The notes under the pieces are model-generated. The model was not told where the DNA came from, ran no database searches, and saw only the letters and a list, made by a program, of their open reading frames with translations. DNA of 63,748 nt, counting the filler, from Neolecta irregularis DAH-3 (lineage: Eukaryota): assembly GCA_001929475.1 (NCBI GenBank). It is 7 parts of 7 records of this genome, joined end to end, with 100 filler letters (N's around TTAATTAATTAA, not from the genome) between each part and the next. Parts side by side here need not be neighbours in the genome. Positions count along the whole stretch, not along the records: positions 21,370 to 34,764 come from LXFE01000878.1; 6 more parts are not named here. The stretch is one strand, 5' to 3'. Shown piece after piece: positions 1-63,748 of this stretch (within the stretch, counting starts at the first letter, position 1; each line of letters begins with the position of its first letter). Position numbers and translations under genes: made by a program.

Positions 1-632
1 GTACATTTGAATCGAGGGCTCCACTCTCCAATAGTAGTCGTACTTTTTAAGAATTTCCTGTTGATGGAAAAATCCTGACATATATCGACACATATGTCTA
101 TCGATCAGTCAACTCTTGTTGTAATGCGTAAATTCAAACCTATATGACTCCGATTCACCATATATGACATTCTGAGCTGCTAAAGCATCCCTCCCCTCCT
201 TTGCTCTGTTGAATAAGGATGTAATACAAACGATTGTTGATACTTTTGAAGGTCGACCCATTCAGGATAACTCCAATGTGCGTGCGGAACTATAGCATAT
301 TCTGTTGGGCCTGAGACAAGCGATGAAGTGACGCGGATAAACTCTTCCGAGAACGGCTCGTCATTGAAGAAAAGCCATGGATAATTAAATTTTTTGTTAA
401 ATCTGTCTTCAATCTGACGAATAGACCCAGCCATTTGGTATAGTTCCGAGTTTCGGCAGAGTGAAATAAAGGCCGCGTTAGACCTCCGCCCTGAATGAAA
501 GATATGTTTTTCATTACTGACAACGGGCTTCTTAGAAGGAATAATTGTAGTGAATAGACATGCAAAGATGAAAGCAATGAGCCAGAGAAGCGAGGATAGA
601 TATCTTGATTTTCGACGGATAATCCACACCAT
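1..632 (-). CDS. KRE2/MNT1/KTR-family alpha-1,2-mannosyltransferase (GT15), 5' part; continues beyond window start
   Basis: N-terminal signal-anchor, [34 protein letters not shown]; after splicing two short introns [18 protein letters not shown] and YDYYWRVEP, typical GT15 motifs. Confidence 0.93.
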
Positions 633-1061
633 GTTTGACAGGAAGGGAATTTAGGATTACAGGACTCCTGCCCAGGAGATCAAAGGCGCTAAGAGCTGAT
701 ACCTGTTGTCTGAAATGATACACGCTTGTTGAAGCTATAAATAACTAGTTGCTTGATTAGATGACCATTGTGGCCTCCTTTATATTTCCCTATTCAAGGT
801 TCATATCCCTGTTCTGTTAGCGTGTGGCTCCTAAACAATGTAGGCTTGTCGCGCAGAATCTGTTCCAAGGGCTAAAGTCGTGAAAAGGATGGTGAATAGA
901 GTGAATGTTTGATGGGGCGGGAATGGGGTTCTAGTTGTTGTTCTTGTTGATTCTTATGATATTCTTTGTATTGAATGTAAGGGGCAAAGGGGACTATCCT
1001 ATATACTTGCAGAACCGAACATACTTCATTCCAGTACACGCTGTAGGTAAAAAGGGAAAAG

Positions 1062-1215
1062 CTAACCGGCCGACCCCAAGCCCATGGGTAAAGCCCATGG
1101 GTTACCCATGGACCGGGCTAAGCCTATGACCCGTTGCCAACACTGACAATAACCCACCACCGTAGTGGATTTTTGACGTTCTGGTCCTTCTTAGGTACAC
1201 TGGAAATATCTTCAA
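1062..1215 (-). mobile_element. Possible hAT-like DNA transposon end/remnant
   Basis: Minus strand from 1145 reads CAGTGTTGGCAACGGGT (CAG-starting TIR-like end), then AAGCCCATGGGT x2 and a CCCATGGG palindrome as subterminal repeats; adjacent minus frame KNPLRWW resembles the start of a hAT dimerisation domain; no partner TIR found. Confidence 0.3.
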
Positions 1216-1671
1216 TATTGGGTGAAGGTGTGTCACTTTCCTGTGAATATATTGAAGCTGGTAAATATTCTGTAGTTGGTAATGAAGATGGTGTTGATGA
1301 AAATGAAAGCTGCTGCTCAGTGGGTTGAAAAAGTGCTCCACATTGAATTCATACATCCATTCCATGATACAACAGGTGATTAAACAGCAAACCATGTTTC
1401 CTCGACCTACAAGTTCCTTGTGGAATACATCGACAATCCGATCCCTTCAATACTGGCGTGCAAAGCTGTTGGAACCCAATGCATCCTTTCTATAATTTAT
1501 CTACTACGTACATTTTCCCATCATTTACAACTATATTTCCACGAGACATAGACTTCCTGTACTAGATGATCTATATAACGATACCCTCTCGCGAAAGTGA
1601 AATAGTGTTGAGAAAGTAGGAATCGAAGGAACATTCAGCGTTCCAAAAGAGAAATGCTATCTACTACTACC

Positions 1672-2476
1672 TCATGGATCAATAGTTCCAAGTATTTCCC
1701 TCAGCGCTTCCGCGCTCATGGTAGCAGCTTTTTTCTGCTTTAGAAACTTCGCACGATGTCTGCCATATAAGCGCGGTTAACAAACAGAATGAGCATACGA
1801 GAATCTTCCCAATGTAGGAAGAACAACAACAACAGGTAAGGAGTTCAATGTTTCTCCTTGTGGTTTGATCTTCTTCAAAGGAGGACTGGATAAATCTCGG
1901 TCGATCAGCTTCCGTTTCTTATTCAAATGTTCATCCGTCGACTTTCTGCGAGCCCGTTCTTCCCGTTTGATTTTCCGTTGTTCTCTGCGAGCCATGCGCT
2001 CTGCCTTCCTCATCGCCTTCTCTTGCGCTTCCTTGTCATCAGTATTTACTTTTTTGAAATCGCTCTGCCATGACTCTCCACGAACAAACCTCATAGCTCT
2101 ATATCCTCGACCAAGGATATACTCCCCTGGTTTCCCCTTGACCGTAACATTATATACAGGATTTTCTCGGCCATTGATCCGGGCAAAAAGTCGTTCGAGA
2201 CTTTGAAGGCCTTTCCAGTCATCTTGTCCAGGATATTTACACCCAATTCCTAATTTATCATCTTTCAGAGCGATCTTAATATTTGAGGATGATCCGGACT
2301 GAGTTCGACCTAATCCGTTTCCTGATTTCCACCCAAGACCTGCGAGAAGCTTGAAGCCGTATTTGGAAGTATCATTTCCCCAAGTTGTGTTCCGTGGGTC
2401 CAACCCTGCTGTCAGTTGAAGATCGCTGTGGAGAACAACCAATTTTTTGACGATTATGAGGACCTGCTAGGCCCAT
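1672..2476 (-). CDS. PXR1: Pxr1/Gno1/PinX1 G-patch ribosome-biogenesis protein (2 introns)
   Basis: MGLAGPHNRQKI|GLDPRNTTWGNDTSKYGFKLLAGLGWKSGNGLG (G-patch), K/R-rich middle, C-terminal HRAKFLKQKKAATM; 34-nt intron at 2439-2406. Confidence 0.93.
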
Positions 2477-2579
2477 AGATGGGGTTGGAATAAAACGGAT
2501 GGAACGAACAAGATGAAACAAATTTTCGCGCGGGGTGGAGTAATAGTTTGTATGTACACTTCTATCTGTAACCACCAAC

Positions 2580-3483
2580 ATGGTTCGCACCCGCTCCTCG
2601 CAGATCAAAGCCAGTATAATTGTCCCCACGTACAAAGAAAACGAAAATTTGCGATCTCTGACTAAGCGTCTCTTCCAAGCCATAGCCTCATCTTCATACA
2701 GCCACTGGGTTGAACTAATTGTGGTTGACGATAACAGCAACGACGGGTCTGCCGAGACTGTTGCGGAACTCCAGAAGGAAGGCTACAATGTACGAATTGT
2801 AGTTAGAACTACGGAACGCGGATTGAGCAGCGCGGTGGTTCGGGGGTTTCAAGAGTCTCAAGGCGAGTATCTGGTTTGCATGGATGCCGATTTGCAAGTA
2901 TGTCAACCTCTCTTTTTTCCTGTTTTTTTACATTTGAAAAATGGTGTTGACTGGTCCCAGCATCCGCCCGAATGTATTCCCGCCTTGCTCGCCCTTCTCG
3001 ATGATTCGTCTTTTGTCCAGGCAACCCGCTACCATCCTTCTTCCAGAACCAACGAAAATTGGCCTCTGTACCGCAAAATAATCTCCGAAGGAGCCCGTGT
3101 TTTGGCTCGCCCATTAACCTCTGTTAGTGACCCTATGTCTGGTCTGTTCGGTATCAAGAAAGAATACGTATGGTCTCTAGCGAGATTTATATTGATATCT
3201 ATAGTTCTTAAAAGCAAAAGATATGAATCCACTTGGCTTCAAGATCGCCCTTGATCTTCTCGTGAAGTCAAATATTCCATTTCGTGCTATCGCTGAATTT
3301 CCTTTTGACTTTGGTGTCAGACAAGAAGGGGAAAGTAAACTTACGGGCAAAGTAATGCTTCGATATTTAGAACAATTAGCAGAACTTTATTTTTGGAAAT
3401 TCGGGTATTCTCTGATCCTGTTTTTACTTGTCATTCTTGTTTTGGTGATGTTTCTTCTAGCAAAGATTGCTGGATTTATGTAG
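2580..3483 (+). CDS. DPM1: Dolichol-phosphate mannosyltransferase, S. cerevisiae-type with C-terminal TM helix (2 introns)
   Basis: SIIVPTYKE, IVVDDNSNDGS, RGLSSAV, LVCMDADLQ|HPPE, SDPMSG, GFKIALDLLVK, FGVRQEGESKLTGKV, hydrophobic C-terminus. Confidence 0.96.
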
Positions 3484-4178
3484 TTTAAACACTTCGGATA
3501 GGAACTTCCAAAGCATTATATTTTGTAAGAATTAGACATGTAACACTCTCGCATAATCTTATTTCCTAGGTCTTGTAATATGTGTTGTACTGTTCTAGGG
3601 CGGTGAGAAGATTGGCTTTCTAAAAGCTATCTCTGGTGATAAATTAAAGGCTAAAAGGTCTACGGGTATTAATTTTCATATTAAAGAATGTATATAGTCC
3701 TGGCTTTCTGAAACTCCCTACTTACAATGCCCTACGGAAATGCAAACCAACTGATCTCGACCAAAAATAAATTTGCCTGCAGGCCAAATTAAACCATTGA
3801 TTCACTCCTAATTTGACTCGTTCACCAATAATTATTTGCTATCAATGAGATATTGTATTTTACAAAGCATTCTTTCCATCCATGCACCGAATATTCTTTT
3901 GGGAGATTAGCCTCCTACCGCTGTGGTATGGGAAGGCCAGCTTGTAGGGCGCAAGATTACATGGGAACGCGGGATAAGTTCTCCCCGTCAACAGACTCCA
4001 AGAATTAATCTCGGTTTATCGCATCGGCGGGAACCTAAGTCTTGAGGGTCAAATTGGGTCTCCTACGCTAGAAAAGAGAAGGAGATGAAGCCAGACGACT
4101 GAAGAGTGTGCCACAGCCGTCGCGCGTCCCAGTCCGCCCTCTTCTCTCGCTTGCACCCGCCGCGCGCTCCTCCCCCGC

Positions 4179-4365
4179 CTACGCCGCTTCCTGCTGAGCC
4201 TGCCGGAGTCGCTGCTGCCCGCCGACCGCTGCTATCCCACATACACCACACAGATATCCCGCAAATACCCCCGTAGCCCCTCAACCATCCCAGCCACGAG
4301 TACCGCCTCAGCCCGGACGTCTTCGTCTCCCTCATCCAGAACCAGGCCCACTTTCTCCTCGACGA
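4179..4365 (+). pseudogene. Deleted/degenerate fragment of a Sac7/Bag7/Rga5-type RhoGAP
   Basis: Translated blocks LRRFLLSLPESLLPADRCY and HPSHEYRLSPDVFVSLIQNQAHFLL resemble, from recall, Sac7-family LRRYLxxLPEP and HPxHDMxPxEYRLSQDVLIFLIENQDHFL; intervening domain missing, in-frame stops nearby. Confidence 0.6.
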
Positions 4366-4682
4366 AAAGAACCCCTCCGTAGAGCCTCCCTCGACGCAAA
4401 GACCTTCCTACCGGCCTCCCCCGCCCGTCTCGAGCGGCAGTGCGCGGCCAGGACGAGTAGCGCATCGGGGCACTGCGCCAGACTGCCACCGGAGAGTACA
4501 GCCACGGGTTCGCGGGCAGTGAGCAGCCAGCGTCCACAGCAGCAGCACGCCCAGCTCCGCGCCCGCAATCGCTGCCGCCCCACACACCGCCGCGTGCAGC
4601 AGAAGCCCAGGTCGCGCATACACAAAAAACCCCAGCCTGTCCCGCCGCCACTCGCCTTCTCCCTCTCATGCCGTCTCCCAGA

Positions 4683-4832
4683 ATGGCCAGCAAGAAGTCC
4701 CGACTTTCAAGCTCGTCCTTGCCGGCGATGGAGGTACAACCTCGAATTCGAGATTGCTACGCTCAGGGTGGGAGTCCGTTCTATCAATTTCCACACCAAT
4801 TTCGCACAGATTTGTTTCAACACTGGATACTC
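4683..4832 (+). pseudogene. Ran GTPase (Gsp1/Spi1) N-terminal pseudogene fragment
   Basis: QQEVPTFKLVLAGDGGT, then after a frameshift EFE-IATLRVGVRSINFHTNFAQICFN, matching Ran PTFKLVLVGDGGTGKT...EFEKKYIATLGVEVHPLxFHTNFGEICFN; GKTTFVKRHLTG deleted, frameshifts. Confidence 0.8.
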
Positions 4833-5251
4833 CTGCATCGGCGAACCACAAGTTTTCCTGGATCTACCAAGGTCTTACATGTCAATAATCAATCGGAGGG
4901 ATGAATAGCTTAGGCTCAGGAAACTGCTATTCTTAGGTCTCGTTTGTGTAATATATAAACCGGCCTTTAGGTAGAAAAGAAGGATATCTCTTGCGGAAGT
5001 AACCCAGTTGATCTCGCCCATAGCATTCGGCGCTTATGGGTGACTGCCAAAGGGTTTGTGGTAGACTGGATGTAATATTTTTCGGAAGGGTTAGGATTCT
5101 CCACTTATTAACAACCGACGGCGCTGCCTCTTTTGAAATGGTGGAGTTTTCGTGTTTTCGTGACATTCCATCCCGAAAAAAGTTAACACCAAAGGAACCA
5201 GTCCCCATTCCGCTTGCCTCCTTTGCTTCCATTCGTTCAACACCAGACACC

Positions 5252-7809
<2,558 letters not shown>

Positions 7810-8092
7810 GTATCGTTACTGTGGACGGATTTCTATATGCTATTGTGGTGGTGGTTAAGGGGGGTCATTATTGTCATCAGAAGCATTTCTCTTTCATTTA
7901 GTTGTTTAAATAGCATTTCTTGGTATGTATTGTCTAGCGGGATTTCATATTCATTCTTGTTTGTTCCACCAACATATTTTTGAAATTGAAGTAGAATTTG
8001 AACTAGTCTTAAAGGCCATTTGCCTGGAGAACTTTGTTGCTTCGCAGGGTTGGCGTTTGCTAAAACTGGACTTGGCGCTCCGCTCTCCACCA

Positions 8093-9540
8093 ATGATCAT
8101 GCTGCATATGTCCATCTCTCTCTTTTTGTTCTTCGCGGCCTTCGCGTCTGCACATTCAGTCAGCGGAAACCGTTTGCTGGTTGTCCACGATGTTGGTGTT
8201 TCGCCTAAAGAATATTCCACGCTTTTTGGTTTTCTGAAAGGTGAGATGACTCGTTCTGCCCTCCAATTGACATGAAGATCGGCTGTTTGACATCACCTTC
8301 AAAGATATCAAGGCGGATACTTCCCTATTCCAATTCGACGAGAGGTTATATGATCATCTAGTTATCATGACGACAAAATCCAAAGGTACCCCAATTTTCC
8401 CTGAGACTCTAGTGTTCACACAAAAGGCCTGGGACCGAATCTTACTGCACGAAAGGTACTTGATCATGTCAAATCTGGCGGAAATCTGCTTTTCGCAGGA
8501 TCTCCTTCGGTTCCCGAAACACTGCGTGAAATTTCCAGGGAACTCGACATCGAATTCGCCCAGCGTGATTCCCTGGTTGTTGACCATTTCTCACCAGACC
8601 CCAAACATCCCACATTCAATACCTTTTCATCAAACCAAAATATCCTCTCAGAAGCCGTGCGGAGCGGAAATAGTGTCAAATATTCTGGAATTGGGATGTC
8701 GTTGGGCGAATCGTCTATGCTGGTGCCCTTCTTGAGAGCGAGTCGAACTGCATATAGTTATGATACAAAAGAGGAATTTTCTGGTGTTGAAGATAGTTGG
8801 ATGGCCGGGACTCAAATGGTTTTGGCAACTGGATTTCAAGCACGAAATAATGCTAGAGTGGGAGTCACCGGCAGCTTGGAGATGTTTTCGAATGAGTATT
8901 GAATATACTGTAAGAGAGCTAAGTCTAGGTATGTCAATGATAAAACAACTGGAAACGAAAACTTTATCCAAGAATTCACCAAATGGGTTTTCCAAGAGAC
9001 TGGTGTAATCAGATTTGATTCTGGAATCCACCATCTTGCCGGCCAAGTTGGAAACGCTACTGCATACAACCCCAAAGTTTATAAAGTCAAAACAGATATG
9101 GTATGTTCCTTGTATCGTTTCTATATTAATCACAGACCTATACCGCAAAACTCTCTCACTGGAACGGTAAGTCGTGGGTTCCATATAATCCAACAGATGT
9201 ACAACTTGAGATCAAAATGCTTGATCCGTATATCCGTCAAACGTTGCCCTCTTCGCTCACTACAACCCTTACTCTTCCTGATCAATATGGCGTTTTCACT
9301 TTCCAAATCATATATGAACGGCCTGGACTAAGCAACATCAACCATAAAGAGCTCGTTACTATTCGACATCTTCGAACAGATGAGTATCCCCGATTTCTCA
9401 TAGCTGCATGGCCGTATTATACAAGCAGTGCAGTTGTAGTGATGAGCTGGCTTTTGTTTTGTGGAATTTGGCTTTATTTCAGCGACGGAACAAGCCAAGA
9501 GATCAACGGTAAAAAGTCGAAAACGAAGAAGAATGAATAA
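8093..9540 (+). CDS. WBP1: Oligosaccharyltransferase subunit Wbp1/OST48 (4 introns)
   Basis: Signal peptide, RLLVV, RTAYSY, FQARNNARVGVTGSLEMFSNE, MLDPYIR, LPDQYGVFTF, DEYPRFLIAAWPYY, TM helix, dilysine C-terminus; start may be 8093, 8099 or 8108. Confidence 0.95.
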
Positions 9541-10051
9541 ATATATATTTGAGAATAGATTTTGATCTCGCTTTTCTGCATGATTCAAAATCATTGTTCC
9601 TCAAGGTGTGGATATTGGCGTATCTAGATGTCAGGATCAAATTTCGACTGTCCTGACTTTACAAATTTTGAGAATCAGAAAGTATTTCCAGAGAACCGAA
9701 GTGGTAGGGATACAATTTACAGCCTGATAAAATCTGTTTCAAAGATGTGGAAAATGAAGTGCCAAAGAACGAGAACTCCACCTCATGATCATGTAATAGA
9801 CATCAGGTAGAGGAAGATTCAAGGAGCGCTAGGGTTACCTTTTGTTAAGCGGATTTATACGGACGATATTTAAACCGTATTAACTTCTACAAGCATTAGA
9901 GTAGATTCCCACAATCTGACAACAGTGGAGAATCACAATAATGAAATATAGTGATGGTTCTTTATGAATAGAAAGTATATCGATGTCAAGTAATACAAAC
10001 TAAAACAAAAAAAAGCTACCAAAAGAAATAAGCGACCTGAAGAATGTGATA

Positions 10052-13000
10052 CTAAATCATGACTAGCAATTCATGTCTAGTTTCTCTTTTATGTTCCATC
10101 TTTGGAAAAAACGGAATCATACTATCGGCTTGATGGATGTACATGTTATTGTACATTCTCCAATAAATCTCTCGAACACGACGAGCGGGATGGAATAAAC
10201 CTGCGGAAAACAATTAATAAATGATTTTAATAATTGGGTGAAACCTTGTAGAATGTAGTTCATGAGGACTCCTGGACCAAGACATAATCGGATACCTTCG
10301 ACTCCATCCATCATAGCGTTGATAACATGGGGACTAGTCTCGAATATATTTCTGCAAGGGTAACTATATGGATGGAATAGAGGACGTACGGCCATATAAC
10401 GTTTAATAAACTTTGGGCAGCATCCTCTCGTCCCAAACCTGCGCATCCAAGAGCGATATGTTTGACGATGGTACCTGCTGTTTGTCTGTGAACTTGATCC
10501 CGATCAGTGAGCGCGTCTTCCAACAGCGGTAAAACGGCATAAATATAGTCAGCGCCGAGTTCTCCTACATATTCAAATAAGAAACTGAGAGCTTTTAAAC
10601 AGCCTTGTCGAACATTATACTCTGGAGTTCTGTAATCTGCCATGAGTGCTGGAATACAAGTAAATGGAGAACAAGTTTCTGCAACGATGGCGATAGCAAC
10701 TGTTGTGCAAACCCTATTTTGACGTTCTTGGACTCTGAGGTTGTTGAGGAGGGTAGCGAGAACGTCTTGTGGGCCGATTGCTTTTGCGATATATCCAAAT
10801 GTGTTTACGGCAGCTCTTCTGATGCCCTTTTTATGCGCCTTTAGCATATCTAGTAATTCGAAACAGATTCTCATCCATTCTCGTGCTGAAACAAACTCTG
10901 CTCCTCGATCTGCGATTCGACCTACCAAATCGATTGTATTTTCTTGGACTTTTTCATGACGATTGCGGAGGATTGGAGTTAATCTTGGCAAAAGATCTTT
11001 AATTGGAGGTTGCATGCTGGACATTCCAACGACTGAAACGATTGATCGAAGAGCGCCGAGAATTGAACCGAGTACTTCAGGATACTCTTCTCCCAGATAT
11101 TCGTATAAAACGACACCTAATTTCCCCATGAGTGCTTCTTCGCCGCATTGTTTCATGACGACTGCGATTCGCGTGACTAGATCCGCTGATTGTTGACGAA
11201 CTTGAGCTGATTTATTGTTTAGTCTCCAGAGAATAGTGGAGACTATTTGCGGGAGGTACGGTTTACATCTCATGCCGAGAGCATTTACCACCGTTCCAAA
11301 CCCATTTAACAAAACCACGTCTTCGACAGATTGTTCTTGAAACGCATATAGAATACCATCAACAAGTCGTTCTTCAAGCCGTTCGCTAATTTCCGCAGCA
11401 CCGAGCGTCGCTAGAATTTTTTCAATAGTTTCAACAACCATTCGTCTGTACGGTTCGCTTTCATCTTTTAATGCCCCGACGATACGTTCGACGATTTCTA
11501 CCACGCCGACTTTATTTGCCATTTCAACTGTTGTGTCTACTACTTGTCTGTAATTCCGGCGATCGAGCGCCATCCTGCGGACCCAGAAATGTTTAAAAAA
11601 ATCAGGAATAACGCGATCGCGAAGAAAACCTGGAGTAACACCCTCGGTTCCCGAACACTGTTTAACCACCTTTAGCACAATTTTCTTCATCTCCTCGTCT
11701 GGAGATTGGAATTCGCGGATGAGAACGGGCATTACTTCCTTTGTATAATATCCCGCATGTTCAACGTCCATCAACGGGATGATAAACCCAATTGCTTTTA
11801 AAAATGATGCGAGTACTTTTCCGCGGTGTTTTCGAATACTTGTCCAAAGAGGTTTCAACACCGAGTCAAAACTCTCGATTCCGTAGGGTGCAGCTGCCTC
11901 GGCTAATCCAGCAATCGCCAACGCGGTAATCGTTCGTACTTTTTGCTGTTCGTCTTCAAGGTTATTAGCTATACACTCTACCAAATTTTTCAAGTGCGGT
12001 AAAATTGCACAGCCCATTAGTATTGCGATTTGTTGGATTATTTTGACACCGGTATGACGTGCTTGCCAGGATTTTTTCGATCTGCAAACGGCGCGGAGAA
12101 AGGGTAGTATTGCTGGAATTCCAAGGGCGCTTGCAACCACGCTGAATGCTCGTGCTGTTGTATTTCGAACGTATTCATCTACGTGGTCGATATCTGGTCG
12201 CATTGTTGAAATCATATAAGCCAAGCCAGCTGCTTTACTCAGATTTGAAATGATTTCTCGTCCTTCTACTCTTGCGTAGTAATCTTCATCGATCAAGAGG
12301 GGTTCAATTACGACCAAGATTTTATGGACATAGGGGCGCACGAGTTCGTCTAGTTTGTATAAAATCCGATCAATGATTTTGACGAGTAAATGGCGTTCTT
12401 GATCTTCGAGAGTTTTCTCCATTAATAGAGGTAAAATTACATTAAACAAGGGTCCAGCACCAAATTCACGAGCTTTATCGGTGAGTTGTCGTAATGCCGA
12501 TTTCCGCATTGGTGGAGTTCCGTTTTTGACTTTGAGGATTAATCGTTGGATTTTACGTTCTCGAAGTTCCGAGATTGTGAGATCGTTGTCGTCTGTTCCA
12601 TCGATTAATTTTCCGAAATACTTGATGTCTTCTTGTTTGAAAAAGGCGAGTTCGCCTACGCCGGGGATGTCTGTGGGTAATTTTTGGGTAGTGTTTGCTT
12701 GAACTGTTGATTCTTCCAAGATTGAGAAGCCTGGTGCAGCGGGTGTTGACTGGAGTTTTTTTGCGGGTGCACGGGTTGGTTCGTAGCCGGGTGGCGGATC
12801 CAAGATTTTGTAGCCTTCTGTAGGCAAGAGTTCGTCGAGTTCTTCGTCCGAGAGGGGAGCGTTGCGGCCGCCGACATCTGTTCCAAACGATATGGGTTGG
12901 TGGATTAGGGGGGTTTGCATTCCTAGTCCACCGAGGGGGGTTGCTCCTACCATTGGGGTCTGGTCCCATCGCGACCGTTTTGAAATTTCGCCAGGGCCGG

Positions 13001-13861
13001 GAGTTTGGTCCCAGCGCGACTTTTTTGAATCTTTTAGGGCTTCATCGAGCGCTAGCGGATCTTCGGGATGCCATCTTCGTTTGCGTGGGCGTTTAGCATT
13101 TTCCTGGATGTTTTCCTGGATGTTTTCCTGGATGTTTTCCTTTGCTTGGATGTTTTCCTTTGCTTGGATGTTTTCCTTTTCCTGGATGGTTTCCTTTTCC
13201 AGGGTATTGTTCTTGTCCTGGATATTATCTACTATTTCTGGATATCATTTACCTTTTCCTGGATATTGTTTTGGATATTATTTTGGATATTATTTTTCTG
13301 GATGTCATTTTCGCTGTCTTGAATATAATTTACCTTTTCCTGAATATCGTTTTCCTTGTCATTGACCTGTTGGTGTTTTTGTTTGATAGCAATTTTTACA
13401 CGGAGTTCCTCTCTGTCCAAATCCACGTGTTGCATGGCATCGCTGTAGCCTCTGAGGGGAACATGATTTTTCGCAAAAGGGTCATGGCGGGATGGGCTGA
13501 GGGATCTGTCGAGTCTGCGGTTTTGGTAGTCTGATTGTCTGTCGGCGATAGTTTTTTGAGCCTTTTTGTCTTTGAGGATGTCACCTGCGTCGTGGTCTGT
13601 GTATTCTGCGAGAAACTCTTTTGGGGCTGTGTATTGGGGGACGAGTCTTCTGGTAGGGAGGTCTGACATTTCGAGGTCTGTGTCGTCTACGGGGATGGAA
13701 GTCTCGTAGTTGTCCATGTCTTTTTGTGGGGAGTAGATGTCTGTGTCATAGTGCAAGCCGTTCATGGTCAGGTTTTTGTTTGAAGGGAGCTGTTTAGTGG
13801 GAGCAGCATCAGCGCGTTCTCGCTGGAGGCGCTTTATTTCAGCAACTGCGTTGTCGTCCAT
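10052..13861 (-). CDS. HSH155: U2 snRNP SF3B1/Hsh155/Prp10 (3 predicted introns incl. 13252-13218)
   Basis: RWDQTP ULM repeats, [25 protein letters not shown] repeats [33 protein letters not shown]; spliced C-terminus [18 protein letters not shown]. Confidence 0.98.
13098..13365 (-). repeat. Coding minisatellite ([17 protein letters not shown] units) inside the SF3B1 N-terminus
   Basis: Plus-strand TTTTCCTGGATG x3+, TTTTCCTTTGCTTGGATG x2 and degenerate variants. Confidence 0.9.
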
Positions 13862-13904
13862 GGTGGATAGAATGAACCGCTGGCCGTGTAACAGTCAGCA
13901 TTAA

Positions 13905-14205
13905 ATTACATATGGATTATACATACAAGGAAATGCATATATCGATATATAACTTGGTATGTCCATCAGATGTATAATCAGATGTATAAATCGACATATC
14001 ATTGCATATCATCATACTTGATACCACCACATATCATCATTATACATCCGCATATCCTCAAACAACATCATACTTTACATACTAAATATCGAACCAATAT
14101 AATCAGACATAATCAAATATAATCAGACATAATCAAATATAATCAGATGTAAATCTGCACCAAACCGATATCAATCTAATAACCGGTAATCGTAATCGTA
14201 ATCAG
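13905..14205. repeat. AT-rich degenerate tandem repeats upstream of SF3B1
   Basis: ATATAATCAGACATAATCAA x2-3, ATCAGATGTATA x2, GTAATC x3. Confidence 0.75.
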
Positions 14206-14537
14206 CATCCGCAACACGTCAAGAGGGACCGCGGTGCAGGATGACGCAAGGACACGCAAGGACGGCGCTAGTGCCTGGCCGCGCGCTAGGGTTCCGGGGG
14301 GGGCGCAAGGGGAACGCGGGCATGCGCCACCGGATGCGGTCAGCGAGGCCCACCACCGGGCGGGGCGCCATATTTCATTCTGGAAGCGCGGCCCGCTGCC
14401 ACCGCCAACCCCGCCCGTCCTATTTGCAGCCCTCTCCGGGTTACTGCCAGCCTCGGTTGCCGCCAGTGTAGGATGGAACAGCCTCCGCGCGCCTCGCCTC
14501 GGAGCGCCCCGCAGCCCCCGCGCACTGCCGCCCTGCC

Positions 14538-14637
14538 NNNNNNNNNNNNNNNNNNNNNNNNNNNNNNNNNNNNNNNNNNNNTTAATTAATTAANNNNNNN
14601 NNNNNNNNNNNNNNNNNNNNNNNNNNNNNNNNNNNNN
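14538..14637. other. Artificial assembly spacer (also 18095-18194, 21270-21369, 34765-34864, 39214-39313, 49430-49529)
   Basis: Each is 100 nt: N-run + TTAATTAATTAA (stops in all six frames) + N-run. Confidence 0.98.
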
Positions 14638-16637
14638 GTAGGATATTCCCTGTTTTAGAAAATGGAGATATTTCTTTTGTGTGGCTGGCGAACGCAGCCT
14701 AAGACTATATTGTATTTGATAGCCTAAATGATGGGTACGTGGCTGGATACCCCGTGTCCCAAGTCTTTATAAATGGCCACAATCTTCAGCCACTATCTTC
14801 ATTGGCAAGGAATGTACAAAATGTATATCCTTACAGTGGGGTAGTTGGACGGAACTCCAAGTGTGACCTGCGTTTATTTATCCCTTCTTTAGGAGACGGA
14901 GATATTTATAAGGAAGTCCTTGGCGCCCTTTCCCTATAGAGAGTAGGCTGTTTAAAGAAAGGCAAACATAAGGGAACATTATCTAAAAAGTAACAGGAAA
15001 CAAATCACTGGTAAAGTGCTTATCAGCCCAGCCCGTGGCCTGTCCACAACACTGACTAAAGAGCGAAAATTGAATCAACTGAAAGGCAAGAATAACAACA
15101 TTGTACATTAGAATAACATAATAGAGTAATAGAAGTAGAAATGTGGTAAGCATATTATACTACAATATAGTACGTTCTACACTTGGTCCCTCAGTTCCTT
15201 TTATCCGACCTGCACAACCGAGCTACTTCTCAGAGCATTCACTGGGCGCGGGGGAGACGGGGAGTGGGACTGGGGGGAGACGGCGAGTGGGATGGACTCA
15301 GGGGGGGAGTGGGACTAATGGTTGTCATATGTTCAAAAACCTGTTCCAACAAAGAACTTGGATTCGGGTAGCAACCTGTAATTCAAGACAACAGGAATAA
15401 GCGTATCAACTGTAAACCCAAAAAGTGGCATGTACAGCAGAGAAAGAGCTTGCTCACAAACATACCCACCATACATTTACATAGATGAAAGTTTGAATAT
15501 GGAAATAATTAACCACCTTTGGAAAATTCAACCCACTTCTTCATTCACGTTTTACGGTGAAAAGAGAGATAAGCAATTCGACAGCTCCAAGAAACAGTGC
15601 AACTCTCAGGCCATCAGTGAAAATTGTCATAGCAAGCCAGAGAACAATTTCCATGTTGCAAAAACAAGTTAGATCGAATCGCTTCGCGTGGAAGCGTGAA
15701 AGTCGACCAAACTTTCAAGAACAGATACTACACTTGATCTAAGCCAAAAGGCAAAGAAAAGCTGGGGAAAACAAAAGTGGAAAGGCTTTCTTATATACCT
15801 GTTATAACGAGGAAAAACAAATATGTTTGTCGTTAATTAACATGTGATTTCATTTTCGTGGCTCGGTTTATCAATCTTTTTATCAAGATGTAGGCCACAC
15901 TAGAGTCTACCACAGAGAATACTTGCATATCTTTTGGTTGTTTGGCCATTCAAGGAGTCTCAGCCATGTACCAGAGCACCGCAACAAGCTCTCATTCTTG
16001 GTAGAATTCATTGAACGTCATTTTTCGCCTTACACATGATAAATTAAAAGTAGATATATTTTCATTTTATCTAGACTCTTGCAAGGTAGAAACACTATTT
16101 GGTCTGATTCATAATCTTCATCAGCCTACGCGATACTATAAAAGGAAAGGCTTCAACTTGTTTAAACATGTGATAAACAGTAAGATGAAATGGATCTCTT
16201 AAACGGATGCTCGATTTGGCATTTTAATGGCAAAATTTATGCATTCATATATTTGTAAAAGTTTTTTCGCTAAATATATGTTCCCGAGCCAGTTGCAAAA
16301 GTATTGTTCTTTGTTGGGTGCGTTTACAAGCAGAACACTGTCGTTCAAATCGACCATGGACAGTCTTTTGGACTATGCATGTTGTAACAAGGAGCGAAAA
16401 TCGTATGCGGCTGGAAAATAGGGAGAACAAGATGTGGGTATGTTTTAAAGAACTCGAATGGATTCATCGATTGATCTTATTGGCAAGACGGCTTTACAGT
16501 TTCTCAGCCAAAGATTCTCGAAGCGGAGTATACCGAATGTCATGTAGCCGTAAAATTGGTGTATTCTGGTCGAAAGGCAGTTTTACTGGATTTCGCAGCG
16601 CGCACGTTCGACTCTCTGGCCAAGAGTCCCCCCCTAC

Positions 16638-18094
16638 ATGAAGCGAGCCCATTCCGCTATCTCCACGGACTTTTCCGCCCGTCCGCTATTAGATTCCTAC
16701 AGGCCTTCTTCTCCGAATAAAAATAGCCTCCGTCCACGTTCAAAATGCGCCTCTCCATCCTTCGACGGATGTAGTCATATCGATAAAACCTATCAGATTC
16801 TGGGAAAACTCGGGGAAGGTACATTCGGGTAAGACCGCTTTGTAGGCCAGAACTTACTTCGTAGAGAGGTTTATAAAGCTCGGAAACGAGGACATGGGGA
16901 TTATGCACCTTTATATGCGTTGAAGAAAATATTGATGCACAACGAGAAGGAAGGGGTATAATAGAAGCTTGACAGACCCGTTGCTGATGATTATCTATAG
17001 TTTCCGATAACAGCCCTCCGGGAAATAAAGATTATAAAAATGCTAAATCATGTTAATGTAATTCCGTTGGTGGAAATGACTGTTGAACGAGGCATGCAGC
17101 ATTCATAAATGATTTATTGACGTGGTATAGGAGACCGGAAACAGAGGAAACGAGGATGGGTTTATATGGTCACGCCGTATATGGATCACGACCTCGCTGG
17201 GTTACTGGAAAATCCAAGCATCAAATTTACACCGGGTCAGGTCAAATGTTATATGAAGCAGCTGCTCCAGGGTGTGGGATACCTTCATCAAGCATATGGC
17301 TTTATCAAGATATTATTAACTGTCTAGAGTAAAATTCTTCATCGAGATATCAAAGGTATATTAGTTTGTGCATGCACGGTTGACAGAGAGCGGCGAATCT
17401 TTTAATAAATAACAGAGGGATTTTAAAAATAGCCGATTTTGGACTGGCGAGACCATACGATGAAGATCCACCGAGTCCTGGCGCTACGGGACCTCCCATT
17501 GCACAGAGGGATTATACAAATTGCGTGGTGACGAGATGGTATCGGCCGCCGGAGCTATTGCTCGGCACCCGAAGGTATACTACTGCGATTGATTTATGGG
17601 GCGTGGGGTATTTGTTTTTGCAATCTGGGGCCCGATCTGATTCCTAGATGCGTGATGGGTGAAATGTTGAGGGGAACCCCTATTCTGCCGGGAAGTTCTG
17701 ATTTGGACCAGCTGGACAGGATCTTCAGGCTGGTTGGGTCGCCTTCGGAGGAGAACATGCCCGGGTACAGCCGGTTTCCGGGGTGTGAAGGAGTGCGGAT
17801 GTTCAAGACATACCCTCCGACGATTCATGGGCAGTTTGTGGGGTATGGGTGCCTTTGCCGGCCGAATTTTGAAGCAGTAGATTCGGCATGCTGACGGTGT
17901 CGCTGCTGTCTGGCCTGCTGACACTGGATCCGCAGCGGCGCCTGGGGGCTCTTGAGGGGCTGAAGCACGAGTGGTTCTCCAAAGAGCCGTTTCCAGCGGA
18001 GCCGGCCGATCTGCCGCCGTACGAAGCGAGCCACGAGTACGACCGGCGGATAAGCCGCAACGGCAACCACCCGCCTCCGGCGCCGACCGGCGGG
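16638..18094 (+). CDS. BUR1: Bur1/Sgv1/Cdk9 cyclin-dependent kinase; 3' end lost in gap (7 introns, 2 GC-AG)
   Basis: [95 protein letters not shown]. Confidence 0.95.
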
Positions 18095-18223
18095 NNNNNN
18101 NNNNNNNNNNNNNNNNNNNNNNNNNNNNNNNNNNNNNNTTAATTAATTAANNNNNNNNNNNNNNNNNNNNNNNNNNNNNNNNNNNNNNNNNNNNTTTTTT
18201 AAAAAGTCGTCTGACCTCTATAG

Positions 18224-18820
18224 CTGTATGAGAACTGCCAGAGATTGGTGTGTATTTCATTCGCAAACGAAATGGCCGATGCATGTAGATCTCACGGCAT
18301 TGATTCTTCTGAGGTCGCGATAGCGGCTGCTACAAAACCTTTTGGCTACGCACCTTTCTATCCCAGCCTTGGTATTGGCGGTCACTGTATCCCAGTGAAT
18401 CCATATTATTTGTTTTCAAACAACGACTTTCCCCTGCTTCGATACGCTACAGAAGTAGCGAAAGAACGACCAAGTCGTCTTGCAGATAAGGTTCTTGAAA
18501 ATTCTAGTATTGCCGTCGAAGATGTTCGGGTTTTGGTCGTTGGCGTTGCCTTTAAACGTGGACAAAGCAATATTTCCCATTCTCCCGGAGTAGCATTTTC
18601 TAGACAGCTACTTTCCAGGAAAGTCGGAAAAGTGGCTTATTGTGATCCTCTGGTGGCCCAAGAACACGTCCCAGACGTGGCACAATACTGTGATTGGTCG
18701 AAAGAGGCTCTCGAGAGAGATTTTGATATTATTGTTGTTGGGTTAAAGCAAGAGGGGCTCGATTTTAGTGTCCTTGAAGGACTGGGAGGTTGTGATGTAG
18801 TGTGGCATTGCCTGAAATGA
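18224..18820 (+). CDS. UDP-glucose/GDP-mannose dehydrogenase family (UDP-GlcNAc/ManNAc dehydrogenase-like), C-terminal exon; 5' part lost in gap
   Basis: LYENCQRLVCISFANEMADAC, AAATKPFGYAPFYPSLGIGGHCIPVNPYYL, VLVVGVAFKRGQS, YCDPLV; preceded by CTGAC...TAG acceptor. Confidence 0.9.
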   Translation: MYENCQRLVCISFANEMADACRSHGIDSSEVAIAAATKPFGYAPFYPSLGIGGHCIPVNPYYLFSNNDFPLLRYATEVAKERPSRLADKVLENSSIAVEDVRVLVVGVAFKRGQSNISHSPGVAFSRQLLSRKVGKVAYCDPLVAQEHVPDVAQYCDWSKEALERDFDIIVVGLKQEGLDFSVLEGLGGCDVVWHCLK

Positions 18821-19131
18821 ACTGATAGCGTCGTTTGGTAGAACATTGGCTATTCCTCGCATCAGACGTGTCGAAGTTGCTTCTTTGTCTCTTAGTTTAT
18901 TATACAAATCAATTTTGGAAGGCGGTAGTATACGGAGGCTCCCTATAGCCAGGTTCGACTGTGGCCCACGCCCAACACCATCCCGACATTATGCAATTTA
19001 CCTTGATTGCTCGCTATCGGGGTGCTTTCTGTATACTGGCAAACAACGGCTATATTGGATTCTTTCTGAGCGTATATTCGCTACTCTGAAACCGAATCCA
19101 CTGGACAGAACAGAGCGGCGCCTGTTCATGT

Positions 19132-20314
19132 TCACTCGCCTTGGAGCAGAATGGCCGCTGCTGCATCTGCATCGCCGCCTGCTGCTGCCAGCGCCTGCTC
19201 AGCCTCTGCCCGCGCAAACCCGAGCTCGACCAGGCCCTCCACCCGCTCCTCCGCCGTCTCGCCCTCCCGCCCGCCCGCCTGCGCCAGCTCGCCCTCGCTC
19301 AGAAACCCGATCTCGCTCTCCCCGATCCGCAAACACCCGTTCTTCAGATCGATGCAGGCCTGGTGCGCCTTGAGCATGTCCAGCCCAAACAGCACATCCA
19401 CCCCGCGTCCCTTGCCCATCAGCGCACTCTTCGTCCCTGCATCTCACCTCCATAATCGTCAGGCTGCACGGCAAATACATGTTGCCCAGCTTCATCTGCA
19501 CAGAATGCACCCGTCCCAGCTACCCGGTCAGCCGAGCACATCTCCCCAGACTTGCAATCTTGGCAGTCCCCACCCCCCGGGCTACCCCTGCAAACCGCCT
19601 ATCCACAAGCCGCATAATACTGCATCAGCATATTTGAGGGCTTCCCACTCACCCGCATCTCTCTGCACACTCTGGGCTCATAATCGTCGCTTGCGCCCCA
19701 GAATCAATAAACGCAAGTTGCTGCCACTGTCAATAAATATCATATTTGCTCACCCACCTTGTGTCCATTCACTTCAATCGGCACATAGAGCATAACAACC
19801 CGTCCAAATGACTCGGGATGATACTCCATAGCTAAATCAGTCTTGATATAATATCTTGTTACCGTTTTGTAAATTCTCCATAATCTGATCCTGCCGAATC
19901 GCCTGTCAAGTAAGATAATTTCCTATAAAAAGATACCTGTTCAATCCGTATTTGTGTTTGACTGTTCAATGGATCTTGTTCAAGGATAGACTATATCAGT
20001 CAACTGGTGCGCTTTACCCTAAATACACTCTCCCGATTCCTATCTGCTCTCGCGCGTTCTTGCAACGATTCAATCAACAAGATAAACCTAAATATCAACC
20101 CGCATTCCTTTTAATAGGTATGTACCGCGGTGGATCATTTAGTGCTGCGTCCGCTAATTCAGGTTGCGAGAGTTGTAATTGAGCTAATAAATCAGGTTGT
20201 GCAAGAATCTGTAATCTAATATAAAATGTTATTTGCTTGTTTTGCGATACTATACCGTATTGTTTCTGCGTCCATGAATGCCGAGTCGTCGATTGGTTTT
20301 GTATTTTGAGACAT
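19132..20314 (-). CDS. DDI1: Ddi1/Mud1 retroviral-like aspartyl protease ubiquitin receptor (HDD-RVP-UBA, no UBL)
   Basis: Spliced: [80 protein letters not shown]-terminal [18 protein letters not shown]. Confidence 0.95.
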
Positions 20315-20450
20315 TTGTTGGGTTGTGCTTTGGGAGGCAGGAGGTTACACGTGCGTTTTTACTTCCGAGTCGAGTGTATCTCTTCACCGTCTCGACTACA
20401 AAGTTCCCTTACACCTGCGCTGTCATCCTTCTCGCTTTATACACTTCCCA

Positions 20451-21043
20451 ATGGACGAACTCAAACCAGATGACAAGAAAATTAAAATGCAAAAACTCGA
20501 TGCGGGACTATCACAGCCGCCACCCCCACCTCGGAAAAACTTGAATCTAGAAGAAAATCTTCATAAAACACAATTAATACCCGCCGGCGCTGCATTCGGG
20601 AATAAGGGAAAAGGAGCTGGCTATTACTGCCAACACTGCGACCTCAACTTTCGCGATAGTTTAAGTTGGTTAGACCATCTAAACAGCAAACAACGTTCGT
20701 CTCACTCTTCTGTTTTTCTTTATGTGTTAATTTTGCAGATTTGCGAGCGTCGAATCAGAGTGGACGGATAGTTAGAGCTACATTGATTGATGTCCAACGG
20801 AAATTAAATTCCTTGAGAGAGAGTAAACACCAACAAGAACAACTTGATTCAAACGTTGATTTTTGGAAACGTATTGAGGAGCGCAAGGGTTTAATTGCTC
20901 TTGAAAAGAAAATGAACAAGGAACGACGACAATTAAGGAAAGCTAAACGGAAAGAAGAAATACAGACAACGACGTTGCAGGAGGGGAATCAGGATGTTGG
21001 GCGGTTGATGGGATTTACCGGATTTGGTTCTTCCAAAGTATAA
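20451..21043 (+). CDS. SNU23: U4/U6.U5 component Snu23/ZMAT2 (1 intron)
   Basis: GNKGKGAGYYCQHCDLNFRDSLSWLDHLNSKQ|HLR matrin-type zinc finger, RATLIDVQRKL, C-terminal LMGFTGFGSSK. Confidence 0.93.
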
Positions 21044-21369
21044 GTTTTGGAAAACGTTGTTTTCTTGGATCTTTCGCTATATGGCATTTTGGTGGATGGT
21101 GGGGTTTTTGTATATTATTTTTTCTAGACACAAAGCAGTATTATTCCGGGTATTGCCAAATGCAACCGTCCTTTCATCTCATATCCTCATATCACCCCCA
21201 GAGTTTACTTCTCGAGTCTCATACTGTGGGATATTACATGTCAAGACTCCATTGAATGGGTAGTCGTACNNNNNNNNNNNNNNNNNNNNNNNNNNNNNNN
21301 NNNNNNNNNNNNNTTAATTAATTAANNNNNNNNNNNNNNNNNNNNNNNNNNNNNNNNNNNNNNNNNNNN

Positions 21370-21485
21370 GGCGGGCGGGCGGGTGGCAGGCGGCTAGGAA
21401 TTGCTGATTTACAGAGTCTGATAACATTTTGTGGTTCAGACTTAACATTTGCAATCCAGCATTCACTAAATAACAAAAATTGCCA
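21370..21485 (+). repeat. Partial copy of the 37250-37783 element at a contig edge
   Basis: GCGGGCGGGCGGG...TGCAATCCAGCATTCACTAAATAAC matches 37305-37375. Confidence 0.55.
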
Positions 21486-21708
21486 ATATAAATTGTTTTC
21501 TTTTGAGACTGGATTTCTTTTTCTCGGGGATATCTGATCTCGTACTGTCGGGGGAAATGAACAGAAGGCCAATACCTGCGTCTTGACAGTTGGTTTACCA
21601 GTGTCTGATGATTTCTCCTACCACTGTTATCACGAAATAGATACTAACAATCAGTATCCTATCTCGGAAATGAATATTCATCAGGAAGGAATATACGAAA
21701 GCTATGTA

Positions 21709-22543
21709 TTATGGTAGGAAATTGAATTTTCTCCTAAGTTAATTAATTCTTTAAAGGAGAGCAAGACCTCGCGGAAAGATCAAAACTAATGCAGACATTT
21801 ATCATGAATTTGTCGAAAATGGAGGGAGCTAGTCGATGACTCCTTGGATTATTCCCTCTAGAGATTTTCACTACAAATTCAATCTTCTCGCCAGCTTCTG
21901 AGGACTAAAATATGTCAGATTACTCCGAAGAAGCCTACGGGTACTGTGGAATATCTCCGCCTGCTCGGCTTGACAACGACCCTACCCAACCCACAAATAT
22001 TCGGAAATATTTTGCTGAAGCTTCCGGTTCATTCGCACGCAAGGATAGGCCCAGATTATCGGACATGTGAGATACCCTCTATTACACACAAGATTCCCAA
22101 CTTCAGTAACTTTTCGATCGATAAATGTGACGCTCTTATTGCTATCTCTGCCGCCAGTTCCAATTACTTTGCTCGAAAAGATGTTCAATATGAATCTTGG
22201 CGACTGGTTTTCATTGACCTGTTGCAACCTGTTAGATCGCTAGAGCTACATGTCCAGCTGCAGGAGAAACCGAGATTCAGGATAAAGTCTTGCTTCCCTT
22301 GATTCAAGCTCTCCAAAAAAACCCTCCAGCTTGGAAAAATTCGATTGAACACTATCTTCATACCGGGAGATCTCACAAACCAGACTAACAATTCTTGTCA
22401 AATTAGTGGAAATCTTCGCTGTCTACTAGTCTTCGGGTCAAATAAACCATGCCCCCGACCTTGCCAAATCTGAGTAGGGTCTTATAGGAACACTTGACTA
22501 ACTTAACATGTTCCTTTGAACATGATTGGTGTATCTGTGCCAT
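21709..22543 (-). CDS. Hypothetical multi-exon protein, function not recognised
   Basis: Can be spliced with short GT-AG introns into MAQIHQS...FGK|TAKISTNLTRIVSLVCEISRYEDS...ESR|LQQVNENQSPRFILNIFS...; boundaries uncertain. Confidence 0.35.
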
Positions 22544-22704
22544 CTGAAATAGTGACCAAAACAGCCAACCCTCAATTGTAGACCGCTACAACTCAAATAT
22601 AGGACACAGAAATTCTGCAGGACATAACGAGGAATAGGATTCTACAAAGTTTATCTAGTTGAGCTGTACAATCAAAAATCAAGAAAGTTTGGGGTTGGGT
22701 TTGC

Positions 22705-24476
22705 TTATTGGCTCAGCTCATATACATTGCCTTCATCCTCGTCTACAATGATGGGATCTAGATCCGTAGAATGCTCTCGACGCCTCTCTGATGAACTATC
22801 GTGCATTTCTTTACCCCTTTTCTCGACCTTTGCTTCAACGTTCCTGCTTGCTTCAATCCATTGTATTATATCGCGCTCAATATCACGGATGGCTCTCTCT
22901 AATGAAATTACTGTCACACCGAGAATTTCTGAGGCCTTTGTTAGAAGTAAATTATATTCTCTCGGCTTCTCATCAGATCTTCGGTAGCGCTGATACTTCC
23001 TGATCTCTGGTTCGCTAGAGCTCGGCTGACAAGTGTTAGCATCTCCATAGATGTCATACATTCGATCCGAAAACGTTGGTAATGCAAGTTTCGGTGAATT
23101 TGATCGCCCTTGAGGGACCGGAAAGATGGATACAAGACCCCGAGGAACTATTTCGTGAGCTATTTGATGCTCCATGGAAAACCAACATTGCACATCTTCC
23201 TCATCAACAACCCAATTCTTCTCGAACCAAGCAAGATACTCGTCGATCTCCAGACCGGTCATTGATAAGACATCGGCGTCTACTTTGGATATATGTGCAG
23301 CGACTGGAGGCATATCACTCATCACATTCTCCCACTTTGTCCAATCAATAATACTTGTACTGCGTCCAGGAGGATGAAACATGCGGATAGCGATGATAAT
23401 ATGTGCCATCAAATTGCTTTCTGGGAGTTGAGAATACCGGGAAGAAATTGATGATAAGGAAAGATTTGGTTTGATGATATCGATCAAAGCTTTTGTTGGC
23501 CTGTACACTTCCACTAAATTTTAAGCAAACTGAGCTCTGAAAGAAGAACATGCATGGAAGAAGGAGATCTCCAATATACCGTGAGAGAAACATTGGAACA
23601 TTGAGAGGCGAAAATTTCAATTTGTAATGTTCATGCAATAAAAGTGAGAGCTGTCGAGCATACTTGGAAAGTCGAGTAACAGTAATTATGCTCTGAAAAT
23701 GTAAGTAAAATTCTAATCGAATGGGCCCACTTGAGGAGAGAGCGCTTCGTAATATTTGGGCTGTAAATATTTTCGTTCATTCTTCGGTACGACTGAAAAT
23801 AGTCGATGGTAAGAGAGCCGATCTGTTGTGAAGGCTTGATGGATCGTAGTCAGACTCAGCGGAAGTCTCATATAATGGCAAGAAAAATACAGGAAAATAG
23901 GAAGAAACGGCAGTAGCGGACGATGCAAAGGCTTATGGGCGCTTATGACTTGTCGAGATATTGAAGGGGGAGATTCTTCAGATAATTCGGATGCTGTAGG
24001 TGGCGAACATGATTCAACGATTGTTTCCCTTCCGATGATACCTAGATACAATGTCCAGAACTCTCGAGCGGTGCACTGGACGTGAGACGTGATGATCATA
24101 GCATGCCTACTTCGATAGTTTTCGGCAATCCGAACTCAACAATAGCCTGACGAATAAATGTTGACAGCATTAGCTGATACGCCCTTAAAAACAAATTGAA
24201 GCCCTCCGCGCCATACACAACTAACCTCATTAGCAAATTTAATCTCTTAACACTTCTTGTCATACCTTTCGTTTCCTTGAGGAATTTCACACCTTTCGTT
24301 TTAGCTCTTCGCGATCCAATTTCTCGATATCCCCCTTCGCCCTCCATTTCTACCGCTCCTTCAACAAGATGTCCTCGAAAGCAGTACGTAAGGCCATCTT
24401 GTTGGTGAAATCGATTCGTTTTACAGGATGGATGAATGCACTGAGATGATTTGAAATACTTTACCGGCGGTGGCAT
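22705..24476 (-). CDS. RRN7: RNA polymerase I initiation factor Rrn7/TAF1B (4 introns, 1 GC-AG)
   Basis: N-terminal zinc ribbon CxxxxC...DGLTYCFRGH, YGAEGFNLFLRAYQLML, AREFWTLYL, FLYFSCHYMRLP, LPESNLMAHIIIAIRM, IDEYLAWFEKNW. Confidence 0.85.
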
Positions 24477-25120
24477 CTGACGGCATATATTCAGGGCTTT
24501 GTTTTATTGAATGATTGTGCTAAGCAGATGTTCGGTTCTCCAGTGATATCAGTGAGATTCAAGGAAGGAGTCGTTATTTAGAACTGAACGCCCGCCGCAA
24601 GGCATTCGGATCTTGGACGTGGAAAAACAAATACCACTAGGATGGATCACTTTTACACCGGAGTGTAGCGACTGATTGCCTGAAATAGCAGGATAATCAA
24701 TTGATATTGACAGTTGTCCTAAATTAGGTGAAACTCTGATGTTTTAAATTGCAGCCGATGTCGTTACCTCAAACGAAAATTCTGTTTGTGTAAGTCACCT
24801 TCATTGTAGGGAGCGTTCCCTGGGTGCTCGAACACATTGCTTTTCGTCAATTTCTTTGAATAAGAGTCTTCTTTTTTGTCCTTGAACGCTTTCAACTCTT
24901 TCATTTTCGGAATCTTGTAAAATCTTACTGCAGCGTAGGAGAAATGTATAAGGGATACCGCATAAATAAGAGTTATGTTTTTGATTTTCTGTAAGGTCGT
25001 TGAATGATTTCTATTCGGAGGATTTTACGTATGTATCTGAATGTTCATGGAACCCCAAGAGGTATTATGGGAAATTTTAGATTTTGACACCCAGCGTCTT
25101 CTAACTTCACGGTAGCAGCA

Positions 25121-26626
25121 ATGTCTTTATACGCCGCTCTCAAGAGTCATGACACCCAAATTCCCAATAACAATTCTTCTACGTCCGCAGAGTCTCAGAA
25201 AGCATCTCTATACGCATCGTTAACACCTTCAACATGTGCCCAACCCCAAATATCTTCTAAGCCGATATTATATGTACAGCCTGAGCCAACACCAGAAGTA
25301 GCACCTCAAGAAGACAAGAAAGCTGGTATATCCTTTGAATGAACTGAGAATGACGTATAGCTTTTAGGTTTCAGCAGGTCCAGCGTCGTCCGCCTTCGAA
25401 AAAGCAAAACAAGCAGAAAACTCAAATCGCCTCAGTTGCCCAGTCCGCTCCCTCTATACAAAATATAACCAAGTTGTCCGACTGGACTAACGATCATGAA
25501 GAGAGCTACCATGAACCTGTACCTCGTCGTCAAAAGAAGAAGCGGAAGAAGAATATAAAACCGACCTTACCTGGATGGGACGATGATTATGACCCTTCAA
25601 AACCAAACGATTATGAATACTACAAGCAATCAGACGAAAACATCCGAGAGAGTATTGACTGGGGCTATAAACTTATCGGTCGTACAGGCGACACAAGTGA
25701 CGAAGAAGAAAGCGAAGAAGATCGACGACCCTTGAGTACACTATTCTTCGTGGTGAGTTTATTGATCAGTAGTGACTTTTGCTCCACCAAAACAATTCGC
25801 AGACGAAGATGTTGATGTTGAGAACCCCAGAATAGGACAGGAAGCCATTCCCCAAGAACTTATACCTCCACCTCTACCTGTCGATATACCCATGGAGGAA
25901 AGCGGAGAAGATGCATATGCTCGAAGACTTCGATTGTCTGGACTTGCACCTCATGCAGCTATTGCTTCTTCGCCAAGCTACTTGCCACCTATTCCATCTC
26001 GACCACATATATCCGCTGATCCGACCGTCTACCTGCCTGCAGAAAATCCTCCTGTCGTACCAGTTCTCGAGTCAGCCTCTGAATATCAATCTACACGCCC
26101 CGGTCAAAAAGACTTTGCAAAACGATTAATGTCAAAATACGGTTGGACGCCGGGAACTGGTCTTGGAGCGTCCTCAAATGGCATAATCAATCCTCTCGCC
26201 GCAAAGATAGATAAAGGCAAAAAGGGCTCTGGAACAATAATCGATAGAAACGAAAAATCATATGAAGAGAAATACGGCAAATTTGGCAAAATGAATAGGG
26301 TTATCTGTCTCGAAAATGTAATTGAGCCCGGACAAGTCGATGAAGACTTGGCAGGCGAAATTGGCGGAGAATGCGAGAAGGTACGTGAATGTACTTGTTA
26401 TGACTCTGTCCTAATCATGGTATAGTATGGAGTGGTAGAGCGTGTCAGCATTTCTGAAGATGGCCCTGAAGTTAAGATCTTTGTCTTCTTCGTAGATCAG
26501 CTTGCTGCTTTGCAGGTATAGTTTGATGTGAGATGGTTAGCTGATGTATTTTAGGCCGTCAATTCATTGAATGGTCGGATATTTGGAGGCAGAGAGATTC
26601 GAGCCCGTTTCGCAATTGAGGAGTAA
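25121..26626 (+). CDS. SPF45: Splicing factor Spf45/RBM17-like (G-patch + C-terminal RRM/UHM; 4 introns)
   Basis: MSLYA, WDDDYDPSKPNDYEYYK, EDAYARRLRLSG, FAKRLMSKYGWTPGTGLGA, VICLENVI...EIGGECEK|YGVVERV, AVNSLNGRIFGGREIRARF. Confidence 0.9.
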
Positions 26627-27311
26627 ACAATGTAAATGGGAAATTCCTAAAATTGTTGTTTGGTAAATGTGGTAATCTTCATTCGAACTCTAAACAAATA
26701 TCGTACTCCCTATGATTATGTTATTTTGCACCAACGTCTTCTTTGCCAGTGGTAAGACATCGGCAAGTGCTGCTACAATTTCATCAACACTGTTAAGCTC
26801 TTAGGAAGAGAAAGAGTTCAAATATCTTACTGATACTAATCTAAGATACTTACGGTGCTCGATTACAATCTACTGGGTGTGAAGACTTGTGGTTTCAGCC
26901 TGGAACTAGTCAGCGTGAGCATATCCAAATTGCAAACCCAAAATGCCTCGAGTAGGTGCCGAACAAGCTAGCATACACAAAAGTGCATGGAGATGGAATG
27001 ATTCGGTATAGAACCCCGACGGAAGCTCCACTGAAGGTGTGCTTTGCTCGAAATCAATGAGGGTTGAGACTATTTCGGAACCCTGACCGTTGTTGTTTAT
27101 TGGGCTAAAAATAGCGCCGGACTAAAGCCAAGCGCCCGTATTTTTTATAAGGCCAGCCGACCGCCGAGCCGTGTTTTCTTCACCTCCTTTTTACATCCAT
27201 CTCCAACTCACACCACGCCCTCTTGTGCCCTCTAGTGAAGGAACTGTCATTGGAATAGAACTAATCCTTGCCAAAAACCCCTTTCCCAGCCGTTTACTTC
27301 GCTTTACCACA

Positions 27312-28810
27312 ATGATGTTGAAGGCTTCCCTCTGTGCTTTCGCCCTCACCGGGGCTTTAGCAGCTAGTAAGTCATGTTTCTTAGTAACCCATGGAATTGC
27401 GGTCTTTGGAAGTCATTGACCGCAATCTCAACGCTACTGTGGCAATTGATGGCAGCTTTAGCCCATTATATGCTGCGTAATTGCCCCGTAATCCCTTGCC
27501 TAAGGTTTCGAAGTGGTGGTGGGGGTATATCTTGTTTTCATCCCCTATTTCATCATGATGTATATGCTGACTTTCCAGCCTGTTCAAATAGCAATGGCTT
27601 CCAGATTGCGAGTCAGGCAGATTTGGATGCCCTTCAGGACTGTCAGACCGTCAAGGGAGACGTCATCGTAACCAGAGACCTTCCATCCCTTAGCGTCCCA
27701 TCCGGTCTCACAGCCATTCAGGGAGACTTTTTGGTTGCTCAAGCTATCTCAATGACTTCTCTCACTGCTTCATCGTTGCAGTCTATCAGTGGAAAGTTCC
27801 AGCTATTGAACCTTACAATCCTCACCACCCTCAACATGCCCAGTTTAACTTCGGTTGGCACCCTAGACTGGACCACAGTGCCTGCTCTTCGGAGTTATGT
27901 TACAGCAATCACTACAGCCAATAGTGTTTCTATTATAGATACTAGACTTGAGGACTTAAGTGGCTTTAGTTTGAAAAGTCTTGGTGGAGCAAACATCAGT
28001 ATGCCGGTCTTTGATCATTGATTATGCTGACTTCTGTAGATAACAATCGGTATATGAAGCTTATTAGTCTAGGCAACCTTAGTTCTGCAACAGGAGCTAT
28101 CAGCGTTGCTTTTAATGCTGCTTCAGCCAGTGTTGATTTGTCTTCCCTGCTCAGTGCTGGAAATGTTTCATTAAACAACGTTGGTGATGTTTTTATCCCT
28201 CTTCTTGCAAATGTCTCTGGCTCCTTCAGTCTACATCAGTGTACATCGCAAAAGTACGCTGCGCCAAAATTGACCCTTGTCCAAGAATCCTTTTCAATCA
28301 TCGACAACTCTGCGTTGACAGACATCTCAATGCCCATCTTGAAGGAGGCAGGCAGCCCCTTATACAACAATAAATAACTTTTCAGGTCGAAGGTGGTTTT
28401 GTTATCGCGAACAATAGCGCGCTTGAGACTATCGGTGGTTTTCCAAAGCTTTCATCAATCGGTGGTGCGCTCGACGTCACCGGTGTTTTCTCAAATATCT
28501 CCTTCCCTGCTATTAGTGACGTTCGAGGCGATTTGAATGTTCAGTCTTCATCCAGCACCTTTGAATGCCCGCTTAATAATAATGATAACATTGTCCAGGG
28601 TCATTTCAATGTATTTTGTTTTCCTAGAACTTACTAAGCGATTAGTGCCAGGGCGGGCAGACTGCTCCAACCTCTCTAAATGGAGTGAAGTCTTCTACTA
28701 CGTCTTCCTCCTCACAATCAACTGGAAGCGGGAAGAAGGGTGGTGCTATCTTGTCGACTTCAATTAGCACACTTTCTGCTTTTGCAGTCATCCTCATCAT
28801 GCTTCTCTAG
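27312..28810 (+). CDS. ECM33: Ecm33/Pst1/Meu10/Sps2-family GPI-anchored cell-wall protein (4 introns; first 212 nt; one GC-AG)
   Basis: Signal peptide, IASQADLDALQDCQTVKGDV, receptor-L-like repeats (SLQSISGKFQLLNLTILTTLNMPSLTSVG; FPKLSSIGGALDVTG), Ser-rich tail and hydrophobic GPI signal. Confidence 0.9.
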
Positions 28811-29674
28811 ATCTTTCCATTTTAGGATTTCGCCATTGCGTAGACCTAAAATGCGACTACATTTAAAATCTGAAGGGTTAATAATCGTGGACTACTCATC
28901 TTGTACCCTGGTTCGCGTGTTCTTTATGTCTCGCGGTGCGCGAAATCGAGGTTTATTTTTCATTTTTCTCTTTCCTCGTTTCATTTTTCTTGGCTGCGTG
29001 GGCTTTTAAGAGATGTATCAATTTACTATTACTACTTTATGCTTTTGTAATCGCATGCTTTCAATCTTAGAATCGCGTTTACCTTGATTAGCCGTTTATG
29101 AATGCCTATTCCCTGACCATTTGACAAATGTGACGCCGACACTACGAATCAACCGAGTTGCGCTTTGTCCATGTAGACTAGCGCTGATCAAGAAGATTAA
29201 TTGCATTCGACATATGTCAAGCTTGTGGCAAATAAGCGCTAAACGTCACTTTTTCATCGCATTCCTCGGGTTACTTCCTACTGCCATCGAGACCCTTGAG
29301 TTTCACCCACCTCTAACTACCTTCGTCATTACTCCTGCACAACTGTTTTTCAGCACACTTTATTCATACTCCTGCATCCAGATCAAAGATATGTTCACTA
29401 TAATTTTACAATCATCGTTTCCCTGATTAAATACTTGTGAAACTAGGACATTGGATGGGATTGGATCATCTATAGCGCACTCGAACTGGGTCTCCGGTTG
29501 GTTGACTCTGGCTCCAGCTTACTTTGCCTCTTCCTTTTTCTCATGTTCACGTGTATTCTGCGGATGATCTATTAAAGCTATGGTAGTTCTTGGAAATAAA
29601 GCAGCCACTCAAGTTCCAAGCCTTTACTCTGGTCTTTCACCAGGCTCCAATCCATCTATATACCTCACCCCGGC

Positions 29675-29869
29675 TGTAAGTGTTGAAACTCGAGTTCGAA
29701 TAAGACCAGGTTTATTATACTAGGCTAAGTGACTGAACTTGCTGCGGACATACCTAGCCTAACCGACTGAACTTGGCTTGCTAATGAACGCCTATCTACT
29801 TTATATAATACAAATTAAATTGCCGTAATAGCCTTCCTTCCATAATGGTAAGCTCTGTATATGCTTACA
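29675..29869 (+). mobile_element. Solo LTR (195 bp) with target-site duplication
   Basis: Termini TGTAAG...CTTACA; CCCGGC flanks both sides (29669-29674, 29870-29875); internal similarity to three other copies in the window. Confidence 0.85.
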
Positions 29870-30620
29870 CCCGGCACGCGAACTTGGATTGTGTGCCTAT
29901 TAGGACTTTGGCTTGACAGTCACTCAGGCCTAGTCACTTCGAGTAAGTAGCTACTTGGACTTGTGGTACGAAATTGATATAGTAATCTTTTGGAGGATAT
30001 TTTGTCTATTGATTGGCTTTCCTCTGGTCAAAGTCTAGGTTTCTATGACCGATGGGGCTATTTCTGTTTCCTGAGTAGACCTGTAGGTGCTTGCATGTAG
30101 GACGGGTGAATAATGCTATTCATCCAGCAAGGAATCTGACCATCGTTTTTCTCGGTTTATCCAAGTCTGCAAAGCTCTAAAATTGCAGGCTGTGTGTTAC
30201 AGACTGAATCTCAGGTTAATGTCTAGTCAGACTAGACGCTACTTGTAGGAAATAAGCATGAGCAACTACCGGCATTGGCCTGCCACCTCTGGGTGTCGAC
30301 GCATATGATTTCCCATTAGGGGCCTGACAGTGGTGCTTGCTGCTCCGTCATTATCTTCTGTACGTCCAACGGTTTAGTGGTGCAAGCCACCAGCCGCATT
30401 GGTAAAGATTTACAGGGATATTACCTTACAGTCGGATATATCGAGTTGAAAAATACAAGTAATGGCGATAGGGATATCTTGTACTTTATTTTTGACAATA
30501 AATAATATACGTTGGTTCAAACTGTCTATTTCCACATATCGAAGCTGGCTGAGAAACTCCGATGGTCTCCCTCCGCTAACCTACTCTGCTGAACTGAATA
30601 TCGAACCAAACCTGCTTGAT

Positions 30621-30885
30621 ATGGCGAAATTCAACGCCCGCGTACATCATTACGATCATTCTCAATTTTTACCCAGCATAGACGATGATGGCACCTTTTG
30701 CTGCTTTCACGATGGCAGGAATTTTGTTTCTCTACGTGCGCTCGTCAATCCATTCCGCGAGGTATAATGCTGAGAGGATGAGGATTGAGGGTTATATCTA
30801 CCAAAACAATGGAAACGAGAGCTGCGAGTCGGGAGTAAATGAACCGGAGAAACTGACCAAGGATATCCAACAACGGCGCAAATAA
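30621..30885 (+). CDS. Small single-TM protein, fungal hypothetical (1 intron)
   Basis: MAKFNAR|TMMAPFAAFTMAGILFLYVRSSIHSARYNAER...; short GT-AG intron. Confidence 0.7.
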
Positions 30886-31412
30886 TTTCAGGAGGGTGAT
30901 TGGGAATGTTCTCGCGTAACTGACTGATACCAAGTTACTGGAATGGGGAAACTTTCCTTTTAGCGGAAAAGTCAATTCTAGTAACCGATTGTAACATTCC
31001 ATGAAACGGATTAATCATAATTCTCGAGCGTGTTAAAGATAGGACAAGTGAAATTATGCAAGCTGACGTATTTTGTTGATCGCTCCATACTACCACTTCA
31101 CCGCCTATGGTATCATCGGTACGAGTCACTGCGACGTAGGTCACAGCCGGATGTACAGTGTCAGCATTATACTTGCTGGTGAGCAGCCTTCAATTGACTC
31201 AAGACACGATTCTAGCCAAAGATTGCTTATACTTGGCGACTCAATTATCTATTATCACATTTGCAACGCTATAAAGCTGCCTAATAAACGCAGTCTCGCA
31301 GAATGGACCATATCATGTTTCTAGAAATGGAGAAGAACAATAGGCGCTCGAAGTATATTCCAGAGAAAGTCAGGGTAAAAATTGAATGTGTTGCCATGTT
31401 CCTTTCGCCATA

Positions 31413-31888
31413 TCAAAGTGAAGCGGGACTTTTGATAGATTTGACTTTGGTGACTTTTACTGAATCAAAATCTGCCTTCTCTTGGGCCTCTGCTTCAAGT
31501 TCTTTAATGATAGGCGTCAAATACCGAATGTCCTAATTAATTCAGACAAGACTTATCGGATATATACGTCTTCAGGTTTAGTCCATTCGTTTCTCGGTAG
31601 AATTTGATGAACACAGGCAAGTTGGTGGCCTCGTTTTAACCGGTAGAACCGATCATAAGTTTCTCTCTCAGACAACCTTCCAAGTGCCTTTTGTGCGATA
31701 GAGTGTTCTTCCATCAATAAGTCGTCGTATCTAGCATCAGAGTTTTTTGATTAGTAAGAATACTTGAGACCCATTTGTCGGTATCCCGACAATTGGACAA
31801 ATCTCTCAGCGGCGGGCCGGAGCATTGCAACAAGCCTTGGAAAGGATTTCTTAAGAGAGGGGTAGAGGGAATAACCAAGAATCGACAT
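31413..31888 (-). CDS. QCR7: Cytochrome bc1 complex subunit 7 (2 introns)
   Basis: FVQLSGYRQMGLK|YDDLLMEEHSIAQKALGRLSERETYDRFYRLKRGHQL...ILPRNEWTKPED|DIRYLTPIIKE. Confidence 0.95.
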
Positions 31889-32081
31889 GTTGGGGTTAGA
31901 TGGGTGGCGAGAAAGCTGAGGTTCTTTGCCCATGAGCGATAAATTAGATCACAAGATATATCCAAGCAATTTGTAATTTTCAATATCAATGTAATACCCA
32001 GTGAATGGAGCTTGTTCTATGTATCATGTGAGCTAAAACTGGGAATCATAGTCTAACCTACTGAAATCGAACCAACTTGAA

Positions 32082-33334
32082 ATGTCATCTTTTGGAACGC
32101 TTTTTAAAGTGACTACGTATGGCGAATCGCACTGTAAATCAGTAGGCTGTATAGTTGAAAATGTGCCGCCTGGTCTAGATATAACCGAAGCGGATATTCA
32201 ACCGCAACTTTCTCGCCGACGACCGGGGCAATCCGATTTAACCACTGCAGTATTATTTTCGCTTGATGGAAGGAAAGCTGACTGTCCAGCGAGATGAAAA
32301 AGATCGAGTGGAGATTCAATCTGGAACTGAATTTGGGGTTACTTTGGGAACGCCTATTGGAATGGTTATTAAAAACCAGGATCAGCGACCTCACGATTAC
32401 TCTGAAATGGACGATTATCCGCGTCCCAGTCATGCCGATTTGACTTATTTGCTTAAATATGGAGTTAAAGCGTCTAGCGGGGGAGGACGATCGTCTGCCC
32501 GAGAAACCATAGGTTATAAATTATTTACACGAGGCTTATAAACAGGTCGGGTAGCAGCTGGAGCCATTGCCGAAAAATATTTGTATCAAGCTTTTGGCAT
32601 TGAAATCGTAGGTTTTGTGTCGAGTGTGGGAACGGTGCATTTGGAGAATGTGACTGATTTACTGAATACACTGTCTAGAGTGCAAGTTGATCAGTATCCA
32701 ACCCGATGTCCGGATACGTGCACCTCTGAGAAAATGACACGGAGGATTCTTGAAGCGAAAGCGAATCAAGATTCGATTGGAGGAACTGTAACTTGTGTGA
32801 TTCGAAACGCGCCGAGTGGACTGGGCGAACCGTGTTTTGACAAGCTTGAAGCGAAACTAGCACATGCGATGCTTTCTATTCCTGCAACAAAAGCATTTGA
32901 AATAGGATCCGGGTTTGGAGGATGTCAATTTCCGGGATCGCAACATAACGATGTATATCAAATGTGAAAAGGGGTTGACTACTAGGTATATCAAATGGGT
33001 GAAAAGGGGTTGACTACTTTTACGAATAATTCTGGCGGGGTTCAAGGGGGGATATCCAATGGCGAGCACATTTACTTCAAGGTAGGGTTTAAATCGCCTG
33101 CGACGATTGGACTTGCTCAGAAGACTGCGAGTTATGCAGGTGTGCAAGGGGAACTGAAAGCCAAGGGACGCCATGATCCGTGCGTTGTGCCCAGGGCGGT
33201 GCCGATAGTGGAAGCAATGGCCGCTATGGTTATAATGGAGTATGTTATTTTCTGGCTGGGCTGATATCAGCGCGGTTCTTTTACAAAAGGCAAGACAAAG
33301 TGCTCGAGGGTTGTTGCCTCTAAATCAGCTGTGA
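32082..33334 (+). CDS. ARO2: Chorismate synthase (4 introns)
   Basis: [102 protein letters not shown]. Confidence 0.98.
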
Positions 33335-33338
33335 AGCA

Positions 33339-33715
33339 GATAATATCTATCAGCGAATATGATAATATCTATCAGCGAATATGATAATATCTATCAGCGA
33401 ATTGATAATATCTATCAGCGAATATGATAAATATCTAACAGCTGTGAATATGTATGAAACAGATATATACAAATATCGACAATATAAAAGTGAGATTAAA
33501 ATATCGCCAATATAGAAGTGAGATTAAAATATCGACAATATAGAAGTGAGATTAAAATATCGACAATATAGAAGTGAGATTAAAATATCGACAATACTTG
33601 AGATTAAAATATCCGCCAATATTCCAACCAACGAAATGATGTCAAATGAATATATCAACGAAATAAAGATGTCAAATGAGTATATCAACGAAATAAAGAT
33701 GTCAAATGAAAGTGT
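33339..33715. repeat. Three adjacent AT-rich minisatellites between convergent ARO2 and kelch genes
   Basis: 22-bp GATAATATCTATCAGCGAATAT x4+; 28-bp GAGATTAAAATATCGACAATATAGAAGT x4+; 30-bp CAACGAAATAAAGATGTCAAATGAGTATAT x~3. Confidence 0.92.
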
Positions 33716-33793
33716 AATGAAACGAATGTGATATCAACCTAATGGAGAGGAGAACGAGTACAAGAAGGATGGACGACATGTTGCATCGATTAA

Positions 33794-34764
33794 TTAATCA
33801 GGATTGACAACTCTGAGGTTCAGTTTGGGGCCAGTCCAGTAAGTGCTGTGCTGGACCATTCTGCCCGAGACTTTGCTTTCGGCATAGGCGTCGTCTGTAG
33901 TTTGGTCCTCGGGGGTCGTTTGCTCGCGGATATGGCGGAAGAGGTCTGGAGGGAGATATGTTTCTGGGGGAGGTTCCCAGGAGGGGTTATCGTGCCATGA
34001 CAGTGTGCGTTTTCGAGAACGGAGACGGCGGCGGCGGTAGAGGAGGATGCCGATGGCGCTGGACAGGACGAGGAGGGAGGGAAACGAGATGGAGAGGGCT
34101 TTGAGTGTGGAGGGGGAGATTGAGGGGGAGGGCGGCGACGAAGACGAGGGGGAGGAGGACGAAGACGAGGGGGAGGGTGAGGACGAGGGGGAGGACGAAG
34201 ACGAGGGGGAGGACGAAGACGAGGAGGACGAGGAGGACGAAGACGAGGAGGACGAAGAGGACGAAGACGAAGACGGCGAGTACTGGTCAACCCAGCGCAT
34301 CTGCACCGTGTCGAGGATCCACACGCGCTGGTTGAACGTGTTGGGCGAGTCCTTGCCAAAGAACAGCATCATGGCGCCCGAGGCAAAGACGGCCGAGTGG
34401 CCCGTGAGGTTTCCCGGCGCCGCGCCGGCCGGGCGCAGCACCGAGTACGACCACGACGCGAGATCGAGGCGCACCACGTCCGGCGGCACAAAGTCGTTGT
34501 AGAGCGAGCCGCCGTACACCAGCACCGAGTTGTCCGCCGCCGCAACCGCCGAGTGCCCGACCCTGCTCGCAGGCACGGCGCCCGTCACCGTCTGGAACGC
34601 CCACGTCGCCGTCCGCGGGTCGAACAGCGCCGCCTGCCGCAGGTCGATGTACGCCGCCGCCGCCGCAGAGCCGCCGAGCAGCAGATACCGCCCGTCCGCC
34701 AGCAGCGTCGACGAAAAGTACGCCGCGCCCACCGGCAGCGGCGTGCTGCCCGCCATGTCCGCCC
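33794..34764 (-). CDS. Kelch-repeat type I membrane protein with Ser-rich stalk; 5' end lost in gap
   Basis: YLLLGG, PASRVGHSAV...VLVYGG, PGNLTGHSAV...MLFFG kelch repeats; poly-Ser (TCx repeats ~34135-34275); TM then RRRRLR; tail ends LRVVNPD. Confidence 0.85.
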
Positions 34765-34882
34765 NNNNNNNNNNNNNNNNNNNNNNNNNNNNNNNNNNNN
34801 NNNNNNNNTTAATTAATTAANNNNNNNNNNNNNNNNNNNNNNNNNNNNNNNNNNNNNNNNNNNNACTTGCTTACTTGTTTAG

Positions 34883-35064
34883 ACTTGATAGATTTTTGGT
34901 ATTGCTATACAGAGAACCAACGTTGGAAGCCGGCGCCCCACATCTCAAGCTACCATGACTCCCCCAACGGTTCAGGACCCACTGAAGGCGACGCCGATCG
35001 AAGCAGCCTGAGCGTGGCAGGCAGCACCACCGAGCCAAGTCAGGACGAACATCAAAACCATTAA
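34883..35064 (+). CDS. Possible last exon of an unidentified gene truncated by the gap
   Basis: Pyrimidine-rich TTAG acceptor just after the gap, then an open frame (LIDFWYCYTENQRWKP...) to TAA. Confidence 0.35.
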
Positions 35065-35105
35065 TATAAATGTGAGTGCATGAATCACTAGATAAAGCCC
35101 TGTTA

Positions 35106-36063
35106 TCAAAACTTCCGAATATGCAAATCAACCCATTCTATTGCCATTGCCAAACACTTTTGCTGTTGGTCTGTCATATCGTAGAAATCAAATGCATGCC
35201 CCGCGTCCTCAACCTCAAGGAAATTGTACTCTACAGAGAATTCTTCCAGCTTATCTGCAAAAGATTCCGAGTCAGAAATAGGAATAATTCGATCCTCCAT
35301 TCCATGAAGAATGAAACTTGGTGGGAATCTCTCATTGATCAACTCGAGTGGTGTGTATTTAGATAATTTGGAGGCTTTTGCGCATAAGCTCGCTTGAAAC
35401 GCTCCTGATTGGATTAAGGAAAGAAACTGAGGAAGTCCAACAGGCGTATGTTCTGTAGGAAGAATTGGCTTTTGCTCAGATTTGTAAGAATATCGCTGCG
35501 AACCGATGTCCAACATTCCGTAGATCGAAACAAAGCATACAGGTTTTGGTTTATACATTGTGGTTGCCAGAGCTGCGAGATACGCACCTTCACATGATTA
35601 GTCTTCCGGCTTCAAAAGAAGACAGTGTTTTCTATACCAGAACCAGAGCCAGCTATAATCAGTTTCCCAGGATCGATCCTTAGGCGTATCCCGTCATGTG
35701 CGAGCGTTCTATTCAATTTTTCACGGACGAACTTTCCCGCATCTTTAACGTCCGTTACAATTACTTGAATTCCGACATCTGGTAAGCAACGGAAATCTGC
35801 GCTTATAAATGCATAGTCCTTCTTTAACGCATCAACGATTAGCCAAATCGGTAAATCGAGATCTCTAGATCCAGCCAACTAAGCTTGTCAATATGGCAAT
35901 GTCATATGTATACCAAGAAGCCGGTGTGAAAGAACATGACAACCGGACGAGGCTGCCTCTCCACCGTTGGATTCACCCCATACACGTCGATACAGAGTTC
36001 TTGCTTTCCTGGAGCAGCTTTGTAAACGTATGTAAATGGGGAAGGAAGACGGGAAGCAGGCAT
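35106..36063 (-). CDS. Alpha/beta hydrolase-fold (HSL/BD-FAE-like) protein with atypical nucleophile elbow (2 introns)
   Basis: TYVYK...CIDVY, PVVMFFHTGFL|LAGSR, FISADFRCLP, IDPGKLIIAGSGS|GAYLA, PPSFILHGMEDRIIP, AGHAFD. Confidence 0.85.
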
Positions 36064-37081
36064 GAATGCGCAGACTTTGCAAAGATATGACGAATACTTA
36101 TAGAACGAACTTCAGAAGGAGGGACCCTTGCTGATCATTTGTTGTACACTCCTATTTTTCGCATTGGAGAAACTGTCCAAGTCCATGATTAGATCGCCGA
36201 AAAGCTGCGGATAGGCGTGTAAGGGGTAGGAATCAAGTATGTTGTCGTAGCCCTAGTAGACCACCTCAGTATGTTTTTCTAATTTATATCTAGAAGAAGA
36301 AACTTGCTAGCTAGGATCCAGCCTTTCTTCTCGTAGATCGTATAAATATCTGGACGCTAGGGCTAGCCCTAATCTTCAAAATCGAACAAGTTTTCATTCG
36401 TCAGCACACCCTAACTTACCTGAAGTAAATTTTCTGTAAATAATTTAATTTAGCTGCTCTTCGTTCGGTTTCATTCATATTGTATGGATTATCTAAACTG
36501 TCGATTCAGTGCCAATCACTTCATCCACGTAATCATGCATGTACTAACTGTAATAGCCTTTCAAGTCTTTCGGCGTACTTCAATCTTTGGGATACAGCAA
36601 ATTCTTTGTAGTAGAACAGGAAATATTATTTTCAAATCTTTATCATAGGTGTGAAAAGTTTCAATTCTTCTACTTTATCGATTCGAATCACCTTTCAAGA
36701 AGGTTGAGGGCAGACACAAGCTGTTATCACGTATCACTGGTTGAATCCATATAGTGCCTTTTTTGAATTTAAATGATTAGGTTCTAGCCGTTCCAAACTT
36801 CCAGTTATAAGAGGAATAGTCAGTCAGGATTTCAAATTTTAACTCTTTTCGAGGCCATCTTTACCATAAAACACAGGTCGACCTGTTGATTCTTCGACCA
36901 GAAAGCTCCTGAATGAGATGACGTATTCCCTGTATTTTTCTTCCAGGATATTGTGTTTTTAATTACACCCATCCCATGAGTTGGATTCAAGTATGGAAAC
37001 AGGATGTACCAAAATGGTATATCTTACCAATACGGCAAGGTGGCTTGACGAGAAAGTTTTTCAAGGCGAAAATTAGATATT

Positions 37082-37244
37082 TGTAAGGACATAAGTCTTT
37101 ACCACACGTGAAGACGTTATCAATATTGCGCACATTCAATATTTGAGTATATTAACCTGCATGATTACGCATATCTAACCAAGTTCCCGCACTTAGGTTA
37201 GATTATAGAACCGAGTATCATTGTACTTCTGGCGATCATTTATA
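37082..37244 (-). mobile_element. Solo LTR (163 bp), same family as 29675, with 5-bp TSD
   Basis: Minus strand TATAAATG (decayed TGTAAGTG)...CTTACA; ATATT flanks both sides (37077-37081, 37245-37249). Confidence 0.8.
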
Positions 37245-37249
37245 ATATT

Positions 37250-37783
37250 CCTAGCCAAGTACAAATACTTGGGCTGCGGGCGGGCCGGTCAAAACGTTTC
37301 CGGCAGGCGGGCGGGCAGGTCAAGCCGTTATTTTTGACAATTAGGATAGGTGCAATACAATATTCACTAAATAACAGCATAGAATGACTTCTATCTGGCC
37401 ATTTCTTTCATTGGTGAAGTATGCTGCACATACAAAATTCATGTCGAATCATCCGGACCGTATCACGTGATCCATGACAATCTTGCGTGTGTAACTTTGA
37501 GCAAATTGCAATCAATGAACAATTGAACCAACCAACGTATTCAAACGAAACAAACACTATCTGGATCAGAATTTAAATGACACAATGATCAATATGATAA
37601 GCCTTGAACTTTGGGAGTATGTGCAGCATACTTCATCAACGAAAGAAATGGCCAGATAGAAATCATTTTATATTAGAATTTTTGGTTATTTAGTGAATTT
37701 GATTTTGCATATAAATTGAGATTCAAATTGACCCTCTCGCCGGAATAGTTTTTCGTTTAAGGGATACTGCTTGGTATACCTTA
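37250..37783. mobile_element. Foldback/MITE-like non-autonomous element with long inverted repeats
   Basis: Arms 37351-37433 and 37617-37709 are inverted, core 48/51 identical; terminal hairpins CCAAGTA-caaa-TACTTGG and TAAGGGATAC...GTATACCTTA; partial second copy at 21370. Confidence 0.65.
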
Positions 37784-38243
37784 CACGCACAGCAGGGATA
37801 ATGGCAAGGATATCATGGAGGAACGTTGTAATGTTTAAGGAATTATGTATAGTATATGGCCAGAATAAATTTTCTAGTTTTTTCTACCCACGCTCTCTCC
37901 AATTTTCATCTTCCTCATTTCACACAGTCATTCAGACTATATTTTATTTAAAGATTACGTTGGGCAATTCACACGGTGAGATGTTTTTTGAAACTGTTTC
38001 AAATTGCGTAGTCATTCAACCTACGTTTTATCTGAAGATCAGATTAGTTTGGCAAGTCACATTTTCCAACTCAGTTGTCATCAGAAGATAGATGACTATA
38101 CTGGATAATAATCAGAAAAAGAAAGGATTTGGGGGTTTTCATCAATTCTTTTCTATAAAAATATATAATCAATCTTGATTCTTCCACATATGGCATCAAA
38201 TTCCATAAAATTTCATAGAGTGGAGATTGGTGTGGTTTCGTGC

Positions 38244-38873
38244 TTACTTTTGAGTCATGATCAGACCAAGTGTAGGCTGAGCTCCCTCTGTCCACTCAAT
38301 CTGAACATTAGCATTTGTTTCACAAAAAGAGGCAAACGTCAACTGTATCATTATCACGTGGCGTCATGAGCAATGCGATAGAAGAAGATTTGCACTGGAA
38401 ACTAAGTTCATTGCTCTCTCCACTTGGCTCAATGAAAATTCTACCAATATAGCTTTTCGGAATCTCTTGAGTATGACTTTTCCAAGTGATTTCTTTAGGC
38501 GAGAAAGATGTGTATTCCCAGACATCAAAAGATGCGTCTGGAGTGAAACTAAAATTTTCTGGATCTGCATCTTGGGAAATCACAAATGAAACCGTACATT
38601 TTAGCTGGGTGTCGTCGATGTTGAAGGAAGTCACCGTATGTATTAGATGTTTGCCCAGCTCGTTAGCGATGTGACCCGTGTACCCATTCGCTCCAAAGAA
38701 GTTTGTATATGGACTGTCCTCTACAAGGGCAACAAGTTCCTGATTTGTTAATAAAAAGCCAAAGAATGGCGTACTTTTGGGTAAATAGTATTTGGCTGAT
38801 TCACAGAGGAATAGGCTGGCGATGCAACAGCTATAGTAGCAAACAGAGTGGCGGAAAATGCTGTGAATTGCAT
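38244..38873 (-). CDS. Small secreted protein, But2 C-terminal-like domain (2 introns)
   Basis: Signal peptide MQFTAFSATLFATIAVA, IYPK|ELVALVEDSPYTNF, TSFNI...CTVSF, FSF...FDVW, ITW, SFQC, terminal PTLGLIMT; family assignment from recall only. Confidence 0.7.
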
Positions 38874-39147
38874 GGCTGAATGAATTGATGGATCTCTTTG
38901 GAGAAGAACATGAGGGAATATATGGGGTCTATATTAGATTTCTGAACCTATATATCCATTATGACGACATCAGTCAGCAGGTCACTGTTAGCGTTTCCTC
39001 AAATCTCTTTGTGGCACGAAAATGATACACGTAATATTTCGGGATAGCACATCCCGGGTCTAATTATGTTGATAAGCGCATGGCCCCTTAAGACGATAGA
39101 TATTTATATACATGATGACAATATCGGTCAGCTCACTATTAGCTTTT

Positions 39148-39213
39148 TGTAAGCTTAACGCCAGAAGTTACAAATAAGACCAGGATATATTTCTAGCCTA
39201 AGTGTTGTAACTC
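39148..39213 (+). mobile_element. LTR 5' end truncated by assembly gap
   Basis: TGTAAG...CGCCAGAAGTTACAAATAAGACCAGG...TCTAGCCTAAGTG matches the other LTR copies. Confidence 0.75.
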
Positions 39214-39643
39214 NNNNNNNNNNNNNNNNNNNNNNNNNNNNNNNNNNNNNNNNNNNNTTAATTAATTAANNNNNNNNNNNNNNNNNNNNNNNNNNNNNNN
39301 NNNNNNNNNNNNNCCCTTCCCCCGTTCCGCGCCTAAAATTGGAATTTAAAGAAAAGCCACATTTTATGAAATTTGGGTCGCATCAAACGCACCATAAATG
39401 TATATTTACAAAATATTTTCTACTACATTTGCGTATTGTGTCTGTAATGTTATAGAACATATTCAAGCAAAACATAAATGCATATAGGTCATATTCCACT
39501 GATATACCTTTGTTTCTTTAATACTGCTGTCGGTGAAGTCACGCCCAGTTCCCATGGCTCCGTTAATACTTACTGGACGATTTCTACTTCGACACTATCA
39601 CACCACTTGTAATATCTCATTTAGTCTGAGACATCACGCAAAC

Positions 39644-40742
39644 ATGCACATCCAAACTATTCCAATTCTCGGTGTATGACATTTTACTCATTCGGCTGAC
39701 CTCCAAGGAACATAAAAATTACGCTTACCTTCTCATTGATGAGAAGACTAAAGGTTGACTTTCCTTGTTCAGTAAAATTGACCAGAAGAAACCGCTATTG
39801 TTGACCCTTCAGATCCGAAAGCGTAATTATATCCACTTGCCAATTCAATAGCTGAAGTAATTCAGACTTATACCAATAATTAAGCAACTTACTCTTGCTG
39901 GAGATATAAAATTGACCAGAATCATTACAGTATCATATGTCAGAAATCACTGGAGCTGAAACGGGTAGACTCATCACCATTGGGACCATGCCGGCGGGAA
40001 TAAAGATATGGTACATAAGAACAAACGGATTATCAATAATCATTACAGGCCCAAGAATTCCCTGGGATCACGGTTACTGGTGGAAAAGATTGTGACGGAA
40101 CCACTCATTTTGTCAAGAATGATGAAGACTTCAAGGTTGGAAATATTAAAGTTAAAGCATTGCACACGCCCTGTCATACGCAGGATTCAGTATGCTACTA
40201 TGCCGTGGATGGTTTAAAGTCTCCATTCACTGCTTAGCTTACTATCGAAGGATCTCAAAAATCTGTGTTCACCGGGGACACGCTCTTCATCGCAGGATGC
40301 GGCCGCTTTTTTGAAGGAACTGCGGCAGAAATGTATAAGGCGTTGCAAATTCTGGCCGATTTGCCAGACGACACAAAAGTTTACGTAGGTCATTTTCACA
40401 GATATTTCTGATCTGGAATTTAGCCAGGCCACGAATACACAGAATCGAATGCAAGGTTTGCAAAGTCTGTTGATGACTCCGAAGCTGTAAATAAGCTCGT
40501 TGAGTTTTGCGAGACAACAAAAGAGACACCAGGAAGATTTACGATTGCAGATGAGAAAACGTTCAATCCATTCATGAGAGTTACGGTATCTTTCTTGTCA
40601 TCGCTGATAGCTGATTTTCAGGATCCAGTGTTTCAGGAGGCTACTGGGCAGCAACATCCTGTTCAAGTGATGGTATGCGATCACCTTGCCTTTTTCCCTA
40701 ATGATAAAGGAAAAATTGCGTGAAATGAAAAACAACTCCTAG
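39644..40742 (+). CDS. GLO2: Hydroxyacylglutathione hydrolase (glyoxalase II), ~9 introns
   Basis: [73 protein letters not shown]. Confidence 0.95.
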
Positions 40743-40935
40743 AACAGGTTGTAAAGGCAATATTGTGTAAATCAATTTGACCTATTCATTGAAAGTCATT
40801 ATCCTCGCGCCGTATATTTTCTATTTACGGTGTCAGCTGTGTTGGGTGTCTTAATGTCGTGCGCCGCTCACCATGACGTAAGGTCGGTTTTGTTCTTTAA
40901 GATTTCTAAAACCCCAATGCACCACTTTGTCTATC

Positions 40936-41854
40936 ATGTCACATTTCAAGTCTCGTGTTGAAGTACAACCTCTTTCTACTGCTTCCAAAGTTATTGATGC
41001 TGGCACCGGAATGACTCAAGTTTGCCGAATACCCGATAAATCTCTGCTAAACAGCACAGGATTTTACTCCACTCAAGAGCATCTGCGCCTTTCTCAATGT
41101 ATGCTTTGAATCAATCCATTTTCCTAACTTGATAGGCCTGGCATGTCTATGCAGACGATCCAAAACGACATGTTTGTTTTCTCTCCTGTTTCGAACTAAA
41201 GGCATAGGTTCAAGCATTTCATTACTGTTGCCATGTTAACGAAGACGTTCGCCAATGTTTGATATATGATTCATGCGAAAGCAACGCTCGACTGATTGGC
41301 GTGGAATATATGGTGTCTGCAAAAATGTTTGAAACCTTCCCCCCGGAAGAAAAACGATATTGGCACTCACATGTCTATGGCATCGAATAGCTACCAAGCC
41401 CGTACTGATAGATCTAGAGGTTAAAAGTGGAATGTTGATTCTTCCAAAACCGGCTCCGATCCCTGAAATAGCATGGGATAAAACCGAGACCACTGCCATG
41501 GAAGAAATTATCACCATTTACGGAAAGACATTCCATTTCTGGCAAGTAGATCGAGGTGATAAGGTTGAATCCACATCAAGTGAATCTCAATGTCTAGATT
41601 CCATTTGGCGAGCCAAAATTGATGATGACTTTCACTAATGACAATCAGCTTGACTTTGAAAAGGTGGTCAGGCCTCGTGATTTGAAATTCGACACGGATT
41701 ATAAGAAGAAGAAAGAGCTTCGAAAAGATATCAAGGAGCCGGAGATTGACGAGCGCATGCCTTTCGAGATGTAATTTTCTCTGACAAGTTAGATGTAGAT
41801 GGTTGGTGTTGCGGAAAGGGTATTCGATTCAAGACAGAGGAAGTTGGTATTTAA
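40936..41854 (+). CDS. DUF1264/OBAP-family protein (6 introns, 2 GC-AG)
   Basis: [83 protein letters not shown]. Confidence 0.92.
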
Positions 41855-42027
41855 GAGTCTACAATACAATCAGTGTACAAGGTAGGAGAGCAGTCGAACC
41901 AAAACAGTTTTGTGCTATGTCGTTGTCTCAAGTCAATCAATCTATCATTAACGCTAGTCTTATTTCTATCCGCTCATTAGTAAATGGACTCTTCTGCCCC
42001 TTGCCGCCTGCCCACTCTTTTATCGAT

Positions 42028-43049
42028 ATGCTGGCCCATCACCAGGCTCCTCCTACAACTATTTTCAGTGATGGCACATATTCTAAGAGGAACACGCTTC
42101 GATCTGTCGGATCATCAGACGACGGGGATTTTAACTGGAGAAACAGCCAGTCGTCGATTTTAACTGATCTGACCGAAGCTCCTTTTGAATATGACGACGT
42201 GGAGGACTCTGGTTCGTTGTCTCGTTACATGTCGAGTATTGACAAGAACAAGTCAAAGTGTCCACTGCTGATTCCTCAAAACTTCTTCATACACAAACAA
42301 CGGCGGATGTTTGGACAGCTGATTCACCAACAAGAACCGTTTCTTTATCTACGCCGCTGAGTCGGATTATCATACCTTTTCGGTGCGATTCGGGCCCGAG
42401 ACCTTGTGATTGGCCGTCGACTAAAGCGCCGCCTAGTCCAGATCCATCCAGCTCGATCGATCCCAGTGGAGAAGGTGATATAGAAGCAACCTTTGGTGCC
42501 AGGCTGTCTCTTCCGCCAGCGGCATATGACATTGCGCTATCTCTTCCGAGATTCCCAGCAGCGGAGATGACTGCACGTCCCTCAAACATAATCCCAGGAT
42601 GGGCCAGAGCATACTATTCAAAGGGCATGTCGCTGCCGACTACACCATCTACTATCGCAGCCCTTGCTGGTACAACATCAAATCTTGAGATCCGCCAAGA
42701 AGAATCGACTTCCTCTACTGATTCGTCTTCGATTTCGGGAAGAAGAGATAGTCTTGAACCGAGAACACCAACAATATACCATCCTCGCATTTCGTTTCCG
42801 CGATCCTTTAATCTGATCTCGCAGATGGTATTGTTTTGTTTGGGCTTCATTTGCCCGCTCATGTGGTTCATCGGTGCCTTTATGCCGCTGCCTGATTATA
42901 TCCGACGGGCCGGCGTTGGTGAGAAGGAAGCTTGTGTGTATCGAGAATTGTTTCTTTATTGGAGAATGGTCAATCGCTGTATGACCATCGCTGGAGCAGT
43001 CCTGTCGGGAATAATTATCGGGCTTGCAGTTTATGGCGCCAAAGGATGA
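42028..43049 (+). CDS. Ser/Pro-rich protein with two C-terminal TM helices (1 intron)
   Basis: Two ORFs joined by a 35-nt GTTCGT...CAAG intron; C-terminal LFCLGFICPLMWFIGAFMPLP...YWRMVNR followed by a TM helix. Confidence 0.75.
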
Positions 43050-43205
43050 CGATAAAAAGAAATTTTCTTTCTGTTCTCCTGTTTGTTTGGGGTGTTGTCT
43101 TTGTGCTGTTTGTATTTGTGTAATGTAACGATTGAAAGGGTGGAATAGAATGCGTGACGACGTGAAAAAGATACACCGACTATTTTACATGCGAGTTCAC
43201 TGAAT

Positions 43206-46200
43206 ATGAGCCACTCTTTGGAAGACGACACCTTTCAAGATGAAGATATTGCTACAGTCAAACGGCCAATAAATAAATATCCTTCTCCACCATTCATAGA
43301 TCTCGTTACCTCATTATTTGAGCCGTTGACTCAGATAGCACAGACACCGAAATCATTCAGAAATATAGATGGAAAATCCATGTGGGAAAATAAACGTCTA
43401 ACCGTCGAGACATTTATAGCAAATTGGAGAGCAAGAGTTGGCCCAGATATATTTCCAGCCTACAGATTAAGTAGCATCCTTTGTTGACCCGGCCAACGAA
43501 TAGTAATGCCCGATGTATCTATATCACTCTTGGCTTTACATTATCTGAACACATCAAGAGAGATCGAGATCGTCCGATGTATGGAATCAAAGAAGCTACA
43601 TTAGCCAAGATCTTTATTAATGTACGTTCATTAGTTAGAAGCCACATTTTTCATATGTCAGGTTCTCGGAATAGCAAAAGACTCTCCAGACGCAATTGAT
43701 TTAAAGGAGTGGAAACAACCCGGCCAAGTGTGTCTTGTATCTGTGCATTGTTGATATTTGCAATAGTCAAATAATACTGCAGGATATTTTCCCACGAGAT
43801 GTTTTGGTATGTGATATTTCCTTCGCTTATCTGACTTATTCCCCAAGATGCAATCGCCAAGAGACCTTCAATGGACAACGGTGGTAATTTGACCGTCGAA
43901 CAACTTAATAAACTTTTGAATCGTCTTAGTGGGACAACTCTAGAGTATGCCATTGTTGTACTTTCTCTCTAATTTTTACAGAGCGGATCAACTAAAGGTC
44001 ATTAAAGAATTATACCACTCTACGAATCCGGAAGAAATGAAATGGATTGTCCAAATCATTTTACGACGTATTTGCGTCTGTTCTACTCATTCTTATCACC
44101 AGAAATGAGACTAAGGACTTCTGAAAAGTTATTTTTTAATCTATGGCATCCTGATGCTGACAAACTTTTCAACGTGACTAGTTCTCTACGGAAAGTCTGT
44201 TGGCAGCTTTGTGATCCGGATTTTCGACTTGCCGACAAAGTACAGGCCCTAATTAGCCAGGTCTAAGCCTTAGGGAAAAGACATCAAGATGTTCAATACA
44301 TTTCAACCTCAACTAGCTTGTTCGTGGATAAACGGTGTAGCTGGTGTCTTTAAAAGATTCGAAGGACTAGAATTTTGGATCGAGGAAAAACTGGATGGAG
44401 AGCGTATTCAACTTCACAAACGAGGGAATGAGTTCAAGTTCTTTTCGAGGTATACGTAGCTGACTCTGTACTTACTGACTAGTATAAGGAAAGGGACTGA
44501 TTATACTCATCTATATGGAAAGTCTTTTGATGATCGGGATAGTGCTCTAACAAGGCATATCAAAGACGCTTTTCATGAGCTCAATGAAGAGTTTACCTAT
44601 TGCTACTGATTTCATTATTAACATACTAGTTGCATCCTTGATGGCGAAATGATCACTTGGGATCCAATCCAGGAAGCAATTATACCTTTTGGGACTTTGA
44701 AATCGGCCGCGTTGAGCGAGAAGTCCAATATTTTAAACGAAAACGGGATTAGACCCTGCTGTGAGATGAATATAATTCCAAGACTAATATTAAACAGATT
44801 ACGCCTTTGATATACTTCTGCTCAATGACAAGTCTTTGGTTAATTATTCGTTAATAGAGCGTAGAAAAGCTCTTAAAAGTGTAATTAATCTCATTCCTGG
44901 TCGTCTAGAAATTCTGGAATACACAGTTGGTAAAACTCAGGATGACGTTGAGAATTCTCTCAGGGATGTCATCCGCAAAGGGTATCTATGAGACTCTCAT
45001 AAACGGGCTGACTATCTCAGAGGCGAGGGATTAGTCATGAAAGTATGGGTCATGGAATGGAACATGACTGACTGTCGAAGAACCCGGAAGGTGTTTACAA
45101 AGCCAGTGCGCGAGATCAAGATTGGTGCAAGATCAAACCAGACTATATGAACGAATTTGGCGAAGTTTGTCAGATTCCAGTGAGACAGCTAATTACTTAG
45201 GACTTGGATTGTCTCATAATTGGTATGTTGTACTCTCTCTGAAGATGAATAAAGTAGTCGAGGTGGGTATTACGGCAGTGGTAAGCGAGGTGGATTTCTG
45301 GGAAGTTTTCTCTGCGGTCTCCGAGTTGATGGGACGAATGATGAGAAAATACCACTGTACTACAGTCATCTGCAATTCGCTCATCTATAGTTTCCACTCA
45401 TTTTGCAGAGTTGGAGGAGGGTTCCGCGCTAATGATTATGACAAAATTAGGTAGTGTAATGTCTATCAGGCATGTGCTAATAACTGGAGATCACATACGC
45501 ATGATAAATGGTTCAATTGGGATGAAAATGTTGATGAAAGAAATAGCTATATTGAATTGGCCGGCAACAATCAACAATTTGAGAGGCCGGACCGTTGGAT
45601 CAAACCTCAAGAGTAGTGTCCTCTTCGTTTGTCCTTCTGATTTCGAGTTCAGTTGTTATCAAGATCAAAGCGGCTCAAGTGACTCCTTCCAGTTTTGCCT
45701 GAATTTTGAGAAGTCGCTTACAATAAGACCAATTCAAAACCGGGAATACACTCCGCTTTCCACGTTTCCAAAGAGTCCGCGATGATAAAAACTGGGAATC
45801 GGCCCTTTCGTACAAAAGTTTGGTCTGTTCACTACGTTACTGACCGAATAGCGTTCTGGAAACTCAAGGTTCAGGCGGAAGAATGGAGTGCTAATGAAAT
45901 GTATACTGCCAGGTTCCACAACGAGATTGATTCAAAAGGATGACTGCATGTAAAAAAGCGATTGTCAAAAGGAAAAATGAAACGCATATTCTCGGAGCTA
46001 ACGGCTCGCTGAAAGATGTGAAGCTCAACGAAAACGGGATCTTCCACAGGATGTTATTTTGTTTGCGCTCTAAATTTATTTTGAGATCTCACACTAGGCA
46101 GATTGCATGAGTGGTGCGAAATCTGTCAAGAAGGACAAAGAAGCTCTGGAAATTCTGATCAAAAACAATGGGGGTAGAATCACACAGTCGGAAAAAGGAG

Positions 46201-47086
46201 GTCCCGTTGTTCAAATCATTGCGGAAACAGGCATGATAGCCAGATAATATGTTTATATCTGACGCCTAGAATCGATCAAAGTTGGAAGCTTGATATCCAG
46301 GCGGACACATAATGTCATTCTTCCACGATGGATATTTGAGTCCTTGGAAGAGGGAGAAGCCTTACCACTCGAGCCAAAGTATGTAAATATTATTGGCTTG
46401 ACTGATTTGATTTGGTTCATGTTATTTGCACTGCCGAAAACAAAGGCCAAGCATTCTAAGATTCTTGATGAATACGGGGATAGTTACTACACGTCTGTAA
46501 CTACTGCAGATATTCAAAAGGTTAAAAAATCGGGTTGAGAGGCAATTGACGAGATTAGTTATTAAAGGATATCCCAGTACCAAGTCCAGAGGAAAAAGAC
46601 ATCGCCGATATCTCTCAGACACTCGAACGGGTGTGGGCTCTGGAAACAGTAACCCAAGGGCTTGGACGGCTTTTTGAAGGCCTAAAAATATATTTCTCCC
46701 TGACAGTTCAAAGATCAAGGCAGGCCTACAGCTAAACTGGTGAAAATAACTCTCGTAGGATGTTTATTCTTCTTAAGCAACAGATTGAATTTGGTAGAGG
46801 CGTCACAGTTGATGACATAAACGATAATGGTATCACACACATTATCGTCTCAGAACGTGACCCTGAGGTATCATCCATTAGATCTGCGATGATAGCGTAA
46901 CGTTTTGTTTGCCTGATATTTGCTAATGACAAGTAGCCGGCGGATACTTCCTAGAATAGTGCTGGTAGGTTATATTCGAGAATGTTGGAAGGAAGAAACT
47001 CGATTGGATGAAGAAGGCATTTGCGCCTTATCATCCCATCGTAACTGACATGCATAGCCTTCGCATTGGGGAGACTGCATCCCTGA
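43206..47086 (+). CDS. DNL4: DNA ligase IV with tandem BRCT domains, ~27-28 introns
   Basis: DIFPAYRL|IMPD|RDRDRPMYGIKE, FWIEEKLDGERIQLHK (motif I), CILDGEMITWD, GEGLVMK, WCKIKPDYM, GGYYGSGKRG, TLRFPRF, DEYGDSY; last exon uncertain. Confidence 0.96.
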
Positions 47087-47304
47087 TTTATTGCTTTTTT
47101 TCCTCTGTAACACCACACACAATGTTCACCGCCAAAAGGACAAGATATTTTATAAATGACCTTTCAAAACACCAGGGAAATATGCTTCAGTGAAAGATCC
47201 TAGCAAATTTCTTGGAATATGTATTTGATGTGGAATAGATCAGGGAATTTTCTTTTCCTTCCATAACCCCAACTGGGTCTTGGAAATCGCATATCATTTT
47301 CTCC

Positions 47305-48549
47305 ATGAGTGTCCATGGCCTAGTAGGAATCAATAAACCCAGTGGATTCACCTCTGCCCAAATCATCAACCAACTTCAACAAGTATTCAAGAACTCGCCG
47401 ATGTTTCGGGACCACATCTACGATAATGAAGGCAAACTATTGAAGAGAAAAAGATTTCAACAAAATGTCAAGGCATGAACTCAAGGCGAGTCGGCTCTAA
47501 TCGAACAAGATGGGTCATGGTGGTACACTGGATCCACTGGCAACTGGTGTTCTTGGTACAAGTGTTTTGCGACAACCATTTTTCTGACTGGGAGTTGTGG
47601 GTATTGGAGCAGCAACAAAACGACTTGGAGAGTTTTTGCACTGTTCAAAGGTCGATCTTATTCGAATGCGACTAAGATTGGAAGGAATACGAGGCAACTG
47701 CCCTGTCTGGCGGCATTACAGATACCTATGATTGTGAGGGAAGAATCTTATTCCGGAAACCGTATCAACATATCACACGAGAGAAGGTATTAACTGCTCT
47801 TTCACAATTCCGAGGGGAAATTATGCAGAAGCCGCCAATGTATCGGCATCAGTTTTTTTCCATTAATTTTCAGATACTCGGCATTAAAAATGAATGGGAA
47901 ACCGCTATATGACTATGCTCGTGAAGGAAAAGAATTGCCTAAAGAGATTGCAGCCAGATCAGTTACTGTCGAAAGCATCGAACTAACGGATTGGAATACT
48001 GAGCATAACTGGCCAGAACCGGAAGAAGTTGTTATAGAAGATCTCGATTCTAAGAATGCACAAATCGAGAAAGTTGAACTCGCTCAGCATGGTAAACCTA
48101 ATCTTGTGGACGAAGCCGATTCGAGGCCACAGCAGCCCGAGGTAGATCAACATGAAACAACAACAGTAGACACATTGACACCATCTTCCAAAAGACTGCG
48201 CGAAGAAGCAGAAGTTGGCGAAGACACCCATATCAAATTGCCTGATGATCATTTGAACGCAAGACCGACTGCACAACGGAAAATCTATGACAAACCACCC
48301 GCCTTTTCAATTCGAATGACGGTATCATCTGGAACGTATGTGCGATCCATTATCCACGACCTTGGAGTAGCCCTCGGCAGTGGAGCATATATGGTGGAGC
48401 TCCAGAGAACCCGCCAAGGCCAATTTGCCTTGAAGCAAGGTAATGTCCTAGAATGGGGATTCTGGGAGCAGGATGGCTGGGAAGAGAAAATTAAAACCTT
48501 ACTAGAACAATCACATCGTGGCAAGAGCATTCCTGCTGATGAAAAGTGA
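47305..48549 (+). CDS. PUS4: tRNA pseudouridine-55 synthase Pus4/TruB (4 introns, 1 GC-AG)
   Basis: INKPSGFTSAQ, VK|MGHGGTLDPLATGVL, TDTYDCEG, QKPPI|YSALKMNGKPLYDYAREG, VSSGTYVRSIIHDLG, LQRTRQG. Confidence 0.96.
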
Positions 48550-49529
48550 TTTTAAGAAAAGGAATCAATGTCCTGTCAGAAAACATTTGGATTGGGTGAT
48601 CGGTTTGTAGAAAAGTAGAAAATGTCAAGGTGCCTTTTGTAAACCATATTCTTATCTTGACAAGTTGTAACACCAGTATATCTTTTCACAATTTTTCCTA
48701 TGAGCGCTCCTCAATGAAAATATCCACTTTATTTCAACAATAACTGAATAAATACTACTTCTGAAATGAAAGATTACATTGTTTATCAGAATGAGGGATG
48801 CAGCCTTGATGAACCCCAGGAATTTCATCGATACTCAGGTCCGAATGGATCTAACACCGGGGTCAAAATAATTGCTGGTAGTATTGGATCGAGTGACACC
48901 ACATAATTCAACAGGCTTTGATGTGGATGAGACAATGACCTGCAAAGGTTAGTGAGTACTCACAAGAAGCGCAACGCACTATTCGCAGTGCTGTTGATTG
49001 ATAGCCTCACGCAACCCTGCAGATGCGAATGCTGGATATATCGCTAAGAATAGTGGGAAACAGGTTTATCCTGGCTGACGGTGAAGTGTCAAAGAGGGGC
49101 TGTGATCGTGAAGATCTTTAGGGCGATATTTGCATCAGACAATGAATAAGCATATGGAGACTGATGAGGTGAGTATGAAGTAGTATGACATTGATACTGT
49201 TGCTAGCAATGGGATACATGGGTATTAGGGCCGGGGTGTGCAGAAATTGGTGAACGTGGGTCAGATAGCGTGCATGCGGTAACCCTCACGACTGGGAAGC
49301 GGGGGATAGAGGGTAGAACAGGACAGAGGAAGCGAGGGAACAATATCTATATAAATGTACATGGCAGCAGGTCAGCAAAAGACTCTGGCAAGGCCCTGGT
49401 TGAGGCGGTGGAGGGCGCGGGACTCTTCCNNNNNNNNNNNNNNNNNNNNNNNNNNNNNNNNNNNNNNNNNNNNTTAATTAATTAANNNNNNNNNNNNNNN
49501 NNNNNNNNNNNNNNNNNNNNNNNNNNNNN

Positions 49530-49595
49530 TAGAAGTTCCCGCACTTAGGTTAGATATAAAACCGAGTCTTATTGTACTTCCGGCGATCACTTACA
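49530..49595 (-). mobile_element. LTR 5' end truncated by assembly gap
   Basis: Minus strand TGTAAGTGATCGCCGGAAGTACAATAAGACTCGG...CTAACCTAAGTGCGGGAACTT, closely matching 37181-37244. Confidence 0.8.
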
Positions 49596-50050
49596 CTGGA
49601 TAACAAAAACGTAAGCTTTGCAGATCTCACTATTCACATCCATTCAGCCCAACTCCAGCAAGAAAGACGTAGCATTAACAAATGAACAGAGCGTGTAATC
49701 TAGTATTTCAAGCGTTCCCTGAATGATTCGTCTAACTGCTTGCCTTTTTTTTTCTACAAAAGAAATTATATCCCACTTAAGAGCTTTCACAACTGAAGGG
49801 TTTGGTATGATCAGTTGGCGCAATTCGAGTTTTGACGAGATTTGGCTCAGAAAGTGGTTACCCTGTCACTTCATCAATTTTCTACAACGCTTTGGTTCTC
49901 AAACGCTCATTTTACGTTTTTGCGATTAAACGAATTGAGCTGGTCAGCCAGATCATCTGAGGCAGTCATCTTTTATTACTGATAGAGAAGGTTTGAGCGA
50001 TAGATATTAGAACTGATGTACAACTAGAACCACATTGTTTTCTATTGACC

Positions 50051-53000
50051 ATGAGCAGTCGAGATTTTCACCACCCATACAACCCATATCCCATACAGCA
50101 GGCCTTTATGGAAGGCCTGTACTGGACAATTGAGGATCGATGTGTTGGAATCTTCGAATCGCCAACAGGAACGGTTGCTTTCTGATATTTGGCTGAATGA
50201 TGACCGACCCTTAGGGGAAATCTTTAAGCCTACTTTGCGGAGCTATAACTTGGCTTCGAGATCACAAAAGGAATGGCGAGACCGAAAATATTGATGATAG
50301 TAAATCATAAAATTACTGGGAAATGTTCTAACTGCTACGGAGACTGCAATGAACCGGACTGGGTGATCCAACACGATAAGGAAGAAAAGCAGCGACGAGA
50401 AACACATAGGAAGGCAGAATATGAAGCAAAGCTCAAAAGAATACGAGATAATGAGTTGAGATCCAAAAAGCCAGCAGCTCATGTGAATAAAAGATTAGTA
50501 CGGTTGTTCATCCAGCTTAGTGCCAACTCTTAAGAAACTTTCAAGCACTTTCGGGGAGTTTACGGACGACGAAGCAAGTTTTGGACTTTCCGATTACGAT
50601 AGTGACAAAGAGCAATTGTCAGGGAAGTTATGTTTAGAAGGTTCGAATATACTCCCCGAAACGCAACAATTACTAAAGAAGTATGTAGTATTGTTTGATT
50701 CTATATTTTGACTGTTATAGACTCGGACATCAATTTCCAAACGAAGAAACACCAGACTTGGACCTTGAGGTGGACGAGATCAAGGCAATTCTTTAGTCTA
50801 TTTTGCTGATGGAGAGATATTTTACGCCACACGAACACATTCACAATTACGCCAATTCGTTGATGAAATACGAAAAGTCAACATTCCTCCAACTTTTGAG
50901 CCCCTAGACAAGCCATCACAATCTGGGGATTTCGCAGAGTTGATCAAACATATATCTTTGGGTTCCCGCAAGACCCTATGCATCAACCCAAAAGTCTCAA
51001 GACTGCACAGCGCGAATATGATTAATGAACGCTGCCTCGAACTTCAAAAGTCTGGTATCCGTTCTATTGAGTTTTAAGAGTTGAGACTTTAGGAACACCG
51101 CCAGATAAAAAATGTCCATGTCTACCTCCTCGTAAAGAACAACACTTAATGATGGATACCTTCAAAGATCATGCATTGGTATACACGGACTTGCTTCAAA
51201 TGGCATGAATTTAAGACCAGGCTCGTATCCGAGATATCGAAGATCTAGCAGCATTAGGCCGACAACTTGGCACATGCCCATACTATGCTTCTCGAGCGAG
51301 CCTCGGGCCCACTGAGGTGGGTTTATGTTGTATCGGATACTAATAACTTGAGATCGTCACTTTACCATATCCTCTTCTCATTCAGAAATCCGCACGCGAA
51401 GCACTCGGTATTAATCTCAAAGGCCACATTATTATAATCGACGAAGCACATAATATCATAGATGCCATCACGTCGATCAACTCTGTTTCTATATCACTTT
51501 CGCAAATAAACACAGTAAAGGATCATTTGGTGATATATATGGACAAATTCTCCAAGCGTTTGAAAGGGAAGAACAAAGTGTACATCGCCCAGATCCTTCG
51601 TCTTTTAAATGCTCTTGAAACCTTTTTGCAGACTCGAGCGAAAGGGAATATACGAGGGCCTGTGTTGGTAGATCCTTCGGAGTTGTTTCGTCTACAAGGT
51701 GTCGATCAAGTCAACATTTTCAAAATTGAAAAATATCTTAAAATAAGCAACCTTGCACGTAAGATCGACGGGTACTCTTCGTATAAATCCCGGAAAGACG
51801 CAAAGACATTGGCTCAGGCTGAAATCCAATCTTCTGATCTCCCTCTTCTCATGCAAGTCTCGTCATTCTTGGTTATTTTAGCAAATCCATCTAAGGAAGG
51901 TCGACTATTCCTTAAGTCGGCGGAGCACGATACGAATGATCCGTGTTTGAAGTATATGTTATTGGATCCATCTCATCAATTCAAAGATATCGCTGAAGAA
52001 GCTCGAGCGGTTGTTTTGGCAGGTGGAACTATGGAACCTGTATATAATTTCCTTCTTTTTGAAAGCTAATAAATCAGACAAGTGATTTTTCACACAGGTT
52101 ATTTCCTTACCTTCCACAAGAACGAGTAAGAAAATTCTCTTTTGGACATGTCGTACCACCCGAGAACATTCTTGCGATGCCATTAAGTAATAGTCCAGGC
52201 GGTAAGAAATTTGACTTTACGTTTGAGTCACGAAGAGATGAAATTATGGTAGCTTTCTCTCGGGGTTCTTTATTAACCATCAGATTGATGAATTGGGAAG
52301 AGCAATTTTGAACATTTGCGGTATCATTCCAGATGGAGTCGTCTGTTTTTTTCCAAGCTATGCATACCTCAAATTTGTTGTTGCTAGATGGCAAAGAGAA
52401 GATATCTGGGCTCGACTGGGCCAAAAGAAAAAAGTACATCTTCAATCGATAGTCGAAATAACGATTTTGAGTTGTTCCAAGAGCCAGAGGAAACAGGAGC
52501 CGCAGATCTCGTCTTAACTGACTTTTCTGCTTCAATCAATGTCCCAGGAAGTACCGGTGCTCTCCTGTTATCCGTTGTCAGCGGTAAGATGTCTGAGGGA
52601 ATCAACTTTTCGGACAGCTTAGGACGTGGAGTGATTATGGTCGGATTGCCTTTTCCAAATGCAATGTCGATTGAATGGGAGATCAAACTGCAGTATATCG
52701 AACAGTGCACATTTGAGAGGCTAGGACACACTTTATCCGAAAATCAAAAGAAGCAGAAAGCAAAAGAAGAAAGTCGAGAATTCTTGGAAAATACGTGTAT
52801 GAGAGCCGTCAATCAGTCCATTGGCATGTATGTTGATTGTTACAAAGAGTGACCATATAGGTCGTGCAATTCGACACCAAAATGACTACGCAACGATCAT
52901 CTTAATTGATGCTCGCTATAATACTCCCCGGGTTAGGAATAAGCTCCCAAAATGGATTAAAGACTGTATCCTGACACAGGACAAGTTCCCCGATCTTATG

Positions 53001-53066
53001 CGAAATGTAGGAAAATTCTTCCGAGAGAAGAAAATTGGGGGTTCAATGAGCAGAAAACCGTTATAG
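50051..53066 (+). CDS. CHL1: Chl1/DDX11 Fe-S DNA helicase (~11 introns, 2 GC-AG)
   Basis: [110 protein letters not shown]. Confidence 0.97.
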
Positions 53067-53567
53067 AATTTGCAAATCGAGATGATCTCATGTATACTCC
53101 GAATTACCGCGAGCCGCATTTTAATAACACAGCTGCGAATTCCTAGGAACTCTTGCTATATGAGGAGTTATTCAGGACATTAGAGAACTCCTGTCTTCAG
53201 TATTCTTTGCATTGCAGTTCAACTTGGCCAATTATAATAAATCCTAATCCCAATAAACAAGAACTATTGTGTTCTCTAAGCTGGATCTTATACTCACTTG
53301 CTACTCTTTTCAAAAAAATGATCAGAAGAGGGAGGATCATCTGTAAAGCAAAATATACTGCTGGGTAGCAATTAACCCAACAATTAATATTTCATATCAC
53401 AGTTCATCAGCTCCAAGGACATCTCTCACCCTTCATATATCCTGAGGTCACCCTACTGTTGATTTGGCAGGAGGTATAGGGTTTGCCACAAATTCAATAT
53501 TGGTTTGTACTTTACTCACACTATCAGTTTCATGTTATACCTATACTCTCCATGTATCACTATTCCT

Positions 53568-55198
53568 CTAAATGATGCTATGTAACAGCCTCCCCCTGGG
53601 CAAGCCTTGTATACCACCTCTCTTCCTGTCAAATATTTTGTGACCATGTAACCAGGTTTCATGAACTATACCAAACAATTTTCTTTCCAAGTATGGCGTG
53701 ACTTTGTTCTTGAAAAGCAATTGATCCTCGTCAACCTATAAAATTAGTAGTAAACCAGATATTTATCTTTTCACTGTGAAAGAGCCCTCGGGGTCCCATA
53801 TACAGAGATCTGCGGCTTGACCAACCTTGATCTCACCTTTCTGTCCCAATAACGAAACCTGGCGAGCGGTATTGTAGGTCATCCATTTGGATAGGTCCTG
53901 TATTCTTTAAAGGTAAGTTGGAACCCTGAAATTGTGATGGTTGTACTTTGCACCTCTCTTACTGCCTTCAGTCCAGAGAAGAGGCAACCCCAAGCCCAAG
54001 GTCGAGATTCCTCCCCAAGCATCCATGAAATCACCTTCTCCCATCTTCTTTAAGCTGGCCACACAAGGACTGTGGTCACTAACGACAGTATCAATATCTC
54101 CATTGATCAATGCTTTCCAAAGTTCCTCTCGATTAGATGCATCTCGAACCGGCGGGCAACATTTGTATTGCGTAGCACCCTCCGGAATTGATTCTGCATC
54201 CAACACGAGATAATGAAAGCATGTCTCTGCAGTGATTTTAACTCCATTTTGGCGAGCTTTACGGAGCAATGGAAGGGCATCAACAGCTGATAGATGTACA
54301 ATATGTAGGGAGAGATTGGGTGCTGTGTCAGAAAGAGCAATCACTGTTGAGATTGCATTGGTTTCGAGCGACTGAGGACGGGAGTTCAAAAACGTTGAAT
54401 ACTGGTGATTATGAAGCACGCCATTAACTGGTACTGGCGTAGGAATCTGCTCATCTTCCATTTCTGCATGAAACATCAACACTGTTGGTTCATCCTTGAG
54501 AATTTGCATTGCAAGTTCTACATCGTTTGGCACAACACAAGGAAACTCGTCAACCTTGATAATAAGACATGCCCTGCAATTAAATTTACCCCAGATGGAA
54601 TGAGGAAGCACTTGAATCCTTTGACACCGGCTTTGACCAGCTCCTTCAATTCGTTCTGACAGTCAACTTTTGGAGTGTCCGCGGGGATCTGGGACCTGAT
54701 TTCCGGGAATTACCCCGCCATAAAAGCCTACATCGATTCGACACTGTCCATGCGCAGCATCGATTTTAGCTGCCAAACCGTTGAGAGTTGTTGTAGGAGG
54801 GATAGAGTTGACTGCAGATGGTCAATCAAGAAAACCTCAGAACGAGCAACGGGGCATATCGATTACCGTTGTCACCTGGTCAAATAAGACTTTGATGAAC
54901 TGAATTATAAAAATACCCCGCCAGAGGCAGCAGCAGCTGTTCCCGTTGAAAAACCCTCCCAATCTGTCCGTCCCGGTTCATTGAGATGAACATGTGCATC
55001 AATCAGACCCGGCATAATCACAAGATCTCCATAGTCTATCAATTCCTGATCAGACGGAGAGTCATTTTTGGATGATTTTCCTAGGGAGACGCTTTGAATT
55101 GTTCCTGACTGTGGATCAATTTCGATTGTTGCTGGTACCGGATCATGTCCAATTGACAAAAGCACTCTGTTTGAGGCGATAACACTCTTGTTACTCAT
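53568..55198 (-). CDS. DAL1: Allantoinase (6 introns)
   Basis: [98 protein letters not shown]. Confidence 0.97.
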
Positions 55199-55426
55199 GA
55201 AAGCGTAGTCGGCGAGATCCAAGCCACAGGTGGTCCCCGCCGCCTCGCTTTCTTCCAAACTTCCCTCCTTCAAACTTCATCTGCATCACCAATATTTTCG
55301 TGCAGCTGTGCCTTCCTGTATGTCTTTTTTCATGGTTACAGACAATTGACCACACCGGCGCAGATTTCAGATCACAGCAAGCTTACGTGTCATTGCTTTC
55401 GGCACATTCATTAGGGGATTTTGAAT

Positions 55427-58400
55427 ATGAGTTCACATCAATACGGCCAGCATCAGGGGTTTCCACAGCAAAATGGACCTCAATACGGGCAAGATCCTCA
55501 GGGACAACAGTATCCTCAGCAGCAACCCCAAAGTGGTCGACATCCGCAGCAAGGATATCCTCTCCATCAAGAAGGAGTCAACCAGCAAGTCGGCCCTCCT
55601 CCGTCAAATATAAATGCTGGTCCGCCTGACCAACAACCCCAATCTGCCGGTCATCTTTCCACGGTCCCTTCCCATCTCGAATATTCATCCCATCCGCAAT
55701 CTGGCCATCCCGCATCTGCCCAGGGCAGATCCAGAAGAGCATATCCAAGTCAGCAGTACGAAACCCCACCTACCCAAAACTATGGGCCAGTCATGGACAG
55801 CCAAGCCGGCCAATTTGGTCAGCAGGGTGTTACTGATGCATCCCAGATATTTACTCCCGCGGCTCCTTTGCTTTCTCCTGCGGGGTTTCCTTCTTCAGGA
55901 GGATATGGCGGTCAAGCTGCTGGATATGGACCTCATAATCCGCCACAATCAGTGGCCCAAGTGACTGACCAGTTCCAACAAATGGGCTTGGTTCAGGGTT
56001 TGGTGTGTCTTTCGCTTTTTTATAGATGACATTCTAAACATACTAGAACTTGACAAATCCATTGATACCCATCGATTTGCATACTACTCGACCTCAACTA
56101 GAAGATCTCGAAGCACCACCCCCACCCTTGCAAATCCCTGCAGACGTAATCTATCTCTTTTTTAAAAATATCTTTCTAATTGTTCAGGCCTCCTTGACAC
56201 ATTCCGAGACAGCCAATTGTCCACCAGAGTTCATGCGTTGTACATTGAACGCAATTCCAAAAGACCATGGTCTCCTCAAGAAATCAAAGCTTCCTTTGGC
56301 ACTCGTCGTACGACCATATATAACTTTGAGGGAGGAAGAAGCACCAGTTCCTGTGGTTGGAGATTCAGTCATTTCTCGATGTCGACGATGTAGGGCGTAT
56401 ATTAACCCTTATGCAATTTTTATCGAAGGTAATACGCGATGGAGATGTAATTTCTGCGGATTGAGCAACGAGGGTATATACACTGGAGAAGATATAACCC
56501 TAATTTGGTAGTTCCAGCGGGGTTTGACTATGATATGATGACGAATCATGGACTTGATCGATGGAAGAGAGAAGAAATCAATCATGCCGTTGTTGATTTC
56601 ATTGCCCCAAAGGAGTATATGGTACATCACATCCATGATAATAATTTTACAAGTAGGTTCGAGCGCCTCCGCCTCTGGTTTATGTCTTTCTGATTGATGT
56701 TTCTTACAATGCTGTGACATCCGGCCTCGTCGCAACTGCTGCTCGAACTATCCTCGAATCGCTCGATCGGATTCCAGATAATGATCGCCGTACGCGAATC
56801 AGTATAGTTGGAGTTGATTCGAATCTATGCTTTTTCAGCCTTCACAAAGATCGCGCAGAACCCGAGATGCTTATTGTGTCAGACCTTGAAGATGTTCAGT
56901 TACCTCGGCCAGATGATCTACTTGTTGGTCTTCACGAGTGCAGAGCAGGAATAGAAAACCTCTTGACTCATTTCAATGAAATGTTTCAACATACACAGAA
57001 TGGAAGTAACTGTATGGGATCAGCCCTCGAAGCAGCTCACAAAATGATTGGGAATCTAGGAGGGAAAGCTGTTTGCCTCACCGCGACTTTGCCAAACGTA
57101 GGAACAGGGAAATTAGTACCGAGGGACGAAAGCAAGCTTTTGGGAACCCCGAAAGCTTCTTCTCTTCTCCAGGCTCAGAATTCCTTTTATCGAAGTTTCC
57201 CTCTTGAATGCTCCAAGAATCAAATGTCGGTCGATATGTGGTTATTCTCTAGCCAATATCAGGATGTCGCAAGTTTGAGTATCCTTTCCGTTTGGGATGT
57301 TTCCTAAAGGTTAGGTTGTTTGCCTCGATACACCGGGGGCCAGACGTTCCATTATCCGTCTTGGAATGCCAGTCGAGAAGAGGATGCATTCAAATTTGCT
57401 CATGAATTCAGCAACTATCTTAGTATGGAGATACAATTGGAAGCAGTCATGAGAGTCCGTGGTGCAGTCGGGTTGCGAATGTCTGCGTTTTACGGAAATT
57501 TCTTTAACCGATCTTCTGATCTTTGTGCTTTCCCTTCATTTCCAAGAGATCAGAGCTATGTTGTTGAAGTTTCTATTGATGAGGACCTGAAATCTCCGTT
57601 TGTTTGTATACAAACTGCGGTTCTTCATAGTACTTGTCATGGTAAATGCCAGTTGTATCCGTATTTTAACATCCTAGGTGAACGAAGAATTCGGGTTCTC
57701 ACGATGGCCATTCCCACCGCAAAGACTCTTAATGAAGTGTACGCATCGGCAGATCAAGTTGCCATTGCCGCATACATGACTCATCGTGCTGTCGAGAGAG
57801 CATTAGCCTCCAAGCTCGAAGAGGCGCGAGAAAGTATTGTTAAAACAATTGCAGGAATCTGCGAAACGTATAAAAAGAATATTTCTGGCGGAATAAGTCT
57901 CCAACTCCCCAACAATCTTAAATTACTGCCGTTACTTGCACTAGGACTTTACAAACATGTAAATTCCTCTCCAAGCACTGCTGATTATAGATTGGTCTTC
58001 GAGATGCTGCAGTTCCATCCGACATGAGAGCAGCGGCACTGTGTCTTCTATCGACATTGCCTGCCCCGGCCTTGATGAATTATATTCTCCCTCGTTTCTA
58101 CTCATTACACGACATGCCCGATGAATCAGGGCGACCTGGTCCAAACGGGATTGTAATGCCACCAAGAATGAACCTGTCAACAGAGCGCTTTGAGCGCTTT
58201 GGGCTTTATTTGATTGACGATGGGCAGTCTCAATTTTTGTGGGTTGGAAGAGAGGCTGTTCCACAATTGATCATGGATGTATTTGATCTCTCCTCAATTA
58301 ATGAACTGCAAAGTAAAAAGGTATCTTTTTTTCTTATTTCGTTGCCTTATGCGTTTAGGGCAAACTACCAGTCCTTGAAAATGAATTCTCGGAGCGTATT

Positions 58401-58592
58401 AATGGGGTGATTGCCAAATCGCGCGAATACGTTTCAGGGCTGCTATACTATCCCAACCTATACATTATCCGCGAAGATGGAGAGCCGTCTCTTCGCCAAT
58501 GGGTGCTTTCCCATCTTATCGAGGACAGAACGGATAGAGGATATAGCTATATTCAGTTTTTGAATCTACTGAAGGAGAAGGTGAATGCGTAA
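55427..58592 (+). CDS. SEC24: COPII coat subunit Sec24 (~9 introns)
   Basis: Q/P-rich N-terminus, RCTLNAIP...[13 protein letters not shown], zinc finger [11 protein letters not shown]...[16 protein letters not shown], trunk domain, [12 protein letters not shown], gelsolin-like [14 protein letters not shown]. Confidence 0.97.
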
Positions 58593-58808
58593 TTGGGGTA
58601 TGTAAGTGTAGAAGGAACAAAACAAAGAATGAACAGCTTTGTGTTTTCGAGGAAGCTGCCTCTGTGTTTTACTGGGCCACGTCTTTGTAGGTGAAACTGT
58701 GTTCACCGCTCCTTTATTTCCCAGCTCCACACCTCTGAAACTACACCTCTGCAATTTAAATCTCCTCCATTCCATTCGCACCGGTTGCGTTTTATCCATA
58801 CCTACACC

Positions 58809-60082
<1,274 letters not shown>

Positions 60083-60784
60083 ACTTTATGGGTTATTGTT
60101 GGCGTTGGGGCCGGTTCTATACAAGCCTGTGTCTTTATAATGCCTCGTTTAGCCAGAAAATTCCGTCTCGTTCCATGGGTTCGACCATACATTTCGGTTT
60201 TTATCCAATTTGCCTTCGCTATTATCCTTCAAAACAGCAGACTGCAAGTTGCTGATTACACAACAACCTATTCAGCCTAATATTTTGTGCCATAATCACT
60301 TCTTTTACCCGAATTACTATACTTGAAACCTCTTCCTCTTGTAATTAGCTGCCCTTATCTAACATTTTCATCAACAACCCCTTCATAGTTATGTTAACTT
60401 GATAAATGAGTGTGGTACGAGCCACATTTTTCATCATAGCCAAACCTCCCTTGACCTCGCCTCGTTATTAACTCACTACCGTAATTCCCCTCGGCTTGTA
60501 CCCTCATGGATTAAACCTAAAGATAGCAAGACTACCGGCTGAAATTTCCTCTATAGCCTAATCCATCTTTATACACACTCTCCCTCGAACTTTTTTCCCG
60601 TAATCTACAGCAGGGTACTCGTAACCCTGCTAGTTGTTTGTGCGTGTTTCACAGTTAGACCAGTTTTGGTGTCGCATGTCTAGTGGTGGCTTTGCAGCGA
60701 TCCCGAAAACACCCGATGCCTTTCTTTGCGTGTCTTACTCTGCATCCTGCCTTCAAAATCAGCCTCTCGTTCTTTCATCCTGCC

Positions 60785-62621
60785 ATGTCCTCTTCTTCCT
60801 TGTCACCCGCCCCCATGGATCCCAACGAGCGCCGGTTACTTGCCCTTGAGGAAATCGACAACGCTAAATTCGGTTGGTATCATATCCGTGCTGTCGCTAT
60901 TGCTGGAATCGGCTTTTTCACAGACGCCTACGATATTTTTGCTATTGTGCGACTTCTATTTTTGGGGGGTTGGAAATTGATTTGTTAGAATGTCGTTTCG
61001 GTCTGTTTGGGATATGTCTACTACCGTGATGTAACTCATAAGGCGACTTTACCTTCTCATCTCGACGAGGCACTAAAGGTCGGGACATCAGCTGGCGCTG
61101 TCTTCGGCCAACTTTTTTTCGGGTAGGGAGATAGTTTTATTTTTACAAGATATAATATTTGTTAGGTGGCTTTCTGATCGATATGGCCGGAGGAAGATTT
61201 ACGGGTTCGAGTTGATTATTATTATTTTTGCGACGGTAGCGACTGCGCTTAGTGGAGGAGGACCCGCCTTTCATGCTGTCGGCGCAATTATCTTTTGGAG
61301 GCTATTACTTGGAATTGGAATTGGAGGTGATTACCCTCAATCAGCAATCATCACCTCGGAATTCGCGAGTACCCGACATCGAGGACGTATGATGGCTGCT
61401 GTGTTTTCAATGCAAGGACTGGGGATCGTCGCTGGGGGTATTTATACCCCCGAATTATATTAAGATTAACGCTACTCTAGCAATCGTCTTTTTGATTAGT
61501 GTTCTTGGATTCAAACATTCAATCAAGGCTGACGAACTTTTGTATCCGTTTCCAACTAGTGGTGCCGCAGGCAACGTCGGTCTTCCTTCCGTAGACAAAA
61601 TCTGGAGATTGGTTATTGGAATCGGTGCGATTCCTGCTGTCATTGCTCTCTACTTTCGTCTTACGATCCCGGAAACCCCTCGATACACTATTGACATTGA
61701 GAAGAATATCGAGGCTGGTAAAAAAACCACGCGCGATTTCTTAAATGGAATCGGTCACGCGGACACTGAAGCAGTTACTCTCGAGGATCACGTTGATGAG
61801 ATCCCAAGCGCCTCGACGAGGGATTTCTTTAGACATTTCATGCAATGGAAACATGGCAAAGTTCTTCTTGGAACTGCCTTTTCATGGTTCTTTCTCGATA
61901 TCGCTTTTTACGGCCTTGGTTTGAACAATTCTATCGTTTTGCAAGCGATTGGATATGCAGGACAACATGACGTTTACTTGAATCTCAGAAATATAGCTGT
62001 GGGAAACATCATATTAAACTTGGTGGGCTCGCTCCCAGGATACTGGGTCTCTGTTGCATTCATCGACACTATTGGACGAAAGCCAATACAAATAGGCGGC
62101 TTTGCAATTCTTACAACCTTGTTTTTGGTCCTTGGATGTGCTTACTGGCCTCTACATGATCAAGAATCCAAGGCGGGATTTATCGCACTATTCGTCATGG
62201 CTCAGTTTTTCTTCAATTTTGGACCCAATACAACGACCTTTGTGGTTCCTGGCGAAGTCTTTCCGACGAGATATCGAAGTACGGCTCACGGTATATCTGC
62301 AGCATCAGGAAAAACCGGTGCAATTATGGCCCAGGTTATTTTCTCACCTCTGGCTAATCGAGGTGGTAAAAATCAGTGGTTGAACCATATCCTTCAAATA
62401 TTTGCGGCATTCATGTGTATGTGTTTCTTGTTATTGAAAAACTAAATTTGTCAGTCCTTGGATTTCTCTCGTCCTTTTTGATTCCTGAGACGAATGGTAA
62501 GACACTTGAAGAATTATCTGGCGAGAATCAAAGACGTTTCATACCGATGGAACGACAGGCTGATTCACCCGCATCATCTGGCAGTATTGCTCAACTGGTT
62601 GATTTACCCAAAGTTTCGTAG
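60785..62621 (+). CDS. PHO84: High-affinity phosphate:H+ symporter (MFS; 4 introns)
   Basis: [118 protein letters not shown]. Confidence 0.97.
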
Positions 62622-62743
62622 GATATGGTATGCCTAAGTATGGTGTTGTGGAGTTTGAGGCAAAGAGGAAAACATATTTACAATGTGCGTAGTGTAGACA
62701 GGAGTTTCCTTCATTTTGGTAAAGGATGCAAAAATATATAATA

Positions 62744-63515
62744 TTACTGTTTTTCTTCGAAAGTGAGTATGCCGTCTAGTAAATGTTGTGGATCTGGTTT
62801 GAGGGCAACGACGTCTGGAGTGATGTTGTGCTGCTGTAGGTATTCCTGGGTTGTGGGACCAATGGCCGCGATTTTGAAAGTTAAACTGGAGTAAGTGGCC
62901 AATGCAGCCTCTGCGCCTGCAGGACTGAAGAAGACGATCCAGTCGACAGCGTGTTCTGCCAGAGTTTGGGTGAAGCGGGAGTGGAAATCTGGAGCGGGGA
63001 CAGTTTTGTATACGACGAGTTCTGTAAAGGGGCGATTTGCAAGGCGGAGCTTTGTGGGAATGGCGTCTCTGCGATGATCCCCGGTGAGAAAAAGGAGAGG
63101 GTTGTCTGAGGAATGGTGGTGAATGATGTAGTCGGCGAGGAGCTCGCCCGTGCCCGCGTGTGATCCCTGGATGTCGGTGAAGCCCAGAGCAGCGAGCGCA
63201 GCGCCGGTTGCAGGGCCGACTGTGTAGACGGTGCGCGACTGCAGGTTCTGCGTTTGGCCGGCTGGAGTCAACAGGATAGGAGGACAAAGCAATACGGGCG
63301 AGGGAATCGAGCACCGCGCTGAGTGCGGCGGCGGCGCGCGGAGAGGTGATGACCAGGGCCGAGTAGTTTAGCGAGGCCAGCGACTGAAGCAGCAAGTGCG
63401 GATTGACATGCGAATGTGTGAGGACGGGCAGATGCAGGATTTGGCGGCCGCACTGTTGGAAGCAGCGTGTGTATGGATCTGGGACTGTGGGCGACTTTAG
63501 CAGGAGCACGGCCAT
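62744..63515 (-). CDS. HEM4: Uroporphyrinogen-III synthase (1 intron)
   Basis: MAVLLLKSPTVPDPY, LPVLTH, ALVITSPRA, VYTVGPATG, GSHAGTGELLADYI, LLFLTGDHRRDAIP, LVVYKT, WIVFFSPAG, IAAIGPTT. Confidence 0.93.
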
Positions 63516-63748
63516 GGCTGTCTCCTCCAACACGACAATGCAGGCACAGCACCCGCATCCACCGCCATATCCACAGCAGCAGCAGCAACATCAACAACAA
63601 CAGCATCAACAGCAACAACATCAGCATCAACAGCAACAACAGTATCCACATCAGCTACAGCAACAACAGTATCCACATCAACATCAACAACATCCACAAC
63701 AGTACCCACAGCCCCCACAACAGTATCCACAGTCTCACCCACAACCAC
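63514..63748 (+). CDS. 5' end of a Gln/His/Pro/Tyr-rich low-complexity protein; runs off the window
   Basis: Open frame from ATG 63514 (or 63538): MAVSSNTTMQAQHPHPPPYPQQQQQHQQQQH...QQYPQPPQQYPQSHPQP; CAA/CAG/CAT codon repeats stay in frame. Confidence 0.7.
   Translation, partial: MAVSSNTTMQAQHPHPPPYPQQQQQHQQQQHQQQQHQHQQQQQYPHQLQQQQYPHQHQQHPQQYPQPPQQYPQSHPQP

Follow-up and report, generated by a model that had tools for sequence, protein, structure and literature searches.

An intron probably derived from an exonic tandem duplication in the chorismate synthase gene (ARO2) of Neolecta irregularis

The third intron of the chorismate synthase gene (ARO2) of Neolecta irregularis DAH-3 is a head-to-tail duplicate of the coding sequence that follows it, and a recent tandem duplication within an ARO2 exon has probably become this intron. 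Intron birth by tandem duplication had been proposed for this locus in an earlier sequence-only reading, and it is now supported by the identity of the two copies, by splicing in a contig of RNA origin, and by the family-like character of the copy that is retained. Intron gain has been widely inferred, while its source sequence is seldom identified; at ARO2, the parent stands intact beside the intronic copy without a single substitution, conservation of the enzyme reveals which copy is ancestral, and the transcript contig reveals the precise removal of the other. All positions given below count along the window, i.e., the whole stretch of DNA that was analysed (63,748 nucleotides, filler included).

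The gene is chorismate synthase, and its product is deposited as protein P0001, to which exon 3 is 100% identical; the Pfam family PF01264 matches P0001 at E 2.3e-131, with a score of 437.8 bits (gathering cut-off 27) and with all but the last of its 327 profile positions aligned (1-326). The spliced gene model consists of the following features:

32082..33334, plus strand: ARO2 coding region, with ATG at 32082, stop codon at 33332-33334, five exons and a product of 371 aa
32082-32249, 32290-32512, 32546-32952, 32986-33239 and 33271-33334, plus strand: ARO2 exons of the spliced model
32250-32289, plus strand: ARO2 intron 1, predicted, 40 nt, the sole GT..AG choice that keeps frame and homology, in agreement with P0001
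32513-32545, plus strand: ARO2 intron 2, 33 nt, with a joint in X2 (the contig of RNA origin, described below) and GT..AG ends
32953-32985, plus strand: ARO2 intron 3, a phase-0 intron of 33 nt that separates Asp266 from Val267, with a joint in X2; the segment is omitted from P0001
33240-33270, plus strand: ARO2 intron 4, 31 nt, with a joint in X2 and GT..AG ends

The spliced model equals P0001 over residues 1-350, after which the two tails differ. In the deposited P0001 (358 aa), intron 4 has been translated as coding sequence, and the last 8 residues are non-homologous; intron 4 is spliced out in X2, and the C-terminal tail of the 371-aa model matches the family consensus. Intron 1 is not shown by the X2 contig, which has an antisense splice pattern there. 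Removal of intron 3 gives an open homologous frame, and the model aligns with 13 fungal homologs across the joint. The position of intron 2 is common to many other fungi, whose homologous open reading frames (ORFs) begin at P0001 residues 131-133 with junk before them; that of intron 4 is common to the environmental fungal clade of P0069, whose ORFs read through at the same codon.

The tandem copy and the signals that it carries can be laid out as follows:

32953-32985, plus strand: upstream copy, equal to intron 3, a head-to-tail duplicate of 32986-33018
32986-33018, plus strand: downstream retained exonic copy, codons 267-277, identical to the intron at all aligned bases
32953-32958, plus strand: 5' splice site GTATAT, a copy of Val-Tyr codons
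32965-32967, plus strand: in-frame TGA made by a 2-nt GG loss, from in-frame translation of the intron
32975-32979, plus strand: branch-like TTGAC, a copy of Leu-Thr codons, from a motif scan
32983-32985, plus strand: second in-frame stop, TAG, from in-frame translation of the intron
32984-32985, plus strand: junctional AG serving as 3' splice site, without a counterpart after the downstream copy (TT)

The near-perfect 33-nt tandem copy that had been noticed at 32953-32985 and 32986-33018 proves to be identical throughout its 31 aligned bases, 12 at the start and 19 at the end. As had also been read, and as the alignment of both copies bears out, the sole differences are a missing GG (32998-32999 of the downstream copy), which leaves a single 2-nt gap in the upstream one, and the AG with which the upstream copy ends, TT coming after the downstream copy instead. 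The in-frame TGA claimed for the first copy is likewise present, and the TAG adds a second stop. Tandem Repeats Finder (TRF) describes 32953-33018 with a period of 35, 1.9 copies, 93% matches and a score of 116, and the local alignment of intron 3 to its downstream 120 nt scores 28, where 2000 shuffles reach 7.2 +/- 1.4 with a maximum of 15. Minisatellite arrays aside, this is the sole two-copy repeat of 30-40 nt across the whole window, and among the RNA-supported local introns only intron 3 resembles its flank, the other 7 scoring 9 or less. No dispersed copies of intron 3 were found on either strand of the 63.7-kb window at up to 6 edits; intron 3 is therefore placed, on the evidence of this window, outside the introner-like or transposon-derived class, which is defined by multiple dispersed copies. 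A second candidate for an intron-exon copy at about 38008 (score 18) was rejected as a degenerate direct repeat in non-coding sequence, and a comparison of 31500-33800 with Rfam was negative up to an E of 1.

Two sequencing runs of one study, X1 and X2, contain the stretch 31500-33335. X1 is probably the run behind the source assembly, and its contig was taken from an independent Logan assembly; the DNA support comes from one sample, probably the assembly's own source. This contig is colinear with the window over 31500-33335, has no gaps, differs from the window at 2 sites, and holds both copies at a mean depth of 393, so that a second assembler reproduces the duplication that had been suspected of a possible assembly origin. 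At the same time, the longest exact match common to both copies is 19 bases at most, which implies that a 31-mer graph can neither create nor merge them.

The other run, X2, is labelled 'DNA?', and it bears a different sample and organism label. Within 1.8 kb, its contig of 1938 nt leaves out eight segments of 31-41 nt, of which three have GT..AG and five CT..AC ends, and because of these eight intron-like joints it is judged to be cDNA and not genomic; fruiting-body DNA and RNA were both sequenced according to the genome paper (PMC5309816). One of the eight joints connects 32952 with 32986; it omits exactly 33 nt, and on its shorter side 254 letters match. As 12 letters fit either side of the joint, 13 placements are equivalent, and GT..AG ends occur only at 32953-32985, where GT at 32953-32954 and AG at 32984-32985 form the ends of a GT-AG spliceosomal intron. 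The exact removal of 32953-32985 that a transcript check had been asked to reveal is thus found, at contig level, in cDNA-like sequence of another sample label. X2 is identical to the window over its 845 nt of ARO2 exons, 32394 to 33335, and its 4 differing sites all lie in 31893-32105. Removal of exactly one copy is seen in an RNA-derived contig, a contig-level observation without information on the share of retained transcripts, and the transcript of an unduplicated allele would look identical to the spliced product.

Several neighbouring features were observed alongside. X2 carries five minus-strand introns (31533-31567, 31731-31763, 32017-32057, 32245-32282 and 32354-32394), the first two of which belong to a QCR7-like gene of the UCR_14kD type (Pfam PF02271); the other three are located upstream of the QCR7-like coding start, inside ARO2 exons 1-2, and they indicate that the 5' half of ARO2 is overlapped by spliced antisense RNA or a long leader. 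The minus-strand intron at 32245-32282 (38 nt, RNA-supported) nearly coincides with the predicted plus-strand ARO2 intron 1 at 32250-32289 (40 nt), and the stretch 32245-32289 would then be intron on both strands. Further downstream, an open frame on the minus strand at 33794-34816 (340 aa) is richer in G+C; in it, a long tract rich in Ser and in Ser/Pro precedes a hydrophobic stretch and basic residues, and its 5' end is interrupted by an N run. The filler itself consists of six pairs of 44 N with 12 bases between, amounting to 528 N, in a regular spacing that looks more like masking or scaffolding than like ordinary gaps:

14538-14637, 18095-18194, 21270-21369, 34765-34864, 39214-39313 and 49430-49529: filler N-run pairs

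The eight RNA-supported introns in 31500-33335 measure 31, 33, 33, 33, 35, 38, 41 and 41 nt, and intron 3 falls within this local class of 31-41 nt. GT and YAG alone are invariant among them, the yTrAy motif being missing from 3 of the 8, in line with the suggested tolerance of weakly marked introns of about 33 nt. By comparison, the mean intron of Cryptococcus neoformans is given as 63 bp and termed 'relatively short' (PMC8476143), and the local Neolecta introns lie far below that mean; judging by title and abstract, the length of Neolecta introns is apparently unaddressed in the Neolecta intron literature among the matches listed.

The origin claimed for the donor, from Val-Tyr codons, and for the branch-like TTGAC, from Leu-Thr codons, agrees with the sequence, and TTGAC may be the branch used in intron 3, its candidate branch A lying at 32978, 7 nt before the end of the intron, although such a motif is weak evidence where 3 of 8 local introns do without yTrAy. 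GTATAT also begins the RNA-supported minus-strand intron 31533-31567, and a yTGAy placed 6-8 nt from the end recurs in introns 31731-31763 and 33240-33270 as well as in the predicted intron 32250-32289. In the exon copy, the next AG after TTGAC comes 32 nt further on, and the lack of a nearer AG would account for the downstream copy staying exon despite its having the same GT and TTGAC. AG is the sole intron signal missing from the parent sequence, and it is placed exactly at the duplication junction; in a genome with introns of 31-41 nt, exon and intron are here separated by one AG dinucleotide.

To decide which copy is ancestral, the retained copy was compared with the family through an alignment with 13 fungal homologs, in which it sits in the loop between HND and TNxSGG, together with length counts on 107 homologs and residue counts on 119. 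The loop has 12 residues in Neolecta and 13 in 92 of the 107 homologs. At +2 after HND, Neolecta has Tyr, as do 3 of the 119 homologs, the other 116 having Phe, while Leu at -4 (105 homologs) and Thr at -2 (115 homologs) are both kept in the Neolecta retained copy. The family aromatic, Leu, Thr and loop length in the retained copy point to the downstream copy as the old coding sequence and to the upstream copy as derived. HNDVY does replace the usual HNDPF, as had been remarked, and Val at +1 is found in 0 of the 119 homologs; the GTA codon at this place supplies the GT. The explanation attached to that remark, in which an older intron had partly overwritten the exon, is disfavoured, since the exon copy aligns with the family loop at the +2 aromatic, Leu -4 and Thr -2. 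The GT of Val267 may instead be read as an unusual precondition that let the site become an intron, or else it is possibly the outcome of a later exchange between the copies.

Whether the intron position is new was approached through a proxy, namely unspliced ORFs on environmental contigs of distant fungi, which run into junk at intron boundaries. Among 321 collected homologs, 79 are ORFs with read-through junk beside an internal boundary (an alignment-based count); 68 of these are unbroken across residues 258-276, 8 more go past HND with homologous residues, and the remaining 3 end before HND at residues 246, 261 and 262. A break directly after HND therefore occurs in 0 of the 76 unspliced distant-fungal ORFs that reach HND, with one doubtful case, P0223. 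This was rejected as an intron at the Neolecta site, because its tail starts with residues of its relatives (L, then VTG) before turning to junk, and we read it as a probable frameshift or a break a few codons downstream. Breaks do recur in these ORFs where Neolecta has intron 2 (residues 131-133) and intron 4, and also at residues 286 and 298. The clade of P0069, itself 72% identical to a partial Modicella reniformis protein, has intron positions 2 and 4 as Neolecta does and is uninterrupted at HND.

Some breaks come close to the site: two Pezizomycotina-like ORFs (P0236 and P0240) stop at or beside the Ser262 codon, residue 261 is where ORFs P0227 and P0251 break off, and Asn280 is the last residue before the end of two proteins. 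With such introns close by in other fungi, intron 3 may stand for the replacement of an older neighbouring intron and not for a net gain. No close relatives of Neolecta were present in the protein collection searched, where the best non-self matches had 70% identity across the entire query among the longer proteins and, among short ORFs, 79% across 73% of it or 60-68% at full coverage; no second Neolecta chorismate synthase appeared among the best 120 matches. A metagenome scan for orthologous loci with P0001 as the query confirmed no locus, and a scan with the alignment A1 kept 80 loci, each one uninterrupted tblastn match, which are intron-free and uninformative on fungal gene structure. Taken on these distant fungi, the comparison favours a gain in the Neolecta lineage.

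Three other explanations have to be weighed against an exonic duplication that turned intron. An older intron at Asp266/Val267 could have had its body overwritten by a copy of the downstream exon, which would make the event a replacement of content and not a gain; the route would be a 35-nt duplication including the old terminal AG, followed by loss of the old body. Such a unit, starting with the old AG, fits the TRF period of 35 nt and explains the junctional AG without filler bases, and an inherited intron would be no surprise, given that about 74% of Neolecta introns are inherited by the estimate in PMC7940399 and that ARO2 intron positions 2 and 4 are common to other fungi. However, not one of the 76 HND-reaching unspliced ORFs breaks there, nor do those of the clade with introns 2 and 4 in common with Neolecta; the route would call for an exact deletion of the old intron besides the duplication and the GG loss; and no unrelated intron sequence is left. 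The overwriting of an older intron is accordingly held to be unlikely.

Somewhat less probable again is that the duplication constitutes an unspliced null allele, polymorphic or somatic, and that the RNA of X2 came from an allele or individual without it, so that nothing was spliced. The other sample and organism label of X2 and its 4 differences from the window in 31893-32105 speak for this, as do the 2 sites at which X1 differs from the window, which imply more than one haplotype in the material, and the identity that an unduplicated transcript would have with the spliced product. Yet the skipped segment has GT..AG ends, the 33 nt of two neighbouring introns, and a yTGAy at the usual distance; the two changes not found in the parent are just those making a 3' splice site and stop codons; X2 matches the window without a difference in 845 nt of ARO2 exons; the 393x contig contains the duplicated allele only; and the best 120 matches included no second Neolecta chorismate synthase. 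An artefact of the assembly or the library might be suspected behind any tandem repeat of two copies in a draft whose N50 is 16 kb (PMC5309816), but the same copies emerge gapless from a second assembler at a mean depth of 393, k-mer graphs would neither create nor merge copies with two 2-nt differences and no more than 19 exact shared bases, and the deposited annotation already treats the segment as an intron, all of which makes an artefact very hard to credit.

On the preferred explanation, exonic duplication, a piece of ARO2 coding sequence of about 33 nt (codons 267-277, at the start of the loop after HND) would have been duplicated head to tail in the Neolecta lineage, at a site that presumably had no intron before, and the upstream copy would now be removed as a spliceosomal intron. 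Its 5' GT, within GTATAT, would descend from former Val-Tyr codons and its branch-like TTGAC from former Leu-Thr codons, whereas the 3' AG would be two extra bases at the duplication junction and not a gift of an AGGT proto-splice site. Splicing of 32953-32985 would restore the pre-duplication frame exactly and leave the protein unchanged; a retained copy would, through TGA and TAG, end translation at residue 270 and cost the enzyme its conserved C-terminal third, and the transcripts concerned would presumably be degraded. As a plain duplication does not yield the AG, the history must include one further event or more. The AG may have appeared with the duplication or shortly afterwards, the GG loss following later, and the most economical course would comprise two events, i.e., a duplication with two junction bases that was spliceable at once, and a later 2-nt loss that would have brought the intron to 33 nt and added the TGA. 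Other orders can be envisaged, such as one in which an in-frame 33-nt duplication was tolerated in the length-variable loop before the AG was gained.

That none of the 31 aligned bases is substituted suggests that the event is young or that the copies have been homogenised. A bolder and distinctly more tentative form of the exonic-duplication explanation is that the intron is very young, was made in one step by a 33-nt duplication plus two junction bases spliceable at once, and is possibly still polymorphic. If this one-step form were true, the Neolecta spliceosome would define introns of 31-41 nt by GT, a loose yTrAy and the next YAG, and small tandem duplications starting at GT could regularly supply the lineage-specific introns of the Neolecta genome, which by one estimate account for about a quarter of the total. 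The locus would moreover be a natural minimal pair, with identical 31-nt bodies of which one is intron and the other exon, and it would help to establish how an ultra-short intron is defined. Three minisatellite arrays follow immediately after the ARO2 stop, at 33339-33710, with units of 22, 28 and 30 nt in 4.7, 4.5 and 2.4 copies, and they indicate that tandem duplication of 20-35-nt units has occurred repeatedly within 400 nt of the intron.

No paper joining 'Neolecta' and 'chorismate' was found in the literature searched, the Neolecta literature on intron gain comprises, by its titles and abstracts, genome-wide surveys or unrelated work, and the main text of the genome paper (PMC5309816) does not use the word 'intron'. 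The sequence-only reading had called tandem duplication a long-proposed mechanism with few clear natural cases; according to PMC4974935 and PMC3629103, few gained introns have had their source identified, e.g., 2 of 62 in fission yeasts. In the strict Rogers model as presented in PMC4974935, an AGGT in the duplicated unit supplies both splice sites, and Hellsten et al. 2011 re-enacted the tandem duplication of ATP2A1 (PMC3265369). As in that model and in ATP2A1, the ARO2 case involves an exonic tandem duplicate of which one copy's worth is spliced out, leaving mRNA and protein as before. Unlike in the model, however, the ARO2 unit has GT as its first bases, GAT closes the exon before it, and two junction bases make up the AG, so that intron 3 lies outside the strict AGGT scheme, its AG standing at the junction only, and inside the broad duplication class, as its source is identified. 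The ATP2A1 event is described as ancient, whereas the ARO2 copies are still identical at 31 of 31 bases.

The closest parallels in kinship are the fission-yeast introns in SPOG_01682 and SOCG_00815, which consist of 24-nt exonic tandem repeats (Zhu and Niu 2013, PMC3629103). Like Neolecta, these belong to Taphrinomycotina; according to that report, the introns resemble neighbouring exon repeats, spliced ESTs are available (one EST disagreed with the annotation), and the non-identity of the repeat units argues against assembly error, as it does at ARO2. In contrast, the fission-yeast cases present multi-copy 24-nt repeats, an AGGC proto-splice site and a repeat-containing gene, while ARO2 presents a single 33-nt duplication in a conserved single-domain enzyme, with the intron equal to one repeat unit. 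The potato RdRp intron, whose gain is traced to a tandem duplication that spanned the boundary of an intron and an exon (Ma et al. 2016, PMC4974935), is similar in that a recent tandem duplication led to a new intron with a donor from former exon sequence, and dissimilar in that no pre-existing intron sequence is involved at ARO2; Ma et al. argue that the model must permit different sources of splice signals (PMC4974935).

For Drosophila, novel intron positions have been ascribed to tandem exon duplication, and nearby intron pairs have been described (Lehmann et al. 2010, PMC2891723). That account shares with ARO2 a short-intron genome, a duplicated coding sequence of which one copy was intronized, and novel positions within tens of bases of the positions of other lineages; the Drosophila duplication was inferred from proto-splice-site scores, whereas the identity of intron and exon in ARO2 can be seen in the sequence itself. 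Introner-like elements and other dispersed elements that generate introns (cited in PMC3629103 and PMC4974935) are also a source of lineage-specific fungal introns, but they are multi-copy and dispersed, and ARO2 intron 3 is single in the 63.7-kb window with the adjacent exon as its source. ARO2 intron 3 differs from the known cases in combining an exon-only source with a junctional AG, and it is probably a rare, clean natural example of an intron from duplicated exon sequence.
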